DNA of 64,000 nucleotides from Pirellulales bacterium (lineage in GTDB: Bacteria; Planctomycetota; Planctomycetia; Pirellulales; JACPPG01): the NCBI GenBank assembly GCA_035546535.1, contig DASZWQ010000087.1:26189-90188 (forward strand), given 5' to 3'. The translations under genes were made by a program, and so were the position numbers. Positions 1 to 64,000 of this stretch are shown here, one piece after another. Each line of letters opens with the position of its first letter. Position 1 is the stretch's first letter. The notes under the pieces are model-generated. The model searched no databases, was not told where the DNA came from, and was given only the letters and a program-made list of their open reading frames with translations.

Positions 1-1
1 C

Positions 2-361
2 ATGGTTCCGCAGTGCAAGGTGAAGATGGAGAAGTGCGCCGGCGGTATCAAGATGAACTGCGTTTGCGACGACGAAGTGTCGTGCAGCACGCTGCAGAAC
101 ATCTGCCGCATGTTGGCCGGTGGCATGTGCAGCTGCTGCTGCATGATGAACGGCATGGTCATGTGCCAATGCAATTTCGCCATGTGCAATTGCAAGTGTG
201 AAATGACCAAGGACGGCGTCTGCATCACCTGCACCTCAGGTGACAAGGCATGCTGCGACATGCTGCAAGCATGCTGCGATTGCGTGTGCGCCTGCATGAA
301 GTCGGGCTGCATGTGCTGCATTTGCATGGGCGGCATGCCCTGCTGCTGCTGCACCTGCTAG
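2..361 (+). CDS. Cys/Met-rich small protein, metallothionein-like candidate (true 5' end may lie outside the window)
   Basis: The ORF is open to the window edge, with ATG at 2 and TAG at 359-361. It has 33 Cys (32 of them TGC) and 16 Met in 119 aa, with CC, CCC, CCCC and CxC runs and the C-terminus MPCCCCTC. 102 of 119 codons end in G/C, as expected for a real gene in this genome. A two-fold internal repeat is visible. Confidence 0.6.
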   Translation: MVPQCKVKMEKCAGGIKMNCVCDDEVSCSTLQNICRMLAGGMCSCCCMMNGMVMCQCNFAMCNCKCEMTKDGVCITCTSGDKACCDMLQACCDCVCACMKSGCMCCICMGGMPCCCCTC

Positions 362-401
362 GGCGCATCGCTCTTCACGATGGCAATTCCAGCTGCCAAG
401 C

Positions 402-441
402 GGGCGGTCCCACATCACTATGTAGGGCCGCCCGTTTTCTT
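402..441 (+). terminator. Putative Rho-independent terminator after the Cys-rich ORF
   Basis: GGGCGGTCCC (402-411) pairs imperfectly with GGGCCGCCC (425-433) and is followed by GTTTTCTT (434-441). It lies 40 nt after the stop codon. Confidence 0.45.
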
Positions 442-616
442 GCGCGGTGTGCGAATGCGAACACGGAATGCATCCGCAGATTTCACGGATGTATTAACGA
501 AGAGTCACCCGCTCCCGCACGACTTCAGTAAGATCAGCCGCACGATTCCTCTAAAATCCGTGGAAGTCTGCGCAATTTGTGGACGGATACTTCCGCCTCC
601 GCGCCGGCGCGCCCAT

Positions 617-1216
617 TCAGGCGAGAAACGCCACCAATTGTGGTAGTATTTTGCGCATCGCGCGGGCGCGATGGCTGAGACAGCCCTTCACGGCTCCGCC
701 CAGCTCGGCGAAGGTCCGGTGATACTCGGGGATCTCGAAGAGCGGATCGTAGCCAAAACCGGCCGTTCCGCGCGGCACGCGCAAGATGCGTCCGTGGCAT
801 TCTCCGCTGGCTTCCGCGACCACGTCGCCCGACGGGTTGGCAAGCACCGCCCAGCAAACATAATGGGCCGCGCGTCGCTCGGCGGGCACACCGGCCAACT
901 CTTCCAGAAGCCGGGCGTTGTTCCTTTCATCGGTCGCCTCCGGCCCGGAATAGCGCGCGGAGAATATGCCGGGCGCTCCCTGAAGCGCGTCGACGGCCAG
1001 ACCGCTATCTTCGCCCAAGACCCACGCATTGAGATGCGCCGCTTGCCGCTGCGCCTTGAGCCTCGCATTGGCGGCGAAGCTGTCGCCGTCCTCGACCACG
1101 GCAAGCGCCTGCGGGTAGTCGGCCAGCGTGCGCACCTCGATCCGCCATGGTGCCACGAGGTCGGCCAGTTCGAGCCCCTTCTTACGATTGTGCGTGCCCA
1201 ATACGAGTGCGGTCAT
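617..1216 (-). CDS. rdgB: Non-canonical purine NTP (dITP/XTP) pyrophosphatase, RdgB/HAM1 family
   Basis: 199 aa. N-terminus LVLGTHNRKKGLEL, plus SARYSG and RGTAGFGYDPLF, all typical of the HAM1/RdgB family. Confidence 0.9.
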   Translation of the reverse strand: MTALVLGTHNRKKGLELADLVAPWRIEVRTLADYPQALAVVEDGDSFAANARLKAQRQAAHLNAWVLGEDSGLAVDALQGAPGIFSARYSGPEATDERNNARLLEELAGVPAERRAAHYVCWAVLANPSGDVVAEASGECHGRILRVPRGTAGFGYDPLFEIPEYHRTFAELGGAVKGCLSHRARAMRKILPQLVAFLA

Positions 1217-1254
1217 GGCGCGTCAGGATAGCAGTTTTCGCCGCCGCGCGTACC

Positions 1255-2385
1255 TTACCGCGCCGTGAGTGCCGGCCGTTCGTACTGGGCTGCCAACGAG
1301 CGCTTGGGCACTTCCACGAGCATCGGCTGGATGTCGAGCATGACGCCCGCCTCGACCTTCGGTTTGCCAAGTTGGGGCGCCGCCTGACCGGGAATGATTT
1401 TGCGTTCGGCGCCGAACGTTTCGATGATCGCGTGGGCTTGCGGATTGATCTCGATCTTGCCGTCGGCCCGTGGCGTGCCCACCGAATCGAAGCTGCCGAT
1501 CGTCACCATGCTGGCGTAGCGGTCGTGGAATTCGTAGGCTTCGTATCCCTTTTCCCGCAGCGCCATGGTCACGCGATGCGCCTTGTCGGCAGCGTCGGCC
1601 AGTTGGCTTTCGAAGGGCTTCCCTTTCTTTTCGATCTCTTCGATCTGCTTTTGATCGATCACCACGCGGCCGGTGAACGTGGCCACTTTCACCGTGTACT
1701 TGCCAGGGCAGTCGAGCAAACAATATTTCACCGGCTCGTTCATTTCGAGCACCAGACGATCGATGCCCTTGGGCACGAAGTATTCATCCGGCAAGAGCGG
1801 GTTGGTGGTGATGAAGGCATTGCGCATCGGCCCGCGTTTTTTCTTCGGGCTGCTGTCGGCCAGCATCGCCTGCTGAATGGCGCGCATGGCGCCCAGCGTG
1901 CGGCTGTCAGGCTTGCCTTCCTTGGCGCGCTTTTGGATATCGAGGCAGTCCGGTTGGGCAAATTTGAGCTTCTCCAGCGTCTTCTGCGCGTGGCGGTCCT
2001 CGACGTCCGTGAAATCTCCGACCAGAACCGCGATCTCTCGCATTTCGTTCAATCGATAACGCACCTTGCGGTGCGCCGCGCCCGGCGACTTGTTCGATCC
2101 CTCAGCGCGATGATCGAAGGTCATGGTGTGCGTGTATGCGGGAAGCTTGTATTTGCTGCGCAACTCGTGTACCAGCTCGCGCGCCTGGTCTTCGGCGTAG
2201 GGCCCCGAGAAGGTGATGGCCATGATCGTCCACGGGCCATTGCGATCCGTGAGCGGATACGACTTCTCAGGATCCGCTTCCAAGCGGTGAAACAGATCCA
2301 GCTTGTTCCAGGGCGCCGCGGCCGAAGCGTACGAACCCAATAGAGCCAGCAACAACAGCCCCAGAAGCATCCCACGCTTCGACAT
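1255..2385 (-). CDS. Secreted hypothetical protein (two SPOR-like alpha/beta repeats possible)
   Basis: The internal ATG at 2385 is preceded by GAGGAG and gives the signal peptide MSKRGMLLGLLLLALLGSYASAAA. The longer ORF (to 2442) adds only a non-signal extension. No catalytic motif recognised. Confidence 0.7.
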   Translation of the reverse strand: MSKRGMLLGLLLLALLGSYASAAAPWNKLDLFHRLEADPEKSYPLTDRNGPWTIMAITFSGPYAEDQARELVHELRSKYKLPAYTHTMTFDHRAEGSNKSPGAAHRKVRYRLNEMREIAVLVGDFTDVEDRHAQKTLEKLKFAQPDCLDIQKRAKEGKPDSRTLGAMRAIQQAMLADSSPKKKRGPMRNAFITTNPLLPDEYFVPKGIDRLVLEMNEPVKYCLLDCPGKYTVKVATFTGRVVIDQKQIEEIEKKGKPFESQLADAADKAHRVTMALREKGYEAYEFHDRYASMVTIGSFDSVGTPRADGKIEINPQAHAIIETFGAERKIIPGQAAPQLGKPKVEAGVMLDIQPMLVEVPKRSLAAQYERPALTAR

Positions 2386-2760
2386 GGCAACTCCTCGCGA
2401 AAGGCCCACGACTTCGACGTCCGCCGCGCGGCGCGCGGACAACGATGCAACTCAAATAATGATGAGTAGCAAACAGGGAATCAAAATCGCACGAACATGC
2501 TGGCCGGTGCGACGCGTGGTCGCCGGCGGGAAAGGTGGCGGAGTCTAACAAACGACTTTGTCAGGTTCCAGGTCGAAAACCCGGATGTCAGTGCGCCGGA
2601 AAGGCCTCGTTCTTCTTCCTAGTCGCCGCCGTTTTCTGCGGCGCCTCCTAAGTACGGCAAACTGGGGCTTCTGCACCTAAAGGCCGGCTTTGACTCGATT
2701 GATGAATTTGCGGGGCCGAGATTAGTGCAGAGACACCACGTCGATTGAGGAACTCCCCTC

Positions 2761-4140
2761 GTGAGTCGCTTACCGCGACCTCTGCTGTGCGTTCTGGGAT
2801 TGGCGATCTCTTTATCGCCGCCCGTGCTAGCACAGCAGTCGCAGCAGCAGGCGCGCCGCGGCTTGCCGGCGCGGCCCGTCGTGCAACGGCTGACGGCGCC
2901 GGAAAGCAGCGCGGAGGTCGTGCCTGCACCCGCGGCCGGAGGCATTGCGATGCAAGGCCCGGCCGGCGCTTCGCTGAATCTCGATCAGGCCAGTGACCTG
3001 GCCGTGCGCAACAATCCCTTGCTGGCGCAAGCCCGCGCCCGCATCGATGCGAACATCGGCAAGGCCATCCAGGCCGGCATCTGGAACAATCCGCGCTGGG
3101 ATACCAACAACCCGCAAGTGTTCGCCGGCAATCAAAGCCAATACAACGCGGGCTTCCAGCAAGAGGTGCCGGTGATGGGCAAGCTGCGGCTCGACCGGGC
3201 GGCTGCCACGCAGGACGTCTACCAAGCGCGGTTCGCTTACATACGGCAGCGGTTCGATCTATTGACCGCTGTGCGGCAACAGTTTTACCGCGTCCTGGCA
3301 CAAGAGCGGCGCGTGGCGGTACTGCGCGAGCTGGTCGAAATCGCGACCCGCTCCCACCATGCCGCACAGCAGCGCGAAAAAGCCGGCGCGGTTGCCGAGA
3401 CCGACGTGCTGCTGTTATTGATCGAATTGCAGCAGGCGCGCATCGCCTTGGAAAACGCGCAATTGATCCTCGTTGGAGCACGTCGCGCGCTGGCCGCGAC
3501 GATGGGACTGCCGCGGTTGGAGATTTCCGACGCGCTTGGCGACCTGACCGCAAATCTGCCTGAATTCGAGGAAGGCGCCATGCGGCAGTTCGTCGCCACG
3601 CAGAATGCTGCCGTGCGCGAAGCGGAATTGCAGATCGTCCAGAACCGCATCTTGTTGCAGCGCGCGCAGGTCGAGCCGTATCCGAATATCTACACAGGTC
3701 CGGCGGTGGCCTGGGGGCCCAGTTCGAGCAGTAACGGCGGATCGGGCAGCCAGTTCTGGTACAACTTTCAATTCAATATTCCCACCTGGAATTTGAACCA
3801 GGGAGGCGTTCGCGCCGCCAACGCGAACATACGCGATGCGGTCGCATCCGTCGGCGTGCTGCAAAACGACCTTCTGCGTCAGGCTGCCGAGACACTGGCC
3901 GCCTACCGCGCGGCGCGCGATCGAGCACGTTACATAGGCGAGCAGATTCTTCCCACCGCCGAGCGCACGTTCCGCTTGATGCAGAACGCGTACGAGGTCG
4001 GACAGGTCGATGTGGCCCCGGTCTTGCAGGCGCAAAAAGCGCTCACCCAGGTGAATCTGGATTACGTCGAAGCGCTCGAGGCCGCCTGGACCAACGCGGC
4101 CGCTTTGGCGGGCTTGCTGCAGGTCGAGATCTTTCCCTAA
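2761..4140 (+). CDS. TolC-family outer membrane efflux protein (CzcC-like)
   Basis: GTG start and signal peptide (LCVLGLAISLSPPVLAQQ). 459 aa with two coiled-coil/beta repeat halves typical of outer-membrane factor (OMF) proteins. First gene of the three-gene RND operon. Confidence 0.85.
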   Translation: MSRLPRPLLCVLGLAISLSPPVLAQQSQQQARRGLPARPVVQRLTAPESSAEVVPAPAAGGIAMQGPAGASLNLDQASDLAVRNNPLLAQARARIDANIGKAIQAGIWNNPRWDTNNPQVFAGNQSQYNAGFQQEVPVMGKLRLDRAAATQDVYQARFAYIRQRFDLLTAVRQQFYRVLAQERRVAVLRELVEIATRSHHAAQQREKAGAVAETDVLLLLIELQQARIALENAQLILVGARRALAATMGLPRLEISDALGDLTANLPEFEEGAMRQFVATQNAAVREAELQIVQNRILLQRAQVEPYPNIYTGPAVAWGPSSSSNGGSGSQFWYNFQFNIPTWNLNQGGVRAANANIRDAVASVGVLQNDLLRQAAETLAAYRAARDRARYIGEQILPTAERTFRLMQNAYEVGQVDVAPVLQAQKALTQVNLDYVEALEAAWTNAAALAGLLQVEIFP

Positions 4141-4394
4141 CGGCATTGTAATGAAACAACCGGCCACGCCGGTTGCGCCAATGTCACTTCGGCGCTCGCG
4201 CCCGAGAACATCTCGACGGATGGCTTCCGTAGCACAAGTGGCGAGGTATGAGGATATTGGGGTCGATGCGCGCGGCGCTGAATGTGGCATCAAGGAACGG
4301 CTGCAAACGCCGCGCGACACGTCTCAAGCCGCGCTTGACATTCGGCGGAAGCTTCAAGGATACTTCGATTTAGGGACTTTCTTCTGCGTCGCGC

Positions 4395-5861
4395 GTGGCG
4401 GCCATGATGCGCTCACTTCCGATTCGTAAAATCGTGCCTTGGGTTGTTGTCGGCGTGCCTCTGTTGCTCGTCGGCGCGATCGGCCTGCGCGGTTTCGAGA
4501 ACTGGGAGAACCCGCCGCAGACCTTCGACCCCGAGCACGATCCGCAGGCGCTAGTCACACTCGCTCCCGGCCAGACCGACACGCTGCAATTCGCGCCCGA
4601 CGCGCTGAAGAAGATGGGCTATCGCATGGCTACGGTCGAGGCCGCGCCGCCGCCGCCGCCGTTGCGATTACAAGGCCGGGTGGAACTGGACGCCGAAGCC
4701 ACGGTGCGGGTGAAGCCGCGCTTCGCCGGTAAGGTTGTAGAGACTGGCCCGTTCGAAGATGGACCACCTGGCGAGCCGCCTCGCACGCTGCGTTACGGTG
4801 ATCACGTTCACAAGGACCAGGTGCTGGCCGTGATCTGGAGCACCGAAGTCGGCGCCAAGAAGAGCGATCTGGTCGACGCGCTCTCGAAACTTCACACGAA
4901 CAAGGAAATCCTCGAACGGTTGCAAAGCGCCGAACAAGGGGCGATTGCCCAGCGGGCCATCATCGACGCCACGCGCGAGTACCAGCAGGCGGTCGTGGCC
5001 GTCCAAGACGCCAGGCGGACGTTGCTCTCTTGGGGGCTGTTGGAGAAGGACCTCGAGGCCGTTTATCGCGAGGCCAAAAAGCTCGAAAAGAAGAAACCCC
5101 AGGGCGGTGACCGGGAGGTCGAACTACCGGCCGAACCCGGGGACCTGGCCGTGGAAAAAAGCTGGGCCAATACCGAGCTGCGATCGCCGATCGACGGCCA
5201 GATTTTCGAAAAGAATTTCAACGCCGGCGACATCGTCGACCCGTCCGACGACTTGTACAAGATCGCCGACAATAGCCACGTGCGCATTTACGCGCGGGTC
5301 TATGAAGAAGATCTGCCGACGCTCCGCCACCTGAAGCCCGAAAAACGTCGCTGGAAGATCGATCTCGTTTCCGATCCGTTCGATGAGCCGATTTCCGGAA
5401 CCTTCGAGCTGGTGGCCGGCATCATCGACCCGGCGGACCACACGGGTACCGTAATGGGCATGCTCGACAACAAGAGCGGGCGGATGAATCTCGGGCAATT
5501 CGTCACCGCCAATATCGCCCTGGACGCCGATCCAGGCATGGTGGCCGTTCCCGCCAAGGCGGTGATCGAAGATGGCAGCCTGGCCGCGTTGTTCGTGCAG
5601 GACAATCACCACCCCGACGATTTCACGCGCCGCCTGGTGGCGATCACCAGCCGCCTTCCCGGCAAAGTTTGCATTCGCAGCGAACCGAATGAGGCCGAGC
5701 GGGCCGCCGGCGCTTCGTCGCTGAAAATCGGCGAGCGCGTTATCGCCTCGGGCGTACCTGAGTTGAATGCCGAGTTGGCCGTCCTCAAGGCCTCGCAACC
5801 ACAGGTGCAAGCCCAGGCTCCGCATCCGTTGAACGGGCTGCTGCGGCCGGCCAGCGAGTAA
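4395..5861 (+). CDS. Efflux RND periplasmic adaptor subunit (CzcB/HlyD-like membrane fusion protein)
   Basis: N-terminal TM anchor (IVPWVVVGVPLLLVGAIGL), then lipoyl/beta-barrel-like segments. It sits between the OMF and the RND pump. The start could be ATG 4404 rather than GTG 4395. Confidence 0.85.
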   Translation: MAAMMRSLPIRKIVPWVVVGVPLLLVGAIGLRGFENWENPPQTFDPEHDPQALVTLAPGQTDTLQFAPDALKKMGYRMATVEAAPPPPPLRLQGRVELDAEATVRVKPRFAGKVVETGPFEDGPPGEPPRTLRYGDHVHKDQVLAVIWSTEVGAKKSDLVDALSKLHTNKEILERLQSAEQGAIAQRAIIDATREYQQAVVAVQDARRTLLSWGLLEKDLEAVYREAKKLEKKKPQGGDREVELPAEPGDLAVEKSWANTELRSPIDGQIFEKNFNAGDIVDPSDDLYKIADNSHVRIYARVYEEDLPTLRHLKPEKRRWKIDLVSDPFDEPISGTFELVAGIIDPADHTGTVMGMLDNKSGRMNLGQFVTANIALDADPGMVAVPAKAVIEDGSLAALFVQDNHHPDDFTRRLVAITSRLPGKVCIRSEPNEAERAAGASSLKIGERVIASGVPELNAELAVLKASQPQVQAQAPHPLNGLLRPASE

Positions 5862-6062
5862 AGGATTACATCTCGTTCAGCAATTGCCACGCGGTGGGAA
5901 ACCAGTCGCCAGACGGCGCGACTGACCCGCGCCGCCCTGCGTAGAAACAGGAGAACGCGCCCCGGGGTTTCTCTTGCGATCCTACGTCCCTCGCCTTTCA
6001 GACAATCGAACATCACCAGGGAATGAACCTGATCGCAAGTTGCTTGCGCCAGGTTAACCGCC

Positions 6063-9000
6063 ATGGTAGCCAAACTCGTCCAATGGGCCCTCAATAGCCC
6101 CGTGGTGGTGCTCCTGGTGGCCGTTGCGCTCATGCTGGTGGGCGGTTATGCGTTCACGCACGTGAACGTCGAGGCTTATCCTGATCCCGCGCCAGCCATC
6201 GTCGAGGTCGTCGCTCAGTACCCGGGCGCCAGCGCCGAGGAAATCGAACGTCAGGTGACGATTCCGCTTGAAGTCGCCCTGGCCGGCATCCCCGGCTTGA
6301 AGTACACGCGCGCGAAATCGATGTTCGGCCTGTCGCACTTGCGCAACCAGTTCGAGTACGGCGTGGATTATGAATACGCCCGGCAGCAGGTCATCAACCG
6401 CCTGCAATCGGTCGACTTGCCGCCGGGCGTTACGCCGCAGATTTCGCCGGCGTCGCCTATCGGCGAGATCGTCCGCTACACGCTGACCAGCCCCAGGGAC
6501 TCGCACGGCCGTCCCATCTATACGCTCAACGATCTCAAGTCGCTGCAAGACTGGACGCTGCAGCGCGAGTTTCGGCGCGTGCCGCGCATCGCCGGCGTGG
6601 TCAGCACGGGCGGCGAGGTGAAGCGCTATGAAATTCGCCCCGACCCCGATCGGCTCAAGGAATACGGCATCACGCTCAGCCAGTTGCAGGATGCCGTCAA
6701 GCAAAGCAATGCCAACGTCGGCGGCGATTACGTCGTGCAAGGCGACACGATCCAGGTGGTCCGCGGCATCGGCCTGATTGGCGGCGGCGAGGACCCCATG
6801 CTGGTCGCCATGCAGATGCACACGCCAGAGGAGGCCACGGCCTATTTGCGCGCCGAGGAAAACCGCCGCATCCAGGAAATTCGGCGCATCGTCATCGCGG
6901 CCACCAACAACGTCCCGATTCGCGTGGAACACGTTGTCGAGGGCGGACCGGTCAAGACCGGTGGTGCACTCGGCGAACGCGGCGTTGTCGTCAATCATCA
7001 AACGCGGCAGGGGCGCCTGGCCATGACCAGGCCGCTGACGGACGAGCACGGCGAAGATCTCGTCGACGCGCAGGGCAAACGGCAATGGCTTGATTTGCCG
7101 GACGAAGTGCAGGGAATCATCCTGCTGCGCAAAGGCGAGCAATCGATTCCCGCCCTGACCGACGTGATGGCCAAGATCGACGAAATGAACAACACGCCCG
7201 GGCGTTTGCTCCCCGGCGTGCGGATCGACCCGTTCTATGATCGCGCGCGACTGATCGATGTGACCACGGAAACGGTGCGTGAGAACCTGGTCGTGGGCAT
7301 GCTGCTCGTGTCCGTTATCTTGCTGATGTTCCTCAGCAACGTGCGCGCGGCGTTGATCGTGGCCATCAATATCCCACTGGCCCTGTTGTTTGCCTTCGCC
7401 GTGCTGTTCTTGCGCCACAAATCGGCCAACTTGTTGTCAATCGGCGCGGTCGACTTCGGCATCATCGTCGACTCGTCGGTGATCATGGTCGAGAACATTT
7501 ACCGCCGGCTCAGCGCCGGCGAGAACGCCAACTTGCCGCTCAAGGATCGCATCTTGCGCGCCTCGCGCGAGGTGGAGCGCAGCTTGTTCTTCTCGACCGT
7601 GATCATGATCTGCGCCATGCTCCCCTTGTTCACCATGACGGGGCCCGAAGGGCAGATCTTTGGTCCGATGGCCGATACTTACGCTTTTGCCTTGGCGGGC
7701 GCATTGGTGTTGGCGCTCACGGTTTCGCCGGTCCTGTGCTCGATCTTCTTCAAGCATCTCAAGCCGGCCCACGACAACGTCCTGGTCCGCGCATTGAAAT
7801 CTTTCTTCCTGGCCGAGTTGGACCTGCTGTTGAAGCACCGCCTGCTGACGATGATCTTTTTCGGCTTCGTTTCGGTCGGAACGATCTGCTACTTGCCGTT
7901 TTTGGGCCGCGAGTTCATGCCCGAGCTGGAAGAGGGCAACATGATCGTCCGCGGCACGTTCCCGGTGAACGTATCGCTCGATGAAGCGGTGGAAAAGGCG
8001 AAAATCGCCCGCAACATCATGATCAAGTATCCCGAGGTGCGGTTGGCCACGTCGCAGATCGGCCGACCGGACGACGGCACCGACCCCACCGGCTACTACA
8101 ACGTGGAATGCTTCGTGCCGCTATACCCACCGGATGAATGGCCCAAGATCGACGGCCATCGCCGCACGAAGGAAGAACTGATCCAGGATATGAACGAGGA
8201 ACTGTCGCGCAGCCTGGTCGGCATCAGTTGGGATTTCTCGCAGATGATCCGCGACAACGTGATGGAATCGCTGTCCGGCGTCAAGGGAGAGAATTCGGTC
8301 AAGATCATCGGGCCGCAGTTGGACGAGTTGGAACGATTGGCGGGTGAATTCAACAGTGTGCTGAGCACCGTACCAGGCATCGTCGACCCCGGCGTGTTCC
8401 ACATTCGCGGCCAGTCGAACCTGGCGTTCCCCGTCAATCGCGAGAAATGCGCTTTGTGGGGTGTGAGCGTGGCCGACGTCGAGGACGTCATTCAGACCGC
8501 GGTCGGCGGTAAGCCGTTTACGGACATGGTCGAGGGAGAACGATCCTTCGACGTGACGTTGCGCTGGCCGCGCGAGTTGCGCCAGACCGAGGAACAGATC
8601 CTCGATATTCCTGTCGACGTCGTGAAGAACAATATTCCGGCGGCGACCGACGGAAGCACGACCGGCGCGTTGTCGGCTACGGGGACGAGTGTCGCGCAGC
8701 CCAATATCACGGGCAGCTCGTACAGTGCGACGGGGGGCGCGGTTAGCCGCGTGCCGCGCCGGCGATTGAAGGACCTGGTCACGCCCGTCGACGCGCAAGG
8801 TGTCCCGGATCCTCACGGCACGTTTGTGCGACCGGGTGCTGCGATCATTTCGCGCGAACAGGGAAGCCGATTGATCGCCGTCAAGTTTGGCGTCCGCGGG
8901 CGCGACCTGGCTAGTGCCGTGGCCGAAGCACAAGCGAAAACCGCGAACCTGCTCAAGCCCCCTTACCGCGCCGTGTGGAGCGGCGAGTTCCAGCAAATGC

Positions 9001-9527
9001 AGGAAGCCGAGCAACGCATGGCGATTATTGTCGGGCTGGCCATGGTGCTCATCATGGTCATGCTCTACCTGGCGTTTCGTTCTTTGCTGGATGCCATCGT
9101 GGTGCTGGCCAACGTGGCCGTGATGTCGATGGGGGGCGTGTGGACGCTGTGGCTCACGGGCCTGAACTTCAACGTCTCGGCGGCCGTCGGCTTCGTATCG
9201 ATTCTCGGCGTCGCCGTGATGAACGGGCTGTTACTCGTATCCTCGTTCAACGCCCTGCGCGCCAGCGGCGTCCCACTTCGCTCCGCCATTCGTACCGGCG
9301 CGCTGAACCGCATCCGGCCGCTGACCATGACGGCGCTGACGGCCATTCTTGGTCTCTTACCGGCGGCGCTATCGACCAAGATCGGCGCCCAATCACAGCG
9401 GCCGCTGGCCATCGTCGTCGTCGGCGGTATGGTGACCACCCTCTTGATGTTCAACTTGATCCCGGTGCTCTACAGCTTCTACGGCCACCGCGAGCCGCCC
9501 GAGGGCGCCGGCCACCTGGCCGAATGA
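6063..9527 (+). CDS. czcA: Heavy-metal efflux RND pump, CzcA/CusA (HME) family
   Basis: 1154 aa with 12-TM RND architecture. The TM4 sequence AVDFGIIVDSSVIMVEN (nt ~7447-7497) carries the D-x5-D-x6-E charged triad characteristic of CzcA-type divalent-cation pumps. Confidence 0.92.
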   Translation: MVAKLVQWALNSPVVVLLVAVALMLVGGYAFTHVNVEAYPDPAPAIVEVVAQYPGASAEEIERQVTIPLEVALAGIPGLKYTRAKSMFGLSHLRNQFEYGVDYEYARQQVINRLQSVDLPPGVTPQISPASPIGEIVRYTLTSPRDSHGRPIYTLNDLKSLQDWTLQREFRRVPRIAGVVSTGGEVKRYEIRPDPDRLKEYGITLSQLQDAVKQSNANVGGDYVVQGDTIQVVRGIGLIGGGEDPMLVAMQMHTPEEATAYLRAEENRRIQEIRRIVIAATNNVPIRVEHVVEGGPVKTGGALGERGVVVNHQTRQGRLAMTRPLTDEHGEDLVDAQGKRQWLDLPDEVQGIILLRKGEQSIPALTDVMAKIDEMNNTPGRLLPGVRIDPFYDRARLIDVTTETVRENLVVGMLLVSVILLMFLSNVRAALIVAINIPLALLFAFAVLFLRHKSANLLSIGAVDFGIIVDSSVIMVENIYRRLSAGENANLPLKDRILRASREVERSLFFSTVIMICAMLPLFTMTGPEGQIFGPMADTYAFALAGALVLALTVSPVLCSIFFKHLKPAHDNVLVRALKSFFLAELDLLLKHRLLTMIFFGFVSVGTICYLPFLGREFMPELEEGNMIVRGTFPVNVSLDEAVEKAKIARNIMIKYPEVRLATSQIGRPDDGTDPTGYYNVECFVPLYPPDEWPKIDGHRRTKEELIQDMNEELSRSLVGISWDFSQMIRDNVMESLSGVKGENSVKIIGPQLDELERLAGEFNSVLSTVPGIVDPGVFHIRGQSNLAFPVNREKCALWGVSVADVEDVIQTAVGGKPFTDMVEGERSFDVTLRWPRELRQTEEQILDIPVDVVKNNIPAATDGSTTGALSATGTSVAQPNITGSSYSATGGAVSRVPRRRLKDLVTPVDAQGVPDPHGTFVRPGAAIISREQGSRLIAVKFGVRGRDLASAVAEAQAKTANLLKPPYRAVWSGEFQQMQEAEQRMAIIVGLAMVLIMVMLYLAFRSLLDAIVVLANVAVMSMGGVWTLWLTGLNFNVSAAVGFVSILGVAVMNGLLLVSSFNALRASGVPLRSAIRTGALNRIRPLTMTALTAILGLLPAALSTKIGAQSQRPLAIVVVGGMVTTLLMFNLIPVLYSFYGHREPPEGAGHLAE

Positions 9528-9544
9528 TCTCGGTCGGCGCACGA

Positions 9545-10888
9545 TCAGCCGGCATTCCGCTCGCCCACCAGCGAATTGCTGAAGAGCAGTCCGGCCACCA
9601 GCGCGATTCCGACCAGGAACATCTGAAACGCCGAGTCGACGCCGTGCTCGGTATCTTGGCTGAGGAAGGCCTCCAGGCTGCGATAACCGATCGAGCCGGG
9701 CACTAAGAGTGCAATGCCCGGAACGATGATCAGCTCGGCCGCGCGACGGCTGAATCGGGCATAGGCATTGCCGGCGATCCCCAGCGCGGTCGCGGCCAGG
9801 AACGGGCCGGCCAATTCACCAACGTACGCCTTGCCCAACCGCGAGCCGACAAGTGCCGTGGCCGATGCCACCAGGATCAACCAGTAATCGCTGGCCCGCG
9901 CGCGGAACCGCAGCGACGAGCCGATGGCCACGACCAATAGCGCCGGCAAGATGGACCATTCCGGCAGATGCGCGGGCTCGACGTCGCGAATATTGGGCCA
10001 CAGTTCGGCCAGTTGGTAGCCCGTCACGGCGCCTAGCGTCAGTGAGAGAAAGACGACACCCACGTTGGCCATACGACTGGCCCCGGCGGTGAGCTGGCCG
10101 TTGGCCAACTCCTCCAAAGCGTCGACCAGCCCGATCCCCGGCAATAGCACGACCAGTCCCGCCGCCAGCGGAATCCAGCCGCCGTAGGCGCCAAAGATTT
10201 CGTCGGCCGATCCGGCAATAAACGCCGCCGCGGCCGCGGCCACCAGCTCGAACGGTCGTCCGGCGCGCCGATAGCGTGCCATCAGGTACGCGATAGCACC
10301 GACGGCCAGCCCGACCAAAGTCGAGACGATCAACTCCTCGTACCCGCCGCCGAAGAAGACCGAGAAGGGAGCAGCGCTCAACGTGTAGGCGGCCACCGTG
10401 GCCCAGGCACCACGCGGCGTCGCGTCGTGCATGAGCTTATCGACCTTCGCCTTGCCGGCTAGGGCCGAAAGCGATCCATCGCTCAGCCCTTCGGCCACAA
10501 GCATGACCTGCGAGAGCCGATCGAGATCGGCCACCCCCGGCTTCATCCGCAGAACAAACGTGATCGGCCCCTCCGGACGGTGAACCGACAGGAATTGCCC
10601 CGTCGGCACAACGAATACTTGCAGCGGGACCTGAAACCGTTCGGCGATGCGCAAGAGCGCCCGCTCGACCTTGTGCGCGGGTTGTCCGAATTCGTGCAGC
10701 GCCGTCCCCACCGACACCAGCACCTGGACGACCTCGTTCAATCGAGCGTCCGAGGACGGCGCGGCGATGATCGCCGTATCGTACAAGCTGGGCCGTTTTT
10801 TGCGGGGCTGAGGCGTCATACGGTTGGTCGCGAACACCCTTGAGAAGACCAGACTCGTCGACAGCAAGGTTGCTGATAAACGACGCAC
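9545..10888 (-). CDS. Threonine/serine exporter family protein (ThrE; fused YjjP/YjjB-like halves)
   Basis: The N-terminal soluble-plus-TM half (HEFGQPAHKVERALLRIAERF) is followed by about 10 hydrophobic segments. The start is uncertain; ATG at 10819 is an alternative. Confidence 0.75.
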   Translation of the reverse strand: MRRLSATLLSTSLVFSRVFATNRMTPQPRKKRPSLYDTAIIAAPSSDARLNEVVQVLVSVGTALHEFGQPAHKVERALLRIAERFQVPLQVFVVPTGQFLSVHRPEGPITFVLRMKPGVADLDRLSQVMLVAEGLSDGSLSALAGKAKVDKLMHDATPRGAWATVAAYTLSAAPFSVFFGGGYEELIVSTLVGLAVGAIAYLMARYRRAGRPFELVAAAAAAFIAGSADEIFGAYGGWIPLAAGLVVLLPGIGLVDALEELANGQLTAGASRMANVGVVFLSLTLGAVTGYQLAELWPNIRDVEPAHLPEWSILPALLVVAIGSSLRFRARASDYWLILVASATALVGSRLGKAYVGELAGPFLAATALGIAGNAYARFSRRAAELIIVPGIALLVPGSIGYRSLEAFLSQDTEHGVDSAFQMFLVGIALVAGLLFSNSLVGERNAG

Positions 10889-11038
10889 CGGCCAAACAGG
10901 AAAGTCTACATTCGTCTCGCGGCCCCGTCCCGCGGACTTTCGCCCGCAAAATCGTCACGCTTGCCGCGCCGGATGAGACGCCGGCGGGGTATGATGGGCG
11001 CGGTCAATTCATCCGTGCTACCGGCGAGCCACTCGATC

Positions 11039-11473
11039 ATGGGCATCTTCAAGCGTTTGGATCATGTATCCATCGGTGTCGTCGATATCAATCGCGCCTG
11101 GCGATTGTTCGTCGACGTACTGGGAGGCGAACCGCTCGGCGATCGCGGCCAAAGCGATGCGGAAGGATTTCACTGGGCTACGTTTCAACTCGGTGGCAAA
11201 AAGCTCGAGCTCGTTTCGCCCACCGTCGCCGGCGAAGGGGGCGTGGGCCGTTATATCGCGCGGCACGGTGAGGGCTTTCACCACATTTCGATCAGCGTCG
11301 AGAACCTGCCCGAGGCGATCAAATATTTCGAATCGCAAGGTATCCGCGTGCTGGCGGCCAACTACGACAATCCCAATTGGCGACACTGCTACCTGAACCC
11401 GAAGGACACCTGCGGCGCGCTGATTCAGGTGTTCGAAGAAAACGAAAAGACGCTGGCCGATTCGGGCGGGTGA
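11039..11473 (+). CDS. VOC (glyoxalase / methylmalonyl-CoA epimerase-like) family protein
   Basis: MGIFKRLDHVSIGVVDI...HGEGFHHISISVENL...ALIQVFE matches the VOC beta-alpha-beta-beta-beta pattern with His/Glu metal ligands. The ORF extends to 10961, but that extension is Arg-rich. Confidence 0.8.
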   Translation: MGIFKRLDHVSIGVVDINRAWRLFVDVLGGEPLGDRGQSDAEGFHWATFQLGGKKLELVSPTVAGEGGVGRYIARHGEGFHHISISVENLPEAIKYFESQGIRVLAANYDNPNWRHCYLNPKDTCGALIQVFEENEKTLADSGG

Positions 11474-11521
11474 GCGTGGCGATGATTACGCGGCATCCAG
11501 TGTTTCGACGCTTTCGCGCTC

Positions 11522-14116
11522 TCACTCCTTCGTCCGCGTGGCGCCGGCCGAAATCAACGTGGCCACATTGGCCAGGATCTTCGGTAGGCGCAGTCCGCCC
11601 GGCGACGCAAGGTACTTCGGCTCCCACTGCGGGTGGAACTTTTCCTTGTATTGCCGCAGCCCTTGAAAATTGTAGAAGTGCTCACCGTGGCGAAAGACGA
11701 GCGTGCCCAATCGGTGCCACAAGGGGGCGAGCGGCCCCACGTCCAAGCCTGACAACGGGGCCATGCCCATGCTGAAGTTTTCGAACCCTTGCGCGCGCCC
11801 CCACAGCATGAGCTCGACGAACAGATAATCCATGATGCCAGCGGGCCCCGCCGGTCGATAGCGCATCAGGTCGATCGACAGTTCGTGCTTACCGGCGCCG
11901 CACAGCACATTGGCAAAGCCGACGATGCGTTCCTCGTGGCGTACTAGCGCCAGCGGAAACCGCCGCAAATAATCTTCGCGGAAGAAGCCGAGCGAAAAGC
12001 CCTTCTCACGCGCGTTGCGCGTCGCGAGCCACTGGTCCGAGATTTCTTTCAATTCCGGCAACAGAGGCGGAACCGCCTCGCGCGGTATCACCTCGAACGT
12101 GCAGCCGGCGTGCTGGGCCTTGCGAACCGCTTCGCGTAAATGGCGCTGGCTACCTCCCTCGAGTGAGAAATCCGCGAGCGACACGCGCCCTTCTTCCCCC
12201 AACTTCAACAGCGACAAGCCCAGGTCGAGATACAAGGGCAAGTTCGCCGCCGACACCTGGTAGAAGACCGGCGTGCCGGCATGCCGGTCGCACAACTCGC
12301 GAAACTGCCAGGCCAACTCGTTGGCCTCGGCCCTCGTTCCCACGGGATCGCCGAGCACCACCCAACTCGAACCTTCGATGGCGTACATCAAGAAGGCGGT
12401 GCGGCTCTCGTTGAACAAGAGCGACTTATCGGCCAATAGCGCCAGGTAGGCCGACGTGCGTGGCGATTCCGTGGCGACGCGCTCGGCGGCCGCCAGTTCT
12501 TCTTCGTCCGGCGTGTGCGCCTGCGGATCGGCCGGCCGCAAGAGCCGCGCGACGCCCGCCGCGACGAGCACAGCCGCCGCGCCGACCATGGCCCGCAGCG
12601 AGCGCGGGGCGTCTTCGGCCAGGGCAAATCGCCACCACAGCGAATTGGTGTACTCGACGTGCTTATGAGAGAAAACACCCAGCCATAGCGTGCCGAGAAA
12701 CACCAGCACGATCGAAGTGATCCAGCCCGGCGTCAATGTCTCGTGCAATAGCGAAGCGCGCCGATCGAAGTAGCGGCGCGATGGCAATAAGGCGAGCAGC
12801 ATGACGGTGAGAATCGACGCCTCTTCGAGGTTGAACCCTCGCAAGAGCGAAACCACGATCCCGCAGGTCAGCAATCCCACCGACAAATGGTAAGCGGCGT
12901 CCAAGCGTTCGAGCAGGCCGCGCGCCAAGAGCAGCAACCCCATGCCCGCCACGCTACCGAAGAGGTGCGAGAACTCGACGACCGGCAACGGCACGAAATC
13001 CGATAGCCAATGCCAGCGCGATACGGTGCGCGGGAGTGCGCCGTACACCAGCAAGGCCGCGCCGCTGGCGAACGTCGTGCCGGCCAGCACGCGCGGCACG
13101 ATTTCCGGCGCCCAGCGCCCGAACAATCCGGCGTAACGGGTTACCGTCTTCCAGCGCAGCGACGCTTCGTGCCCGGCCAAGAGCCCCGTGGCCAGCACCA
13201 GCGGCAGCAAGTAGTACGTCAACCGGTAAACTACGAGCGACCCCATTACAGCGGCCGGATCCTGCGGCGCAAGGGTATGCAGCAAGATCGCCTCCACGAC
13301 CCCCAGGCCTCCCGGCACGTGGCTCATGATGCCCGCGACCTGCGCCGTGAGAAACATGCCCATGAATTTGGGATACGACACGGCGATCTCGGCCGGCAAC
13401 AGTGCGTACAAGACCGCGGATGCGGCCATCAGGTCGGCCGAAGCGATGAACATCTGCATCAGCGTGAAGCCCGGCGGAGGGAGCGAGAACTCCCAGCCGC
13501 GTACCGCGACCGGTCGCAGCCGCAACGCGCTGAAGCACAAATACGCGCCGACGCCAGCCAGCAGGGTGATGCCGATCGGAAAAACGGTCGTGACGGGAAG
13601 TTTCACCTCCACAACCTCGGGCAGCGGTAGTGGATCGAACGTGAAGACCGCCCCGGCCAGCGTGCAAAAGCCCAGCACGAAGGTCACCGTGCAGATGGCG
13701 ATGATCTTCACCACCTCGACGGCCGAGAGGCCGAAAGTCGAATACAGGCGGTAGCGCATGGTCGAGCCGCCGAGGATCGCGCCGAAGTTGTAACTCGACA
13801 CATAGCTGACGAACGAAGCCAGCGCGATCCGCGAGTACGATAACGACCGGTCGATATAGTGCAGCGCCAGCCAGTCATAGCCGGTCAACAGGGTGTAGCT
13901 AAGCGCCGTCATCGCGAGCGCCGCGCCGAGTTGCTTCCAGGACAAAAGTGACAAGCGTTCTTCGATGTCGCGGAGCGAATAATCGCGCAACTCGCGGTGC
14001 AGCACGAACACGGCGGCCGAGAAGATGAGTACCACCGCCAGCGACCCCGCAACGCCGAGCACCCGCTGGCGCCAGGCCGGCGCGCCGCGCGCCGCGTGTC
14101 GAGAGTCCTGCTTCAT
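11522..14116 (-). CDS. mprF: Bifunctional lysyl-/aminoacyl-phosphatidylglycerol synthase and flippase MprF
   Basis: About 864 aa from ATG 14116. The N-terminal part has about 14 TM segments and the C-terminal part looks like an aminoacyl-PG synthase domain (LFVELMLWGRAQGFENFSMGMAPLSG, HFYNFQGLRQYKEKF). The start overlaps the upstream stop as ATGA. Confidence 0.85.
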   Translation of the reverse strand: MKQDSRHAARGAPAWRQRVLGVAGSLAVVLIFSAAVFVLHRELRDYSLRDIEERLSLLSWKQLGAALAMTALSYTLLTGYDWLALHYIDRSLSYSRIALASFVSYVSSYNFGAILGGSTMRYRLYSTFGLSAVEVVKIIAICTVTFVLGFCTLAGAVFTFDPLPLPEVVEVKLPVTTVFPIGITLLAGVGAYLCFSALRLRPVAVRGWEFSLPPPGFTLMQMFIASADLMAASAVLYALLPAEIAVSYPKFMGMFLTAQVAGIMSHVPGGLGVVEAILLHTLAPQDPAAVMGSLVVYRLTYYLLPLVLATGLLAGHEASLRWKTVTRYAGLFGRWAPEIVPRVLAGTTFASGAALLVYGALPRTVSRWHWLSDFVPLPVVEFSHLFGSVAGMGLLLLARGLLERLDAAYHLSVGLLTCGIVVSLLRGFNLEEASILTVMLLALLPSRRYFDRRASLLHETLTPGWITSIVLVFLGTLWLGVFSHKHVEYTNSLWWRFALAEDAPRSLRAMVGAAAVLVAAGVARLLRPADPQAHTPDEEELAAAERVATESPRTSAYLALLADKSLLFNESRTAFLMYAIEGSSWVVLGDPVGTRAEANELAWQFRELCDRHAGTPVFYQVSAANLPLYLDLGLSLLKLGEEGRVSLADFSLEGGSQRHLREAVRKAQHAGCTFEVIPREAVPPLLPELKEISDQWLATRNAREKGFSLGFFREDYLRRFPLALVRHEERIVGFANVLCGAGKHELSIDLMRYRPAGPAGIMDYLFVELMLWGRAQGFENFSMGMAPLSGLDVGPLAPLWHRLGTLVFRHGEHFYNFQGLRQYKEKFHPQWEPKYLASPGGLRLPKILANVATLISAGATRTKE

Positions 14117-14973
14117 AGCCGGTCCCCACTCTGGGGCGGCGCGATATCGGGCGCTACGCCTTCGACCGCCAGCAGCGGACAGACGGCCAGCGCCCCGAAG
14201 ACGATCAACATCTGGCCCGGCGAGTACGTCAGCCACACCCATTCGGTCGAATGCGGCAAAGAGCCGCGAAACAAGCCGATGGCCAACAGCATGTCGCTGA
14301 GAAAAAAGAGCGCGGCGCCCACGGCCATCAGGCCGAACATTCGACATTGCCAGGCCAACCCTGTCGCAAATCCTGCCGTCGCCGCCAAGAGCAGCGAATA
14401 AGGAAGCGCCGGAAACACAAGCGGCCGCGTCTTTTCATTCGGCGCGAGGTACACGATCGCGTACCAGCCGATCGTGGCAATGACTAGCCACGCGAAGAGC
14501 GCCATATTTCGCTTGCCACGATTTTGCAATGCGAGCACGCGCGCGGCTTCGAAACAGGCCGCGATATAGGCAATGTGTCCGAGGCCGAAGGAGATCATGC
14601 CGCCGAGCACCGGGTCCGGTAGCGGCACCAGGTTGTTGAGCAAGTCGGCGTTGAAGAAATCGCCGAGCGTCCCCAGAGCCATGCCCAAGGCCACGAGCGC
14701 AATGAACCGGCCGGCACACGAACCGCGATAATGGGCGTAGCCCGCCACGCTCGCCGCGACAAGCGTCAGCGACGCCCCCATGCGTCCCCAAGTGGCCGGC
14801 AGCGACGAGTGTCCGGCCGTGGTATTGCCCCAAATCATGGCAAAGGCCAAAGGTGCGGCCCACAGAAACCACAGGGCGCGCAGGAACGGCCGCGATGGCG
14901 TGGCCACCTTGAATGCCCAGCCGTCCGCTTTGCGCGTCCGATCCGGCGGCTGAGCGTTGCCTTGATTCATCAT
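14113..14973 (-). CDS. YhhN-family (lysoplasmalogenase-like) integral membrane protein
   Basis: Multi-TM protein with LGDFF and FFLSDMLLAIG motifs resembling the YhhN/TMEM86 family. ATG 14973 is preferred over GTG 15021. The stop overlaps the mprF ATG. Confidence 0.65.
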   Translation of the reverse strand: MMNQGNAQPPDRTRKADGWAFKVATPSRPFLRALWFLWAAPLAFAMIWGNTTAGHSSLPATWGRMGASLTLVAASVAGYAHYRGSCAGRFIALVALGMALGTLGDFFNADLLNNLVPLPDPVLGGMISFGLGHIAYIAACFEAARVLALQNRGKRNMALFAWLVIATIGWYAIVYLAPNEKTRPLVFPALPYSLLLAATAGFATGLAWQCRMFGLMAVGAALFFLSDMLLAIGLFRGSLPHSTEWVWLTYSPGQMLIVFGALAVCPLLAVEGVAPDIAPPQSGDRL

Positions 14974-15274
14974 GCCACCCCCCAGGAGAGAATCTGGCCT
15001 TTTTACTCGAAATGCCCTCACAAACCTATCCCGGAGGCTGCCTAGTTTTGCGGCGCATGTTCGTCGACACCGTACCCTGTTTTTCGATCATCGCGGATTT
15101 CCTATGGATTCTTTGATCGTTGGTTTGTTAGATTGCCGCTCAGCAGGATTCGGAACAACGCCTGCGCCACTTTACGGCGGCTGATTTCGCAAACTCTCGG
15201 ATAGCTAGTGAAAACCTGACAAGCGTTTCTTCAATCGCTCGTCCATCCACAGGTTTTCCACTCCGAGGGGTATT

Positions 15275-16117
15275 ATGCCGCACTCTTTGCGTTGCCGCGT
15301 TGATCGTACTCTTGTCCTCATCGCATTCTTCGTCCTTGCTTGCTCCGCGCTTTCCGTGCGCCCGGCCTGGGCCGCCACCAGTTTCGCGCAGTTCACCGAG
15401 GGAAACGTCAGCAACACGACACCGCCCATCCCGCTGGGCAACTTGTTCGGTTACGACGGGAGCACCGCGGGCAATGCGTCCCTCGGGACGATTAACGGAA
15501 CCGGCTTTGGCGACCCCATTCCTGCCAACTTTTTCTTTTTGAACCTGCCGGGGCTGCCCGCCGATTTGCAAGGGCTTCAGAACGCGACCATGAGAATGAC
15601 CGCCAGCACGACGGCGCAGGTGGTAACGGGCTTTGGCGACACTGTGGGCTCCCAACTCTTCGATGGCGAGGGTGATCTCGAAAGCGTCATTCAATTCACG
15701 CGCAACACGCCCGCGGCCGAGGGGAACGGCTCCCGCACAAACCTGCTGACGATCAACTTCACCGCGCAGCTATCGGGCACCCTGGGCGGAGAAACGGCGT
15801 CGCTCACTGCCGATACGCTGACGGGTTACTCGATCACCTACACTTCGGACTTTTTGAGCTTTTCGCCGAACGAGCAAGGCAGCTTCAATATCGCGCTGAC
15901 CAGCTGGCAAACGCTCTCCGTCGACCAGAACATTGCTGGCAGTGGACCGCTCAGCATTAATGACGCCACCCAGAACTTCAATATCGCGACGGCCGCGGGC
16001 GCCGGCAGCTTCGCGGGTGGCCCGTCGGTCTCGATTCCCGAGCCGAGTTCCTGCGTGCTGGCGATCCTTGGGCTGGGACTGCTAGGAGTTCTCGGCCGAC
16101 GGCGATTGTCGGCTTAG
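15275..16117 (+). CDS. PEP-CTERM sorting domain-containing secreted protein
   Basis: Signal peptide (LVLIAFFVLACSALSVRPAWA). The C-terminus IPEPSSCVLAILGLGLLGVLGRRRLSA gives the PEP motif, a TM helix and a basic tail. GAGGGG lies upstream of the ATG. Confidence 0.85.
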   Translation: MPHSLRCRVDRTLVLIAFFVLACSALSVRPAWAATSFAQFTEGNVSNTTPPIPLGNLFGYDGSTAGNASLGTINGTGFGDPIPANFFFLNLPGLPADLQGLQNATMRMTASTTAQVVTGFGDTVGSQLFDGEGDLESVIQFTRNTPAAEGNGSRTNLLTINFTAQLSGTLGGETASLTADTLTGYSITYTSDFLSFSPNEQGSFNIALTSWQTLSVDQNIAGSGPLSINDATQNFNIATAAGAGSFAGGPSVSIPEPSSCVLAILGLGLLGVLGRRRLSA

Positions 16118-16140
16118 AATTCACTGCGACGATCGAAGAT

Positions 16141-16854
16141 CTACCTGCCCTGCGCCGCAACCTCGTGCGGCTCGACAAAGGCCTCGCGCACCCGGCACAG
16201 GGGCAGGCATTGCACGAGGAGCACGAGCGGCGCGACGATGCACCAGCCGACGGCGGCCAAGGGTACCTCGATCACGCGCGGCAGATGAAGGTCGTCGTAC
16301 CACGGCACCTTTGGTATGCGCGACGGCAGCTCAGGTCTGTAGGGTCGCCTTTGAAACTGTGGATTCGCCCGCAACGTCCTGGCAAGCGCAGCCAGCGATG
16401 GAAACGGCCAGGCGTGCCACGGGTCGCGTTCGGAATCGGACGACTTTAATCGACGGCGATGTCGCCCGACGGTGTTCGCCGTCACGCCAGCGATCACCAA
16501 TGCCAGAACAAAATTGACGGGCACCCACAGGGCCGTCTTCGCCAGCCCGGCGCCAGCCATCAATTGCGACGGATGCCACTGCCAGGATCGGTGAAACTCG
16601 ATCTCGGCGTTTGAAGTCAGTAGCAGCACCAACCGCTGCACGCTCTTCCACGTGCGGCGGTCATAGCGCACCAGGTGGTCTTCCATGTCGGAGTACGTCA
16701 GCCATAGCTGGCTGATCACGTGTCGGACCGTCTGGTCCGGCGTCTCTCGGTAGAGGCTCTGGATCTCCGCGTCGAAGGCCTCGGAACCGATGCGATCGAA
16801 CAAGAAATCGTCGACGGCCTGACAGAGCTCGGTGCGCGCTTCGCGGTCGATCAT
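16141..16854 (-). CDS. Hypothetical membrane protein
   Basis: 237 aa. Soluble helical N-terminus with two hydrophobic segments (ALWVPVNFVLALVIAGV and AAVGWCIVAPLVLLVQCL). No family recognised. Confidence 0.55.
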   Translation of the reverse strand: MIDREARTELCQAVDDFLFDRIGSEAFDAEIQSLYRETPDQTVRHVISQLWLTYSDMEDHLVRYDRRTWKSVQRLVLLLTSNAEIEFHRSWQWHPSQLMAGAGLAKTALWVPVNFVLALVIAGVTANTVGRHRRRLKSSDSERDPWHAWPFPSLAALARTLRANPQFQRRPYRPELPSRIPKVPWYDDLHLPRVIEVPLAAVGWCIVAPLVLLVQCLPLCRVREAFVEPHEVAAQGR

Positions 16855-16970
16855 AAGTAAGTATTATGGAGTTCGGCGAGAAAAATGGGGAGTCGTAGTT
16901 TTCACGGTGGATGGACGACTGACATTTTACCGACACGTCCGTTGTTTCGCTGCCGGCGCGCGGGTGGATT

Positions 16971-17357
16971 ATGGACCGCCAAGAATTACGTGCCAAGCTC
17001 GAAGAGCTATTCGTACGGCTTGAGGCTGAGATCACCTCTCACGGCTTCGCCACGGAACTCCAGACATGTCTTCAAGGAGTACTTACAAGCGCACGAAATG
17101 AAATCGGCGCCAAGTACGACTCCGGCGAGCTAACCTGGGCGGACATTCTCGAAGTGGAAACGGAGTTCCACCGTGTCCTGCAAATATTCGCCAACCCGCG
17201 ACCGTCGTGGTTGCCGACACCGCTGCAAATGGAATGGTGCGCATTCGCCGAACAACTCGCCACGCGACAGGGTACGCGCATTCCCGATTGGAACGAGTTC
17301 TACGCCGACCGAGAAGCTTTGGAGCGCCGAATCAGCGAGCAAGGAATGCATGATTGA
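16971..17357 (+). CDS. Hypothetical cytoplasmic protein
   Basis: 128-aa helical ORF in a locally lower-GC stretch. Its stop overlaps the next ORF's start (ATGATTGA). Confidence 0.5.
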   Translation: MDRQELRAKLEELFVRLEAEITSHGFATELQTCLQGVLTSARNEIGAKYDSGELTWADILEVETEFHRVLQIFANPRPSWLPTPLQMEWCAFAEQLATRQGTRIPDWNEFYADREALERRISEQGMHD

Positions 17358-17712
17358 GTTTTGCCTTGCCATGCTGGTCTACTGGCTCGTTTACGCGGCC
17401 ATCGCACTCGCGCTCTCGGCCCCCTTTATCTTTCTGGCACGAAAGCGCGTTGATTGGCATGCCTGGGAGTTGCTCGCGTTTGTATTGCCATTTTCCCTCT
17501 GGGCAGTGTTGGTCTATGTGAATGACGCCGGGAAATCTCTCTCCAATCTGGTCGAGCCATTCGTGTTCGTTCCGGCCATTCCGATGGCCGTACTGGCCCG
17601 CGCCATCGTCGGACGACGCTATGACCAGACGCGTTTGGCCGCGTTTCTGATTGTTCTGCTTTGTCTTGTTGCCGCCGGGGTATACCTGCTCATGCCGGCG
17701 CTGCCGGAGTAA
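17350..17712 (+). CDS. Hypothetical small membrane protein (4 predicted TM segments)
   Basis: MIEFCLAMLVYWLVYAAIALAL... with four hydrophobic segments. It overlaps the upstream gene by 8 nt. The longer ORF from 17173 is out of context. Confidence 0.5.
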   Translation: MIEFCLAMLVYWLVYAAIALALSAPFIFLARKRVDWHAWELLAFVLPFSLWAVLVYVNDAGKSLSNLVEPFVFVPAIPMAVLARAIVGRRYDQTRLAAFLIVLLCLVAAGVYLLMPALPE

Positions 17713-17942
17713 GTCCAGGCGCGAAGCCGAATTTGCGACCGGCGTCGCTGGCAGGCTAAAATGATCCTTTTGGCGAACATGGCGGCGAGCGCGGCCGTTT
17801 AGCGGCTGCGCGACCAGCGGTTCCGCACCCCCCGCGGCGCTTGTTGCGGTATGCTTGTGAGGCCCGCACCGGTGCACCAACTTGGCCGTCGCGCGTGCCT
17901 CCCCCCTGCCCTCTACCGCTCACCACTCACCAGGATTCTGGA

Positions 17943-20900
17943 ATGCTTCGCTTGCGGATTGCTTTTCGCGCGGCCCTGCTGGTTCACGCCGTCGTTCTAG
18001 CGACGGCGATCACCGCCTTGGCCCAAATGTCGCCGGAAGACGAATTGAAATCGTTGTCGGTGCCCGACGGCCTCGAACTCAAGCTCTTCGCCAGCGAGCC
18101 CATGATCACCAATCCTGCAGCCATCGACGTCGACACGCATGGTCGGGTGTGGGTCGCCGAGATCCAGTGGTATCGCGCCGCGGCCAAGCAACCAGCGGCT
18201 GACAAGATCAAGGTCCTCGAAGATACCGACGGCGATGGCCGCGCCGATCGCGTGGTGGTGTTCGCCGAAGACGTCTTCTGCCCGATGAGCATTTGCGTGG
18301 CGGGCGACAAAGTGTATGTCGCGACGAGCCCCGACTTGTGGGTTTACGAAGATAAGGACCACGACCTGAAGGCCGACGGTCCGCCGACCAAACTGCTCAC
18401 CGGTTTCAAGGGACAAAACCACGACCACGGCGCGCACAGCCTGGTGCTCGGTCCCGATCACAAGTGGTGGATGTCGCACGGCGACGCCGGCTTCGCCGTC
18501 ACCGGCACGGACGGCAGCCAGGTCGAGTATCAATGGGGCGCCGTCCTGCGCGGCGAGCTCGACGGCGCGAAGCTGGAAACGGTCGCCAAGAATTTTCGCA
18601 ATCCTTACGAAGTGTGTGTCAGCTCGTTCGGCGAATCGTACTTGAGCGACAACGACAACGACGGCAACTTCAGCGTTCGCATCTGCTGGCTGCTGGGCGG
18701 CGGCAACTACGGCTGGTTCGGACGGCCGCCGGCGCGCGTCCCGCACGAAACACCTTTCGGCGAGCATTGGCATTTCCGCGGCCACGTGCCCGGCTACGTG
18801 CCCGCGACGCTGGTTACCGGCTTTGGCTCGCCGTGTGGCATCTGCTTTTACGAAGGAGACGCGCTCGGGCCCCATTACAAGAATGCGGCGCTGCACACCG
18901 ATGCCGGCCCGCGCGAGGTGCGGCTGTACCGATTCGAAAAGTCGGGGGCCGGCATGCGGACCGACAGCGAGCTGATCGTCACCAGCAAGGACGACAAGTA
19001 TTTCCGGCCCGACGACATCTGCACGGCACCCGACGGAAGCGTGTACCTGTCCGACTGGTACGACGGCGGCGTCGGCGGCCACGCTTACAACAACCCCGAC
19101 CAGGGGCGCATCTTCCTGCTGCGTCCGGCCGGCAAAAAGCTCTCGCGCGTCGGCCAGCCCGGTCCATACTCAAACGTTCCTGACGCGATCGAAGGATTGA
19201 AGAACCCGAACCTGGCCACGCAGTTCCTGGCGCGCGAGCGGTTGCTGGCGGCCGGACAAGAGGCAGTGCCGGCGCTGGCCGCGCTTCTGCATGACGAAGA
19301 CCCGAACTATCGCGCCCGGGCCCTGTGGGTGCTCGATCGCGTCGGTGGCGAAGCGCGGCAAAAGGTTGCCGAACAGCTCAAGAGCCTGTCGGGGCGGGAA
19401 AGGGCTTTGGCCGTGCGCATCTTGCGTCGGCACGGCGAAGAGTATCGCGCGCCGCTCTTGGCACTGGCCGACGATCCCGAGATCGAAGTCCGCCGGGAAG
19501 TGATCCTGGCGCTGACCGATTGGCGCGGCGCCGACATCGACGCGGCCCTGTTGAGATTCGCTTCGGCGTACGACGGCACCGATCGCTACCTGCTCGAAGC
19601 GATTAACATCGCCGCGGGCGACCGGCGCAAAGAATTGGCCAAGGCACTGGCCGATGCCGGCCGCGTGTCGTTGGACAATGTCGATCTCGTGCAGGCGCTC
19701 GATCCGGATGCGGCCGCGCGCTTCGTGATCCAGGCTCTTGCGGATAAAAGGCTCGAAGCAGCGGCGCGTGGCCGGTTGCTCGTGCGTCTGAGCACGATTC
19801 CCTCGTTGGCTGCCGGCGAAGCCGTGTTGTCGGTCGCCGCCGATCGCGCCGAGCCACTCGCCACCCGGCAAGATGCGCTCGCGGCGCTTGGGCGCAATTT
19901 GGAGGGAGACTGGAAAGAACTGCCCGAGCGGCCGGAATTCCTCTCCGCAGCGGCGCAGTTGCTGACCGAATCGGACTTGCGCCAGCCGATGATCGCGCTC
20001 ATCGAAAAACAGGGCCTCAAGCCGTGCGGCAGCATGCTGCTGGTCGTGGCGCACGCCGCCAGCGTTCCGTCCGACGCGCGGGCCAAGGCACTGGCGGCGG
20101 CGGCGCGCTTGAACACCGCCGGAGCGGCGACGGCCTGCGAAGCGCTGCTCACGGCAAAAGACGAAGGCCTTCGGACAACCGCCGCTCGGGCCCTGGTCGA
20201 TCTGCAAGCCTGGGCCCCGATCAAAAAGTTGATCCTGGCACCTGATACGCCCCCCGCGCTGCGGCAAACCGCGCTTGAGCGCACAAGCGATAGCGTGGGC
20301 GGATCGCTCGTGCTCTTGAAATTGATCGAGGACGGCAAGCTGCCCGACGACGTGCGACAGGCAATCATTGCCCGTACCACCAGGCACGTCGACGCGGGCA
20401 TTCGCGTGCTGTATGAACGCTTCATCCCCGAGGGTGATCGGCCGAAGCGCCTGGGCGCGGCGGTGAAGCCGGATGAAATCCTGGCCCTGACGGGCGACGG
20501 CAACCGCGGCCGCACGATTTTCTTCAAGAGCTCGGCCGCCCGCTGCCAGTCGTGCCATCAGGTCAACGGTTTCGGCACGAAGGTTGGACCCGACCTGAGC
20601 CAGATCGGCAAGAAGTACGAACGCCGCACGCTGCTGGAAACCATTCTCGAACCCTCGAAGGCCATCGCGCCCGAGTTCGTCGTGCAGCTTGTGGAAACGG
20701 CGTCGGGCGAGGTTCACGCCGGTTTGATCGAACAACAGAACGACAAGGAAGTCGTGATCAAAAACGCGCAAGGCAAATCGATTCACGTGCCCAAGGAGGA
20801 TGTTGTCACGATCGAGCCACAGAGACAGTCGATGATGCCCGAGCTGGTCTTGCAGGATATCACGGCGCAAGACGCGGCCGACCTGCTGGCGTTTTTGACG

Positions 20901-20945
20901 TCGCTTACAAATGCCACACCCGCACAAGCGCCGGCGGGGGAATGA
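17943..20945 (+). CDS. PVC-type heme-binding CxxCH protein (membrane-bound dehydrogenase domain + HEAT repeats + C-terminal cytochrome c domain)
   Basis: Signal peptide from ATG 17943. The N-terminal segment LSVPDGLELKLFASEPMITNPAAIDVDTHGRVWVAE is followed by HEAT-like repeats. CQSCH lies at 20544-20558, followed by GPDLSQIG...SMMP. Confidence 0.88.
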   Translation: MLRLRIAFRAALLVHAVVLATAITALAQMSPEDELKSLSVPDGLELKLFASEPMITNPAAIDVDTHGRVWVAEIQWYRAAAKQPAADKIKVLEDTDGDGRADRVVVFAEDVFCPMSICVAGDKVYVATSPDLWVYEDKDHDLKADGPPTKLLTGFKGQNHDHGAHSLVLGPDHKWWMSHGDAGFAVTGTDGSQVEYQWGAVLRGELDGAKLETVAKNFRNPYEVCVSSFGESYLSDNDNDGNFSVRICWLLGGGNYGWFGRPPARVPHETPFGEHWHFRGHVPGYVPATLVTGFGSPCGICFYEGDALGPHYKNAALHTDAGPREVRLYRFEKSGAGMRTDSELIVTSKDDKYFRPDDICTAPDGSVYLSDWYDGGVGGHAYNNPDQGRIFLLRPAGKKLSRVGQPGPYSNVPDAIEGLKNPNLATQFLARERLLAAGQEAVPALAALLHDEDPNYRARALWVLDRVGGEARQKVAEQLKSLSGRERALAVRILRRHGEEYRAPLLALADDPEIEVRREVILALTDWRGADIDAALLRFASAYDGTDRYLLEAINIAAGDRRKELAKALADAGRVSLDNVDLVQALDPDAAARFVIQALADKRLEAAARGRLLVRLSTIPSLAAGEAVLSVAADRAEPLATRQDALAALGRNLEGDWKELPERPEFLSAAAQLLTESDLRQPMIALIEKQGLKPCGSMLLVVAHAASVPSDARAKALAAAARLNTAGAATACEALLTAKDEGLRTTAARALVDLQAWAPIKKLILAPDTPPALRQTALERTSDSVGGSLVLLKLIEDGKLPDDVRQAIIARTTRHVDAGIRVLYERFIPEGDRPKRLGAAVKPDEILALTGDGNRGRTIFFKSSAARCQSCHQVNGFGTKVGPDLSQIGKKYERRTLLETILEPSKAIAPEFVVQLVETASGEVHAGLIEQQNDKEVVIKNAQGKSIHVPKEDVVTIEPQRQSMMPELVLQDITAQDAADLLAFLTSLTNATPAQAPAGE

Positions 20946-23900
20946 TCGTGAAGCATCTTGGCAGAGGGATTCTGCAAACCGCCAACTGGTCGCGACGCAT
21001 TGGTGCCTGCGCAATCTTGGCGCTCTCGACCTCGAACATGCTGCGCGCCGCTGAGCCGGCTGCACAAGCGCCGCCCGCGCCGATGCTTGTCCCGCACGGA
21101 CAGAACAGGGCGCCGGGCCCCGCGCTATCTCCCAGCGAAGCCATGGCGCGCATGACGGTGCCGGAAGGGTTTTCCGTTGAACTCGTGGCGGCCGAGCCTG
21201 ACCTGGTGAACCCCGTCGCCATGACGTTCGACGAGCGCGGGCGGATCTGGGTGACCGAAAGCCTCGAATACCCACGGCGCGAGCCGGGCCCGGGCCGCGA
21301 CCGCGTGAAGATCCTCGAAGACACCAACCACGACGGCCGCGCGGACCGGTTCACGATCTTCGCCGACGGATTGAATATCCCGTCGGGCATCGCCGTCGGC
21401 GCGGGCGGCGCATGGGTGGCCAACGCGCCCGATATCTTGTTCTTGCAGGATACCAACGGTGACGATCGGGCCGATCGACGCGAGGTGGTCGTCACTGGGT
21501 TCGGCCGTGACGACACGCACGAGCTTCCCAATTCGCTCACCTGGGGACCGGACGGTTGGCTCTACGGCCTGAACGGCGTCTTCAATCGCAGCGTGGTCCG
21601 GCAGGACGATCGCGAGCTGCGCTTCACGGCCGCCATGTTTCGCATCGATCCGCGCACGCGCCACTTCGAACTCTTTGCCGAAGGAACGAGCAACCCGTGG
21701 GGCATCGCCTGGGACCATGCTGGCAGCGCCTTCGTCAGCGCTTGCGTGATCGACCATTTGTGGCACCTGGTCGAGACGGGCTACTACCATCGGCAGGCCG
21801 GCGCGTATCCTCCCTTCACGTGGAAGATCGAGTCGATCGTCAAGCATCATCATCAGCAGGCGGCCTACTGCGGCATCCACTTTTTCGACAGCGACGCCTA
21901 CCCGGCCGAGTATCGCGGCAAGCTGTACATGGGCAACATCCATGGTAACTGCATCAACTGTGACGCGATCGCGCGCAACGGCGCGACGTATGCCGGCCGG
22001 CCTGAGAAGGACTTTCTCTCCGCCAACGATGCCTGGTTCATGCCCGTCGTGCAAAAGACGGGACCCGACGGCTGCTTGTACATTCTCGATTGGTACGATC
22101 GGTACCACTGCTACCAGGACGCCAACCGCGACCCGGCCGGCATCGATCGGGGGCGCGGCCGCCTGTACCGCGTGCGCTACAAGGACACGCCGCGGGCTGG
22201 CGCCCTCGACCTGGCGCAAGAATCGACGCTGCAGCTCGTCGAGCGCTTGCGCAGCCCGAATGTCTTTTTCCGCGACATCGCGCAGCGGCTGTTGGCCGAA
22301 CGGGCCGAGCCCGAGGCGCTCGATCAACTCGAACAGTTAGTGCTCGACGACACGGCGCCGCGCACCGCGCGGATGCATGCCCTGTGGGCGCTCCTGGGGG
22401 CGGGCGCACTCGATCCAGGTTTTCACTCCAAGCTGCTCGAGCATAATGATGCCGACTTGCGCGCCTGGGGCGTGCGGGCCGCGGGGAACCAGCGCACGAT
22501 CGCCGTCGGGTTACGCCACGAGATCGTCACCCTTGCCGCCGATCCCGCGCCCGAAGTGCGGCTGCAAGTCGCGATCGCCGCCGGCAAGATCGCCGACGTC
22601 GACACGGTCGATTTGTTGGTCGAGGTTTTGTGCCGCTCGGCCGATGATCCGCTGATTCCGCACATCGTGTGGCAGAATTTGCATCCGCGCCTCGAGCGCG
22701 ACGCCGACCGCTGCTTCGCGGCGCTCGCGCGCGACGGACGCCGCGAATCCCCCGGCGCGGCGCTCATCTTGCCGCGCCTGTGCGAGCGTTTGCTGGCGAC
22801 GCGACCGCTCCCGGCCGAGCAGATTGCCCGCGCGCTCACGCTGGCGGTGCAGGCCGCCGACGCCCAGCCGGTGTTCGCCGAGGCGGGCGTGCGATGCCTG
22901 GATACGGTCGCCGACGAGATTCGCGATCGCGAGCTGGCCGAGTCTGACGCCGCGCAATTGCAAAAGGCCTGCGCACCGCTGGTCGCCACGCTGCGCAAGC
23001 GCGCCGACCATGATTCGCTGCGCGTAGCTGCTGTTCTGCTGGCGGCTTCGTGGAACGATGCCACGGCGGTCGAGGCAGCACGCGAGATTCTGGTCGCGCC
23101 CCGATATTCCGATGCCGCACGCGGCCAGGCGCTCGAGGCCCTGGTGACCCTGCACGATGAGAAACTGCTGACGGCGCTTAAGCCCCTTTTTGCGGAGGGC
23201 GATCAGGCCAGTACCGACTTGCAGCGCCGCGTGTTGGGATCGCTGGCACGTCTCGACCACGACGATGTCGCGCTCCTGGCGCTCGAGGTATTCTCGCGGC
23301 TCGCCCCCGAGTTGCAGCCACAGGCGGTTGGCCTGCTGACGAGCCGGCCCGCTTGGGGACGGAAGCTGCTACAAGCACTGGCCGACGGAGCCATCGATCG
23401 TTCGGCCGTGAACGCCAGCCACATCCGCAAGCTGCTGGCCGCCGGCGACAACGAACTGCGCGACCAGGTGGCGCGCGTCTGGGGCACCTTGCGCGAGGAA
23501 CGCAGCCAGGATCGAGAGAATGTCATCCGCCAGACGCGGCAACTCGTGCGCACGAGCCTCGGCGACCCCGCGGCTGGGCGGCTGGTTTTCCGCAAAGTGT
23601 GCGGCAACTGCCACAAGATCTATGGCGAAGGGCAGGAAGTCGGCCCCGACCTGACGGTCAATGGTCGCGGCTCGTACGAGCAGCTGATATCGAACGTGCT
23701 CGATCCCAGTTTAGTGATCGGCGCCGCCTATCAGGCGCGTACGGTCGTAACCGACGATGGTCGCATTCTCACGGGCCTCTTGGTCGAGGACAGCCCCCAG
23801 CGCGTCGTCCTCAAACAACAAGGGGGCAAGCTCGAGACCATCCCGCGCGACGGGATCGCCGAAATGGACACGAGCAAACTGTCGCTCATGCCCGAGGATC

Positions 23901-24022
23901 TCGATCGTCAACTGACGCCGCAGCAACTGGTCGACCTGCTGACTTTTCTGGCGCTCGATCGGGCCCCCGAGGATCCCGAGGCGAAATGGCTGTCAGGCTT
24001 TGACGGTCCGGCCGCGCGATAG
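20942..24022 (+). CDS. PVC-type heme-binding CxxCH protein, paralog 2
   Basis: ATG 20942 overlaps the upstream stop (ATGA). Signal-like N-terminus, then MTVPEGFSVELVAAEPDLVNPVAMTFDERGRIWVTE and HEAT repeats. CGNCH lies at 23600-23614, followed by GPDLTVNG...SLMP. Confidence 0.88.
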   Translation: MIVKHLGRGILQTANWSRRIGACAILALSTSNMLRAAEPAAQAPPAPMLVPHGQNRAPGPALSPSEAMARMTVPEGFSVELVAAEPDLVNPVAMTFDERGRIWVTESLEYPRREPGPGRDRVKILEDTNHDGRADRFTIFADGLNIPSGIAVGAGGAWVANAPDILFLQDTNGDDRADRREVVVTGFGRDDTHELPNSLTWGPDGWLYGLNGVFNRSVVRQDDRELRFTAAMFRIDPRTRHFELFAEGTSNPWGIAWDHAGSAFVSACVIDHLWHLVETGYYHRQAGAYPPFTWKIESIVKHHHQQAAYCGIHFFDSDAYPAEYRGKLYMGNIHGNCINCDAIARNGATYAGRPEKDFLSANDAWFMPVVQKTGPDGCLYILDWYDRYHCYQDANRDPAGIDRGRGRLYRVRYKDTPRAGALDLAQESTLQLVERLRSPNVFFRDIAQRLLAERAEPEALDQLEQLVLDDTAPRTARMHALWALLGAGALDPGFHSKLLEHNDADLRAWGVRAAGNQRTIAVGLRHEIVTLAADPAPEVRLQVAIAAGKIADVDTVDLLVEVLCRSADDPLIPHIVWQNLHPRLERDADRCFAALARDGRRESPGAALILPRLCERLLATRPLPAEQIARALTLAVQAADAQPVFAEAGVRCLDTVADEIRDRELAESDAAQLQKACAPLVATLRKRADHDSLRVAAVLLAASWNDATAVEAAREILVAPRYSDAARGQALEALVTLHDEKLLTALKPLFAEGDQASTDLQRRVLGSLARLDHDDVALLALEVFSRLAPELQPQAVGLLTSRPAWGRKLLQALADGAIDRSAVNASHIRKLLAAGDNELRDQVARVWGTLREERSQDRENVIRQTRQLVRTSLGDPAAGRLVFRKVCGNCHKIYGEGQEVGPDLTVNGRGSYEQLISNVLDPSLVIGAAYQARTVVTDDGRILTGLLVEDSPQRVVLKQQGGKLETIPRDGIAEMDTSKLSLMPEDLDRQLTPQQLVDLLTFLALDRAPEDPEAKWLSGFDGPAAR

Positions 24023-24191
24023 TGCCGAAAAAACGTTTTGCACAAGTTGGTGCCGACCATTAGCTTGAAGGGGCCGCGCAAATAGCGGTCAGGCGCGAGC
24101 GAGCCCGCCTCCAGGTGCTAAATTTCAGGGTGCGTCGCGATTTCGCCTCGAGCACCGTGCGTGCCCTCGCAACACAGGAGTCAGGGAAGCC

Positions 24192-24716
24192 ATGTCGAGC
24201 GAATCCTCGAATCTACCGCCCCTGGGCGCCACCGAGCTACCGCGCCTGGGCAGTCTCGCCCAGGCGGTGCGCGACAAGTCGCTGCGACAAGCGCGCAATA
24301 TGCTGATTATCATCGGTGTGATCACGGTCGCGGTGAATTTGTTCGCGGCGATCGAAATACGTGATCGCATCCAAAAAGAAGCAGCCGGCTTGCAGGCCAA
24401 GGGGCAATTGATCGATCACGACAAGCTCGAAGCGCTGATTCGCGCCGGCCAGGTCAGTCTCGGCGCTTTCGTCGTGCTGGGTATCATCTTTTTGCTGCTC
24501 GGGTTGACGGTACGCACCTATCCCGTACCGATTACCATCACTGCGTTTGTCCTTTACGTCGCCGCGAATGTCATTGTGGCGATCTCCGACCCGTCAGTGC
24601 TGGCATCCGGATTCATCTTCAAAATCATTGTCGTTGCGGCGCTCGTGAAGGCGATTCAAGCGGCCCTGGCCTATCAGCGGGAAGAGGCAGCTTCGCTGGG
24701 CGGCGCGGCGGCGTGA
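24192..24716 (+). CDS. Hypothetical membrane protein (first gene of the CPBP module)
   Basis: 174 aa. AGGAG lies upstream of the ATG. Three or four TM segments and a coiled-coil-like loop. Confidence 0.6.
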   Translation: MSSESSNLPPLGATELPRLGSLAQAVRDKSLRQARNMLIIIGVITVAVNLFAAIEIRDRIQKEAAGLQAKGQLIDHDKLEALIRAGQVSLGAFVVLGIIFLLLGLTVRTYPVPITITAFVLYVAANVIVAISDPSVLASGFIFKIIVVAALVKAIQAALAYQREEAASLGGAAA

Positions 24717-25558
24717 CAGGCATGGATGACGCGCTTTTGCCGCCGGATCATTTTTCCCAGCCTTTTGCGGCCGACGGCGATACCGCGCCCGAGCCGACGG
24801 TCACCTGTTGGCGCTGTCACAGGGCCTCGCCGGCTTCGACGGCCATTTGCCCCTATTGCGAGGCGGAGCTTGCCCCACCCGTTCTCGGCAAGCGGCGCGC
24901 AAGCGCTTCGCCCATTGCGCCGGTGTGCTTCGTCTTTTCGCTGCTGCTCGTGGTGACGATCGTGCAAGCGGGTCTTACGTTTTTCGTCGATCCCGATGCC
25001 CGCAATGCCGACGCGCAGCGGCTGCAGATCATGTTCGTGGCCGAAGCGATCGACACGGCGATCGTGATCGCGGCCTGGGCTCTGCTGGGGCGCCGGATTC
25101 CGCCTTTCGGCGCAGGTCCGTCGCGCCCTTGGGTCGCCTGGTGCGCCGCGCCGTTCGTGCTGATGGCTGCCTTGGGTGCGAATGTCGGGTACCACGCGCT
25201 GTTGCGCGCTTACATCAACTGGCCCGGCGAGATCGACGCCCGGGCGCTGCCAGCGCCCGACTTGACACTGGCGATCCTGGCCATCTGCGTCCAGCCGGCC
25301 ATCATCGAGGAGCTGTTTTTCCGCTACCTTTCCCTTGGCGCTCTGCGCGACAGCATGAACATTCATGGCGCCGTATTCGTCTCGTCGGTGATGTTTGGCG
25401 TTGCACACGTCGGCTCGCCTTTGAGCGTCCCCGTCCTGGTGCTGCTGGGATTCACGCTCGGGTACTTGCGCGTCTTCAGCGGTGGGCTGGCCCTGCCGAT
25501 GCTGGTTCATTTTGCTCATAACGCGGCGATTCTTCTGGCCGAACATTTACTCCCGTGA
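24713..25558 (+). CDS. CPBP-family intramembrane glutamic endopeptidase (CAAX protease / Abi-like) with N-terminal zinc ribbon
   Basis: Motifs IIEELFFR, MFGVAHV and HFAHN match CPBP motifs 1-3. The N-terminal CWRC...CPYC forms a four-Cys ribbon. Start-stop overlaps with both neighbours. Confidence 0.8.
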   Translation: MTGMDDALLPPDHFSQPFAADGDTAPEPTVTCWRCHRASPASTAICPYCEAELAPPVLGKRRASASPIAPVCFVFSLLLVVTIVQAGLTFFVDPDARNADAQRLQIMFVAEAIDTAIVIAAWALLGRRIPPFGAGPSRPWVAWCAAPFVLMAALGANVGYHALLRAYINWPGEIDARALPAPDLTLAILAICVQPAIIEELFFRYLSLGALRDSMNIHGAVFVSSVMFGVAHVGSPLSVPVLVLLGFTLGYLRVFSGGLALPMLVHFAHNAAILLAEHLLP

Positions 25559-26484
25559 TTGGCAAAACCATCGAAACCGCGCCGCGGCTGCCGTGGGGCA
25601 CGATCTTTTGGCTGGCCGTGGGAGGCACCATGATCGGCGCAAGCTTCCTGCTGGGAAACCGGCACTGGGCCGTCGCCGCTGCCGCGCCCATCCTGCTGGG
25701 GCTCGCTCTGTTGTGGGCGCGGGGAAAACCACTGCACGTCCGCGTGACCGAGACGGGACTGGAAACCGGCGGCCCGTTGGACGTCATTCCCTACGAGTCC
25801 CTCGAAATGCTCTCCTTCGCCGGTGGCGATCCCCTGTCGCCCAAGAGCACGTTGTACGTCTACCACCAGCGCGGCATCCTGGCGTTGCCCGCCGACCTAT
25901 CGGTCGATCGTGGCGAGTTGCAGGCGTTTCTCGCGCACTGCCTGGCGACGTTCAAACGTCCACGAGTCCCAGCGAACCTGGCCGGCTACCTGGCCGACCA
26001 GCAGGCAAAGTTTGGCGGCCAGCACGTGTGGACCTATGGCGGTCGCAACATCATTCGCTCGCCGCGCAAGAATTTGGCGCGCACGGTGCTGGGGACCCTC
26101 GCATTGACAGGTCTCGTCTGGATCGTGGCAGGCGCCGTGATGGGCGGACACGAAACCTGGATCGGCGCCGGCATCATCTGCGGCTTGCTTTTCGGGCTGT
26201 TGTTCCTGGCGACGCTGGCGCGGCCTGCGCCCCCCTTGAGAATCAAAAACTGGCGCGACGCATGCCTCGTCATCAGCCCACTGGGCATAGCGCTCTCGCA
26301 AGGGGACACGCACGGGCAAATGCGCTGGAGCGAGCTGCGTGATATGAAACTCATCCAGCCGCGCGGCACGCCCGTGCTTCTGCGGCTCAACGTGGCCGGA
26401 GCGCAGATTCTGTTGCCTGACATTTACGACGCGCCGCTGGCCACGATCCATCAGCAGATGCGCGACTACTGGCGGCGACCCTGA
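25555..26484 (+). CDS. Hypothetical membrane protein with two (TM hairpin + soluble domain) modules
   Basis: GTG 25555 overlaps the upstream TGA. The TM hairpins are at about aa 15-55 and 175-220, and each is followed by a 70-100 aa soluble segment. Confidence 0.55.
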   Translation: MIGKTIETAPRLPWGTIFWLAVGGTMIGASFLLGNRHWAVAAAAPILLGLALLWARGKPLHVRVTETGLETGGPLDVIPYESLEMLSFAGGDPLSPKSTLYVYHQRGILALPADLSVDRGELQAFLAHCLATFKRPRVPANLAGYLADQQAKFGGQHVWTYGGRNIIRSPRKNLARTVLGTLALTGLVWIVAGAVMGGHETWIGAGIICGLLFGLLFLATLARPAPPLRIKNWRDACLVISPLGIALSQGDTHGQMRWSELRDMKLIQPRGTPVLLRLNVAGAQILLPDIYDAPLATIHQQMRDYWRRP

Positions 26485-26505
26485 CGAGCGTGTCAGAGCC
26501 GGGCT

Positions 26506-27048
26506 TTACTCTTCGCCTAGCATGCGATGCAGCTCTTGGATCGTATTCCAATTCCTCAGCGTGACGGGGGATCCGGCCGCCCTGTCGAGAACCGCGGGCG
26601 TCAATTTCGATTGGCCTACGCTTTCGATGAAGTCGATCCACAGGCCATCGCCGACCACTCGGATTTTTTCTCCTCGGGTGGCGTAGCGAGCCAGGTTCGC
26701 AACCATGGTCTTCGGACAGGGGACCTTGGCTAGTCCCAAATGCACCAGATGAGGACGGGTATGAGCGGAGCCCTGGAAAGGGCTCCGCGCAAAATATTGC
26801 TTCCACTGCGCGGCGGTTCTGACGATGACGGGCACCTCGAAATGGAAGGTGTCGAGGACGACGGCTTCCAACCGCGCGCTCGCTTGTTCCGGCTTCAATT
26901 TGCCGACGTCCACGACGAGGTTGCCGCTTTGGATATAGGTCCGCGGATTCTTAAAGCCCGCCTTGGTCACGGCCGCGCAAAGCGCCGCCATCGGCACCTT
27001 TCGGTGGCCGCCGACATTGATCCCTCGCAGAAGCGCGACTATTTTCAT
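26506..27048 (-). CDS. DUF1697 domain-containing protein
   Basis: MKIVALLRGINVGGHRKVPMAAL...YIQSGNLVV is the characteristic DUF1697 N-terminus. Confidence 0.8.
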   Translation of the reverse strand: MKIVALLRGINVGGHRKVPMAALCAAVTKAGFKNPRTYIQSGNLVVDVGKLKPEQASARLEAVVLDTFHFEVPVIVRTAAQWKQYFARSPFQGSAHTRPHLVHLGLAKVPCPKTMVANLARYATRGEKIRVVGDGLWIDFIESVGQSKLTPAVLDRAAGSPVTLRNWNTIQELHRMLGEE

Positions 27049-27090
27049 CGGATATCAACTTACCGACCGCCCACGCAGGGAGAAACCATC

Positions 27091-27987
27091 ATGACGCGTT
27101 TCGTCGCTACGGCACTACTCGCAGGTTTAATCTTCGGCGGAGTTCTGCGCGGCGCGCAGGCCGAGGAACCGCCGCAATTACTTCTCTGGCCCGAGGGCGC
27201 GCCGGGCGCGGTCGGCAGCGAAGACACCGATAAGCCCTGCGTGTGGCTGCATCGGCCGCCAGCCGAAAAAGCGGGCGGCGGCGCCGTGATCGTCTGCCCC
27301 GGCGGAGGCTACGGTCACCTGGCCATGACGTACGAGGGGCACGAAGTCGCCGACTGGTTCAACGAGTATGGCGTCACGGGCTTCGTCCTGCGTTATCGCC
27401 TCGCTCCCCGGTACCATCACCCGGCGCCGATATCGGACGCCCAACGTGCCATTCGCCTGGTGCGCTCCCGCGCCAAAGAGTGGGGGATCGATCCGGCGCG
27501 GATTGGCATCATGGGCTTTTCGGCAGGTGGGCACCTGGCTTCGACCGCGGCCACGCATTTCGACGATGGCAAATCAGACGCTGCGGACCCGATCGACCGC
27601 GTGAGCTGCCGGCCTGATTTCGCGATCCTGGCTTATCCCGTGATCACGCTGACCGGGGAGTACGCACATGGCGGTTCGCGCGAAAACCTATTGGGCAAGA
27701 ACCCGCCGCCCGACCTGGTGGCCAGCCTTTGCAATCAAAACCAGGTGACGTCGCGCACTCCGCCGACGTTTCTGTTTCATACCGCGGCCGATAAGCCGGT
27801 GCCGCCGGAAAACAGCATCATGTTCTTCCAGGCGCTGCGCAAGGCCAACGTTCCCGGCGAGATGCATATCTACCAGGAGGGACCGCACGGCGTGGGACTG
27901 GCGCGCAACAATCCCGTGCTCTCCACCTGGCCCGAATGCCTGGCCACGTGGCTGGAAGAGCGCGGCGTGCTGAAGAAGAAGGAGTAG
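27091..27987 (+). CDS. Secreted alpha/beta hydrolase (esterase/lipase fold-3-like)
   Basis: Signal peptide from ATG 27091, with GGGAGA upstream. It has an oxyanion CPGGGY and the nucleophile elbow GFSAGGH. Confidence 0.8.
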   Translation: MTRFVATALLAGLIFGGVLRGAQAEEPPQLLLWPEGAPGAVGSEDTDKPCVWLHRPPAEKAGGGAVIVCPGGGYGHLAMTYEGHEVADWFNEYGVTGFVLRYRLAPRYHHPAPISDAQRAIRLVRSRAKEWGIDPARIGIMGFSAGGHLASTAATHFDDGKSDAADPIDRVSCRPDFAILAYPVITLTGEYAHGGSRENLLGKNPPPDLVASLCNQNQVTSRTPPTFLFHTAADKPVPPENSIMFFQALRKANVPGEMHIYQEGPHGVGLARNNPVLSTWPECLATWLEERGVLKKKE

Positions 27988-28055
27988 AATGCGCGATGGC
28001 GTAGACGTTTCAGCACAACGTCGAACATCGCGGTACGTTTTGACCCTCCCCCTGC

Positions 28056-28076
28056 CCCCTCCCTGACAGGGAGGGG
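28056..28076. other. Perfect 9-bp GC hairpin (CCCCTCCCT-GAC-AGGGAGGGG) between the hydrolase and thioredoxin genes
   Basis: Read directly from the sequence. No T-tract follows on either strand, so it is not a canonical intrinsic terminator. Confidence 0.5.
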
Positions 28077-28096
28077 AGCCAAGGTTGGTTTCCCAA

Positions 28097-28960
28097 ATGG
28101 CTTCGACTTCGCCTTGGATCATTGACGTCACGGATGCGACCTTCGACCAAGAGGTTCTTGCGCGCTCCCAGGAGCTGCCGGTCGTCATCGACTTCTGGGC
28201 CCCCTGGTGCGGTCCTTGCCGGCAGTTGGGACCGCTTCTGGAGAAGCTGGCCGCCGAGGGAGCCGGCAAGTTCCTGCTGGCGAAGATCAATGTCGACCAG
28301 TCGCCTGGCATCGCGGGCGAAATGCGCGTCTCGTCGATCCCGGCCGTTTTCGCGGTGCGACGCGGGCAACTGGTGAATCAATTCGTGGGGCTGCTGCCGG
28401 AGCCCGATTTGCGGCGCTGGCTGGAAGCCCTGGAGCCGAGCCCCGCCGAGCGATCGCTGGCCGAAGCCGAGGCGCTCGAAGCCAACGATCCGGCCGCGGC
28501 CGAGGCGAAATTGCACGCAGCGCTGGAACAATCGCCGCAGAACCGGCCACTGCGAATTGCCCTGGCCCGGGTCCTGGCGGCGCAAGATCGGCTCGACGAC
28601 GCCGAAGAACAGATCAAGCACTTGGAGCGCGAAGGCTATTTGGAAAACGAGGCCGAGCAGATCAAAGCCCGCTGCCAGTTGCGGCAGGCAGCCCGGCTGG
28701 CCGGTGACGTGCCGACGGCACAAGCGGCGGTTGCCGCGGCGCCAAGCGATCCTCTGGCCCAGCTAAAACTGGCCTACGCGTTGGCGGGGGACGGCAAATA
28801 TGCGGAAGCCTTGCAGACGGCGCTTGTGGTCGTGCAGACGGATCGCAAGGGGCAAGGGGACGCGGCCCGGCAATTGATGGTTGATATCTTCCACGCGTTG
28901 GGCCCGGACGATCCGGTCGTCGGCGAGTATCGGCGCAAGCTGTCGTCCGCCTTGTACTAG
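28097..28960 (+). CDS. Thioredoxin domain protein with C-terminal TPR region (YbbN/CnoX-like)
   Basis: The WAPWCGPC active site is followed by TPR-like helices. ATG 28097 is preferred over TTG 28085. Confidence 0.85.
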   Translation: MASTSPWIIDVTDATFDQEVLARSQELPVVIDFWAPWCGPCRQLGPLLEKLAAEGAGKFLLAKINVDQSPGIAGEMRVSSIPAVFAVRRGQLVNQFVGLLPEPDLRRWLEALEPSPAERSLAEAEALEANDPAAAEAKLHAALEQSPQNRPLRIALARVLAAQDRLDDAEEQIKHLEREGYLENEAEQIKARCQLRQAARLAGDVPTAQAAVAAAPSDPLAQLKLAYALAGDGKYAEALQTALVVVQTDRKGQGDAARQLMVDIFHALGPDDPVVGEYRRKLSSALY

Positions 28961-29004
28961 CCCGGAATTTTTGACGTTTCACGCTCGCAAAGGAGTGTTT
29001 TTCG

Positions 29005-30006
29005 ATGGCCGGCGACACATGGTATTACGCGCAGGATGGTAGATCGGTCGGGCCGATGTCGTTCGAGGATTTGCTGAAGAAGCTGCCTGGCGTGGGCGGC
29101 GGCGAAGCTTTGGTGTACGGCCCGTCGACCACGGGCTGGCTCGAAGCTCGTCACATCCCGGCCATCGCCGACGTGCTGCGCGGCGCGGGCGCGCCGCCGG
29201 TGCCTCCCGCAGCGCGAAGCTCCGACGAGATCGACTACGAAATCTTCGGCCAGGAGATGCAGTACGTCGAAGTCACGCTCGACCCCGAGGAAGTCGTCAT
29301 CGCCGAACCGGGCGCCATGATGTACATGACTTCCGGTATTCAAATGGAAACCCTCTTCGGCGACCCGTCGAACAAAGGGGGCTTCTGGTCGAAGATGATG
29401 ACCGCCGGCAAACGGGCCCTGACCGGCGAGTCGCTCTTCATTACCGCCTTTGCCAATCATGCGCAGCAGCGCGAGCACGTCGCGTTCGCCGCGCCGTATC
29501 CGGGCAAGATCTTGCCACTGCACCTCGACCAGTTAGGGGGCGAGCTGATCTGCCAGAAAGAATCGTTCATCTGCGCGGCGCGTGGCATTCAGATCAACAT
29601 CGCGTTTCAAAAGCGCTTCGGCGTGGGCCTCTTCGGTGGCGAAGGTTTTATCATGCAGCGGCTTCAAGGCGACGGCATCGCCATGGTACACGCCGGCGGC
29701 ACGCTGATGCGGCGCACGTTGACCGCTGGTGAAAAGCTGCGCGTCGACACCGGCTGCCTGGTGGCCCTGGCGCCGAGCGTCGATTACGACATTCAGTTCG
29801 TTGGCGGCATCAAGAACACGCTCTTCGGCGGCGAGGGCTTGTTTTTCGTAACACTCACGGGACCAGGCGACATCTGGCTGCAATCGCTCCCCTTCTCGCG
29901 CCTGGCCGGCCGCGTTTTGGCCGCGGCGCCCGAGCGCGGCGGCGGCCGGGACGAAGGCTCGGTCCTTGGTGGCCTGGGACGGCTCTTGGACGGCGATAAC
30001 CGTTAA
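29005..30006 (+). CDS. GYF_2 domain + AIM24/TIGR00266 family protein
   Basis: AAGGAG lies upstream of the ATG. The N-terminal [22 protein letters not shown] is GYF-like. The rest resembles the AIM24/DUF124 beta-rich fold (EPGAMMYM...[13 protein letters not shown]...[19 protein letters not shown]). Confidence 0.78.
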
Positions 30007-30434
30007 ACCACGGGAAAACGCCTGATTTGTGCGCCGGATACTCTGGCCGCGGCCGGCGCCGGCCAGCGGCGCCAATTGCAGGTAATTTGGGCCAAAGCTA
30101 GAATTCATCGACCGCGAATAGGGAAGGGTTCTCGCGGCAAACGCCCCACCCGGCCGCAGCCGGCGAAAACAAGGACGATTTTCAAGCGTCATCGCCCGCC
30201 ACGAGCCGTGCCTCGGGGGCGACGTAAATTTCCCCAGGGCATCCAGCCATGTAGCAATCGATTCGATGCGGCGGCCAGTCGGCGGCGAGAGTGATTCTCC
30301 TGCTTGGCTCCCGGGTTCCTTCGGCGCGGCAGGACGTCCGAAGCCCCCCGAGCGACACGCCATCGGTTCGACGTGCTTCTTTTTGCGCTCGAGGTCGCTG
30401 CGTTGCCCTGTTGCACGCGCGCCATAAACGACGA

Positions 30435-32684
30435 ATGAACGACAGTTCAGCAAACAATCCGGCGGCGACTCCTGGGTCCCCGGCAGGTTCGTCCGCGGAG
30501 GGGACCGCCGAATCGAATAACGCCAGTCCGAATAGCGGCGTTCCAAGCAGTGCCGCTTCGAACGGCAGCGTTAAGGACCTGGCCGCCCAGGCCGTCGCGG
30601 CGGAAGAAGCCACGCCCCCCTTGCCCGAAGGGAACGAGACGATCTCCGAACCCGAGCGCGAGGGACCGATCGTCACGACCATTGGCGCCCCGACCGGCGA
30701 AACGGTCGTGCAGAAGATTCCCGAGAAGGTCAAAACCCTGTTGGTCGGCAAGCCGCGCGACCTGGCCGACCAATCGGTCTTTCACCACGTGTCGCTGGTG
30801 GCGTTCTTGGCCTGGGTGGGATTGGGAGCGGACGGACTCTCCAGCTCTTGTTACGGCCCGCCCGAGGCGTTCGCCACGCTCGGCGAGCACGCGTTCCTGG
30901 CGATTTTCCTGTCGCTGATGACGATCCTTACCGTGTTCGTCATCTCGGCCTGCTATCGGCATATCATCGAGGAATTCCCCAGCGGCGGTGGCGGCTATCT
31001 GGTCGCCTCGAAGCTGCTCGGACCGCGCGTGGGGGTCGTGTCGGGCTGTGCCCTACTGGTCGACTACGTGCTGACGGTCACCACGTCGATCGCGGCGGCG
31101 GGGAATGCGCTCTTCGGTATCGAGCCCTTCAATCATTTTCACAGTTGGAAGGTCGAGACCGAACTGGCCGCGATCATCCTGCTGATCGTGCTCAACCTGC
31201 GCGGCATCAAGGAATCGGTGAAGTTCCTGCTGCCGATTTTCATCGTCTTTCTCATCACCCACGCGCTCTTGATCTTTGGCAGCCTGGGGTTGCACGTCGG
31301 CAGCAGTGTGACGGTGGTCAACGATATTGCTGCTGAGGTGAAATCGAACATGAGCGGCGGGCTGGGCCTGATGGGCATGATCGCCCTGTTGCTCAAGGCC
31401 TACACGATGGGGGCCGGTACTTACACCGGAATCGAAGCGGTTTCCAATAGCATGCCTGTCATGCGCGAGCCGCGCGTCGCCACCGCCAAGCGCACCATGA
31501 CCTACATGGCGTTTTCGCTGGCCATTACGGCCGGTGGACTGATGATCGCTTACCTGCTCCTGGGTGTCACCCACAGCGAAGATCGCACCATGAATCAGAT
31601 TCTGTGCGAGCGCTTCGTGGCTGACCTCGGGCTGGGCGAAGGGATTTCGGGTTCGACCTTCGTGTGGGTAACGATCCTGGCCGAAGCGCTCTTGTTGTTC
31701 GTGGCCGCCCAGGCCGGCTTTATCGACGGGCCACGCGTGTTGGCCAACATGGCCCACGATTCCTGGATGCCCCATTGGTTCGCCAACCTCTCTGAGCGGC
31801 TGGCCACGCACAACGGCGTGATGCTGATGGGTTTTGCCGCAATCGCAGCGCTTTTGTACACCGGCGGCGACGTCACCACGCTCTTGATCATGTACTCGAT
31901 CAACGTCTTCTTGACGTTCTCGCTGTCGATGATCGGCATGGTCCGCCATTGGTGGCAGCTGCGCAACGAGCATCCGTGGTGGCGGCGCCGCCTGGCTTTG
32001 TTTCTTTTCGGCGCCGTGATGTGCGTGTCGATCTTGTGCCTGACTATCGTCGAAAAGTTCGACGTCGGCGGCTGGCGAACGCTGGGCGTGACGGGCTTGC
32101 TCGTGGGCCTGTGCTTCTGGACCCGCAATCACTACGACACCGTGATCGCCAAGGTCCGTCGGCTGGACGAAACGCTCGGCCAGCTTTCCGCCCCGCCGAA
32201 CGCCACGGCCGGCGAGGTCGATCCGAAGCTGCCCACGGCTGTGATCCTGGTCGGCGGCTACAGCGGCCTGGGCGTACACACGCTCTTGAACGCCGTGCGC
32301 TTCGCCCCCGGCCATTTCAAGAACATGGTGTTCATCTCCGTGGCGGTGGTCGACTCGGGCAATTTCAAGGGTGCCGCGGCGCTTGAGGATCTGCGCCAGC
32401 ATACCGAGGAATCGCTCGCCAAGTACGTCGACCTGGCGCGCCGGCTGGGTATGCCAGCCACGAGCTACATGACCATCGGCACCGAGCCGGTGCACGAGCT
32501 CGAACTGCTCTGCCTGTCGATTGCCAAGCAGTATCCGAAGGTGGTTTTCTTCGCAGGCCAATTGCTGTTCGAGCAAGACACCTGGTACCACCGCCTGCTG
32601 CACAACCAGACCGCCTTCTCGTTGCAGCGGCGGCTGCAGTGGGTCGGTCTGCCGATGGTGATCCTGCCGACCCGCGTACGCTAG
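30435..32684 (+). CDS. APC-superfamily permease with a large C-terminal cytoplasmic domain
   Basis: About 749 aa from ATG 30435. A low-complexity N-terminus is followed by about 12 TM segments (FPSGGGGYLVASKLLGP) and a roughly 220-aa soluble C-terminus. Confidence 0.78.
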   Translation: MNDSSANNPAATPGSPAGSSAEGTAESNNASPNSGVPSSAASNGSVKDLAAQAVAAEEATPPLPEGNETISEPEREGPIVTTIGAPTGETVVQKIPEKVKTLLVGKPRDLADQSVFHHVSLVAFLAWVGLGADGLSSSCYGPPEAFATLGEHAFLAIFLSLMTILTVFVISACYRHIIEEFPSGGGGYLVASKLLGPRVGVVSGCALLVDYVLTVTTSIAAAGNALFGIEPFNHFHSWKVETELAAIILLIVLNLRGIKESVKFLLPIFIVFLITHALLIFGSLGLHVGSSVTVVNDIAAEVKSNMSGGLGLMGMIALLLKAYTMGAGTYTGIEAVSNSMPVMREPRVATAKRTMTYMAFSLAITAGGLMIAYLLLGVTHSEDRTMNQILCERFVADLGLGEGISGSTFVWVTILAEALLLFVAAQAGFIDGPRVLANMAHDSWMPHWFANLSERLATHNGVMLMGFAAIAALLYTGGDVTTLLIMYSINVFLTFSLSMIGMVRHWWQLRNEHPWWRRRLALFLFGAVMCVSILCLTIVEKFDVGGWRTLGVTGLLVGLCFWTRNHYDTVIAKVRRLDETLGQLSAPPNATAGEVDPKLPTAVILVGGYSGLGVHTLLNAVRFAPGHFKNMVFISVAVVDSGNFKGAAALEDLRQHTEESLAKYVDLARRLGMPATSYMTIGTEPVHELELLCLSIAKQYPKVVFFAGQLLFEQDTWYHRLLHNQTAFSLQRRLQWVGLPMVILPTRVR

Positions 32685-32937
32685 AGACGCTCGACGCGTG
32701 CCCGGGCCGGGTCTACCGTTTTTGAAAGGCGTCCCGTCCTCTCGCGCGGGCGGCCTCCCAGGGCAAATACCCCGGGGCTGAGGGTTTGACGTGTCGGCCA
32801 CCCCCATTGCCTCTTTGCCTGCCTCATGGTACCTACACGGCTCGGCAGTTAACGGCGGCACAAGCCTGACAACCGACACTTGCCGCACGGTTATCAGCGA
32901 CAGATTTACGGCCGACCGGCGACGACCGATCTCGTGG

Positions 32938-32965
32938 CTGACAGGGGGAGTTGGCGGACTATACT
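32938..32965 (+). promoter_or_regulatory. Possible sigma-70-like promoter (CTGACA-N16-TATACT)
   Basis: The hexamers match the consensus at 5/6 and 5/6 with a 16-nt spacer, in a 460-nt non-coding gap. Planctomycete promoter rules are poorly known. Confidence 0.25.
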
Positions 32966-33146
32966 AGTGCTCTGTGAGACCTGAACGTTCGTAGGGAACG
33001 CGTGTGCCAGAGCATGAGGAATTTGCTCGCCGCGGGTCGACTTGCGTCTCCGCCGGTCGTGCCGCGCGGGGCCCCGCTCCTGCCTGCGATGCAGAACGAG
33101 GGGGGGATGGCCGGTGGTTGCCGAAGTCCGAGTGGGAAGAGGGCCG

Positions 33147-33329
33147 ATGCCCAGAGCCTTGAGTATCAGCGGAATCGTCGTCGCGATCCTGCTCATCCTG
33201 GTGTTCGGCCTGGACGTGGCGCTCGGGTTCCCGTTCGGTGGGGCGAGCAAGACCATGGATATCGGGTTCTGTATCGCCGCGCTGCTCTTGGGGTACCTGA
33301 GCTGGTCGACGCTGCGCGAGCTGCCGTAG
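33147..33329 (+). CDS. Possible small membrane protein (60 aa, 2 TM)
   Basis: MPRALSISGIVVAILLILVFGLDVALGF...IGFCIAALLLGYLSW, with GGGAAGAGGG upstream. No homology recognised. Confidence 0.35.
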   Translation: MPRALSISGIVVAILLILVFGLDVALGFPFGGASKTMDIGFCIAALLLGYLSWSTLRELP

Positions 33330-33422
33330 CGGCGCCCCGGCTGAACCGCTCTCGGACGTAATGCCCTTCATGCTTATTCGCCGGCGGCGAAAAAGCATGC
33401 CACGCTTCCCGGCATGGCACGG

Positions 33423-34223
33423 CTACGCGGCCCGGCGACGCAGAATCGAGCAAGCCGGCGCGGCCACGCGTTGCCAGGTCAGGCCGGCGGCGGCCCCGGC
33501 AAGCGTTTCGCTGCGCAGGCGCCCCTGGTCGGCATAGGACGCAATTTGCCGCACGACCGAGCGGGCGTCGTCCATGAGACGCGAGTGCTGGCTCGCAGCC
33601 TCGGCCAGGTCGACGTGCAGGTGAACCATGTCGCCGGCGCCCACGGCGCGATCGACGGCCTGCCGGAGGCGCCGCACCCCGTCTCGCGCCAAATCCAGCG
33701 CTTGCGGCATGCGCCACAATCCCCAGCGCAGCTTTTGCGGAATTTCGCTCGCCCGGGCCGACAGCGGCAATAACCACCGGCTGCGCCGCCACAGGCCACG
33801 TGACGTGGCCACCTCGGTTTGCAGGCCGGATTCGGCAATGTGAATCGCCGCGATTCCGTATTTCACCAGCAGCTGATACATGTCGCCCGACAAGCTCCGC
33901 GGTACGAGCGCGCTGGCCACGCTCAGGCCCGCGGCGCGCGATCGCAGCGCTTCGCGCCGCAACTGCTCGACGATTCGCGGAGAGTCATCGGCCGCGAGCG
34001 AGATCGCCAGCGCCTGCCGCGGATGTTGCTCATCGATCGCGCCGGCCCCTTTGAAGTCGACCGGAGAGCGCGTACCCCAGGTCGCGGCCACATCATGCTC
34101 GACGAGAAACTGCAGCATCGATTCGGCGGCCGCCGTGACGGCTTGCATCGAACCGGCCTCGCCGGATCGCGCGTCGGCCGACAGGGAGAACAGCACCACG
34201 GCAGGAGACGGACTGACTCGCAT
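33423..34223 (-). CDS. Hypothetical protein
   Basis: 267 aa from ATG 34223, with GAGGGTG upstream. The longer ORF to 34589 would overlap the cobA-hemD 3' end. No family recognised. Confidence 0.5.
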   Translation of the reverse strand: MRVSPSPAVVLFSLSADARSGEAGSMQAVTAAAESMLQFLVEHDVAATWGTRSPVDFKGAGAIDEQHPRQALAISLAADDSPRIVEQLRREALRSRAAGLSVASALVPRSLSGDMYQLLVKYGIAAIHIAESGLQTEVATSRGLWRRSRWLLPLSARASEIPQKLRWGLWRMPQALDLARDGVRRLRQAVDRAVGAGDMVHLHVDLAEAASQHSRLMDDARSVVRQIASYADQGRLRSETLAGAAAGLTWQRVAAPACSILRRRAA

Positions 34224-34422
34224 GACAACACCCTCACGTTTCCGACGGACAAACCGCGCCCCGGCTAGACATTCGTCGGCTGTGCCAGCACGTCCACTCG
34301 AAGGAATGTAACGGGCGTACGGGGCGAGAAACGGCGCCCAGTTTTTCGCGTTCGGGCACGCTAGCGAATGGCGCGACTGTAGGGGCATGTGCGTGGCGGC
34401 GCGGCCGGCATGTTCCGAAAAG

Positions 34423-35928
34423 TCAGCCGGCAAGAATCGCGTCAACGAGCCCAGACGTCGTATACACCGCGGCTTCCGCCGCGACCTGATAGCCCAATTC
34501 TCGCAACGTCTGGCTCGTGACAGGGCTGATACTCGCCAAACGTGCCCGATGCAAATTCTGCCCGAACAAAGCCGCCAAGGATCGGGCAATGGCCGAACTG
34601 GTGACGGTCACCCACGGGCGACTGCCGGTCCCCAAGGCTGCCGCGACTGCGGGATCGGCTGTTGTCACGTCGCGGCTCTCGTAAACGACAACTTGCTCGA
34701 CCGTGGCCCCGGCCTGTCGTAATTCCTCGGCCAACAGCTCCCGACCGCGGCTGGCCCGGGCGAGCAACACACGTCGTCCGGCAACTTTTTCGGCGAGCGC
34801 GGCCGCCAGCCCTTCGGCCCGGTACTCGCCAGGAACCAGCTCAGCCCGCAGCCGATAGCGGGCCAGCTCTTCGGCCGTGGCTGGTCCAATGGCCGCGAGT
34901 TTTACGCCGGCCAGCCGTCGCGCGTCGTCGCGCTCGAGCAATCGATCGAGCAGATAACGAACACCGTTGGCGCTAGAAAAGACCAGCCAATCAAACTCAG
35001 ATAGCCGCGCAAGCGCCGCGTCGACGGTTCCCCAATTCGTCAGCGGACGAATCTCGATCGCCGGTTGAACGAGCACATCGGCGCCCAACTCGCTGAGCCG
35101 CGCACAGAGGTCATCCGCTTGCGCGCGCGGCCGGGTCACGATCGCGCGCTCGCCAAACAGCGGCCGCGCCGTGAACCAATCGGAAAGCGGCTCGGTTCCC
35201 GCCACATCGCCCACAATGGTAATCACGGGCGGCCGTAACTTCCGCTGGTGAAACTCGCGCGCGACAGTGCCCAGCGTCGTGCGCAGGGTCGTCTGATCGG
35301 GCCAGGTGCAGCGACGAATCACGGCCACGGGCGTGGCAGCGTCGAGCCCTCCGGCCATCAGGCCGGCGGACCAATGATCGACGGTGGTAACGCCCATGTA
35401 AAACACGAGCGTGCCAGGAAATCTCGCCAGCGCGGCATAATCGACCGCCGATTCCTTGCCGGTCTCCTCATGCCCCGTGACCAGCGCCACGGCCGAGGAT
35501 AATTGTCGTCCGGTGACGGGCACGCCGGCGTAAGCACCGGCCGCCAGCGCCGTGGTGACGCCGGGCACGATTTCGAACGGCACGCCGGCAGCGGCCAAGG
35601 CGCTGCATTCTTCGGTGGCGCGCGCGAAAACCAGTGGATCGCCCGCCTTCAGCCGCACGACGCTCCGTCCCGCGCGGGCGGCCGTGATCATGCGCTCGTT
35701 CACCTCCTGTTGCGACATGATCCGCCCGCCCCCATGCCGCCCGAGACAGACCAGCTCGGAGCGCGGCGACGCGTGCGAGAGTACTTGGGGATTGACCAGA
35801 TAGTCGTAGAGGACCAAATCGGCCCGCCCCAACAAACTCGCTCCGCGCACGGTCAACAGCCCCGGATCGCCCGGCCCGGCCCCGACCAGAAACACCCGGG
35901 CTGGCGTGTGCTGAGGCGTCGACGGCAT
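34423..35928 (-). CDS. cobA: Bifunctional uroporphyrinogen-III C-methyltransferase / uroporphyrinogen-III synthase (CobA-HemD fusion)
   Basis: From ATG 35928: VFLVGAGPGDPGLLTVRG...ADLVLYD is SUMT-like. The C-terminal half is HemD-like (WLVFSSANGV...WVTVTSSAIA). Confidence 0.88.
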   Translation of the reverse strand: MPSTPQHTPARVFLVGAGPGDPGLLTVRGASLLGRADLVLYDYLVNPQVLSHASPRSELVCLGRHGGGRIMSQQEVNERMITAARAGRSVVRLKAGDPLVFARATEECSALAAAGVPFEIVPGVTTALAAGAYAGVPVTGRQLSSAVALVTGHEETGKESAVDYAALARFPGTLVFYMGVTTVDHWSAGLMAGGLDAATPVAVIRRCTWPDQTTLRTTLGTVAREFHQRKLRPPVITIVGDVAGTEPLSDWFTARPLFGERAIVTRPRAQADDLCARLSELGADVLVQPAIEIRPLTNWGTVDAALARLSEFDWLVFSSANGVRYLLDRLLERDDARRLAGVKLAAIGPATAEELARYRLRAELVPGEYRAEGLAAALAEKVAGRRVLLARASRGRELLAEELRQAGATVEQVVVYESRDVTTADPAVAAALGTGSRPWVTVTSSAIARSLAALFGQNLHRARLASISPVTSQTLRELGYQVAAEAAVYTTSGLVDAILAG

Positions 35929-36227
35929 AAGAACGCTCGTTTGTGTGCGGGGGGCATGCTGGTAGAATGGAAGATCGGCGATTTGGGCACCGGGGATGTC
36001 CTGCGGGCTCGCTCGCCGCCAGGGCTGCCCTGCGGCAAGCCGGCTCTCACTTTTATCGATCTTAGGGACTGGCCGCACGGCCTCCCAGTAGTGGCGGGCC
36101 GGATTTTGTACTGCACGACGCATCGGCTTGCGGCGTGCCGCCGCGCGGCCCGACCGAGAGAGGTTGTCCCCGAGTCGAAAGTTCGTCTTGCCCTTGTTTC
36201 CACTGCGGTTTGCAAACCTCCGAGCCT

Positions 36228-37664
36228 ATGGCCGAACAGCCCCCCAAACCTCCATCGAACGACGGCCCGCAGCCGATTTCTCCGCAAACGCGCAAGCGCT
36301 TGCAGCTGTGCTTTGAAACGGGGAGCAAAAGCTCGTCCGGCGGCAATTACGATTATGCCACCGAGATGTTCACCATGTGCGTCAAGGGGGATCCGGGCAA
36401 CCTGATCTACGTACAGAACTTTCTCGGCAACCTGCAGAAGAAATACAACAACAACAAGAAGGGAGCCGGGAAGCTCGCCGCGCTGGGCATCACTACGGCC
36501 AAAGGCGCGATCGCCAAGTCACGCGTGCAAAAAGATTGGAAGGGCGTCATTGCCTCCGGCCTGGAGATCCTCAAGGTCAATCCTTGGGACCTCTCTGCGC
36601 TCAAGGACATGGCCAACGCCTGTGAGCAATTGCAGCTCGATGAAGCGCAGCTCGCCTATCTCAAGTTGGCGTTGGATGTCGACATCGCCGATCCTGAAAT
36701 CAACCGCTTGAATGCCCGCGCGCTGGGCCGACTCGGGCGGTTCGACCAGGCCATCCTCTGCTGGAGCCGCGTGCAAAAGGCGATTCCCCGCGACGAAGAG
36801 GCGGCCCGCGCGATCCCCAACTTGACCGTCGAAAAGACGATTCACCGCGGCGGCTACGAAGATGCCGAGTCCAGCACCGAGGTGATGGCCGACAAGGACG
36901 CCCAGTCCGATCGCCAGGGCACGAGCGGCCCGAAGCTGACGCCGGAGCAGCAACTCGAAAAGGCGATCGCCAAGAATCCCGAGAAGGTCGACAACTATTC
37001 CGAGCTGGCCGACCTGCACCTGCGGCACGATCGCTTGGAGGAGGCCGAAAAATGGCTGGCCAAGGCGCTGCAAGTCTCGGGGGGTGAAATCACGATCCGC
37101 GAACGGCTGGAAGACATCCAGATGCGGCGGGCACGCCGCGACCTGGAGATCGCCCAGAAGCGCGCGCAAACTGAAAAGACTCAGGAAGCAGTCGAGCTGT
37201 GGAAGCAGATGGCCGAGGCCTTGAACCGCACCGAGCTGGAAGTGTATCGCAGCCGCTCGGACCGCTACCCGGACAACGCCAGCTTGAAATTCGAGCTGGC
37301 CTTGCGCCTGCAACGGGCCAAGAACTACGCCGAGGCCATCAAGGTTTATCAACAGTCGATGGCCGACACCAAGCGCAAGGCGGCGATCCACCTCGGTCTC
37401 GGCGAGTGCTTTCAAGGAATCAAGCAGTTCAAGCTGGCGGCCAGCAATTTCGACCAGGCGGTCGCCGCGACCAACGATCGCGAGCCGGAGCAAAAGAAGG
37501 TCGCCCTGTATCGCGCCGGCAAATTGGCCCTGTTCATGAAGAACCTGGAAGTGGCCGACAAATACCTGACCGAGCTGGCCGGGCTCGATTTCGGCTACAA
37601 AGATGTCGGCGACCTGCTGGACAAACTGAACCAATTAAGAGAAGATGGCGGGTCCTCGGGCTAG
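36228..37664 (+). CDS. Tetratricopeptide repeat protein
   Basis: 478 aa from ATG 36228, with repeated A/L/Y-rich helical pairs (YAEAIKVYQQSM..., LGECFQGIKQFKLAASNFDQAV). Confidence 0.72.
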   Translation: MAEQPPKPPSNDGPQPISPQTRKRLQLCFETGSKSSSGGNYDYATEMFTMCVKGDPGNLIYVQNFLGNLQKKYNNNKKGAGKLAALGITTAKGAIAKSRVQKDWKGVIASGLEILKVNPWDLSALKDMANACEQLQLDEAQLAYLKLALDVDIADPEINRLNARALGRLGRFDQAILCWSRVQKAIPRDEEAARAIPNLTVEKTIHRGGYEDAESSTEVMADKDAQSDRQGTSGPKLTPEQQLEKAIAKNPEKVDNYSELADLHLRHDRLEEAEKWLAKALQVSGGEITIRERLEDIQMRRARRDLEIAQKRAQTEKTQEAVELWKQMAEALNRTELEVYRSRSDRYPDNASLKFELALRLQRAKNYAEAIKVYQQSMADTKRKAAIHLGLGECFQGIKQFKLAASNFDQAVAATNDREPEQKKVALYRAGKLALFMKNLEVADKYLTELAGLDFGYKDVGDLLDKLNQLREDGGSSG

Positions 37665-37743
37665 CCGCCGCGGGTAAGTTCGCGGCCTGGCGGCTGGAAC
37701 CTGCTGGCCGCAAATCCTTGTTTTTCTGGGCCTGATTCTCCGT

Positions 37744-38055
37744 ATGCCGACAACCAATAGTGCCAAGAAGCGTCTTCGCCAGAACGTCGTCCGCCGGGCG
37801 CGCAATCGTGCCACGCGCAGCTTGTTGAAAACCGAGGTTCGCAAGGTGCGCGAAGCCGTGGCCGAGGCCGACGCGGAGAAGGCCGGCGCGGCACTGCGGG
37901 AAGCCGCCAAGAAACTCGACAAGGCCGCGGCGCGTGGCGTCATTCACGGCAATGCGGCGGCCCGCATCAAGTCGCGTCTGTCGCTGGCCGTAAAGAACGC
38001 CAAGGGAGCCACGCCCACCAAGGCGGCCAAGAAGCCCAAGGCGAAAAAGGCCTAA
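37744..38055 (+). CDS. rpsT: 30S ribosomal protein S20
   Basis: MPTTNSAKKRLRQNVVRRARNRATRS...IHGNAAARIKSRL, with a Lys/Ala-rich tail. Confidence 0.92.
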   Translation: MPTTNSAKKRLRQNVVRRARNRATRSLLKTEVRKVREAVAEADAEKAGAALREAAKKLDKAAARGVIHGNAAARIKSRLSLAVKNAKGATPTKAAKKPKAKKA

Positions 38056-38241
38056 GCCCCTCAGACTCAACGGCACGACCCGCTCATTCGCGACATTCGC
38101 TCCCTGCCCGCGTTTGATCCCTTTCCAGGGCAGCCGCGTCCTCGCGCGCCGGTTTGCATTTCCTGTCCGGCGCGGCCATGATCGAGCGAGAGGTGCCGCG
38201 CCGCCGTTTCACGGGCACCCTTGTTCTTCTGGGTATTGGCC

Positions 38242-38766
38242 ATGCCCCCGACCGACACGCGGATCGCTGTGTACACCGGGTCGTTCGATCCGATCACGCT
38301 CGGACACCTGAACGTCATCGAGCGCGCCAGCCGACTGGTCGATCGGCTGATCGTGGGGATCGGCATCAACGCCGGCAAGGACCCGCTGTTTACGTTGGAA
38401 GAGCGCGAGGCGCTCGTGCGACGCGTGACCGCGCACATCCCTAACGTCGAGGTGCAGGAGTTTTCCGGCCTGGCTGTTCATTTCGTGCGCAAGTGCAACG
38501 CCCGCGTCATGATTCGCGGCGTGCGCCCGCTGACGGATCTCGAGACCGAGATCACGATGATGATGGCCAACCGACAGCTCGATCCGAAGATCGAAACCGT
38601 CGTGCTGTTGGCCGACGCCGAGTTCGCGCACGTCTCCAGCTCGCTGATCAAGCAAATCGCGCCGTTGGCCGACGACGAAGAGTTGGGCCGGTTCGTGCCG
38701 CCGGAAGTGATCGCCGCTCTGCGGCAGAAAATGGATGGCCGGCCGATGCCGTCGCGCGATATTTAG
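38242..38766 (+). CDS. coaD: Pantetheine-phosphate adenylyltransferase
   Basis: AVYTGSFDPITLGHLNVIERA (T/HxGH motif) ...ISSSLIK-like HVSSSLIKQI. Confidence 0.92.
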   Translation: MPPTDTRIAVYTGSFDPITLGHLNVIERASRLVDRLIVGIGINAGKDPLFTLEEREALVRRVTAHIPNVEVQEFSGLAVHFVRKCNARVMIRGVRPLTDLETEITMMMANRQLDPKIETVVLLADAEFAHVSSSLIKQIAPLADDEELGRFVPPEVIAALRQKMDGRPMPSRDI

Positions 38767-38813
38767 CAAGCGCGGCGAATCTCGAAATTTCTGGGTGGCA
38801 ACCTGCGACTTGC

Positions 38814-39443
38814 CTATCTGTCGGCGGAAATCTGCGCCGGCAACTCGGCAAAGTTCCGCAGGATACGCAACCCATCGCTTTGGCTCTTCTCCGGATGAAA
38901 TTGCGTGGCGAAAAGATTGTCGCGCGCAATGGCGGCCGTGAACGGCTGCGGATAATTGGCCTCGGCGGCGATGACCGTGCGATCGTTCGGAACGACGTAG
39001 TAGGAATGAACGAAGTACACGTAGGGCGCACTGGACAGGCCCGCGAACAAGGGTTGCGGCTGGCGAAGCTCCAGTTCGTTCCAGCCCATGTGCGGCACCT
39101 TGAAGCCTTCGCGTGGGGCGAAGCGTACGACTTCGCCGCCCAAGATGCCCAGCCCTTCGTGGCGCCCCCCCTCGTAACTGACCTCGAAGAGAAGCTGCAG
39201 CCCCAGGCAGATGCCCAGGAAGGGCCGGCCTGAGCGCGCCGCCCGGCGCGTGACGTCCGCCAATCCGCGCTCGCGCAGCTCGTGCATGGCGTCGCCAAAG
39301 GCCCCCACGCCCGGCAGCACCACGCGCTCGGCCGCGTCGATCGTGGCTGGGTCGCTGGTGATCACGGCCTCGTGCCCGACCTTTTCGAAGCCCTTCTGCA
39401 CACTGCGCAGGTTGCCCATACCGTAGTCGATGACCGCAATCAT
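38814..39443 (-). CDS. hisH: Imidazole glycerol phosphate synthase, glutamine amidotransferase subunit HisH
   Basis: MIAVIDYGMGNLRSVQKGF...LPGVGAFG...GICLGLQLL...FVHSYY...QFHPEKS. Confidence 0.93.
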   Translation of the reverse strand: MIAVIDYGMGNLRSVQKGFEKVGHEAVITSDPATIDAAERVVLPGVGAFGDAMHELRERGLADVTRRAARSGRPFLGICLGLQLLFEVSYEGGRHEGLGILGGEVVRFAPREGFKVPHMGWNELELRQPQPLFAGLSSAPYVYFVHSYYVVPNDRTVIAAEANYPQPFTAAIARDNLFATQFHPEKSQSDGLRILRNFAELPAQISADR

Positions 39444-39565
39444 TCTCTATCGCGAAAAGTCCAGAAAGCTTGAGAGGAAGGGAATCGCCGGAACCCGCGA
39501 AGCGAACGCGGCAAGTGCCTGCAAGGACAGCCTCCCTCGAGGCCCGGTTCGCCCCGAATACGATT

Positions 39566-40393
39566 CTAGCGTCCCGACGTGCGCTCGGGGTAGATAACGA
39601 GTTCCACGCGGCGATTTCGCTCTTTGCCGGCGGCCGTGCCGTTGGAGACGATCGGATGGTTCGGGCCGTGCCCTACGACGAACAACTGGCCCGGCTGCAG
39701 CCGGGAGCGGAGCGAAACATAGTCGTAGACCGCCAGGGCCTCGCCGATCGAGAGCTGATGGTTGTTTTGCCACTTGCCGGCACTGGCTGAGTCGTTGTCG
39801 GTGTGCCCTTCGATCCCCACGATCTGGTTCGGATACAGCCGTACGATGTCCGCGGCGACGGTATCCAGGAGCGGACTCGCCTCGGGAAGCAGTCGTGCCG
39901 TGCCAGGCGAGAAGAGCCGGGAGCTGGGAATCTCGATCCGCACCACGTCGCCATCGGCGCGGGCTTGGACCCCCGGAATATCGATCGCCGGGAGCTGACT
40001 CTTCAGGCTGTTGTTGGCCGTGATCTTGGCGCCGGCCTGCGGCTTGGCCGAGACGGTCCAGGCCTCGGGCCCGTTGCCTCCAGGCGGCGTTTGTTCTTTG
40101 ACCTTGGCCAGTTGCGACGTGGCGCTACCCAACTGATCCCGGAGTGCCGCCACCTGGTCCTCGAGCAGGCGCGATTGTTGCTGCGACTGGCCGAGCATGG
40201 TCTGCAGCTCTTGATTGTCCTTGTCGAGCGCCAAAGCGCGCGTTTGCAGTTCCGTATTGCGCTGCGCGAGTGCGACTTGCTGCTGCTGCAGGCTTTGCAC
40301 CTGGCTTTGCGCGGTGAGCGAGTTTTGCGCGCAGCCGACCAGCACGGCTAACGGCAAAATCCACGGCCAGCGCACAGCGGCCACGGCTCGCAT
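39566..40393 (-). CDS. OmpA-family lipoprotein with coiled-coil linker
   Basis: Lipobox LAVLVGC, then a Q/L-rich coiled coil. The C-terminal OmpA_C-like domain reads IVGIEGHTDNDS...NHQLSIGEALAV...NRRVELVIY. Confidence 0.85.
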   Translation of the reverse strand: MRAVAAVRWPWILPLAVLVGCAQNSLTAQSQVQSLQQQQVALAQRNTELQTRALALDKDNQELQTMLGQSQQQSRLLEDQVAALRDQLGSATSQLAKVKEQTPPGGNGPEAWTVSAKPQAGAKITANNSLKSQLPAIDIPGVQARADGDVVRIEIPSSRLFSPGTARLLPEASPLLDTVAADIVRLYPNQIVGIEGHTDNDSASAGKWQNNHQLSIGEALAVYDYVSLRSRLQPGQLFVVGHGPNHPIVSNGTAAGKERNRRVELVIYPERTSGR

Positions 40394-40549
40394 GGCGGCC
40401 TACTCCCAGTTAGGTGCAGAAGAGCGATGAGATTGAAGCCGAGGTGCAACGACCGGACGGCCCGCCGCAATGCGCCCGCGTGCGCAAGGGCAACACGAGC
40501 GCAAGAGCGCCGCAGGGACCAATCGGCGAGGGATGGTAGCCTCGGCGAA

Positions 40550-41023
40550 TTAGCGACACAAGGCCAATCGCGCGTCGCTGGGAGAAGCCAGCTCCCGCGC
40601 CAGCATCGCCCCAGCTAGCGTGTCGGTGGCTGGGTATTGGCCATAGAAGCGTTTGATGAAATGACGATGCCACGGCGACGGCGCGTGAGCCTGCCAGCCC
40701 CATCGCGCCAGCAGTCGGTCCGAAATGCGCGCCGTGGTGACGTCGCACAGGATGGCATCGCAGCGCTTCCAGCGGGCCAGCTCGTCCAGGGCGCCCAGAG
40801 CGCCGCGAATCGTGGCCAATGATGTGCCTTGCGCCGACAAGGCATAGTCGACGATCAGAAACTGCCGCAGCCTGCGCGGCTGGCGATAATAGAGCCAGCA
40901 GCGGTCGCCCGTGCGCAGCCGATGGGCAAGCCGGCCCCACAAGCTCACCTCCAACTGAGAGACGCGCCGGGCGAAAAGACGCGGCCGGACGCTCACCAGC
41001 CGCCCGGCGGCCACTTCGATCAT
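40550..41023 (-). CDS. Hypothetical protein
   Basis: 157 aa from ATG 41023 (ORF open to 41092). Same strand as its neighbours. No family recognised. Confidence 0.4.
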   Translation of the reverse strand: MIEVAAGRLVSVRPRLFARRVSQLEVSLWGRLAHRLRTGDRCWLYYRQPRRLRQFLIVDYALSAQGTSLATIRGALGALDELARWKRCDAILCDVTTARISDRLLARWGWQAHAPSPWHRHFIKRFYGQYPATDTLAGAMLARELASPSDARLALCR

Positions 41024-41209
41024 GCCGCACCGGGCGCGCCGGAGACGCGCGGGCGATGGCCGATAATGTGCCGCGTCAGGTGGCGCTGGCATGCCGACGG
41101 GCCTCGCAGAAATGGGAAGTGCCTGTGACCGCGCCTTCGCGCGATCACAGGCCGTTCCACGTCCAAACTTCAGAACGCCGCTCCCTTGTACGTCAGTGGG
41201 CGCCAGGCC

Positions 41210-42268
41210 CTAGTTCGAGGCCGGGCGAGCCGACTCGTGGTGACGCTGCGCGTGCGGCGTCGACGGCTCCCGCTGCGCCGCACGTTCTGGTTGTCCCTCG
41301 TGATCGCGCGGCGATGCTTCCTGCGCCGTGGCTTCGGTCGATGGCTCGTCCGTCGTCTCTTCCTCGTCGAAATACTGCGGTTCGTAGAGCGCGATCCATG
41401 GCTTTTGCGGATCGACGGGCCTGGTGAAATTCACCGCGATGCCGGCCCCCGGCCCGACCTCGACGTTCGTTTCGCGATTCTGTTCCTGCCCATGGTCGTT
41501 CCACACCGTGCGCACGTCGAACTTTTCGGGATGATCGTCGTCGTTGTCGATTTCCGGTGTCAGCAGCACGCGCTGGTTGCCTTCCCCCTGTACGAGCTGC
41601 CCGTTCAAGTAAACCTGGGCGTCCTTGCTCGGAAGCGCCAGATAGATCGCACCGCGAGAGTCGAAGGTGTTGTCTTCCTCTTCTTCGTTCTCCATGCTCG
41701 TGTCATTGGCGGCCAACTGATCGATCGGCGGACGCTGTGCGCTGTTCTGCTGCGTCTCGGCATACGGGTTCTCGATCGGCGCGCCACTGTCGGCCAGCGT
41801 GCTCGCGGCCGGCGTCGTGCTGTTCGGCACTGTATCGGTTGTGTCGTTGGCAAGGTAATTCCCCGTCAAAGGCGCCGAGATCGGCTGATTTGCGCCGTAG
41901 CTCGACCAGCCGCCATACGGAGCGCCCCACGCGCCGAGACCGTAGCCGGCCAAACCCCAGCCGAGGTTCGATCCCCAACCGCCACCCCAGCCGCCCCAGC
42001 CCCCACCCCAGCCACCGCCGTAGCCACCCCAGCCGCCGCCCCCCCAACCGTGGTGCGAGTGGTGGTGGCTGTGATGATGCGAGGCGTGATGGTGGCTATG
42101 GGAATGGTGATGATTGCCATGGTGTCCGCCGTGATGGCCGCCATGATGACCGCCGCCGTGACCTCCGCCATGCCCACCGCCGCGGGCCATGACACGGCCC
42201 GTCGCCACTGCTATCGACAGACCAACCACAGCCACGACAACCAGCGAGCGATGCAATCGCAACGACAT
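41210..42268 (-). CDS. Secreted His-rich / Gly-Trp-repeat protein with a TIGR03000-like C-terminal domain
   Basis: ATG 42268 gives a signal peptide. A poly-His tract (about aa 33-73) is followed by a GGW/GGY tract (about aa 74-123), an acidic linker and a beta-rich segment (AIYLALPSKDAQVYLNGQLV...VEVGPGAGIAVNF). As I recall it, that segment resembles the planctomycete TIGR03000 domain. Confidence 0.7.
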   Translation of the reverse strand: MSLRLHRSLVVVAVVGLSIAVATGRVMARGGGHGGGHGGGHHGGHHGGHHGNHHHSHSHHHASHHHSHHHSHHGWGGGGWGGYGGGWGGGWGGWGGGWGSNLGWGLAGYGLGAWGAPYGGWSSYGANQPISAPLTGNYLANDTTDTVPNSTTPAASTLADSGAPIENPYAETQQNSAQRPPIDQLAANDTSMENEEEEDNTFDSRGAIYLALPSKDAQVYLNGQLVQGEGNQRVLLTPEIDNDDDHPEKFDVRTVWNDHGQEQNRETNVEVGPGAGIAVNFTRPVDPQKPWIALYEPQYFDEEETTDEPSTEATAQEASPRDHEGQPERAAQREPSTPHAQRHHESARPASN

Positions 42269-42554
42269 AGTTCTCACCCTCTGCAAGTAGGACCAGGGAT
42301 ACATCCGCGCGGCCGGGAACGGCACGCGAACTCGTGATGTTCGGAATGCGCCCGCCGAAACCACATCCTGGCCTGCGGGCTCATGGGAAATCTATTTTCC
42401 GTTCCGGCCCCGTGTCGCGCACGGACGATTGCGTCGGCAGGCGAAAACGTGCTCCGGCGGGTCGCCGCACGGAACAATTGCTACAGCCGCGCCAGAGGGC
42501 TTGGCGGCGCCCTGCCCGAGTCGGTTTCCCAGGCTACGAATGACCCGGCGGCGC

Positions 42555-43811
42555 TCATGCGCCCCCCAGGGCTTCGCGAAGGGCTCGCCACACGCGCAGC
42601 ATGACCGCGAGCAATACCAAGCACACGCCAAGCGCCGCGGGCACCAGCCAGGGAACGTCGTAAAGCGGGTTGGCCCAAGCCCACAGCGCGCCCCACTTCA
42701 CGATCACCACCAGCGCGGCGAGGCAAAGAAATGGCCCATAAGGAATGACGTTGTCGCGATAGGCGAACCACTGGATCAAGCCCACGACTAACCCCGCCAG
42801 GGGCGCGAGAAAGAAGACCATCGGGCTGGCCTGCCAGCCGAGAAAGCTGCCGATCATGGCCATGAGCGTGACGTCGCCGAATCCCATCGCCTCGCGCGCG
42901 AGCGCCCAACCGGCGGCGACGCGCACCGCCCAGATCAGCCCGCCGCAGGCGGCCATGCCGACCAACGAGCTCACCAGCCCCAACCAGCGCTCGCCCCCCA
43001 TCGACCACACGACGGTGATGAGCGCAGCGCCGACCAAGCCACAGGCGACCACGATGATGCTCAAGGGATCGCGGCGCCAGCGGGCCAGCATGAGCGACAA
43101 TGCCCGCCGCCAGCCGCGACGCCCGCGCCGCGGCCACGGCAAGAGAGCCACGCACCACAGAAGGAAGCAGAACAACGCCACCAGCAGCCACGCGATCGTC
43201 CCCCGCGGCGCCAGATGCGCGGGCGGATCGTTCGGACTGGCCAAGGTGAGAAATCCAATCATCGGGCCTGCGACGCGCTGCTCGATGACCGGCAACAACG
43301 ACGCGGGTACCGTCACCGCGGCCAACAAACCCAGCAGCGTGCCCGGCACCGTCACGAGGTCAGGAATCGTCTGTTCGTCGATATCCACGAGCGACGCCAC
43401 CAGCATCAAGGTGATCAGCACCAGGTGGCTGATGAATTGGGCGTGCAAGTAGAAGCCGTCGCCCTGCGCCGGGACAAAGCCGAGCGGCGCCAGCGGGCGG
43501 ACCAGCTCCCAGCGATGTACTTCCCAGACATAGAGCGCCGCGAAGGCGAGTCCCAGCAGCAGTTCCACGACCAGCGGCCGCCAGCCACTCGGGCCGGGAT
43601 GGCTGTCCTCCCAGCGCCGCGCCTGCCACGATCCCACGATCGGCAGCCAGGCACGGCGCAGCCTCACATCGCCAGGCGAGGGATGCGCGCCACCGGCCGC
43701 GACGTAGAGCGGCCGTTGCATGGCGACCAACCACCAGGAAAACCAGTTGGCCAATCGCGCAACGCCGGCTCCCACGACAAAAAGCACCATCAATCGCAAG
43801 GGAAGCGGCAT
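42555..43811 (-). CDS. A24-family prepilin peptidase-like membrane protein
   Basis: Multi-TM protein with LVDIDEQTIPD and GFGDVTLMAMIGSFLGW (the two catalytic Asp motifs). It lacks the Cys-rich N-methyltransferase-region motifs. Confidence 0.78.
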   Translation of the reverse strand: MPLPLRLMVLFVVGAGVARLANWFSWWLVAMQRPLYVAAGGAHPSPGDVRLRRAWLPIVGSWQARRWEDSHPGPSGWRPLVVELLLGLAFAALYVWEVHRWELVRPLAPLGFVPAQGDGFYLHAQFISHLVLITLMLVASLVDIDEQTIPDLVTVPGTLLGLLAAVTVPASLLPVIEQRVAGPMIGFLTLASPNDPPAHLAPRGTIAWLLVALFCFLLWCVALLPWPRRGRRGWRRALSLMLARWRRDPLSIIVVACGLVGAALITVVWSMGGERWLGLVSSLVGMAACGGLIWAVRVAAGWALAREAMGFGDVTLMAMIGSFLGWQASPMVFFLAPLAGLVVGLIQWFAYRDNVIPYGPFLCLAALVVIVKWGALWAWANPLYDVPWLVPAALGVCLVLLAVMLRVWRALREALGGA

Positions 43812-43826
43812 AAGAGCCCGAGGCCT

Positions 43827-44375
43827 TTAGCCTCCCTCCGAGCCGCACGAGGCTAGCTGCAAACGATCGATGATCTCGCCAGCGATGTCGCCCGGCTCGC
43901 GATCGTCGGTGGCGACAGTAATCGTGGCCGCCTCTTCGTACAGCGGCGTGCGCTGGGCCAACAATTGGCGGATCTCTTGCTCGCCGCCGGCCAGCAAGTT
44001 GGGCCGCCGCGCGGCGGTCGTCGCATCGGCCGCGATGCGCGCGGCGATCGTCTCGACCTGGGCCGTCAGCCACACCACGGCGCCGGCCGCGGCCAGCGCC
44101 CGACGGTTCTCCGGGCGCAGCACGACTCCGCCGCCGGCGGCGACGATGGTCCGCTCGCGCGCGACCAGCGCGGCGATGACCTGCGATTCCCGATCGCGAA
44201 AGGCCAGTTCCCCCTCGTCGGCGAACTGGGCCGCGATCGACTTGCCGGCACGCAGCTCGACTTCCACGTCGCTATCGCACCAATCCCAGCCCAGGCGCAG
44301 CGCCAACTGTTGAGCGACCGTGGTTTTGCCGGTCCCCCGGTAGCCGATGAGCACGAGGTTTTCGGGCGTGGGCAT
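43827..44375 (-). CDS. aroK: Shikimate kinase
   Basis: LVLIGYRGTGKTTVAQQLA (Walker A) ...DSD...FRDRE...GGG. Confidence 0.88.
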   Translation of the reverse strand: MPTPENLVLIGYRGTGKTTVAQQLALRLGWDWCDSDVEVELRAGKSIAAQFADEGELAFRDRESQVIAALVARERTIVAAGGGVVLRPENRRALAAAGAVVWLTAQVETIAARIAADATTAARRPNLLAGGEQEIRQLLAQRTPLYEEAATITVATDDREPGDIAGEIIDRLQLASCGSEGG

Positions 44376-44475
44376 GCGAGGGGCCAAAGCTGACGAGGAG
44401 ATTTTCGATGTCTGCGAGCGTGCGACGGTATCCGCCGAAATTATAGATCGCCTGCCACACCTTGCGCGGCGGCGA

Positions 44476-45981
44476 TCATGCTTTGGCCGGGCCGATCGTG
44501 CGGCGCAATACCTCGCGCATCAGTTCGGCGGGGGCATCCTGGCCCGTGAACAACTTGAATTGCAAAGCGGCCTGGCGGATGAACATCTCGACGCCGGTCA
44601 CGACCGTGCAACTACGGCTACGCGCGTCTTTGACGAGCAAGGTGCTCTCCGGGTTGTAGACCGTGTCGAAGACGATCATCGCCGGCTTCAGATGGTGCTT
44701 TTCATAGGCCGTTTCGTCGACGTTGGGGTGCATGCCCAGCGGCGTGCAATTGATCAGCACGTCGACCGAGTAGTTGTAGCGGGCCGTCCAGTCGATGGCC
44801 CGGCAGCCAAGGAATTTGGCCAGCGCGTCGGCGCGGGCGCTGGTGCGGCTGGCCAGCGTGACCTCGGCGCCGCGGCGCATGAGGCCGTAAGCGATCGCGC
44901 GGGCTGCCCCGCCCGCCCCCAGCACCAGGGCCGAACGCCCCTGCAAGAAACGTGTGGTGGCCGTCTGTTCGTCCAGTTCCATGGCCGAAGCCAGGCTGTC
45001 CATGGCGGCGCGGTAATCGGTGTTGAAGCCCGACAACTCGCCGTTTTCGAAGAGGATCGTGTTCGCCGCGGCAACTCCTTTGACGGCGCCGTCGATCTTG
45101 CCGAGCCATTTCAGCACCGCTTCCTTGTGCGGGATGGTAACGCTCAGCCCGCGAATGCCGAGTTCGCGCGCGTCGTCGATGAAGCTGCCCAGGTCCTCGC
45201 GCGGGATGCGGAACGGCAGGTAGACCTTGTTCAACTGGGCGCTGCGAAAAGCTGCGTTGTGAATCAACGGGCTGAGGCTGTGGCCGATGGGGTCGCCGAT
45301 GACGCCGTACAGCTCGGTTTCTGCCGTGATATGTTCGTAATCGTAAATCTCGCGCATCTGCTGAAAGCTGAGTTGCCCCGGCGCGAGGGTCCGTTCGTGA
45401 TGGAATGTCGCGTACGTGAAGGGAGAGCCGAAGCGGCCTGCCAAAACGCGCGAGGGAGTGCCGATATCGCCCATGCAGAAGCCGACGGTCGGCTGCTGGC
45501 TCTCGCGCACCAGCCGCAGCATGCGCAGGTTGTCGTGCGGGTGATTGGCCAGCGTGGCCAGCTTGACGATATCGGCGTCGAGCTTCGTAAGCCGCGCGTG
45601 CAACTCGGCCAGGTTATCGGGCGTCTTGCGAAAATCGTGCAGGCTGACGATCCGCTTGGTCTTACCGTAGCGCGGAATCTTGGCGGCGACGTCTTCCTCC
45701 AGGTCGACGTATTCCACGCCTTCGGCGATCGCGGTGCGCAAGAGCATGATCCGCGCCGCCTCTTCGCCGTTGTATTTGCCGCCGTCCTGGGTGCGGCGGA
45801 TCGTGATGATCACCGGCGAGGGGCGATCCGCGAGCACCCGTTTCAAATTGATCTGGCCGTTGATGTAGTCGAGCCGCAGCTCGACGAGCCGCGCCCCCTG
45901 CTCGACCAGGTGCTTATGTTCGGCAATCACGTGGCGATGCCGGCCACGGCCAATGCTGACGCAGATCATGATATTGCCCAC
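44476..45981 (-). CDS. aroDE: Bifunctional type I 3-dehydroquinate dehydratase / shikimate 5-dehydrogenase (AroD-AroE fusion)
   Basis: The N-terminal half is DHQase-I-like (VELRLDY...SLHDF). The C-terminal half is SDH-like (GHSLSPLIHNAAF, VLGAGGAARA). The start is either GTG 45981 or ATG 45969. Confidence 0.88.
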   Translation of the reverse strand: MGNIMICVSIGRGRHRHVIAEHKHLVEQGARLVELRLDYINGQINLKRVLADRPSPVIITIRRTQDGGKYNGEEAARIMLLRTAIAEGVEYVDLEEDVAAKIPRYGKTKRIVSLHDFRKTPDNLAELHARLTKLDADIVKLATLANHPHDNLRMLRLVRESQQPTVGFCMGDIGTPSRVLAGRFGSPFTYATFHHERTLAPGQLSFQQMREIYDYEHITAETELYGVIGDPIGHSLSPLIHNAAFRSAQLNKVYLPFRIPREDLGSFIDDARELGIRGLSVTIPHKEAVLKWLGKIDGAVKGVAAANTILFENGELSGFNTDYRAAMDSLASAMELDEQTATTRFLQGRSALVLGAGGAARAIAYGLMRRGAEVTLASRTSARADALAKFLGCRAIDWTARYNYSVDVLINCTPLGMHPNVDETAYEKHHLKPAMIVFDTVYNPESTLLVKDARSRSCTVVTGVEMFIRQAALQFKLFTGQDAPAELMREVLRRTIGPAKA

Positions 45982-46107
45982 GCGGCGGTAAGGAGAATCG
46001 CTCTAGTATAAGGTGTCGTCCGACAGGAGGCAGGGGCGCACTCGCGGTAGAAGCACGAGTTTCGCCCGGCGGGCGTGGGCGGAATCGCTCTGCGGCGGGA
46101 CGCCGCG

Positions 46108-48123
46108 TCACGTGCGCATGAACTGCCGGTCCAGATCCTCGCGCGTGAAGACCAGGGCCGTGGGGCGGCCGTGGGGGCAATGGTGCGTGTCCTGGGCCAG
46201 GTGCCGGGAAGCGAGCAGGGCTTCGATCTCCTCCGGCGTGAGGGCGTCCCCCGCTTTCACCGCCGCCTTGCACGACATCATGTGCAATAGTTCGTCCAGC
46301 AGATCGCGCCGCTCGGGCGCGCGTCCCCCGGCCACCAACAATTCCACCATGTCACGCAATAGCGCCGCCGGCTGCGCCGCTTTCAGCATGGCCGGATAGC
46401 TCGATACCAAGACCGTGCCGCCGCCAAAGGGCTCGATGCGAATGCCCAACTGCGCCAATAGCTCGCGCTGCTCCAGGGCCGCGGCCGCCTCCGCAGGGGT
46501 GAGATCCACCGGCTCGGGCACGAGCAAGCTCTGTGTCTCGAGCGCCCCGGCCAGCACCTTGGCGCGAAATTGCTCGTACAACACGCGTTCGTGCAGCGCG
46601 TGCTGGTCGATCACCAGCACCCCTTCGGCGCTCTCGGTAACCAGATACCGGTTGTGAATCTGCACGGCCTGCGCCACCGGCGCCGCGTAAGGAGGAACCG
46701 AGGCAAACTCGCGCCGTGCATCGACAAAGTGGGGACGCAGATTCCAGGACGTTGATTCCCCCGCTCCGTATTCACTGGCGATGTGCCGAGAAAAATGCGA
46801 TGTACCGTTTTCGTTCGTTTCGGACTCCGCCGCGAGCGGCTCTTCACTGCCACCGGCCGGATCCCAGTGCCGCTCCAAGGGAACAAGATCCAACGGCGCC
46901 GCAGGTGATGCGAGCGAAACGGGTAACGCCGCGCCGGCATTCGCCGCATCGACCTCGGCATCTTGCGAGCGCCGCGCGGCCAGTTCACTTTTGGCCCACT
47001 CGACGAACCTATTGCCGGACTGCGCCATCGGCGCGGCGCCATTTTGTGCGTTACCGCCGCTCGCGAAATCGATCGCTCCGAGGAACGCGTCGTTCGGCCG
47101 GGCGACGCGGTCGGCCGTGGCGGCATGCGTCAGGTCGCTGGTGAGAAATTTAGTGCGGATCGTGCCGAGCAATTGACTGTAGAGCCGACCGCCATCCTGG
47201 AAACGGACTTCGAGCTTCGTGGGATGGACGTTCACGTCGACCATTTCGGCCGGCATGTCAAAACACAGAAACGAAATCGGGTACCGGCCCGTCAGTAGCA
47301 GGCCGCGATACGCTTCGGCCAAGGCGTGTTGCAGCGCCCGGTCGCGGACGTACCGCCCGTTGAGAAACAGATACTGCATGCGCGTGTTGCCGCGGCTCTG
47401 GCTCGGATGGGCCACGTAGCCGGCTAAACGGATCGGCTGGTCGGCGCTGTCGATCCAGATCAAGGCGTCGCTCAATTCGGGTCCGAAAAACGCGCCGATC
47501 CGCTCGCGCCAATCCTGGCTCGGCGGCAGGTCGTAGACCAGCCGCTCGTTGTGGCGCAGCACGAAGTGCACCTGCGGGCTGGCCAGGGCCAAGCGGGTGA
47601 AGGCCTCGGTCACGTGCCCCATCTCGGTTTGCGTCGAACGCAGAAACTTGCGCCGCACCGGCGTGTTGACGAACAGGTTGCGCACCTCGATCGCGGTGCC
47701 CGGGGCGCAGCCGCAGGGAACGACCTGCCGCGGCTCACCGGCGATGACCTCCAGTTCAGCCCCGGCCGTGGCGTCGGCCGTGCGGCTGCGTAGGGTGAAA
47801 TGACTCACTTCGGCGATCGACGCCAGCGCCTCGCCGCGAAAGCCGAGCGTGCTGACGCGAAACAGGTCGTCGGCCGTGGCGAGCTTGCTCGTGGCATGGC
47901 TGGCGACGGCCAAGGGCAACTGCTCGGCCGGAATGCCGTGGCCGTTATCGACGATCCGCACCAGGTCCATGCCCCCCTGGGCGATCGAGACCTCGATGCG
48001 CGTCGCGCCGGCATCCAGCGAGTTTTCGACCAGCTCCTTGACGACGCTGGCCGGCCGCTCGACAACCTCGCCGGCGGCGATCTTGTTGATCACGCTTTGC
48101 GGCAATTGTCGAATCGTGGCCAT
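46108..48123 (-). CDS. mutL: DNA mismatch repair protein MutL
   Basis: MATIRQLPQSVINKIAAGEVVERPASVVKELVENSLDAGA...GFRGEAL. The C-terminal endonuclease-type region contains DQHALHERVLYE and CPHGRP. Confidence 0.93.
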   Translation of the reverse strand: MATIRQLPQSVINKIAAGEVVERPASVVKELVENSLDAGATRIEVSIAQGGMDLVRIVDNGHGIPAEQLPLAVASHATSKLATADDLFRVSTLGFRGEALASIAEVSHFTLRSRTADATAGAELEVIAGEPRQVVPCGCAPGTAIEVRNLFVNTPVRRKFLRSTQTEMGHVTEAFTRLALASPQVHFVLRHNERLVYDLPPSQDWRERIGAFFGPELSDALIWIDSADQPIRLAGYVAHPSQSRGNTRMQYLFLNGRYVRDRALQHALAEAYRGLLLTGRYPISFLCFDMPAEMVDVNVHPTKLEVRFQDGGRLYSQLLGTIRTKFLTSDLTHAATADRVARPNDAFLGAIDFASGGNAQNGAAPMAQSGNRFVEWAKSELAARRSQDAEVDAANAGAALPVSLASPAAPLDLVPLERHWDPAGGSEEPLAAESETNENGTSHFSRHIASEYGAGESTSWNLRPHFVDARREFASVPPYAAPVAQAVQIHNRYLVTESAEGVLVIDQHALHERVLYEQFRAKVLAGALETQSLLVPEPVDLTPAEAAAALEQRELLAQLGIRIEPFGGGTVLVSSYPAMLKAAQPAALLRDMVELLVAGGRAPERRDLLDELLHMMSCKAAVKAGDALTPEEIEALLASRHLAQDTHHCPHGRPTALVFTREDLDRQFMRT

Positions 48124-48195
48124 GAGAGTCCGTTCACGGGTGGCATCGAAATGTGCGTGAGTATCCGGCAGCGCCTTTGCCTTTCGGCGCGCTAC

Positions 48196-49611
48196 TTACA
48201 GATGGAATTCCTTGATCTTGCGGTAGAGCGTGCGCTCGCCGATCCCAAGCATCTCGGCGGCCTCCTCGCGATTGCCGCCGGTCAGCTTCAAGGTTTCGGC
48301 GATAAACAGCCGCTCGATCTCGGTAAGCGGCTTGCCGACCAGGCTGCCGAGATTATCGCCCGTCGCAGGGGTGGCTGACTCGGGCGCCGCTTCGTTGGCA
48401 CCAGATAACTCGACGGGCAAGTCGTCGATATCGAGCACCCCGTCATAATCGACGACGACCATGCTCTCCACCACGTTGCGCAACTGCCGAACGTTGCCCG
48501 GCCAGTCGAAGGCCATCAGCCGGCGCCGGGCGGCGGTCGACATGCTCTTGATGGGTTTATCGTGCCGCTTGGCGAATTGCCGCATGAAATGTTCGATCAA
48601 GAGCGGAATATCCTGACTGCGCTCGACCAGCCGTGGCAGCACCACGGTTACGACCTTCAGCCGGTGGTACAGGTCGCTGCGGAAGGTGCCGGCCGTGATC
48701 TGCTTTTCCAGGTTGCGGTTCGTGGCCGACAGGATGCGCACATTGACCTTGATCCGCTCATTCGAGCCGACGCGCGTGATCTCGCCATTTTCCAGCACGC
48801 GCAGGAGCTTGATCTGCGTCGCCATCGGCATGTCGCCGACTTCGTCGAGAAACAAGGTGCCGCCGTTGGCGTATTCGAACTTGCCGACGCGGTCGGTCGA
48901 TGCGTCGGTGAAGGCTCCGCGCACGTGGCCAAACAGTTCGCTCTCGAGGATATTCTCACTGAGAGCGGCGCAATTCAGTCCCACGAACTGCTTGTTCTTG
49001 CGCGGGCTGTTCTGGTGGATCGACTGCGCGACCAGCTCCTTGCCGGTGCCCGTCTCGCCCTGGATCAGCACCGTGGCATTCGTGGGCGCGATCCGCTTCA
49101 AAAGCTGGATCACGTCATTCATCTTCGGGCTGGAACCGATGACGCCCTCGAACCCATACTTTTCGTCCAGCCGGCGGTGCAAATCGGCGTTCGTGCGGCG
49201 CAGCCTGAGGTTGGCGGCCGCGTTTTCGGTCACGGCCCGCAATTGCCCCAAGTCCAAGGGCTTTAACAGATAGCTATAGGCCCCCTGTTGCATGGCCGAT
49301 ACGGCCGACGGCACGGTGCCATGCCCGGTGACCAGGATCACCTCGGCCTCGGGCTGGCTCTCCTTGGCTCGTTTGAGGATTTCCAGGCCATCGATATCGG
49401 TCATGACCAGGTCGGTAATGACGATGTCGAAGACGTTTTCTTCGAGCTCCGCAGCCCCGGCGGCGCCGCTGGTGGTCACGGTACACTCGTAGCCGACCCG
49501 CTCCAGGCTCTCGGCCATGGCCGCCGCGTGCGCAGCGTCGTTATCCACGATCAGCACGCGGATCGGGAGGGCGGAGGAGTCGGCAGTCTCGAGCGGCTTG
49601 GCCGTAACCAT
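48196..49611 (-). CDS. Sigma-54-dependent response regulator (NtrC/Fis family)
   Basis: REC domain (VLIVDND...DLVMTDIDG), AAA+ domain ([20 protein letters not shown]) and a C-terminal Fis-type HTH. ATG 49611. Confidence 0.9.
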
Positions 49612-49668
49612 TTGCCCGATAATACAAAACTGCGGTCCGAGGGGCCACTGGCCGGGCACACCCGCGCC

Positions 49669-50427
49669 CTATTCCTTGCCCCCGATCTCCTGAACCCCCA
49701 AGCGCGGCGGCACGGGCAGCTCGATGGTGAACTGAGTGCCCCGGCCAGGTTCACTGTCGACCCGGATCTGCCCGCCATGCGCTTCGACGATTTTCTTGGC
49801 GATCGGCAGGCCCAGGCCTGAGCCACCCGACTTTGTCGTATAGAAGGCGTCGAAAATCTTCGAACGCGTCCGTTCATCCATGCCGCTGCCGGTGTCGATC
49901 AAGTGCAAAGCGACGCCGCGCGACGTGACCGCAGTGCTGATCACCAATTGCCCCCCCTTGGGCATCGCCTGCTGCGCGTTGAGCACCAGGTTCAAGAGGG
50001 CACTTTGAAATGTCTCGCGGTCCAACAGCACGCCTGGCAGATCGGTTTGCAAGTACGTGACCACCTCGATCTTGGCCTCGGACGCCTTGGGACGGAAGAA
50101 ATCCAACAGCCGGCGCACTTCTTCGTTCAAGTCCGACGACTCCAGCCGCGGCTTGCGGACCCGGGCGAAGGCCAGAAAATCGTTGAGCAAATCCTGCAGC
50201 CGCTGGCACTCGCGCTGCACGACGCCGATCTTGGTCAAGGCGCGCCGGGCACGCGGTGAATCATCGCCGGCCAGGTCTTCGGCCAAGAGCTCAATATTCA
50301 GGCCGATCGTCGAAAGCGGGTTTTTGATCTCGTGCGCGAGCCCCCCGGCCAGCTGCGCAATTTCGGTGTACTGGTCGACCAGTTTTTGATTGACATCAGC
50401 GGCGGAAGTTTGGCTGGCACGGTTCAT
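49669..50427 (-). CDS. Cytoplasmic histidine kinase consisting only of HisKA + HATPase_c
   Basis: 252 aa from ATG 50427. It has an H-box (GGLAHEIKNPL), N-box (LLNLVLNAQQA), G1 (DTGSGM) and G2 (GGSGLGL). No TM or sensor domain precedes them. Confidence 0.85.
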   Translation of the reverse strand: MNRASQTSAADVNQKLVDQYTEIAQLAGGLAHEIKNPLSTIGLNIELLAEDLAGDDSPRARRALTKIGVVQRECQRLQDLLNDFLAFARVRKPRLESSDLNEEVRRLLDFFRPKASEAKIEVVTYLQTDLPGVLLDRETFQSALLNLVLNAQQAMPKGGQLVISTAVTSRGVALHLIDTGSGMDERTRSKIFDAFYTTKSGGSGLGLPIAKKIVEAHGGQIRVDSEPGRGTQFTIELPVPPRLGVQEIGGKE

Positions 50428-50527
50428 GCGCCGCCATTTTACGGGACGTTCCGCCAAGGGCCAGATGCGCCCTGTGCGGGTCTGTGTGGTGGCGCGACGC
50501 GCGCCAAGAAGCATTAACGCAAGACCA

Positions 50528-53101
50528 TCAATGCTTATGCTCGTGCTTGTGCGGCTTCGACGGCTTGAAGTCCGGGCCCACGGGTAGCGGTAGGCCCAGC
50601 ATGTCGCCGTTGGGCTTGAAGCCGCCGCCGTCGACGTCGACGAAGATCGGATTGGCCACGGCCGTGGGCATTTGCTTCGCCTGGTCCGGGCCGACCACGG
50701 GTCCGAGTTCTTTCCCTTCGCCCGCCGCGACGACGACCAGGTGGGCGTCCGCAGGCAGTTCGATCGGCAGTTCCTCGTCGAACACCACGGTCGCCTGGTG
50801 GAACTTGTCGGCATGGGTGCGGCGCGAGTAGTTCCACTTCGGATCGGCCACACCGTTGACGAATATCTGCACGCGGTTCACCTCCAGCCAGTTCGGGCAT
50901 TGCACCCGCACGGCCAAAGTGAGCTTCCCGCCCGGGGCCTGTAGATCCTCACCAACCAGCGCGGTGTCGTTACCCTCCCCGGCTTTGGCATGCACCGTCA
51001 AAAACGGTCCGTTGGTCATCACGATGTTGCCGTGCTCGCAGGCGTGTACCAGGTTCATCACCGACGCCTCGGCCGGGACGTCGGTCGACGACTTGATGAA
51101 ATTGCGCAACCCCCCCGAGCCGTGAAAGTTCCAATGTGCGTCGGTGTTGACCACGCCCGGCACACGATAGCCCAGATTTAACAGTTGCAGCCAGTGGAAA
51201 ATCGTGTTCCCCTGCTCGCGCTCGTTAGGAACGCTCTCCGGCGGCGTAAAGATCGTGGGCAGTGGGTGCACTTCGATCACGTCCATGAAGCCGAACATCT
51301 TTTCGAAGCCGCCGTCGGGCGAGCCGTTCAAATCCTTGTCGAAGGCCATCTGTACGATGTTCGGGTGATTCACCTGTACCAGCTTGTCGGAGTTGTTTTC
51401 CCACATCGCCAGCCGCTCGATCTGCACCACCGGGTCGACATCCGAAAGCGGCGCGCCGTTGTCCTGCGTGCGTGGATGCGGTGTCAGCGGGAAGGCGTTC
51501 TGATGATTCAGCGGCAACGGTCGGCCGGTCATCTCCATGCCAGGGCAGGTCAGCATGCGCTTCACGGCGTCGAAGGCTTTCAGGTGCGGATCGTAGACCG
51601 TGATCCGGTTGTGCTCGGTGCATGGCGCGAACTCGACGTGCTCAGCCAGTAGATTCAGCACGCGACCCGCCTGGCTGGCGGTATTGTCGCCGGACGGCGT
51701 CGAGTGACTGTGGAAATCGGCGCTCAGCCAGCCGGTGGTGTCGACCGAACGTTTGAGCTGTGCTGCCAGCGGCGTGACTTTTCCGCCCGCGACCTTGATC
51801 GTCGTGAAAACGGCGTCGTATTCCGGGCCATAGCTGACGATCACGTCGTACTCGCCCGGCGCAAGCGGCACGCGGAACTTGCCGTTTTCGGTGTAATAGA
51901 CGTTCCGCACGCCGTGTACGGCGCTATCGGGGCCGAATTTGGGACTCTTTGTGTCGCCGCGGCCGGAGAATTGCACCTTGCAAGCCGTGATGCCGCCGTC
52001 GGGGCTCGTGATCTTGGCGTCGACGTACCCGGGGGGCGGCAGCTCGACGGTTTGCGAGGCATTTCTTTCCGCATATATCGTGACCGCCTTCGAGCCCTGC
52101 CCTAGCGCGCTGACTTGCGCCTGATATTCGCCGGCGGGCAAACGGACGGCGAGGCGGCCCTTGTCGCTGGTCCGGCCATGGGCCAGCCGCTCGCCGGTCG
52201 AGTTCTTGATCTCCACGTCGGCATCGACCACGACGCCGTCGGGATCCTTCACAGCCAGGTCAACGGTCACGAGCGGCTGCTTGTGCAACTCCCGGGCCAG
52301 CGCCAGGACCTCGATCAAGTTAGCGGCCGGGAAAAGATGACGCACGACTTCGCGTGTCTCGCCCGGCGCTAGCTTCGCCGCGGCGTCCTTGGACTTGATA
52401 CTTAAGACCGGCTTATCGCCGCGCTTGATGGCGTCAGGCGAGAAAGTCGACTTCGGTTCCAGCAACATCGCACCGTAACCTTGCCGCCAGTAAGGATCGT
52501 AAGCCCAGAAGAGGCCCAGGTCGTCGGCGGTGCCGAATTCGAACTCGCCGTCGGCGCGAATGGCGTCGGCCAGGTTCAGCTCCAGCGGTTCGGCCGAAAC
52601 GTTCTTGATGCGCGTGATAATCTTCAGGCTGTGGGCATCGTCAGCAAGCGCGTAAATGACTTCAGCCGTCGAGCGTTTGTCTTCAGAGGTGCCGCGGAAC
52701 GTGAGCGTCTTTTCCGCGCCGCTGCCGCCCGCCTTTTCGGCATCATCGGGCCCCGTGAGAGCGTATTGCCCGTTGAGCGGATAATAGGCGCTCAATTGAT
52801 CGGACTGTCGCGAGCGCTCGGTGAGGTCAATGACACAACCGCCGACGTTGCGCACGGTCATGTTGGCATTGCGCTTGGGCAAGGCTTCGGCGATCACGGC
52901 CACGATCTGCTTGTTGCGCAGCACCCAATCTCCGTAGATGCAATCGACTTCCTTCCCTTGCGGCACCGCGTCGTCCCAGCTCTTTTCCGTAAGCTGGATG
53001 ACGTCCGCAGCCGAAGCGTCGCGTGTCCCGACCATGAAGCCCACGATCAGGAGTGCGATTGGGAGTCGATACAAATTGAGGGACGGGTACAGGTGCCGCA
53101 T
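50528..53101 (-). CDS. Secreted PHP-domain metallohydrolase-like protein (CehA/McbA-like) with a CarboxypepD_reg-like insert
   Basis: Signal/TM segment (LPIALLIVGFMVG). PHP-type motif ADFHSHSTPSGD...CTEHN...DAHW. C-terminal KPSKPHKHEHKH tail. 857 aa. Confidence 0.6.
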   Translation of the reverse strand: MRHLYPSLNLYRLPIALLIVGFMVGTRDASAADVIQLTEKSWDDAVPQGKEVDCIYGDWVLRNKQIVAVIAEALPKRNANMTVRNVGGCVIDLTERSRQSDQLSAYYPLNGQYALTGPDDAEKAGGSGAEKTLTFRGTSEDKRSTAEVIYALADDAHSLKIITRIKNVSAEPLELNLADAIRADGEFEFGTADDLGLFWAYDPYWRQGYGAMLLEPKSTFSPDAIKRGDKPVLSIKSKDAAAKLAPGETREVVRHLFPAANLIEVLALARELHKQPLVTVDLAVKDPDGVVVDADVEIKNSTGERLAHGRTSDKGRLAVRLPAGEYQAQVSALGQGSKAVTIYAERNASQTVELPPPGYVDAKITSPDGGITACKVQFSGRGDTKSPKFGPDSAVHGVRNVYYTENGKFRVPLAPGEYDVIVSYGPEYDAVFTTIKVAGGKVTPLAAQLKRSVDTTGWLSADFHSHSTPSGDNTASQAGRVLNLLAEHVEFAPCTEHNRITVYDPHLKAFDAVKRMLTCPGMEMTGRPLPLNHQNAFPLTPHPRTQDNGAPLSDVDPVVQIERLAMWENNSDKLVQVNHPNIVQMAFDKDLNGSPDGGFEKMFGFMDVIEVHPLPTIFTPPESVPNEREQGNTIFHWLQLLNLGYRVPGVVNTDAHWNFHGSGGLRNFIKSSTDVPAEASVMNLVHACEHGNIVMTNGPFLTVHAKAGEGNDTALVGEDLQAPGGKLTLAVRVQCPNWLEVNRVQIFVNGVADPKWNYSRRTHADKFHQATVVFDEELPIELPADAHLVVVAAGEGKELGPVVGPDQAKQMPTAVANPIFVDVDGGGFKPNGDMLGLPLPVGPDFKPSKPHKHEHKH

Positions 53102-53307
53102 GGTGCAGATCCTCAGGAGGGCGTTAATCGATTATTCCCAGACGCGGGCCATGATAGCGGATGTTTGTGAGGGATGTGTGAAGCTACGCAGACGCTTCTT
53201 TCAACGACTTAGCCGCCGGCCTCGCCCGGCGCTCCTTCTGGCCCGGCGCCTCGCCGTGAAAACTCTGGGCGGCGATCGATCGTTCTCACGAACGACGCCA
53301 CTCGCGA

Positions 53308-54063
53308 CTACCTCTTGAACACCTTCGGCGAGAGTTTGATCGTGCCCAGATCGTTTTCGCCGGGCTCGATGCGCCGTCGGAACCGCCCTTTGGGCCAGTC
53401 GGGCGTGTTGATGAATCCTGGCACCTCGTGCCAGGCTTGAAACTCGAATTCGCCAAGCGGCAGGCCGTGCAGCGCGAAGGTGCCGTCCGTCTGCGAGATT
53501 GCGAAGTAGGGATTGCCGCACGGCAGAATGTACGCCTTGTACCACGGTTGGATGTTCGAGGTCACTGGCTGTGGAAGCCCGTGGACCTGGCGAAACTTGT
53601 AGGTGGCTTCGTGCGCGGGTGCGAGCAACGGGTTCATGCCGGGCCCGCCGATCTCTGTGACATTAGCATTGATGGCAAAAGGGTCGCTGTTGCGAATCAC
53701 TAATGTCTGTGCCGTCGTGAGCGCCAGAATATGCGGCTCGAAGCGTAATCCTTTCGATTCGAGCACTACCCGTGGCGGCAGGTCTCGCAAGCGCCTTGGA
53801 TGCACCGGCACATTCTTGGTCCGGACAAAGAGAAGGACATTGCACAAACCTCCTTGTGCGTCCACCAGGAGCGTCTCATCCACCGGATTGGGCATCTTTC
53901 CCAGCCTGCCCGCGGGCACGACCAGCGGGGGAGGATCGGGGCGCGGCCCATCGTAGACGAATCGCCCGATGAGTGTCCCCCAGCGCGTGTCTTGTTGTGG
54001 CGGGGCGCCTCGCGCAACGACCGTGGAGAGGCAAACCAGCAGCAGAATAGGCGTGCTTCGCAT
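53308..54063 (-). CDS. Secreted hypothetical protein (cupredoxin-like + beta-sandwich architecture suspected)
   Basis: Signal peptide MRSTPILLLVCLSTVVARG. The pattern FEPHILALTTAQTLVIRNSD... is followed by PYFAISQTDGTFALHGLPLGEFEFQAWHE. No confident family call. Confidence 0.55.
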   Translation of the reverse strand: MRSTPILLLVCLSTVVARGAPPQQDTRWGTLIGRFVYDGPRPDPPPLVVPAGRLGKMPNPVDETLLVDAQGGLCNVLLFVRTKNVPVHPRRLRDLPPRVVLESKGLRFEPHILALTTAQTLVIRNSDPFAINANVTEIGGPGMNPLLAPAHEATYKFRQVHGLPQPVTSNIQPWYKAYILPCGNPYFAISQTDGTFALHGLPLGEFEFQAWHEVPGFINTPDWPKGRFRRRIEPGENDLGTIKLSPKVFKR

Positions 54064-54204
54064 GAGTCGCCCCGTGGTTCTTGTACCCCGTGCCGGACGC
54101 CATCGAGTTTAGTGTTCCGCGGCTGGCGATGCCAAAAAGAGATCCGCCGGGCAAGCCCGGCGGCTGAATAGGTCGAACGCCGCGGTTCGCGGACCGGCAT
54201 GTAC

Positions 54205-54238
54205 GCAAAAAAGCCGCCGAGCTTTTCGCCCGGCGGCT
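54205..54238 (-). terminator. Rho-independent terminator of pnp
   Basis: On the minus strand, AGCCGCCG-(11 nt loop)-CGGCGGCT is followed by TTTTTTGCG. It lies 35 nt downstream of the pnp stop. Confidence 0.7.
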
Positions 54239-54272
54239 CTGTTTCGCATCACTTTTTCGAACGCAACGTTGC

Positions 54273-56387
<2,115 letters not shown>

Positions 56388-56627
56388 GGTACTACATCCT
56401 TCCTCGTAGCGTCCCGAGCCATTCGCCCGCGCGCCGGCCTATGCGACCACCGCATAACAAGCGCGAAGAATGACAAAGCGGCTGGAGAAAACCCGAACCC
56501 GCACTCCACGGCGCAAGGCTTTTCGGCCGTAGAGCCCGGAAGGGCGACAGGCGACAGAATGAAGGACCGCTCATGGATCCTTCGTGCCAGATTCGCGTCG
56601 GGGCAGGAGCGACTGCTACGCGGCGGA

Positions 56628-56897
56628 CTATTTACGAATATCGAGACGCCGAATGATGTCCAAATACCGCTGCGGACTGACCTTCTTCAGATAGTCCAAC
56701 AGGCGACGCCGGCGACTCACCATCATCAATAGACCCCGCCGACTGGCGTAATCCTTGGTGTGCGTGCGCAGGTGCTCTGTCAACTCGCCGATACGGGTCG
56801 TCAACAGCGCGATTTGGACCTCGGGCGAGCCAGTGTCATGCTCGCCGCGGCGATAGTCCCCGATCAGTTCTTGCTTACGCTCTTTTGTGATTGCCAT
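56628..56897 (-). CDS. rpsO: 30S ribosomal protein S15
   Basis: [57 protein letters not shown]. The longer ORF to 56945 was rejected. Confidence 0.93.
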
Positions 56898-56974
56898 CGG
56901 TTCGTCGTAAATCCACCACTTTGCCGGCGGTCGGTCTAACAGCACCGCCGCATCTGTACCCGCCGAATCCTTTG

Positions 56975-57060
56975 CCCAAATTCAGGCACCCCCAAATTCA
57001 GGCACACTGCCGACTGCTTGGTTTTCCCACTGCTTGGTTTTGCCACTGCTTGGAGTTGCC
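56975..57060. repeat. 16-nt-phased tandem repeats upstream of rpsO: 2x CCCAAATTCAGGCAC and 3x ACTGCTTGGTTTTSCC
   Basis: Copies at 56975-56989 and 56991-57005, and at 57013-57028, 57029-57044 and 57045-57060. Read directly from the sequence. Confidence 0.85.
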
Positions 57061-57202
57061 AAGTTGGCTAGGACTGCTCCCACGTATAGGTTTTTACAAA
57101 ACTTGAAACCGCCAATGTACCAATCCCGGGCGGATTTGCAACCACAATTGCCACGAAGTGTAACAGCCGCCGGACACCGCCCGCAGCTGCCTCCCGCCCG
57201 TC

Positions 57203-58063
57203 TTACCCTTGCACCACCGGGTTCGACAGCGTGCCGATGCCGTCGATCGTGATCTCAACGACATCCCCGGCGAACAGCGAGAAGTCGTCCTGCGGCACAA
57301 CGCCCGTCCCGGTCAGCAGGAAGACGCCGTCGCGGAACAGATTGTCCCGCCCCAGGTAGCCGATCAGGTCCTCGAAAGTGCGGGCCATCTTGGCGACGCT
57401 CGTACAGCCTTCGAACACGGTCTGCTTGCCGCGACGGATGGCCATCCGAATACCGATTTCCTCGCGCGGCGGCATCCGATCCACGAGCGTAATCCAAGGG
57501 CCAAGCGCGCAGCAGGAATCGTAAACCTTGGCCTGCGGCAGATAGAGCGGGTTTTCGCCTTCGATATCGCGCGAGCTCATGTCGTTACCGATCGTGTAGC
57601 CCACTAACCGCAGGCGCGAATTGAGCACCAGGGCCAACTCCGGCTCGGGCACGTTCCACAGGGCGTCTTGCCGGACGCGCACGGGCTTGCCCGGCCCGAC
57701 CACGCGGCTGGGCGTGGCTTTGAAGAACAATTCCGGACGCGAGGCCGCATACACCCGGTCGTAGTGCGAGGCCGCGGCGGCCGACTCGGCCATCCGCGCC
57801 GCGCGGCTGCGCGTGTAGGTGACGCCGGCCGCCCATACTTCTTGCGCGTCGATGACCGATAACGGCACAACCTCGGCAACGGGTACCTTCTCGGCCGTCT
57901 GGTCGATCAAGAACTCGATCGTCGACAGCGGATCGTCCGACTCGAGGATCTCGGCCAGCGACCGATAGTGTCCTCCGCTCAACTCGAGCGGCACCACCAT
58001 CTCGTCCTGGATCAAGCCGACGGTCTCCAGACCGCTCGGAAATCGCATCTTCCCAATCTTCAT
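57203..58063 (-). CDS. Fumarylacetoacetate hydrolase (FAH) family protein
   Basis: 286 aa with a C-terminal FAH fold pattern (PELFFKA...EPELALV...[12 protein letters not shown]...GTGVVP). Confidence 0.82.
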
Positions 58064-58167
58064 CGCAATCGACTCCCGCGTTTCGCCCGCTCACTCCTTA
58101 AGCCCGGCAAAAGCAGCCGGCCGGTTACAAGATTTTCGTTGCTGGGCTTATTTTCGACAAGCAGGGC

Positions 58168-59139
58168 CTACACGCGGCGAAAACGGCGCAGTCCTTCGAG
58201 CACCGCTTGAATATCAGCCGGTAGCGGCGCTTCGATCAGTAGCGGCTCACCACTCTCCGGGTGTGCGAGGGTCAGGCGGCGCGCGTGCAGCGCCTGTCGA
58301 GCGAGCAGTACGTCGCCGTCGGCCGGCTGGCGGCTCAATTCTCCACGCGTGATCTCGGCCCGCCCCCCATACTGCTTATCGCACAGCACAGGGCAGCCAA
58401 TGCTCTGCAAGTGGACGCGAATCTGGTGCGTCCTGCCGGTATGGGGCTCGATGCGCATCGCGGCAAATCCGTCGAAGCGCTCGAGCACTTCGTAAAAACT
58501 GCGCGCCGGGCGGCTGGCCGGATCGTGCGGCCGGATGGCCATCTTCTCGCGCTCGCGCGGGTGCAAACCGATCGGCAAGTCGATCCAATCGCGGTCGCGA
58601 TCCGGCCGGCCCGACACGATCGCAAAATACTCCTTCTTGATCGTGCGTTTCTCGAACTGCTGGGCCAGCCGCCGATGCACGGAATCGTCCTTGGCGATCA
58701 CGATGACGCCACTCGTATCGCGATCGAGACGGTGCACCACGCCCGGTCGCGTCGGGCCGCCGACGTGACTGAGTCGATCGAAATGAAACTGCAGCGCCGC
58801 CGTCAACGTGCCGGACCAGTGACCTTTGGCCGGGTGAACGACCATGCCGGCAGGCTTGTTGATCGCCGCCAGCCACCGATCTTCGTAAAGAATATCGAGC
58901 GGAATCTCCTCGGGCTGCGGCAGCGCGCGCGGCGGATCGACAAGCTCGACCAAGATCCGTTCGCCGCCCCTCAAAGGATGCGCCGCCTTCACGCGCAGTC
59001 CATCGACGGTCACGCTCTTGGCATTGATCAACCGCCGAACGTACACACGGCTGTAGCGCGGCAATTGCTGCGCGAGGAAAGTATCCAGCCGAACGCCAGC
59101 CGCCGAGTCGGGGGCCACGAGTTCCAGCATCTCGGCCAT
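58168..59139 (-). CDS. rluD: RluA-family 23S rRNA pseudouridine synthase (RluD-like)
   Basis: S4-like N-terminus (RLDTFLAQQL...) and the catalytic motif HRLDRDTSGVIVIAK. ATG 59139 lies 13 nt after the upstream gene's stop. Confidence 0.86.
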   Translation of the reverse strand: MAEMLELVAPDSAAGVRLDTFLAQQLPRYSRVYVRRLINAKSVTVDGLRVKAAHPLRGGERILVELVDPPRALPQPEEIPLDILYEDRWLAAINKPAGMVVHPAKGHWSGTLTAALQFHFDRLSHVGGPTRPGVVHRLDRDTSGVIVIAKDDSVHRRLAQQFEKRTIKKEYFAIVSGRPDRDRDWIDLPIGLHPREREKMAIRPHDPASRPARSFYEVLERFDGFAAMRIEPHTGRTHQIRVHLQSIGCPVLCDKQYGGRAEITRGELSRQPADGDVLLARQALHARRLTLAHPESGEPLLIEAPLPADIQAVLEGLRRFRRV

Positions 59140-59152
59140 GGCGGGCGTAACG

Positions 59153-60100
59153 CTACTCGGGCGATTTGTCGGCGACAGGCGCCGCGGCCTTGTCTTCGAC
59201 CGTTGCCGCTTCAGGCGATGCCGAACCCTCGGGCTGCGGCGTCTCGGGCTGCGACGCGGGCGTTTCCGGCTGGGTCGTTTCCGGCTGGGAGGCTGTCTCG
59301 GCCGCCGGCGCATCCCCTGGCGCAGCGCCCTCGGCGCCTGCAGGTGGGTTGGCCGGCGTACTCAACAGACTGTCGGTGGCCGACGGCTTGAAACCGCTTT
59401 CGTCGGGCAACGCGCCAAAATCAGGACGCACTCCGGGCATGCCCGGCATACCCTGGGCGCCCAAGCCGACGCGCGGCGGCGAAGCGGCAAAAAACCAGTC
59501 ATAGAAGCGCTTCGTCGGTTCGCGGTTGATGTCGCGCAGCCGCTGCTGTGCTTCGGCCGCGAGCGGCCCCGTCCCTTTCGCGGCCAGGGCCTCATAGGCG
59601 GCGCGGGCCTTGTCCAATTCGTTAAGCGATTCGTAGGCGCGCCCCGTGCCCAGCGCGGCACGCTCTTGGAGCATCGGCGATCGCGAATGGTCGACGATGA
59701 ACGTGTACCCGTCCACCGCCGAGCGGAGCGACTTGGTGGCCGCGGCCCGATCGGTGAACAATTGCCCGATCCCTTCGCGCAAGTGAACGTCGGCCAGGCT
59801 GAGCACGGCCCATTCGCCGACCGGTGTGCCGGTGAACTCCGACGACTCGGCCAGTTGCGTGAGCGGCTCGGTATCTCCCTTCTGAGAGATGTCGTCCATG
59901 GCCGTGAAAAATCGCTGCCAACCTTGCTCCTGGCGGTACGTCGACTGCGTCCGCATATAGCTGTACAGGCCGATCAACACGACCGCGCCGATCAGCACGC
60001 CCAAGATCAGCCGGCCATACTCTTCGAAGCGCTCGATCTGCAGGCCGAGCCAGTCCGCCAGAACGTTGTGTTGCAGTTCGTGGCGACGCTCCGTCTTCAT
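59153..60100 (-). CDS. Membrane-anchored TPR-like protein with a Pro/Glu/Thr-rich C-terminal tail
   Basis: The N-terminal cytoplasmic segment and one TM (LILGVLIGAVVLIGLY) are followed by TPR-like helices. The tail reads ETASQPETTQPETPASQPETPQPEG. Confidence 0.62.
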   Translation of the reverse strand: MKTERRHELQHNVLADWLGLQIERFEEYGRLILGVLIGAVVLIGLYSYMRTQSTYRQEQGWQRFFTAMDDISQKGDTEPLTQLAESSEFTGTPVGEWAVLSLADVHLREGIGQLFTDRAAATKSLRSAVDGYTFIVDHSRSPMLQERAALGTGRAYESLNELDKARAAYEALAAKGTGPLAAEAQQRLRDINREPTKRFYDWFFAASPPRVGLGAQGMPGMPGVRPDFGALPDESGFKPSATDSLLSTPANPPAGAEGAAPGDAPAAETASQPETTQPETPASQPETPQPEGSASPEAATVEDKAAAPVADKSPE

Positions 60101-60364
60101 GGCGGACCTTCCGTTGCGATGCGAGCCAAAGAAAAAGAGAGCCTCACAACGGCTCCCAAGAGACTACCTGCCGGGAGTATGGGGCTCGGGCGGAAGTTCG
60201 TCAAGAGCGGCTACTTACGTCGTCTCGTTCGCGCTACGACGCGCGCTCCGAAGAATCACCGTCGGCAGCCCGTTGCAGACGCGCGCGCATCGCCGTAGGA
60301 TCGCCAGGCGGAGCCAAATCTCTCGATCACCGGCGATCTAACGGACTGAAAATAGCAGGCTAGG

Positions 60365-62446
60365 ATGGCGACCCCTTTGAATCCCGCCCAGGATCAGGCG
60401 GTACACACCCTGCGCGGGCCGCTGTTGGTGCTGGCCGGCGCCGGCACCGGCAAGACGCGGGTTGTTACGCATCGCATTGCCGAGTTGATTCGCCGCGGCA
60501 CGCCCCCCGCCAAAATCCTGGCCGTCACGTTCACGAACAAGGCCGCCGGCGAAATGCAGGAGCGGGCCGCCGCCCTGCTGGGAAAGCGTCAGCCCGAGAA
60601 GCCCGAGATTTCCACGTTCCATTCGTTATGCGTGCGCATTCTCAGGCGTCACGCGCGGCTGCTGGGCTACCCGGCGCAGTTCGCGATTTACGATCGTGGC
60701 GATCAAGAGAGCCTGGCCCGGGCGGCGCTGCGCGACATCAAGGTCCCCGGCGCGCTATTGCGTCCCGGGGACCTGCTGCATTTCATCAGCCGCTGGAAAA
60801 CCTCGTCGATACGCCCCGACGGCGCCGTGGCTCAGGCGGCCAGCGACAAGGAACATCTGGCCGCGATGGCCTACCGGCGCTATCAGCGCGCCCTGAAGAC
60901 CGCGGGGGCTGTCGATTTCGACGATCTGCTGTTGTGTACCGAGGAACTGTTTCAGCATTTTCCGGCAGCGCGCTCGGCCGAGGCGTCGCGTTTCCACCAC
61001 CTACTGATCGACGAGTATCAGGACACCAACGGCTCGCAATATCGCATCGTCAAAGCCCTGGCCGACGAGCATCGCAATCTGTGCGTCGTAGGGGACGACG
61101 ATCAATCGATTTACGGTTGGCGCGGGGCCGAGGTCGAGCACATCCTGCGCTTCCATCGCGACTGGCCCGACGCCACGGTCATCCGGCTGGAGGAGAACTA
61201 CCGCTCGACGGCGGCGATCCTGGCGATGGCCAATCGTTTGATCGCCTACAACAGCAAGCGGCACGACAAGGTTTTGCGGGCCTTTCGCGAAAATGGCGAA
61301 GAGCCGCGCATCATGCAATATCCGGACGAAACGGCGGAAGCGGCCCGCGTGATCGACGAGATTCGCAATCTCATCGCCGAAAATGTCGTCGAGCCACGCG
61401 ACGTAGCGATCCTATTCCGCACCAACGAGCAGCCGCGCGCCTTCGAAACCGAGCTGCGCCGCGCCAAGGTGCCCTACACGCTCATCGGCGGTATGTCGTT
61501 TTACGACCGCAAGGAAGTCCGCGACGTGCTGGCTTACTTGAAAACCATTGCCCATCCGCACGACGAGGTGTCGTTGCTGAGGATCATCAACACGCCGGCG
61601 CGCGGCATCGGCGCCCGCGCCGTCGAGCTGCTTTTGGCCCGCGCGGTGGCGGCAGGCAAACCGCTGTGGACCATCCTGCCCGAGGTTGCCCAGATGCAGG
61701 AGTTGCCCGTGGCCGCCGTCCAGGCCGTGGGTAAATTCTGCGCGCTCATTGAGCGTTATCGCGAGTTGGCATCGCGCGGCCGCCTGGTGCTGGTGCTCCA
61801 GCAATTGTTGGCCGAAATCGGTTACCAGGACGAGCTCGCGCGGCAATACAAGGACCCCAATGAACAGACCGCGCGCTGGAACGCCGTCGAAGAAGTCGTG
61901 AACTCCTTGGCCGGCTACGTCGAGCGCACCAAGCGCCCGACCTTGGCCGGATTCATCGAGGACGTTGCACTCGCGGGCCGTGACGACAGCGACGATAAGG
62001 AAACGCGGTTGGCACGCAATGCCGTCGTGCTGATGACGCTGCACAGCGCCAAAGGACTCGAGTATCCGCACGTCTACCTGGTGGGCATGGAAGAGGGGCT
62101 GCTGCCGCATCATCGCGCCGTCGACCTGGAGGGGGCCGCGATCGACGAAGAACGCCGGCTGTGCTACGTCGGCGTCACGCGGGCCCAGGATCGTCTGACG
62201 CTGACCCTGGCCCAGGGGCGCATGAAATGGGGCAAAAAGCGCCCCTCGATTCCCAGCCGATTTCTCTACGAGCTGTTGGGCAAGGCCGACCGCGCCCCCG
62301 CGGCGCAGGGCGCAGTACCAGCCCCGCACGGCCGACAGGCGGCGGACCGCGACGCGCAACAAAAGCGCGGCGGTGGCGCCAAGGGCGCGACCGGCAAGCG
62401 ACCTCCCGCGGCTTCCGGCGCGCGACGTCCGCCGCGCCCGCGATAG
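60365..62446 (+). CDS. uvrD: ATP-dependent DNA helicase, UvrD/PcrA/Rep family
   Basis: LNPAQDQAV...AGAGTGKT (Ia), TFTNKAA, LIDEYQDTN (II), GDDDQSIYGWRGA, LEENYRS, TLHSAKGLEYPHVYLVG, YVGVTRA. Confidence 0.9.
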   Translation: MATPLNPAQDQAVHTLRGPLLVLAGAGTGKTRVVTHRIAELIRRGTPPAKILAVTFTNKAAGEMQERAAALLGKRQPEKPEISTFHSLCVRILRRHARLLGYPAQFAIYDRGDQESLARAALRDIKVPGALLRPGDLLHFISRWKTSSIRPDGAVAQAASDKEHLAAMAYRRYQRALKTAGAVDFDDLLLCTEELFQHFPAARSAEASRFHHLLIDEYQDTNGSQYRIVKALADEHRNLCVVGDDDQSIYGWRGAEVEHILRFHRDWPDATVIRLEENYRSTAAILAMANRLIAYNSKRHDKVLRAFRENGEEPRIMQYPDETAEAARVIDEIRNLIAENVVEPRDVAILFRTNEQPRAFETELRRAKVPYTLIGGMSFYDRKEVRDVLAYLKTIAHPHDEVSLLRIINTPARGIGARAVELLLARAVAAGKPLWTILPEVAQMQELPVAAVQAVGKFCALIERYRELASRGRLVLVLQQLLAEIGYQDELARQYKDPNEQTARWNAVEEVVNSLAGYVERTKRPTLAGFIEDVALAGRDDSDDKETRLARNAVVLMTLHSAKGLEYPHVYLVGMEEGLLPHHRAVDLEGAAIDEERRLCYVGVTRAQDRLTLTLAQGRMKWGKKRPSIPSRFLYELLGKADRAPAAQGAVPAPHGRQAADRDAQQKRGGGAKGATGKRPPAASGARRPPRPR

Positions 62447-62669
62447 CGGGCGATTGGTCAGACGAGCAACTTCCCTGCTGCTGCACGACGTCGCGCAGTT
62501 TTGGAAGTCACGGAGCGTCAAAATGGGAAAGCGAGGTAGCTGATTTGGCCGCTGGCGACTAGACTTACGCCATTCGAAGCTCGGCCACGCGGCGCAGAGC
62601 AACCCAGGTCGCGAGGCCGCGTTGCGGTAACCGCATTCCGGCGCCCGCAGGAAGGGATTCAAGGCGTCC

Positions 62670-63905
62670 ATGTCGCAGCCTTTGCGTTTCGTTCATGCCA
62701 GCGATTTTCATCTCGAACGCCCCCTGGCGGGGCTGGCCGAAATCCCTGCGCACCTGACGGACCTGCTCATCGATGCCCCGTACGCGGCCGCCGAGCGCGT
62801 CTTCGAGCTCGCCGAGAGCGAGCGGGCCGACTTCCTGATCCTGGCCGGCGACATCGTGAACATCGATCGCGCCGGTCCGCGCGCCATTGCATTTCTGATC
62901 GATCAGTTCGAGCGGCTGGCCGCCCGCGATATTGCCGTCTATTGGCTGGCCGGCCCCGCGGAGCGCCGCGGCCCCTGGCCCAGCGACTTGAAGCTGCCTG
63001 GCAACGTCCATCCGTTCGGGCGAGGCGCAACCCAGTCGGTCGTACATCACGCCGACGGCGACGATCTGGCCGAACTTATCGGCTACGGCGCTGCCGCCGA
63101 CGAACGCCCGACGGCAGCAGCCAAGAACAAATCCAGCCGGTTCACGATCGGCGTCCGACACGGAGCGTTTCACGGGCGTCAACTGGGCAAGCTTGCCGGT
63201 CACTATTGGGCCTGCGGCGGAGCGAAGCGGCGCCGCCAAACCACCAGCGATGGCCGGCCGATCGTTCATTCCGGCACCCCGCAAGGACGTTCGCCGGCCC
63301 ACCGCGGTCCGCACGGCGCGGTTGTCGTCGAAGTCGACGAGCACGGCGTGGCCCGCCCGCGCTTCGTCGCCACCGACCTGGCACGTTATGCGCGTCTGCG
63401 CGTCGAAATCGATCCGGCCGCGCCGCGCGCCGATCAGGAACACGCCCTGGCCGAACGCGTGCAAGCCGCGCTCGATAAGGCGCCGGGGCTGGACCTCTTC
63501 TTGCGCTGGCAGATCGTGCCGGTCGGCGCGGCGGGGTCGGGTAGTGCCGCGCTGGGTATGTCGCGCGAAGCGTGGGCCCAGACGTGGCTGCGCTGGCTGC
63601 GCCAGGAATTCGGCACCGATTCCCCGGCCGCCTGGAGCATGTCGGTCGACGTCGTTTTGCCGCGTCGCCGCGGGCAACGGTCGCCGCAAGACGGCAGCTT
63701 GCTCGCCGATTTTCTCGCTGCCGTCGCCGATGCCGAGCGCGATCACGACGAGTTGTCGCTCGATCGCTTCGTGCCCGAGCATTGGCGTCACGCCCACGTG
63801 GCCGAATTACTCAGCATCGCCGACACAAGCGCGCGGCGCCGCGTGCTGCGGCAAGCGCGTCTGCTGGGAAATGATCTGCTCGGCGCCGAGGAGCTCTCGG
63901 CATGA
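62670..63905 (+). CDS. DNA-repair-type metallophosphoesterase (SbcD/YhaO-like)
   Basis: FVHASDFHL and LILAGDIVN are calcineurin-like motifs I and II. 411 aa. The stop overlaps the next gene's start (ATGA). Confidence 0.78.
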   Translation: MSQPLRFVHASDFHLERPLAGLAEIPAHLTDLLIDAPYAAAERVFELAESERADFLILAGDIVNIDRAGPRAIAFLIDQFERLAARDIAVYWLAGPAERRGPWPSDLKLPGNVHPFGRGATQSVVHHADGDDLAELIGYGAAADERPTAAAKNKSSRFTIGVRHGAFHGRQLGKLAGHYWACGGAKRRRQTTSDGRPIVHSGTPQGRSPAHRGPHGAVVVEVDEHGVARPRFVATDLARYARLRVEIDPAAPRADQEHALAERVQAALDKAPGLDLFLRWQIVPVGAAGSGSAALGMSREAWAQTWLRWLRQEFGTDSPAAWSMSVDVVLPRRRGQRSPQDGSLLADFLAAVADAERDHDELSLDRFVPEHWRHAHVAELLSIADTSARRRVLRQARLLGNDLLGAEELSA

Positions 63906-64000
63906 AGGTCCGCGAGATCAAGATCGACGGATTCGGTGTATGGACCGGGCTCGACCTCGCCGACCTGGACGATCATCTGAATGTCTTCTACGGCCCCAAC
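63902..64000 (+). CDS. AAA/SMC-like ATPase (SbcC/YhaN-like), 5' fragment cut by the window end
   Basis: MKVREIKIDGFGVWTGLDLADLDDHLNVFYGPN is the typical N-terminus leading into the GPNEAGKS Walker A of YhaN/SbcC-type ATPases. Only 33 aa are visible. Confidence 0.6.
   Translation, partial: MKVREIKIDGFGVWTGLDLADLDDHLNVFYGPN

Follow-up and report, generated by a model that had tools for sequence, protein, structure and literature searches.

The open reading frame and its family

What is the role of a protein in which more than two residues in five carry sulfur? The question is raised by the very beginning of the window, by which we mean the whole 64,000-nucleotide stretch of Pirellulales DNA that was analysed. 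On its forward strand, translation, composition and homolog alignment identify positions 2–361 as the 3′ end of a gene for a Cys/Met-rich protein, comprising the last 119 codons and the stop. The 119-residue fragment contains 33 Cys and 16 Met (41% sulfur residues), only one Phe and one Arg, and no His, Trp or Tyr. Its Cys runs include CSCCC, CQC, CNCKC, ACCDCVCAC, CMCCIC and MPCCCCTC. G or C ends 102 of the 119 codons, and TGC accounts for 32 of the 33 Cys codons. An initial annotation had proposed a metallothionein-like metal-storage protein here; its counts and the motifs it quoted were all reproduced by translating 2–361 (+) and recounting with a script.

That annotation had also proposed that the frame is genuinely coding and that its N-terminus is cut by the window edge, and both points are borne out. 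With 345 homologs and a dN/dS of 0.17–0.47 between the window copy and 18 relatives, the frame is coding and under purifying selection; open reading frames in other frames (13–201, 225–368, 236–418 and 250–531) are by-products of the Cys frame. Full-length homologs (about 150–160 residues) cover 92–100% of the fragment and extend 34–40 residues farther in the N-terminal direction, so translation does not begin at the ATG at position 2. Judged from these alignments, the fragment is the C-terminal three quarters of a protein of about 155 residues, with fragment residue i corresponding to residue i+36 of the homolog P0001. The start codons of full-length genes were placed by a conserved N-terminus, M-(S/T)-(S/T)-x-M-M-x-(E/D)-R, and are preceded at the usual spacing by a strong Shine-Dalgarno sequence, AAAGGAG(T). 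For the window copy, both the true gene start and the 5′ leader fall before position 1, and neither exact-protein matching nor an exact 49-mer scan of metagenome contigs yielded an identical copy extending upstream.

At the other end of the gene, a hairpin with a T-tract had been noted after the stop, and RNA folding of positions 355–455 recovered it as a terminator-like hairpin and U-tract at 399–440 (+), about 40 nt past the stop codon. UUUUCUU comes after the 38-nt stem at 399–436, and for the folded 101 nt as a whole the energy is −48 kcal/mol, with z = −3.9 relative to shuffled sequences. A simple terminator scan did not pick up the hairpin at 399–436.

The 345 homologs were obtained by protein homology search at E ≤ 0.01. 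The top 120 are 59–82% identical and about 150–160 residues long; all are labelled 'hypothetical' and none carries a Pfam domain. A peptide-pattern scan of one genome per GTDB species gave 297 relatives or loci, and the record titles of the best 80 of these 297 are almost all from Planctomycetota (Pirellulales, Gemmataceae and Isosphaeraceae). Cultured carriers include Singulisphaera acidiphila DSM 18658, Singulisphaera sp. GP187, Gemmata algarum, Paludisphaera soli and Limnoglobus roseus PX52, the last with two copies. One homolog comes from an Opitutaceae MAG. The genome of the window stands outside the 84 loci that we compared, and its best DNA identity to any of them is 82.5%, to its closest relative, L005.

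Searches for known relatives were uniformly negative. Pfam-A and NCBIfam returned no family by hmmscan even at E ≤ 10, a family profile search of PDB sequences gave nothing significant, and a search of PDB folds with the predicted structures gave no match at E < 0.1. HMMER against 1.84 billion cluster representatives found just 201 clusters, mostly fragments, and on this basis no larger superfamily appears to stand behind the family; the same search produced neither a distant annotated superfamily nor an informative fusion. Nothing relevant came out of literature searches on planctomycete metallothioneins, on sulfur-storage proteins of bacteria or on sulfur reservoirs. The family is thus genuine, conserved and so far undescribed, and the profile, PDB-sequence and PDB-fold searches agree with the early impression that it is unlike SmtA/BmtA, MymT and the Csp proteins. 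The initial annotation had allowed that the frame might be the tail of a larger, already described protein family: it does belong to a larger protein, of about 155 residues, but not to a described one.

Predicted fold, conserved cysteines and variable methionines

The full-length protein consists of a short conserved tip (MSSxMMxER), about 30 disordered residues and a compact duplicated core. An AlphaFold2 model of P0001, built from a 120-sequence alignment, has a mean pLDDT of 80.9 and a pTM of 0.70; residues 1–35 are disordered and residues 40–155 exceed a pLDDT of 90. Aligning the two halves with hhalign, together with the model, places the first repeat of the core at 23–172 (+) (fragment residues 8–57) and the second at 194–352 (+) (fragment residues 65–117). 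In P0001, repeat 1 contains strands 38–48 and 51–57, a helix at 61–74 and strands 79–85 and 88–94; repeat 2 contains strands 99–105 and 108–114, a helix at 118–136 and strands 140–145 and 148–154. The core is therefore predicted to be a tandem-duplicated beta-beta-alpha-beta-beta unit with eight strands and two helices. Comparing family half 1 with half 2, hhalign gave a probability of 92%, an E-value of 6e-7 and a score of 34.3; the maximum score among 100 column shuffles was 21.1. An internal duplication had been proposed from the fragment, and both this score and the repeated order of the modelled elements speak for it.

About 20 Cys columns are conserved at ≥90%. The most conserved stretch of the family, GVCITCTSGDKACC, lies at 215–256 (+) and was the first peptide pattern for the genome scan; within it (n = 120), every sequence has G108, C113 and D117, and conservation is ≥90% at T112, T114, S115, G116 and C120. 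Outside Cys, the invariant or nearly invariant residues in P0001 numbering are E46, K47, G50/51, Q68, N69, N86, G87, G108, T112, T114, S115, G116, D117, Q125 and P149. In the modelled core, Cys residues alternate along the strands and follow a heptad-like spacing along the helices.

The N-terminal 35–40 residues are rich in G, P, S and M and have no hydrophobic core. This was judged by eye, and since we see no signal peptide we infer that the protein is cytoplasmic; a secreted protein was rejected on the same grounds and because AlphaFold2 predicts the segment to be disordered. We likewise rejected a RiPP precursor, given that no radical-SAM or other maturase genes recur nearby and that a globular fold is predicted with confidence, and a leader peptide or attenuator, given the 155 codons, the conserved non-Cys residues and the gene's own terminator.

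Cys and Met behave differently across the family. In counts over 117 core columns of 194 sequences, there are 27.9 ± 2.6 Cys per sequence, corresponding to about 28 fixed positions, and 14.6 ± 6.1 Met, ranging from 1 to 28. The two counts are anticorrelated (r = −0.44, n = 194), and Met is the commonest substitute at Cys-consensus columns (23%). From Pirellulales to Gemmatales and Isosphaerales, Cys stays at the same positions. Met-rich copies carry 16–32 Met (16 in the window copy), and this enrichment spans the folded core and the disordered tail alike; Met-poor copies carry 1–9 Met, with L, I, V, W, Y or T at the Met positions and a tail that is likewise not Met-rich. Several genomes contain one copy of each type. 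P0100, a Met-poor member, is predicted to have the same fold (core pLDDT >92, pTM 0.72).

These features bear first on metal storage. In a metallothionein-like or Csp-like store, the Cys-lined core would bind soft-metal clusters (Cu(I), Zn or Cd) for sequestration or delivery, and any sulfur-related neighbours would merely supply the burst of cysteine needed for making the protein; we regard this as a serious rival, though less likely than the reading favoured below. Composition is in its favour: Cys makes up 24–28% of the core, the motifs CxC, CC and CxxC occur, His and aromatic residues are absent, and in the Planctomycetota homologs, where conservation of the Cys columns had been singled out as informative, the columns are strictly conserved. 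Met-rich motifs of the MxxM type handle Cu(I), and the Met-rich tail resembles them. The helix Cys residues C120, C127, C130 and C134 of P0001, which stand at heptad-like and seemingly core-facing positions in the model, recall the Csp proteins (PMC11672702). Against a metal store, the predicted regular alpha/beta fold is unlike that of classical metallothioneins, and Met is dispensable both for this fold and for the family. The suggestion that Cys thiolates and Met thioethers act as a mixed ligand set is accordingly weakened: paralogs with as few as 1–5 Met keep the Cys scaffold and the predicted fold, so Met is not a conserved ligand set.

Neighbouring genes and a structured leader RNA

To survey the gene neighbourhood, open reading frames within ±10 kb of 84 loci were clustered, recurrent clusters were annotated and tblastn was run with the neighbour proteins. 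Three kinds of sulfur-related neighbour recur. The first is an operon encoding a PALP + CBS-domain enzyme and a Cys_Met_Meta_PP enzyme, which is directly divergent from the family gene across a gap of 250–700 bp in 11 independent loci (L001, L002/3, L006, L007, L011, L016, L017, L018, L020, L023 and L024) and lies nearby in 4 further loci. Among NCBIfam models, the PALP + CBS enzyme fits cystathionine beta-synthase best, with 405 bits, which is below the cut-off; the Cys_Met_Meta_PP (gamma-lyase-family) enzyme reaches the PRK07811 cut-off in L002. The second is an Rrf2 regulator, adjacent in 11 loci and directly downstream on the same strand in three of them. Half of these regulators have a three-Cys Fe-S signature, which is missing from the other half, and their best specific model, CymR, scores far under its cut-off. 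The third is the Sbp-CysT-CysW-CysA sulfate ABC transporter, adjacent in 8–9 loci; for Sbp, CysT and CysA, representative members exceed the curated NCBIfam cut-offs.

Together, a CBS/gamma-lyase, Rrf2 or sulfate-transporter neighbour occurs in about 32 of 81 distinct loci (about 40%). We estimate the chance expectation at about 1%, because a genome has one or two such loci. The other 60% or so have no sulfur-related neighbour; in some clades the contexts are heterogeneous and unrelated, and L005 adjoins unrelated genes. The paralog types differ in the company they keep: Met-rich copies adjoin Met-to-Cys (transsulfuration) genes or Rrf2, and Met-poor copies adjoin the sulfate importer.

Metal-related genes show no such recurrence. 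The initial annotation had pointed to a CzcCBA-type efflux operon 2.4 kb downstream as context for metal storage. The operon is present, with genes for a TolC-like protein, a CzcB-like adaptor and an RND pump, beginning at 2761; the pump scores 742.8 bits against the NCBIfam CusA/CzcA cut-off of 701.45, and between the operon and the Cys-rich gene lie two genes on the opposite strand, one for RdgB and one for a secreted protein of no recognised kind. This proximity would favour a metal store, but the context is not conserved: compared with 81 other loci, a CusA/CzcA operon next to the gene is confined to the window, the single RND match beside the gene in those 81 being 21% identical, and we rejected a conserved metal-efflux linkage. 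The only other metal-related neighbour is NikR, 1.4 kb from the gene in L002/L003; apart from these two cases, the 81 loci showed no gene for a metal sensor, P-type ATPase, chaperone or efflux system nearby. In a Pfam census of 150 immediate neighbours the top families are DUF1559, PALP, DDE_5, Rrf2, AP_endonuc_2 and Sulfatase, and the 25 commonest include no metal-homeostasis family and no ArsR/SmtB-type sensor. The regulators found near the gene are Rrf2 and, in one clade, MarR. An adjacent Rrf2 of the Fe-S type could report damage by thiophilic metals, which would suit a metal store. Upstream of the gene, the search for a shared palindromic operator gave only a clade-specific CGGAA-N3-TTCCG.

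A second link to sulfur comes from the 5′ leader. Enrichment of k-mers upstream of family genes revealed an element, represented by the covariance model R1, in which a −10-like box is followed by two hairpins, GCC-GA-CCCG...CGGG-A-GGC and CU-GA-CUGG...CCAG-A-GG, with a weaker outer GCG/CGC stem around hairpin 2. RNAalifold recovered both hairpins. In 30 sequences, 90.8% of cells are paired, compared with 40–48% in slid registers. In 76 distinct sequences the figure is 93.7%, with compensatory changes in 11 of 16 pairs, and 0 of 500 shuffles matched the observed values on any measure; this 76-sequence alignment was fitted to the model, and half of its sequences came from a search whose pattern already prescribes hairpin 2. 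Rfam 15 gave no match to the leader at the gathering threshold (7 loci), nor at E ≤ 10 (L015 leader), and no known riboswitch, such as SAM, was found upstream of the gene by Rfam search. The leader is a candidate for a new class of regulatory RNA.

The leader precedes the family gene in about 50 loci in total: about 35 genome loci, found with the covariance model, and 18 of 51 further leader loci found by a pattern scan of metagenome contigs. In L005 it lies about 80 nt before the start codon; there is no copy within the window, where the leader region of the family gene is cut off. Elsewhere in genomes it is also found before DUF1559 genes, a PSD1 gene and a lipoprotein-DUF1559 pair, and the other 33 metagenome leaders precede genes for Porin_O_P, a Porin_5, BON-domain proteins or DUF4198-like lipoproteins with DUF1559. 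A position 0.25–0.7 kb after the cysA of a sulfate ABC operon, on the same strand, recurs in 14 of the 33 metagenome loci in which no family gene follows, and in two genome loci; in all, 16 of 35 leaders not followed by a family gene sit just after cysA.

Behind the leaders that follow cysA come genes for Porin_O_P porins and BON proteins, and these proteins are almost devoid of sulfur. Cys and Met together number 0, 1, 0 and 0 in Porin_O_P proteins of 484, 475, 476 and 382 residues, and 0 in 133 and 0 in 154 residues of the BON proteins; the porin and BON proteins contain no Cys and 0–1 internal Met. Cys and Met make up 0.27–0.84% of Sbp; the background has a median of 3.3%, and its first percentile is at 0.47%. 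Depletion of Cys and Met is reportedly a signature of proteins in sulfur-starvation regulons. In these genomes, then, one leader stands before the proteins richest in sulfur as well as before those poorest in it. Its geometry differs between the two: the distance from motif to ATG is 65–133 nt (median 98) in family leaders, which include a long variable hairpin, and about 28 nt in porin leaders.

A possible sulfur reserve, its alternatives and known systems

Three independent kinds of sulfur neighbour, found in different clades, and the shared leader lead us to place the protein in a sulfur circuit rather than in metal resistance. The neighbours recur in the loci counted above, and the R1 leader is common to the family genes and the genes that follow cysA; since both tie the family to sulfur assimilation, the protein is possibly a sulfur bank and not a classical metallothionein. 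That context and leader point to sulfate uptake and transsulfuration also tells against a metal store, and the initial metal-storage reading thus survives in part: the family is an undescribed Cys-rich one of metallothionein-like density and motifs, but the efflux context does not hold, the Cys + Met ligand mix is weakened and the predicted fold is unlike a classical metallothionein. We favour, with a probability of roughly 40%, a Cys/Met reserve or buffer that is wired into sulfur assimilation and probably stabilised by metal.

In such a reserve, assimilated sulfur would be parked as Cys and, in Met-rich paralogs such as the window copy, also as Met. The store would be a small folded package whose thiolates are probably capped by bound metal ions, and sulfur would be recovered through proteolysis; for Met-rich copies, recovery could be aided by the head-to-head enzymes of reverse transsulfuration (CBS and the gamma-lyase-family enzyme). 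No dedicated protease or adaptor for release was found. Tentatively, a reserve could explain why core and tail are both enriched in sulfur, why Met-rich and Met-poor copies exist, why their neighbours match, and why Met-rich copies are paired with a Met-to-Cys pathway. A pure amino-acid store would not need about 28 fixed Cys. Such a scaffold, together with the predicted ordered fold, argues that the thiolates also serve as ligands or structural elements. With about 30 cytoplasmic thiolates, which bind Zn, Cu or Fe, metallothionein-like behaviour in vitro is probable; to judge from the sequence, metal binding is a likely property of the protein rather than an established function.

The sign of regulation is less easily accommodated. 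A leader in common with sulfur-free proteins of the starvation type would imply that the gene is transcribed under sulfur shortage, and a protein with more than 40% Cys + Met is an awkward product at such a time. Polyphosphate accumulates after phosphate starvation, the 'overplus' response, and by analogy starved cells may pre-arm the bank for the next pulse of sulfur. Alternatively, the longer family leader may invert the read-out, or the protein itself may act in sulfur acquisition. A fuller proposal, which we put forward with considerable doubt, is that planctomycetes have a protein-based sulfur reserve co-controlled with the sulfur-free porins encoded beside the sulfate transporter by a new sulfur-responsive leader RNA, possibly a riboswitch. 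It is tempting to speculate, with the same doubt, that such a reserve would be for sulfur what cyanophycin is for nitrogen and polyphosphate for phosphorus.

A different and, in our view, rather improbable role is one in sulfur trafficking or trapping, in which the thiols would hold sulfide, sulfane sulfur (persulfides or polysulfides), or Fe-S or thioferrate-like clusters, buffering reactive sulfur from sulfate reduction or from the neighbouring CBS and gamma-lyase-family enzymes and passing it on. These enzymes release H2S and persulfides, and their genes stand head-to-head with the family gene; leader and locus are shared with sulfate import, half of the adjacent Rrf2 regulators have the three-Cys Fe-S signature, and co-expression with starvation-type proteins would suit a component of acquisition. 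Yet no rhodanese, TusA, DsrE, SufS or IscS is among the recurrent neighbours, the Cys residues are not spaced as in Fe-S motifs such as CxxCxxC, and trafficking leaves the split between Met-rich and Met-poor copies unexplained. A sacrificial thiol/thioether redox buffer, whose Cys and Met would scavenge oxidants or electrophiles and then be recycled, fits the extreme thiol and thioether content and the adjacent or same-operon Rrf2 of the Fe-S type, often a redox or NO sensor, but is very improbable, as no Msr, thioredoxin or peroxiredoxin genes recur nearby and it leaves the sulfate-transporter linkage and the shared leader unexplained.

To our knowledge, no bacterial protein has the job of banking sulfur amino acids, and no metallothionein-like family is wired into sulfate uptake and transsulfuration, so that either outcome, sulfur or metal storage, would be new. 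A sulfur store would add a missing member to the microbial nutrient reserves. Provided that sulfate is low or fluctuating in the soils, peats and groundwaters where oligotrophic planctomycetes live, it would also be relevant to the way in which they deal with such a supply. A metal store would mean a new fold for thiolate-cluster proteins. Because the leader RNA has a readable regulon in which both extremes of protein sulfur content are represented, sulfur sensing can be tested directly in cultured strains of the phylum.

Among known systems, SmtA has about 55 residues, among them 9 Cys that together with His surround a Zn4 cluster, and is encoded beside the SmtB sensor; MymT has 53 residues and is Cu-regulated. 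Like SmtA/BmtA and MymT, the family is small, Cys-rich and probably cytoplasmic, with CxC and CxxC motifs. Unlike SmtA/BmtA, it is about 155 residues long, with no His in the fragment and no conserved His in the family alignments; and it has no sequence match to these proteins or to MymT and no metal sensor among the 25 commonest neighbour Pfam families. With eukaryotic metallothioneins it shares a Cys content of about 25–30%, the lack of His and aromatic residues and a two-domain layout, which in the family arises by duplication. However, it has conserved E46, K47, Q68, N69, N86, G87 and TSGD and a disordered N-terminal tail, and whereas classical metallothioneins lack regular structure without metal, the family is predicted to be ordered alpha/beta with a pLDDT above 90 in two paralogs. 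The generic composition of metallothioneins is present (Cys above 15–30%; CxC, CC and CxxC motifs; no His, Trp or Tyr; one Phe), so that, given the predicted fold, the family would fit the compositional but not the structural definition of a metallothionein.

IssA of Pyrococcus, a thioferrate iron-sulfur store, is a prokaryotic protein proposed to store sulfur and iron (PMC5524996); it stores inorganic thioferrate on a different protein, and we saw no overlap with the family in homology or context. In Csp proteins, Cys residues line the inside of a four-helix bundle, and the genes are rarely Cu-regulated (PMC11672702). Like Csp3 (DUF326), the family is folded in the models, with many Cys apparently interior, has no signal peptide and is probably cytoplasmic, and both are encoded outside classical metal-stress operons (PMC11672702). 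The differences are that Csp is a four-helix bundle with about 13–20 Cys and the family a predicted duplicated beta-beta-alpha-beta-beta unit with about 28–35, and that the family, unlike Csp, has no Pfam DUF326 match and is linked to sulfur metabolism. By analogy, Csp3 may be regarded as the nearest mechanistic analogue. In plants, 2S albumins and delta-zeins are sulfur-rich seed storage proteins, and we know of no bacterial counterpart to them. They are eukaryotic, secretory, disulfide-bonded and unrelated to the family in sequence, but they resemble it in combining a high Met + Cys content with a conserved Cys skeleton and a Met load that varies, and in being tied to sulfur nutrition, and for the storage reading these seed proteins would be the nearest functional analogue.

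Leader RNA and the genes that it precedes

A structured 5' element of ~75 nt, so far undescribed, was found in loci related to the window (L-numbers; other genomes and metagenome contigs). Example copies, none of them in the window, lie at L015:5065-5140, L042:9852-9924, L002:9843-9914, L005:2858-2932, L117:5653-5729, and L091:2173-2242. This leader RNA folds into a pair of hairpins that resemble one another; both contain a GA/A internal loop, and their 3' strands look like Shine-Dalgarno sequences (GGGAGG or CCAGAGG). Covariation across the related loci supports the structure, and comparison with Rfam returned no match. The leader RNA lies upstream of the gene for the Cys/Met-rich protein (the family gene) and also upstream of genes directly after cysA.

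Downstream of the sulfate ABC operon we find Porin_O_P-family porins of ~480 aa (L091:2265-3719; also in L093, L111, L121, and L141) and BON-domain proteins (L092 and L117), all with 0 Cys and 0–1 internal Met. This near-absence of Cys and Met is an extreme sulfur-economy signature. One leader RNA is thus common to porins and BON proteins essentially free of Cys and Met and to a protein with >40% Cys+Met.

In a single Met-poor clade of the family (L015, L019, L022, L026, and L028), the leaders also keep a perfect palindrome or hairpin, CGGAACGTTTCCG, ~55–75 nt 5' of the ATG. It sits after the two-hairpin motif and before the Shine-Dalgarno site; an operator is one possible role for it, and membership of an expression platform another.

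Paralogs, N-terminal motif and regulators

Family-wide, Met-rich and Met-poor paralogs have the Cys scaffold and predicted fold in common, and both can occur in the same genome (for example, the pairs L020 + L039, L024 + L027, L018 + L028, and L023 + L068). Met-poor copies adjoin the sulfate transporter genes Sbp-CysTWA; Met-rich copies adjoin CBS and a gamma-lyase-family enzyme, or an Rrf2 regulator. The extreme N-terminus, which falls upstream of the window start and is known from homologs, is conserved as M-(S/T)-(S/T)-x-M/I-M/L-x-E/D-R (e.g., residues 1–9 of the full-length homolog P0001). In both classes alike a disordered G/P/S/A/M-rich linker comes next. The motif might serve as a degron, or as a tag for targeting or for recognition by an adaptor.

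The Rrf2 regulators near the family gene, compared in two sets (L037:10675-11091, L057:8664-9086, and L046:10187-10573; L052, L034, and L069), are of two kinds. One carries a C-x7-8-C-x5-C Fe-S-type signature and is often directly 3' of the family gene on the same strand; the other is without these cysteines.

Other neighborhoods and the window

In L002, a cobalamin riboswitch (12946-13177, + strand, 94.7 bits) precedes a cobalamin salvage/transport cluster (CbiZ, CobA/CobO, FecCD-type ABC) at a distance of a few kb from the family gene; a NikR gene is at L002:11850-12299. A Gemmataceae clade (L085-L090, L038, and L051) has its own synteny: 5' of the family gene are a DDE_5 'transposase-like' gene, which looks domesticated rather than mobile, a PSD1 + DUF1501 pair, and a 75-aa ORF, and 3' of it is a MarR regulator.

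In the window, two opposite-strand genes separate the Cys-rich gene from an efflux operon: an RdgB/HAM1-type XTP/dITP diphosphatase gene (617-1216, − strand) and a gene for a 395-aa protein with no family match (1255-2442, − strand), whose hydrophobic N-terminal segment suggests secretion. The three-gene operon (2761-9527, + strand) is not conserved beside the family gene in the other loci. Its products are an outer-membrane factor resembling TolC, an adaptor resembling CzcB (488 aa), and a 1154-aa RND pump that scores above the CusA/CzcA NCBIfam cut-off.
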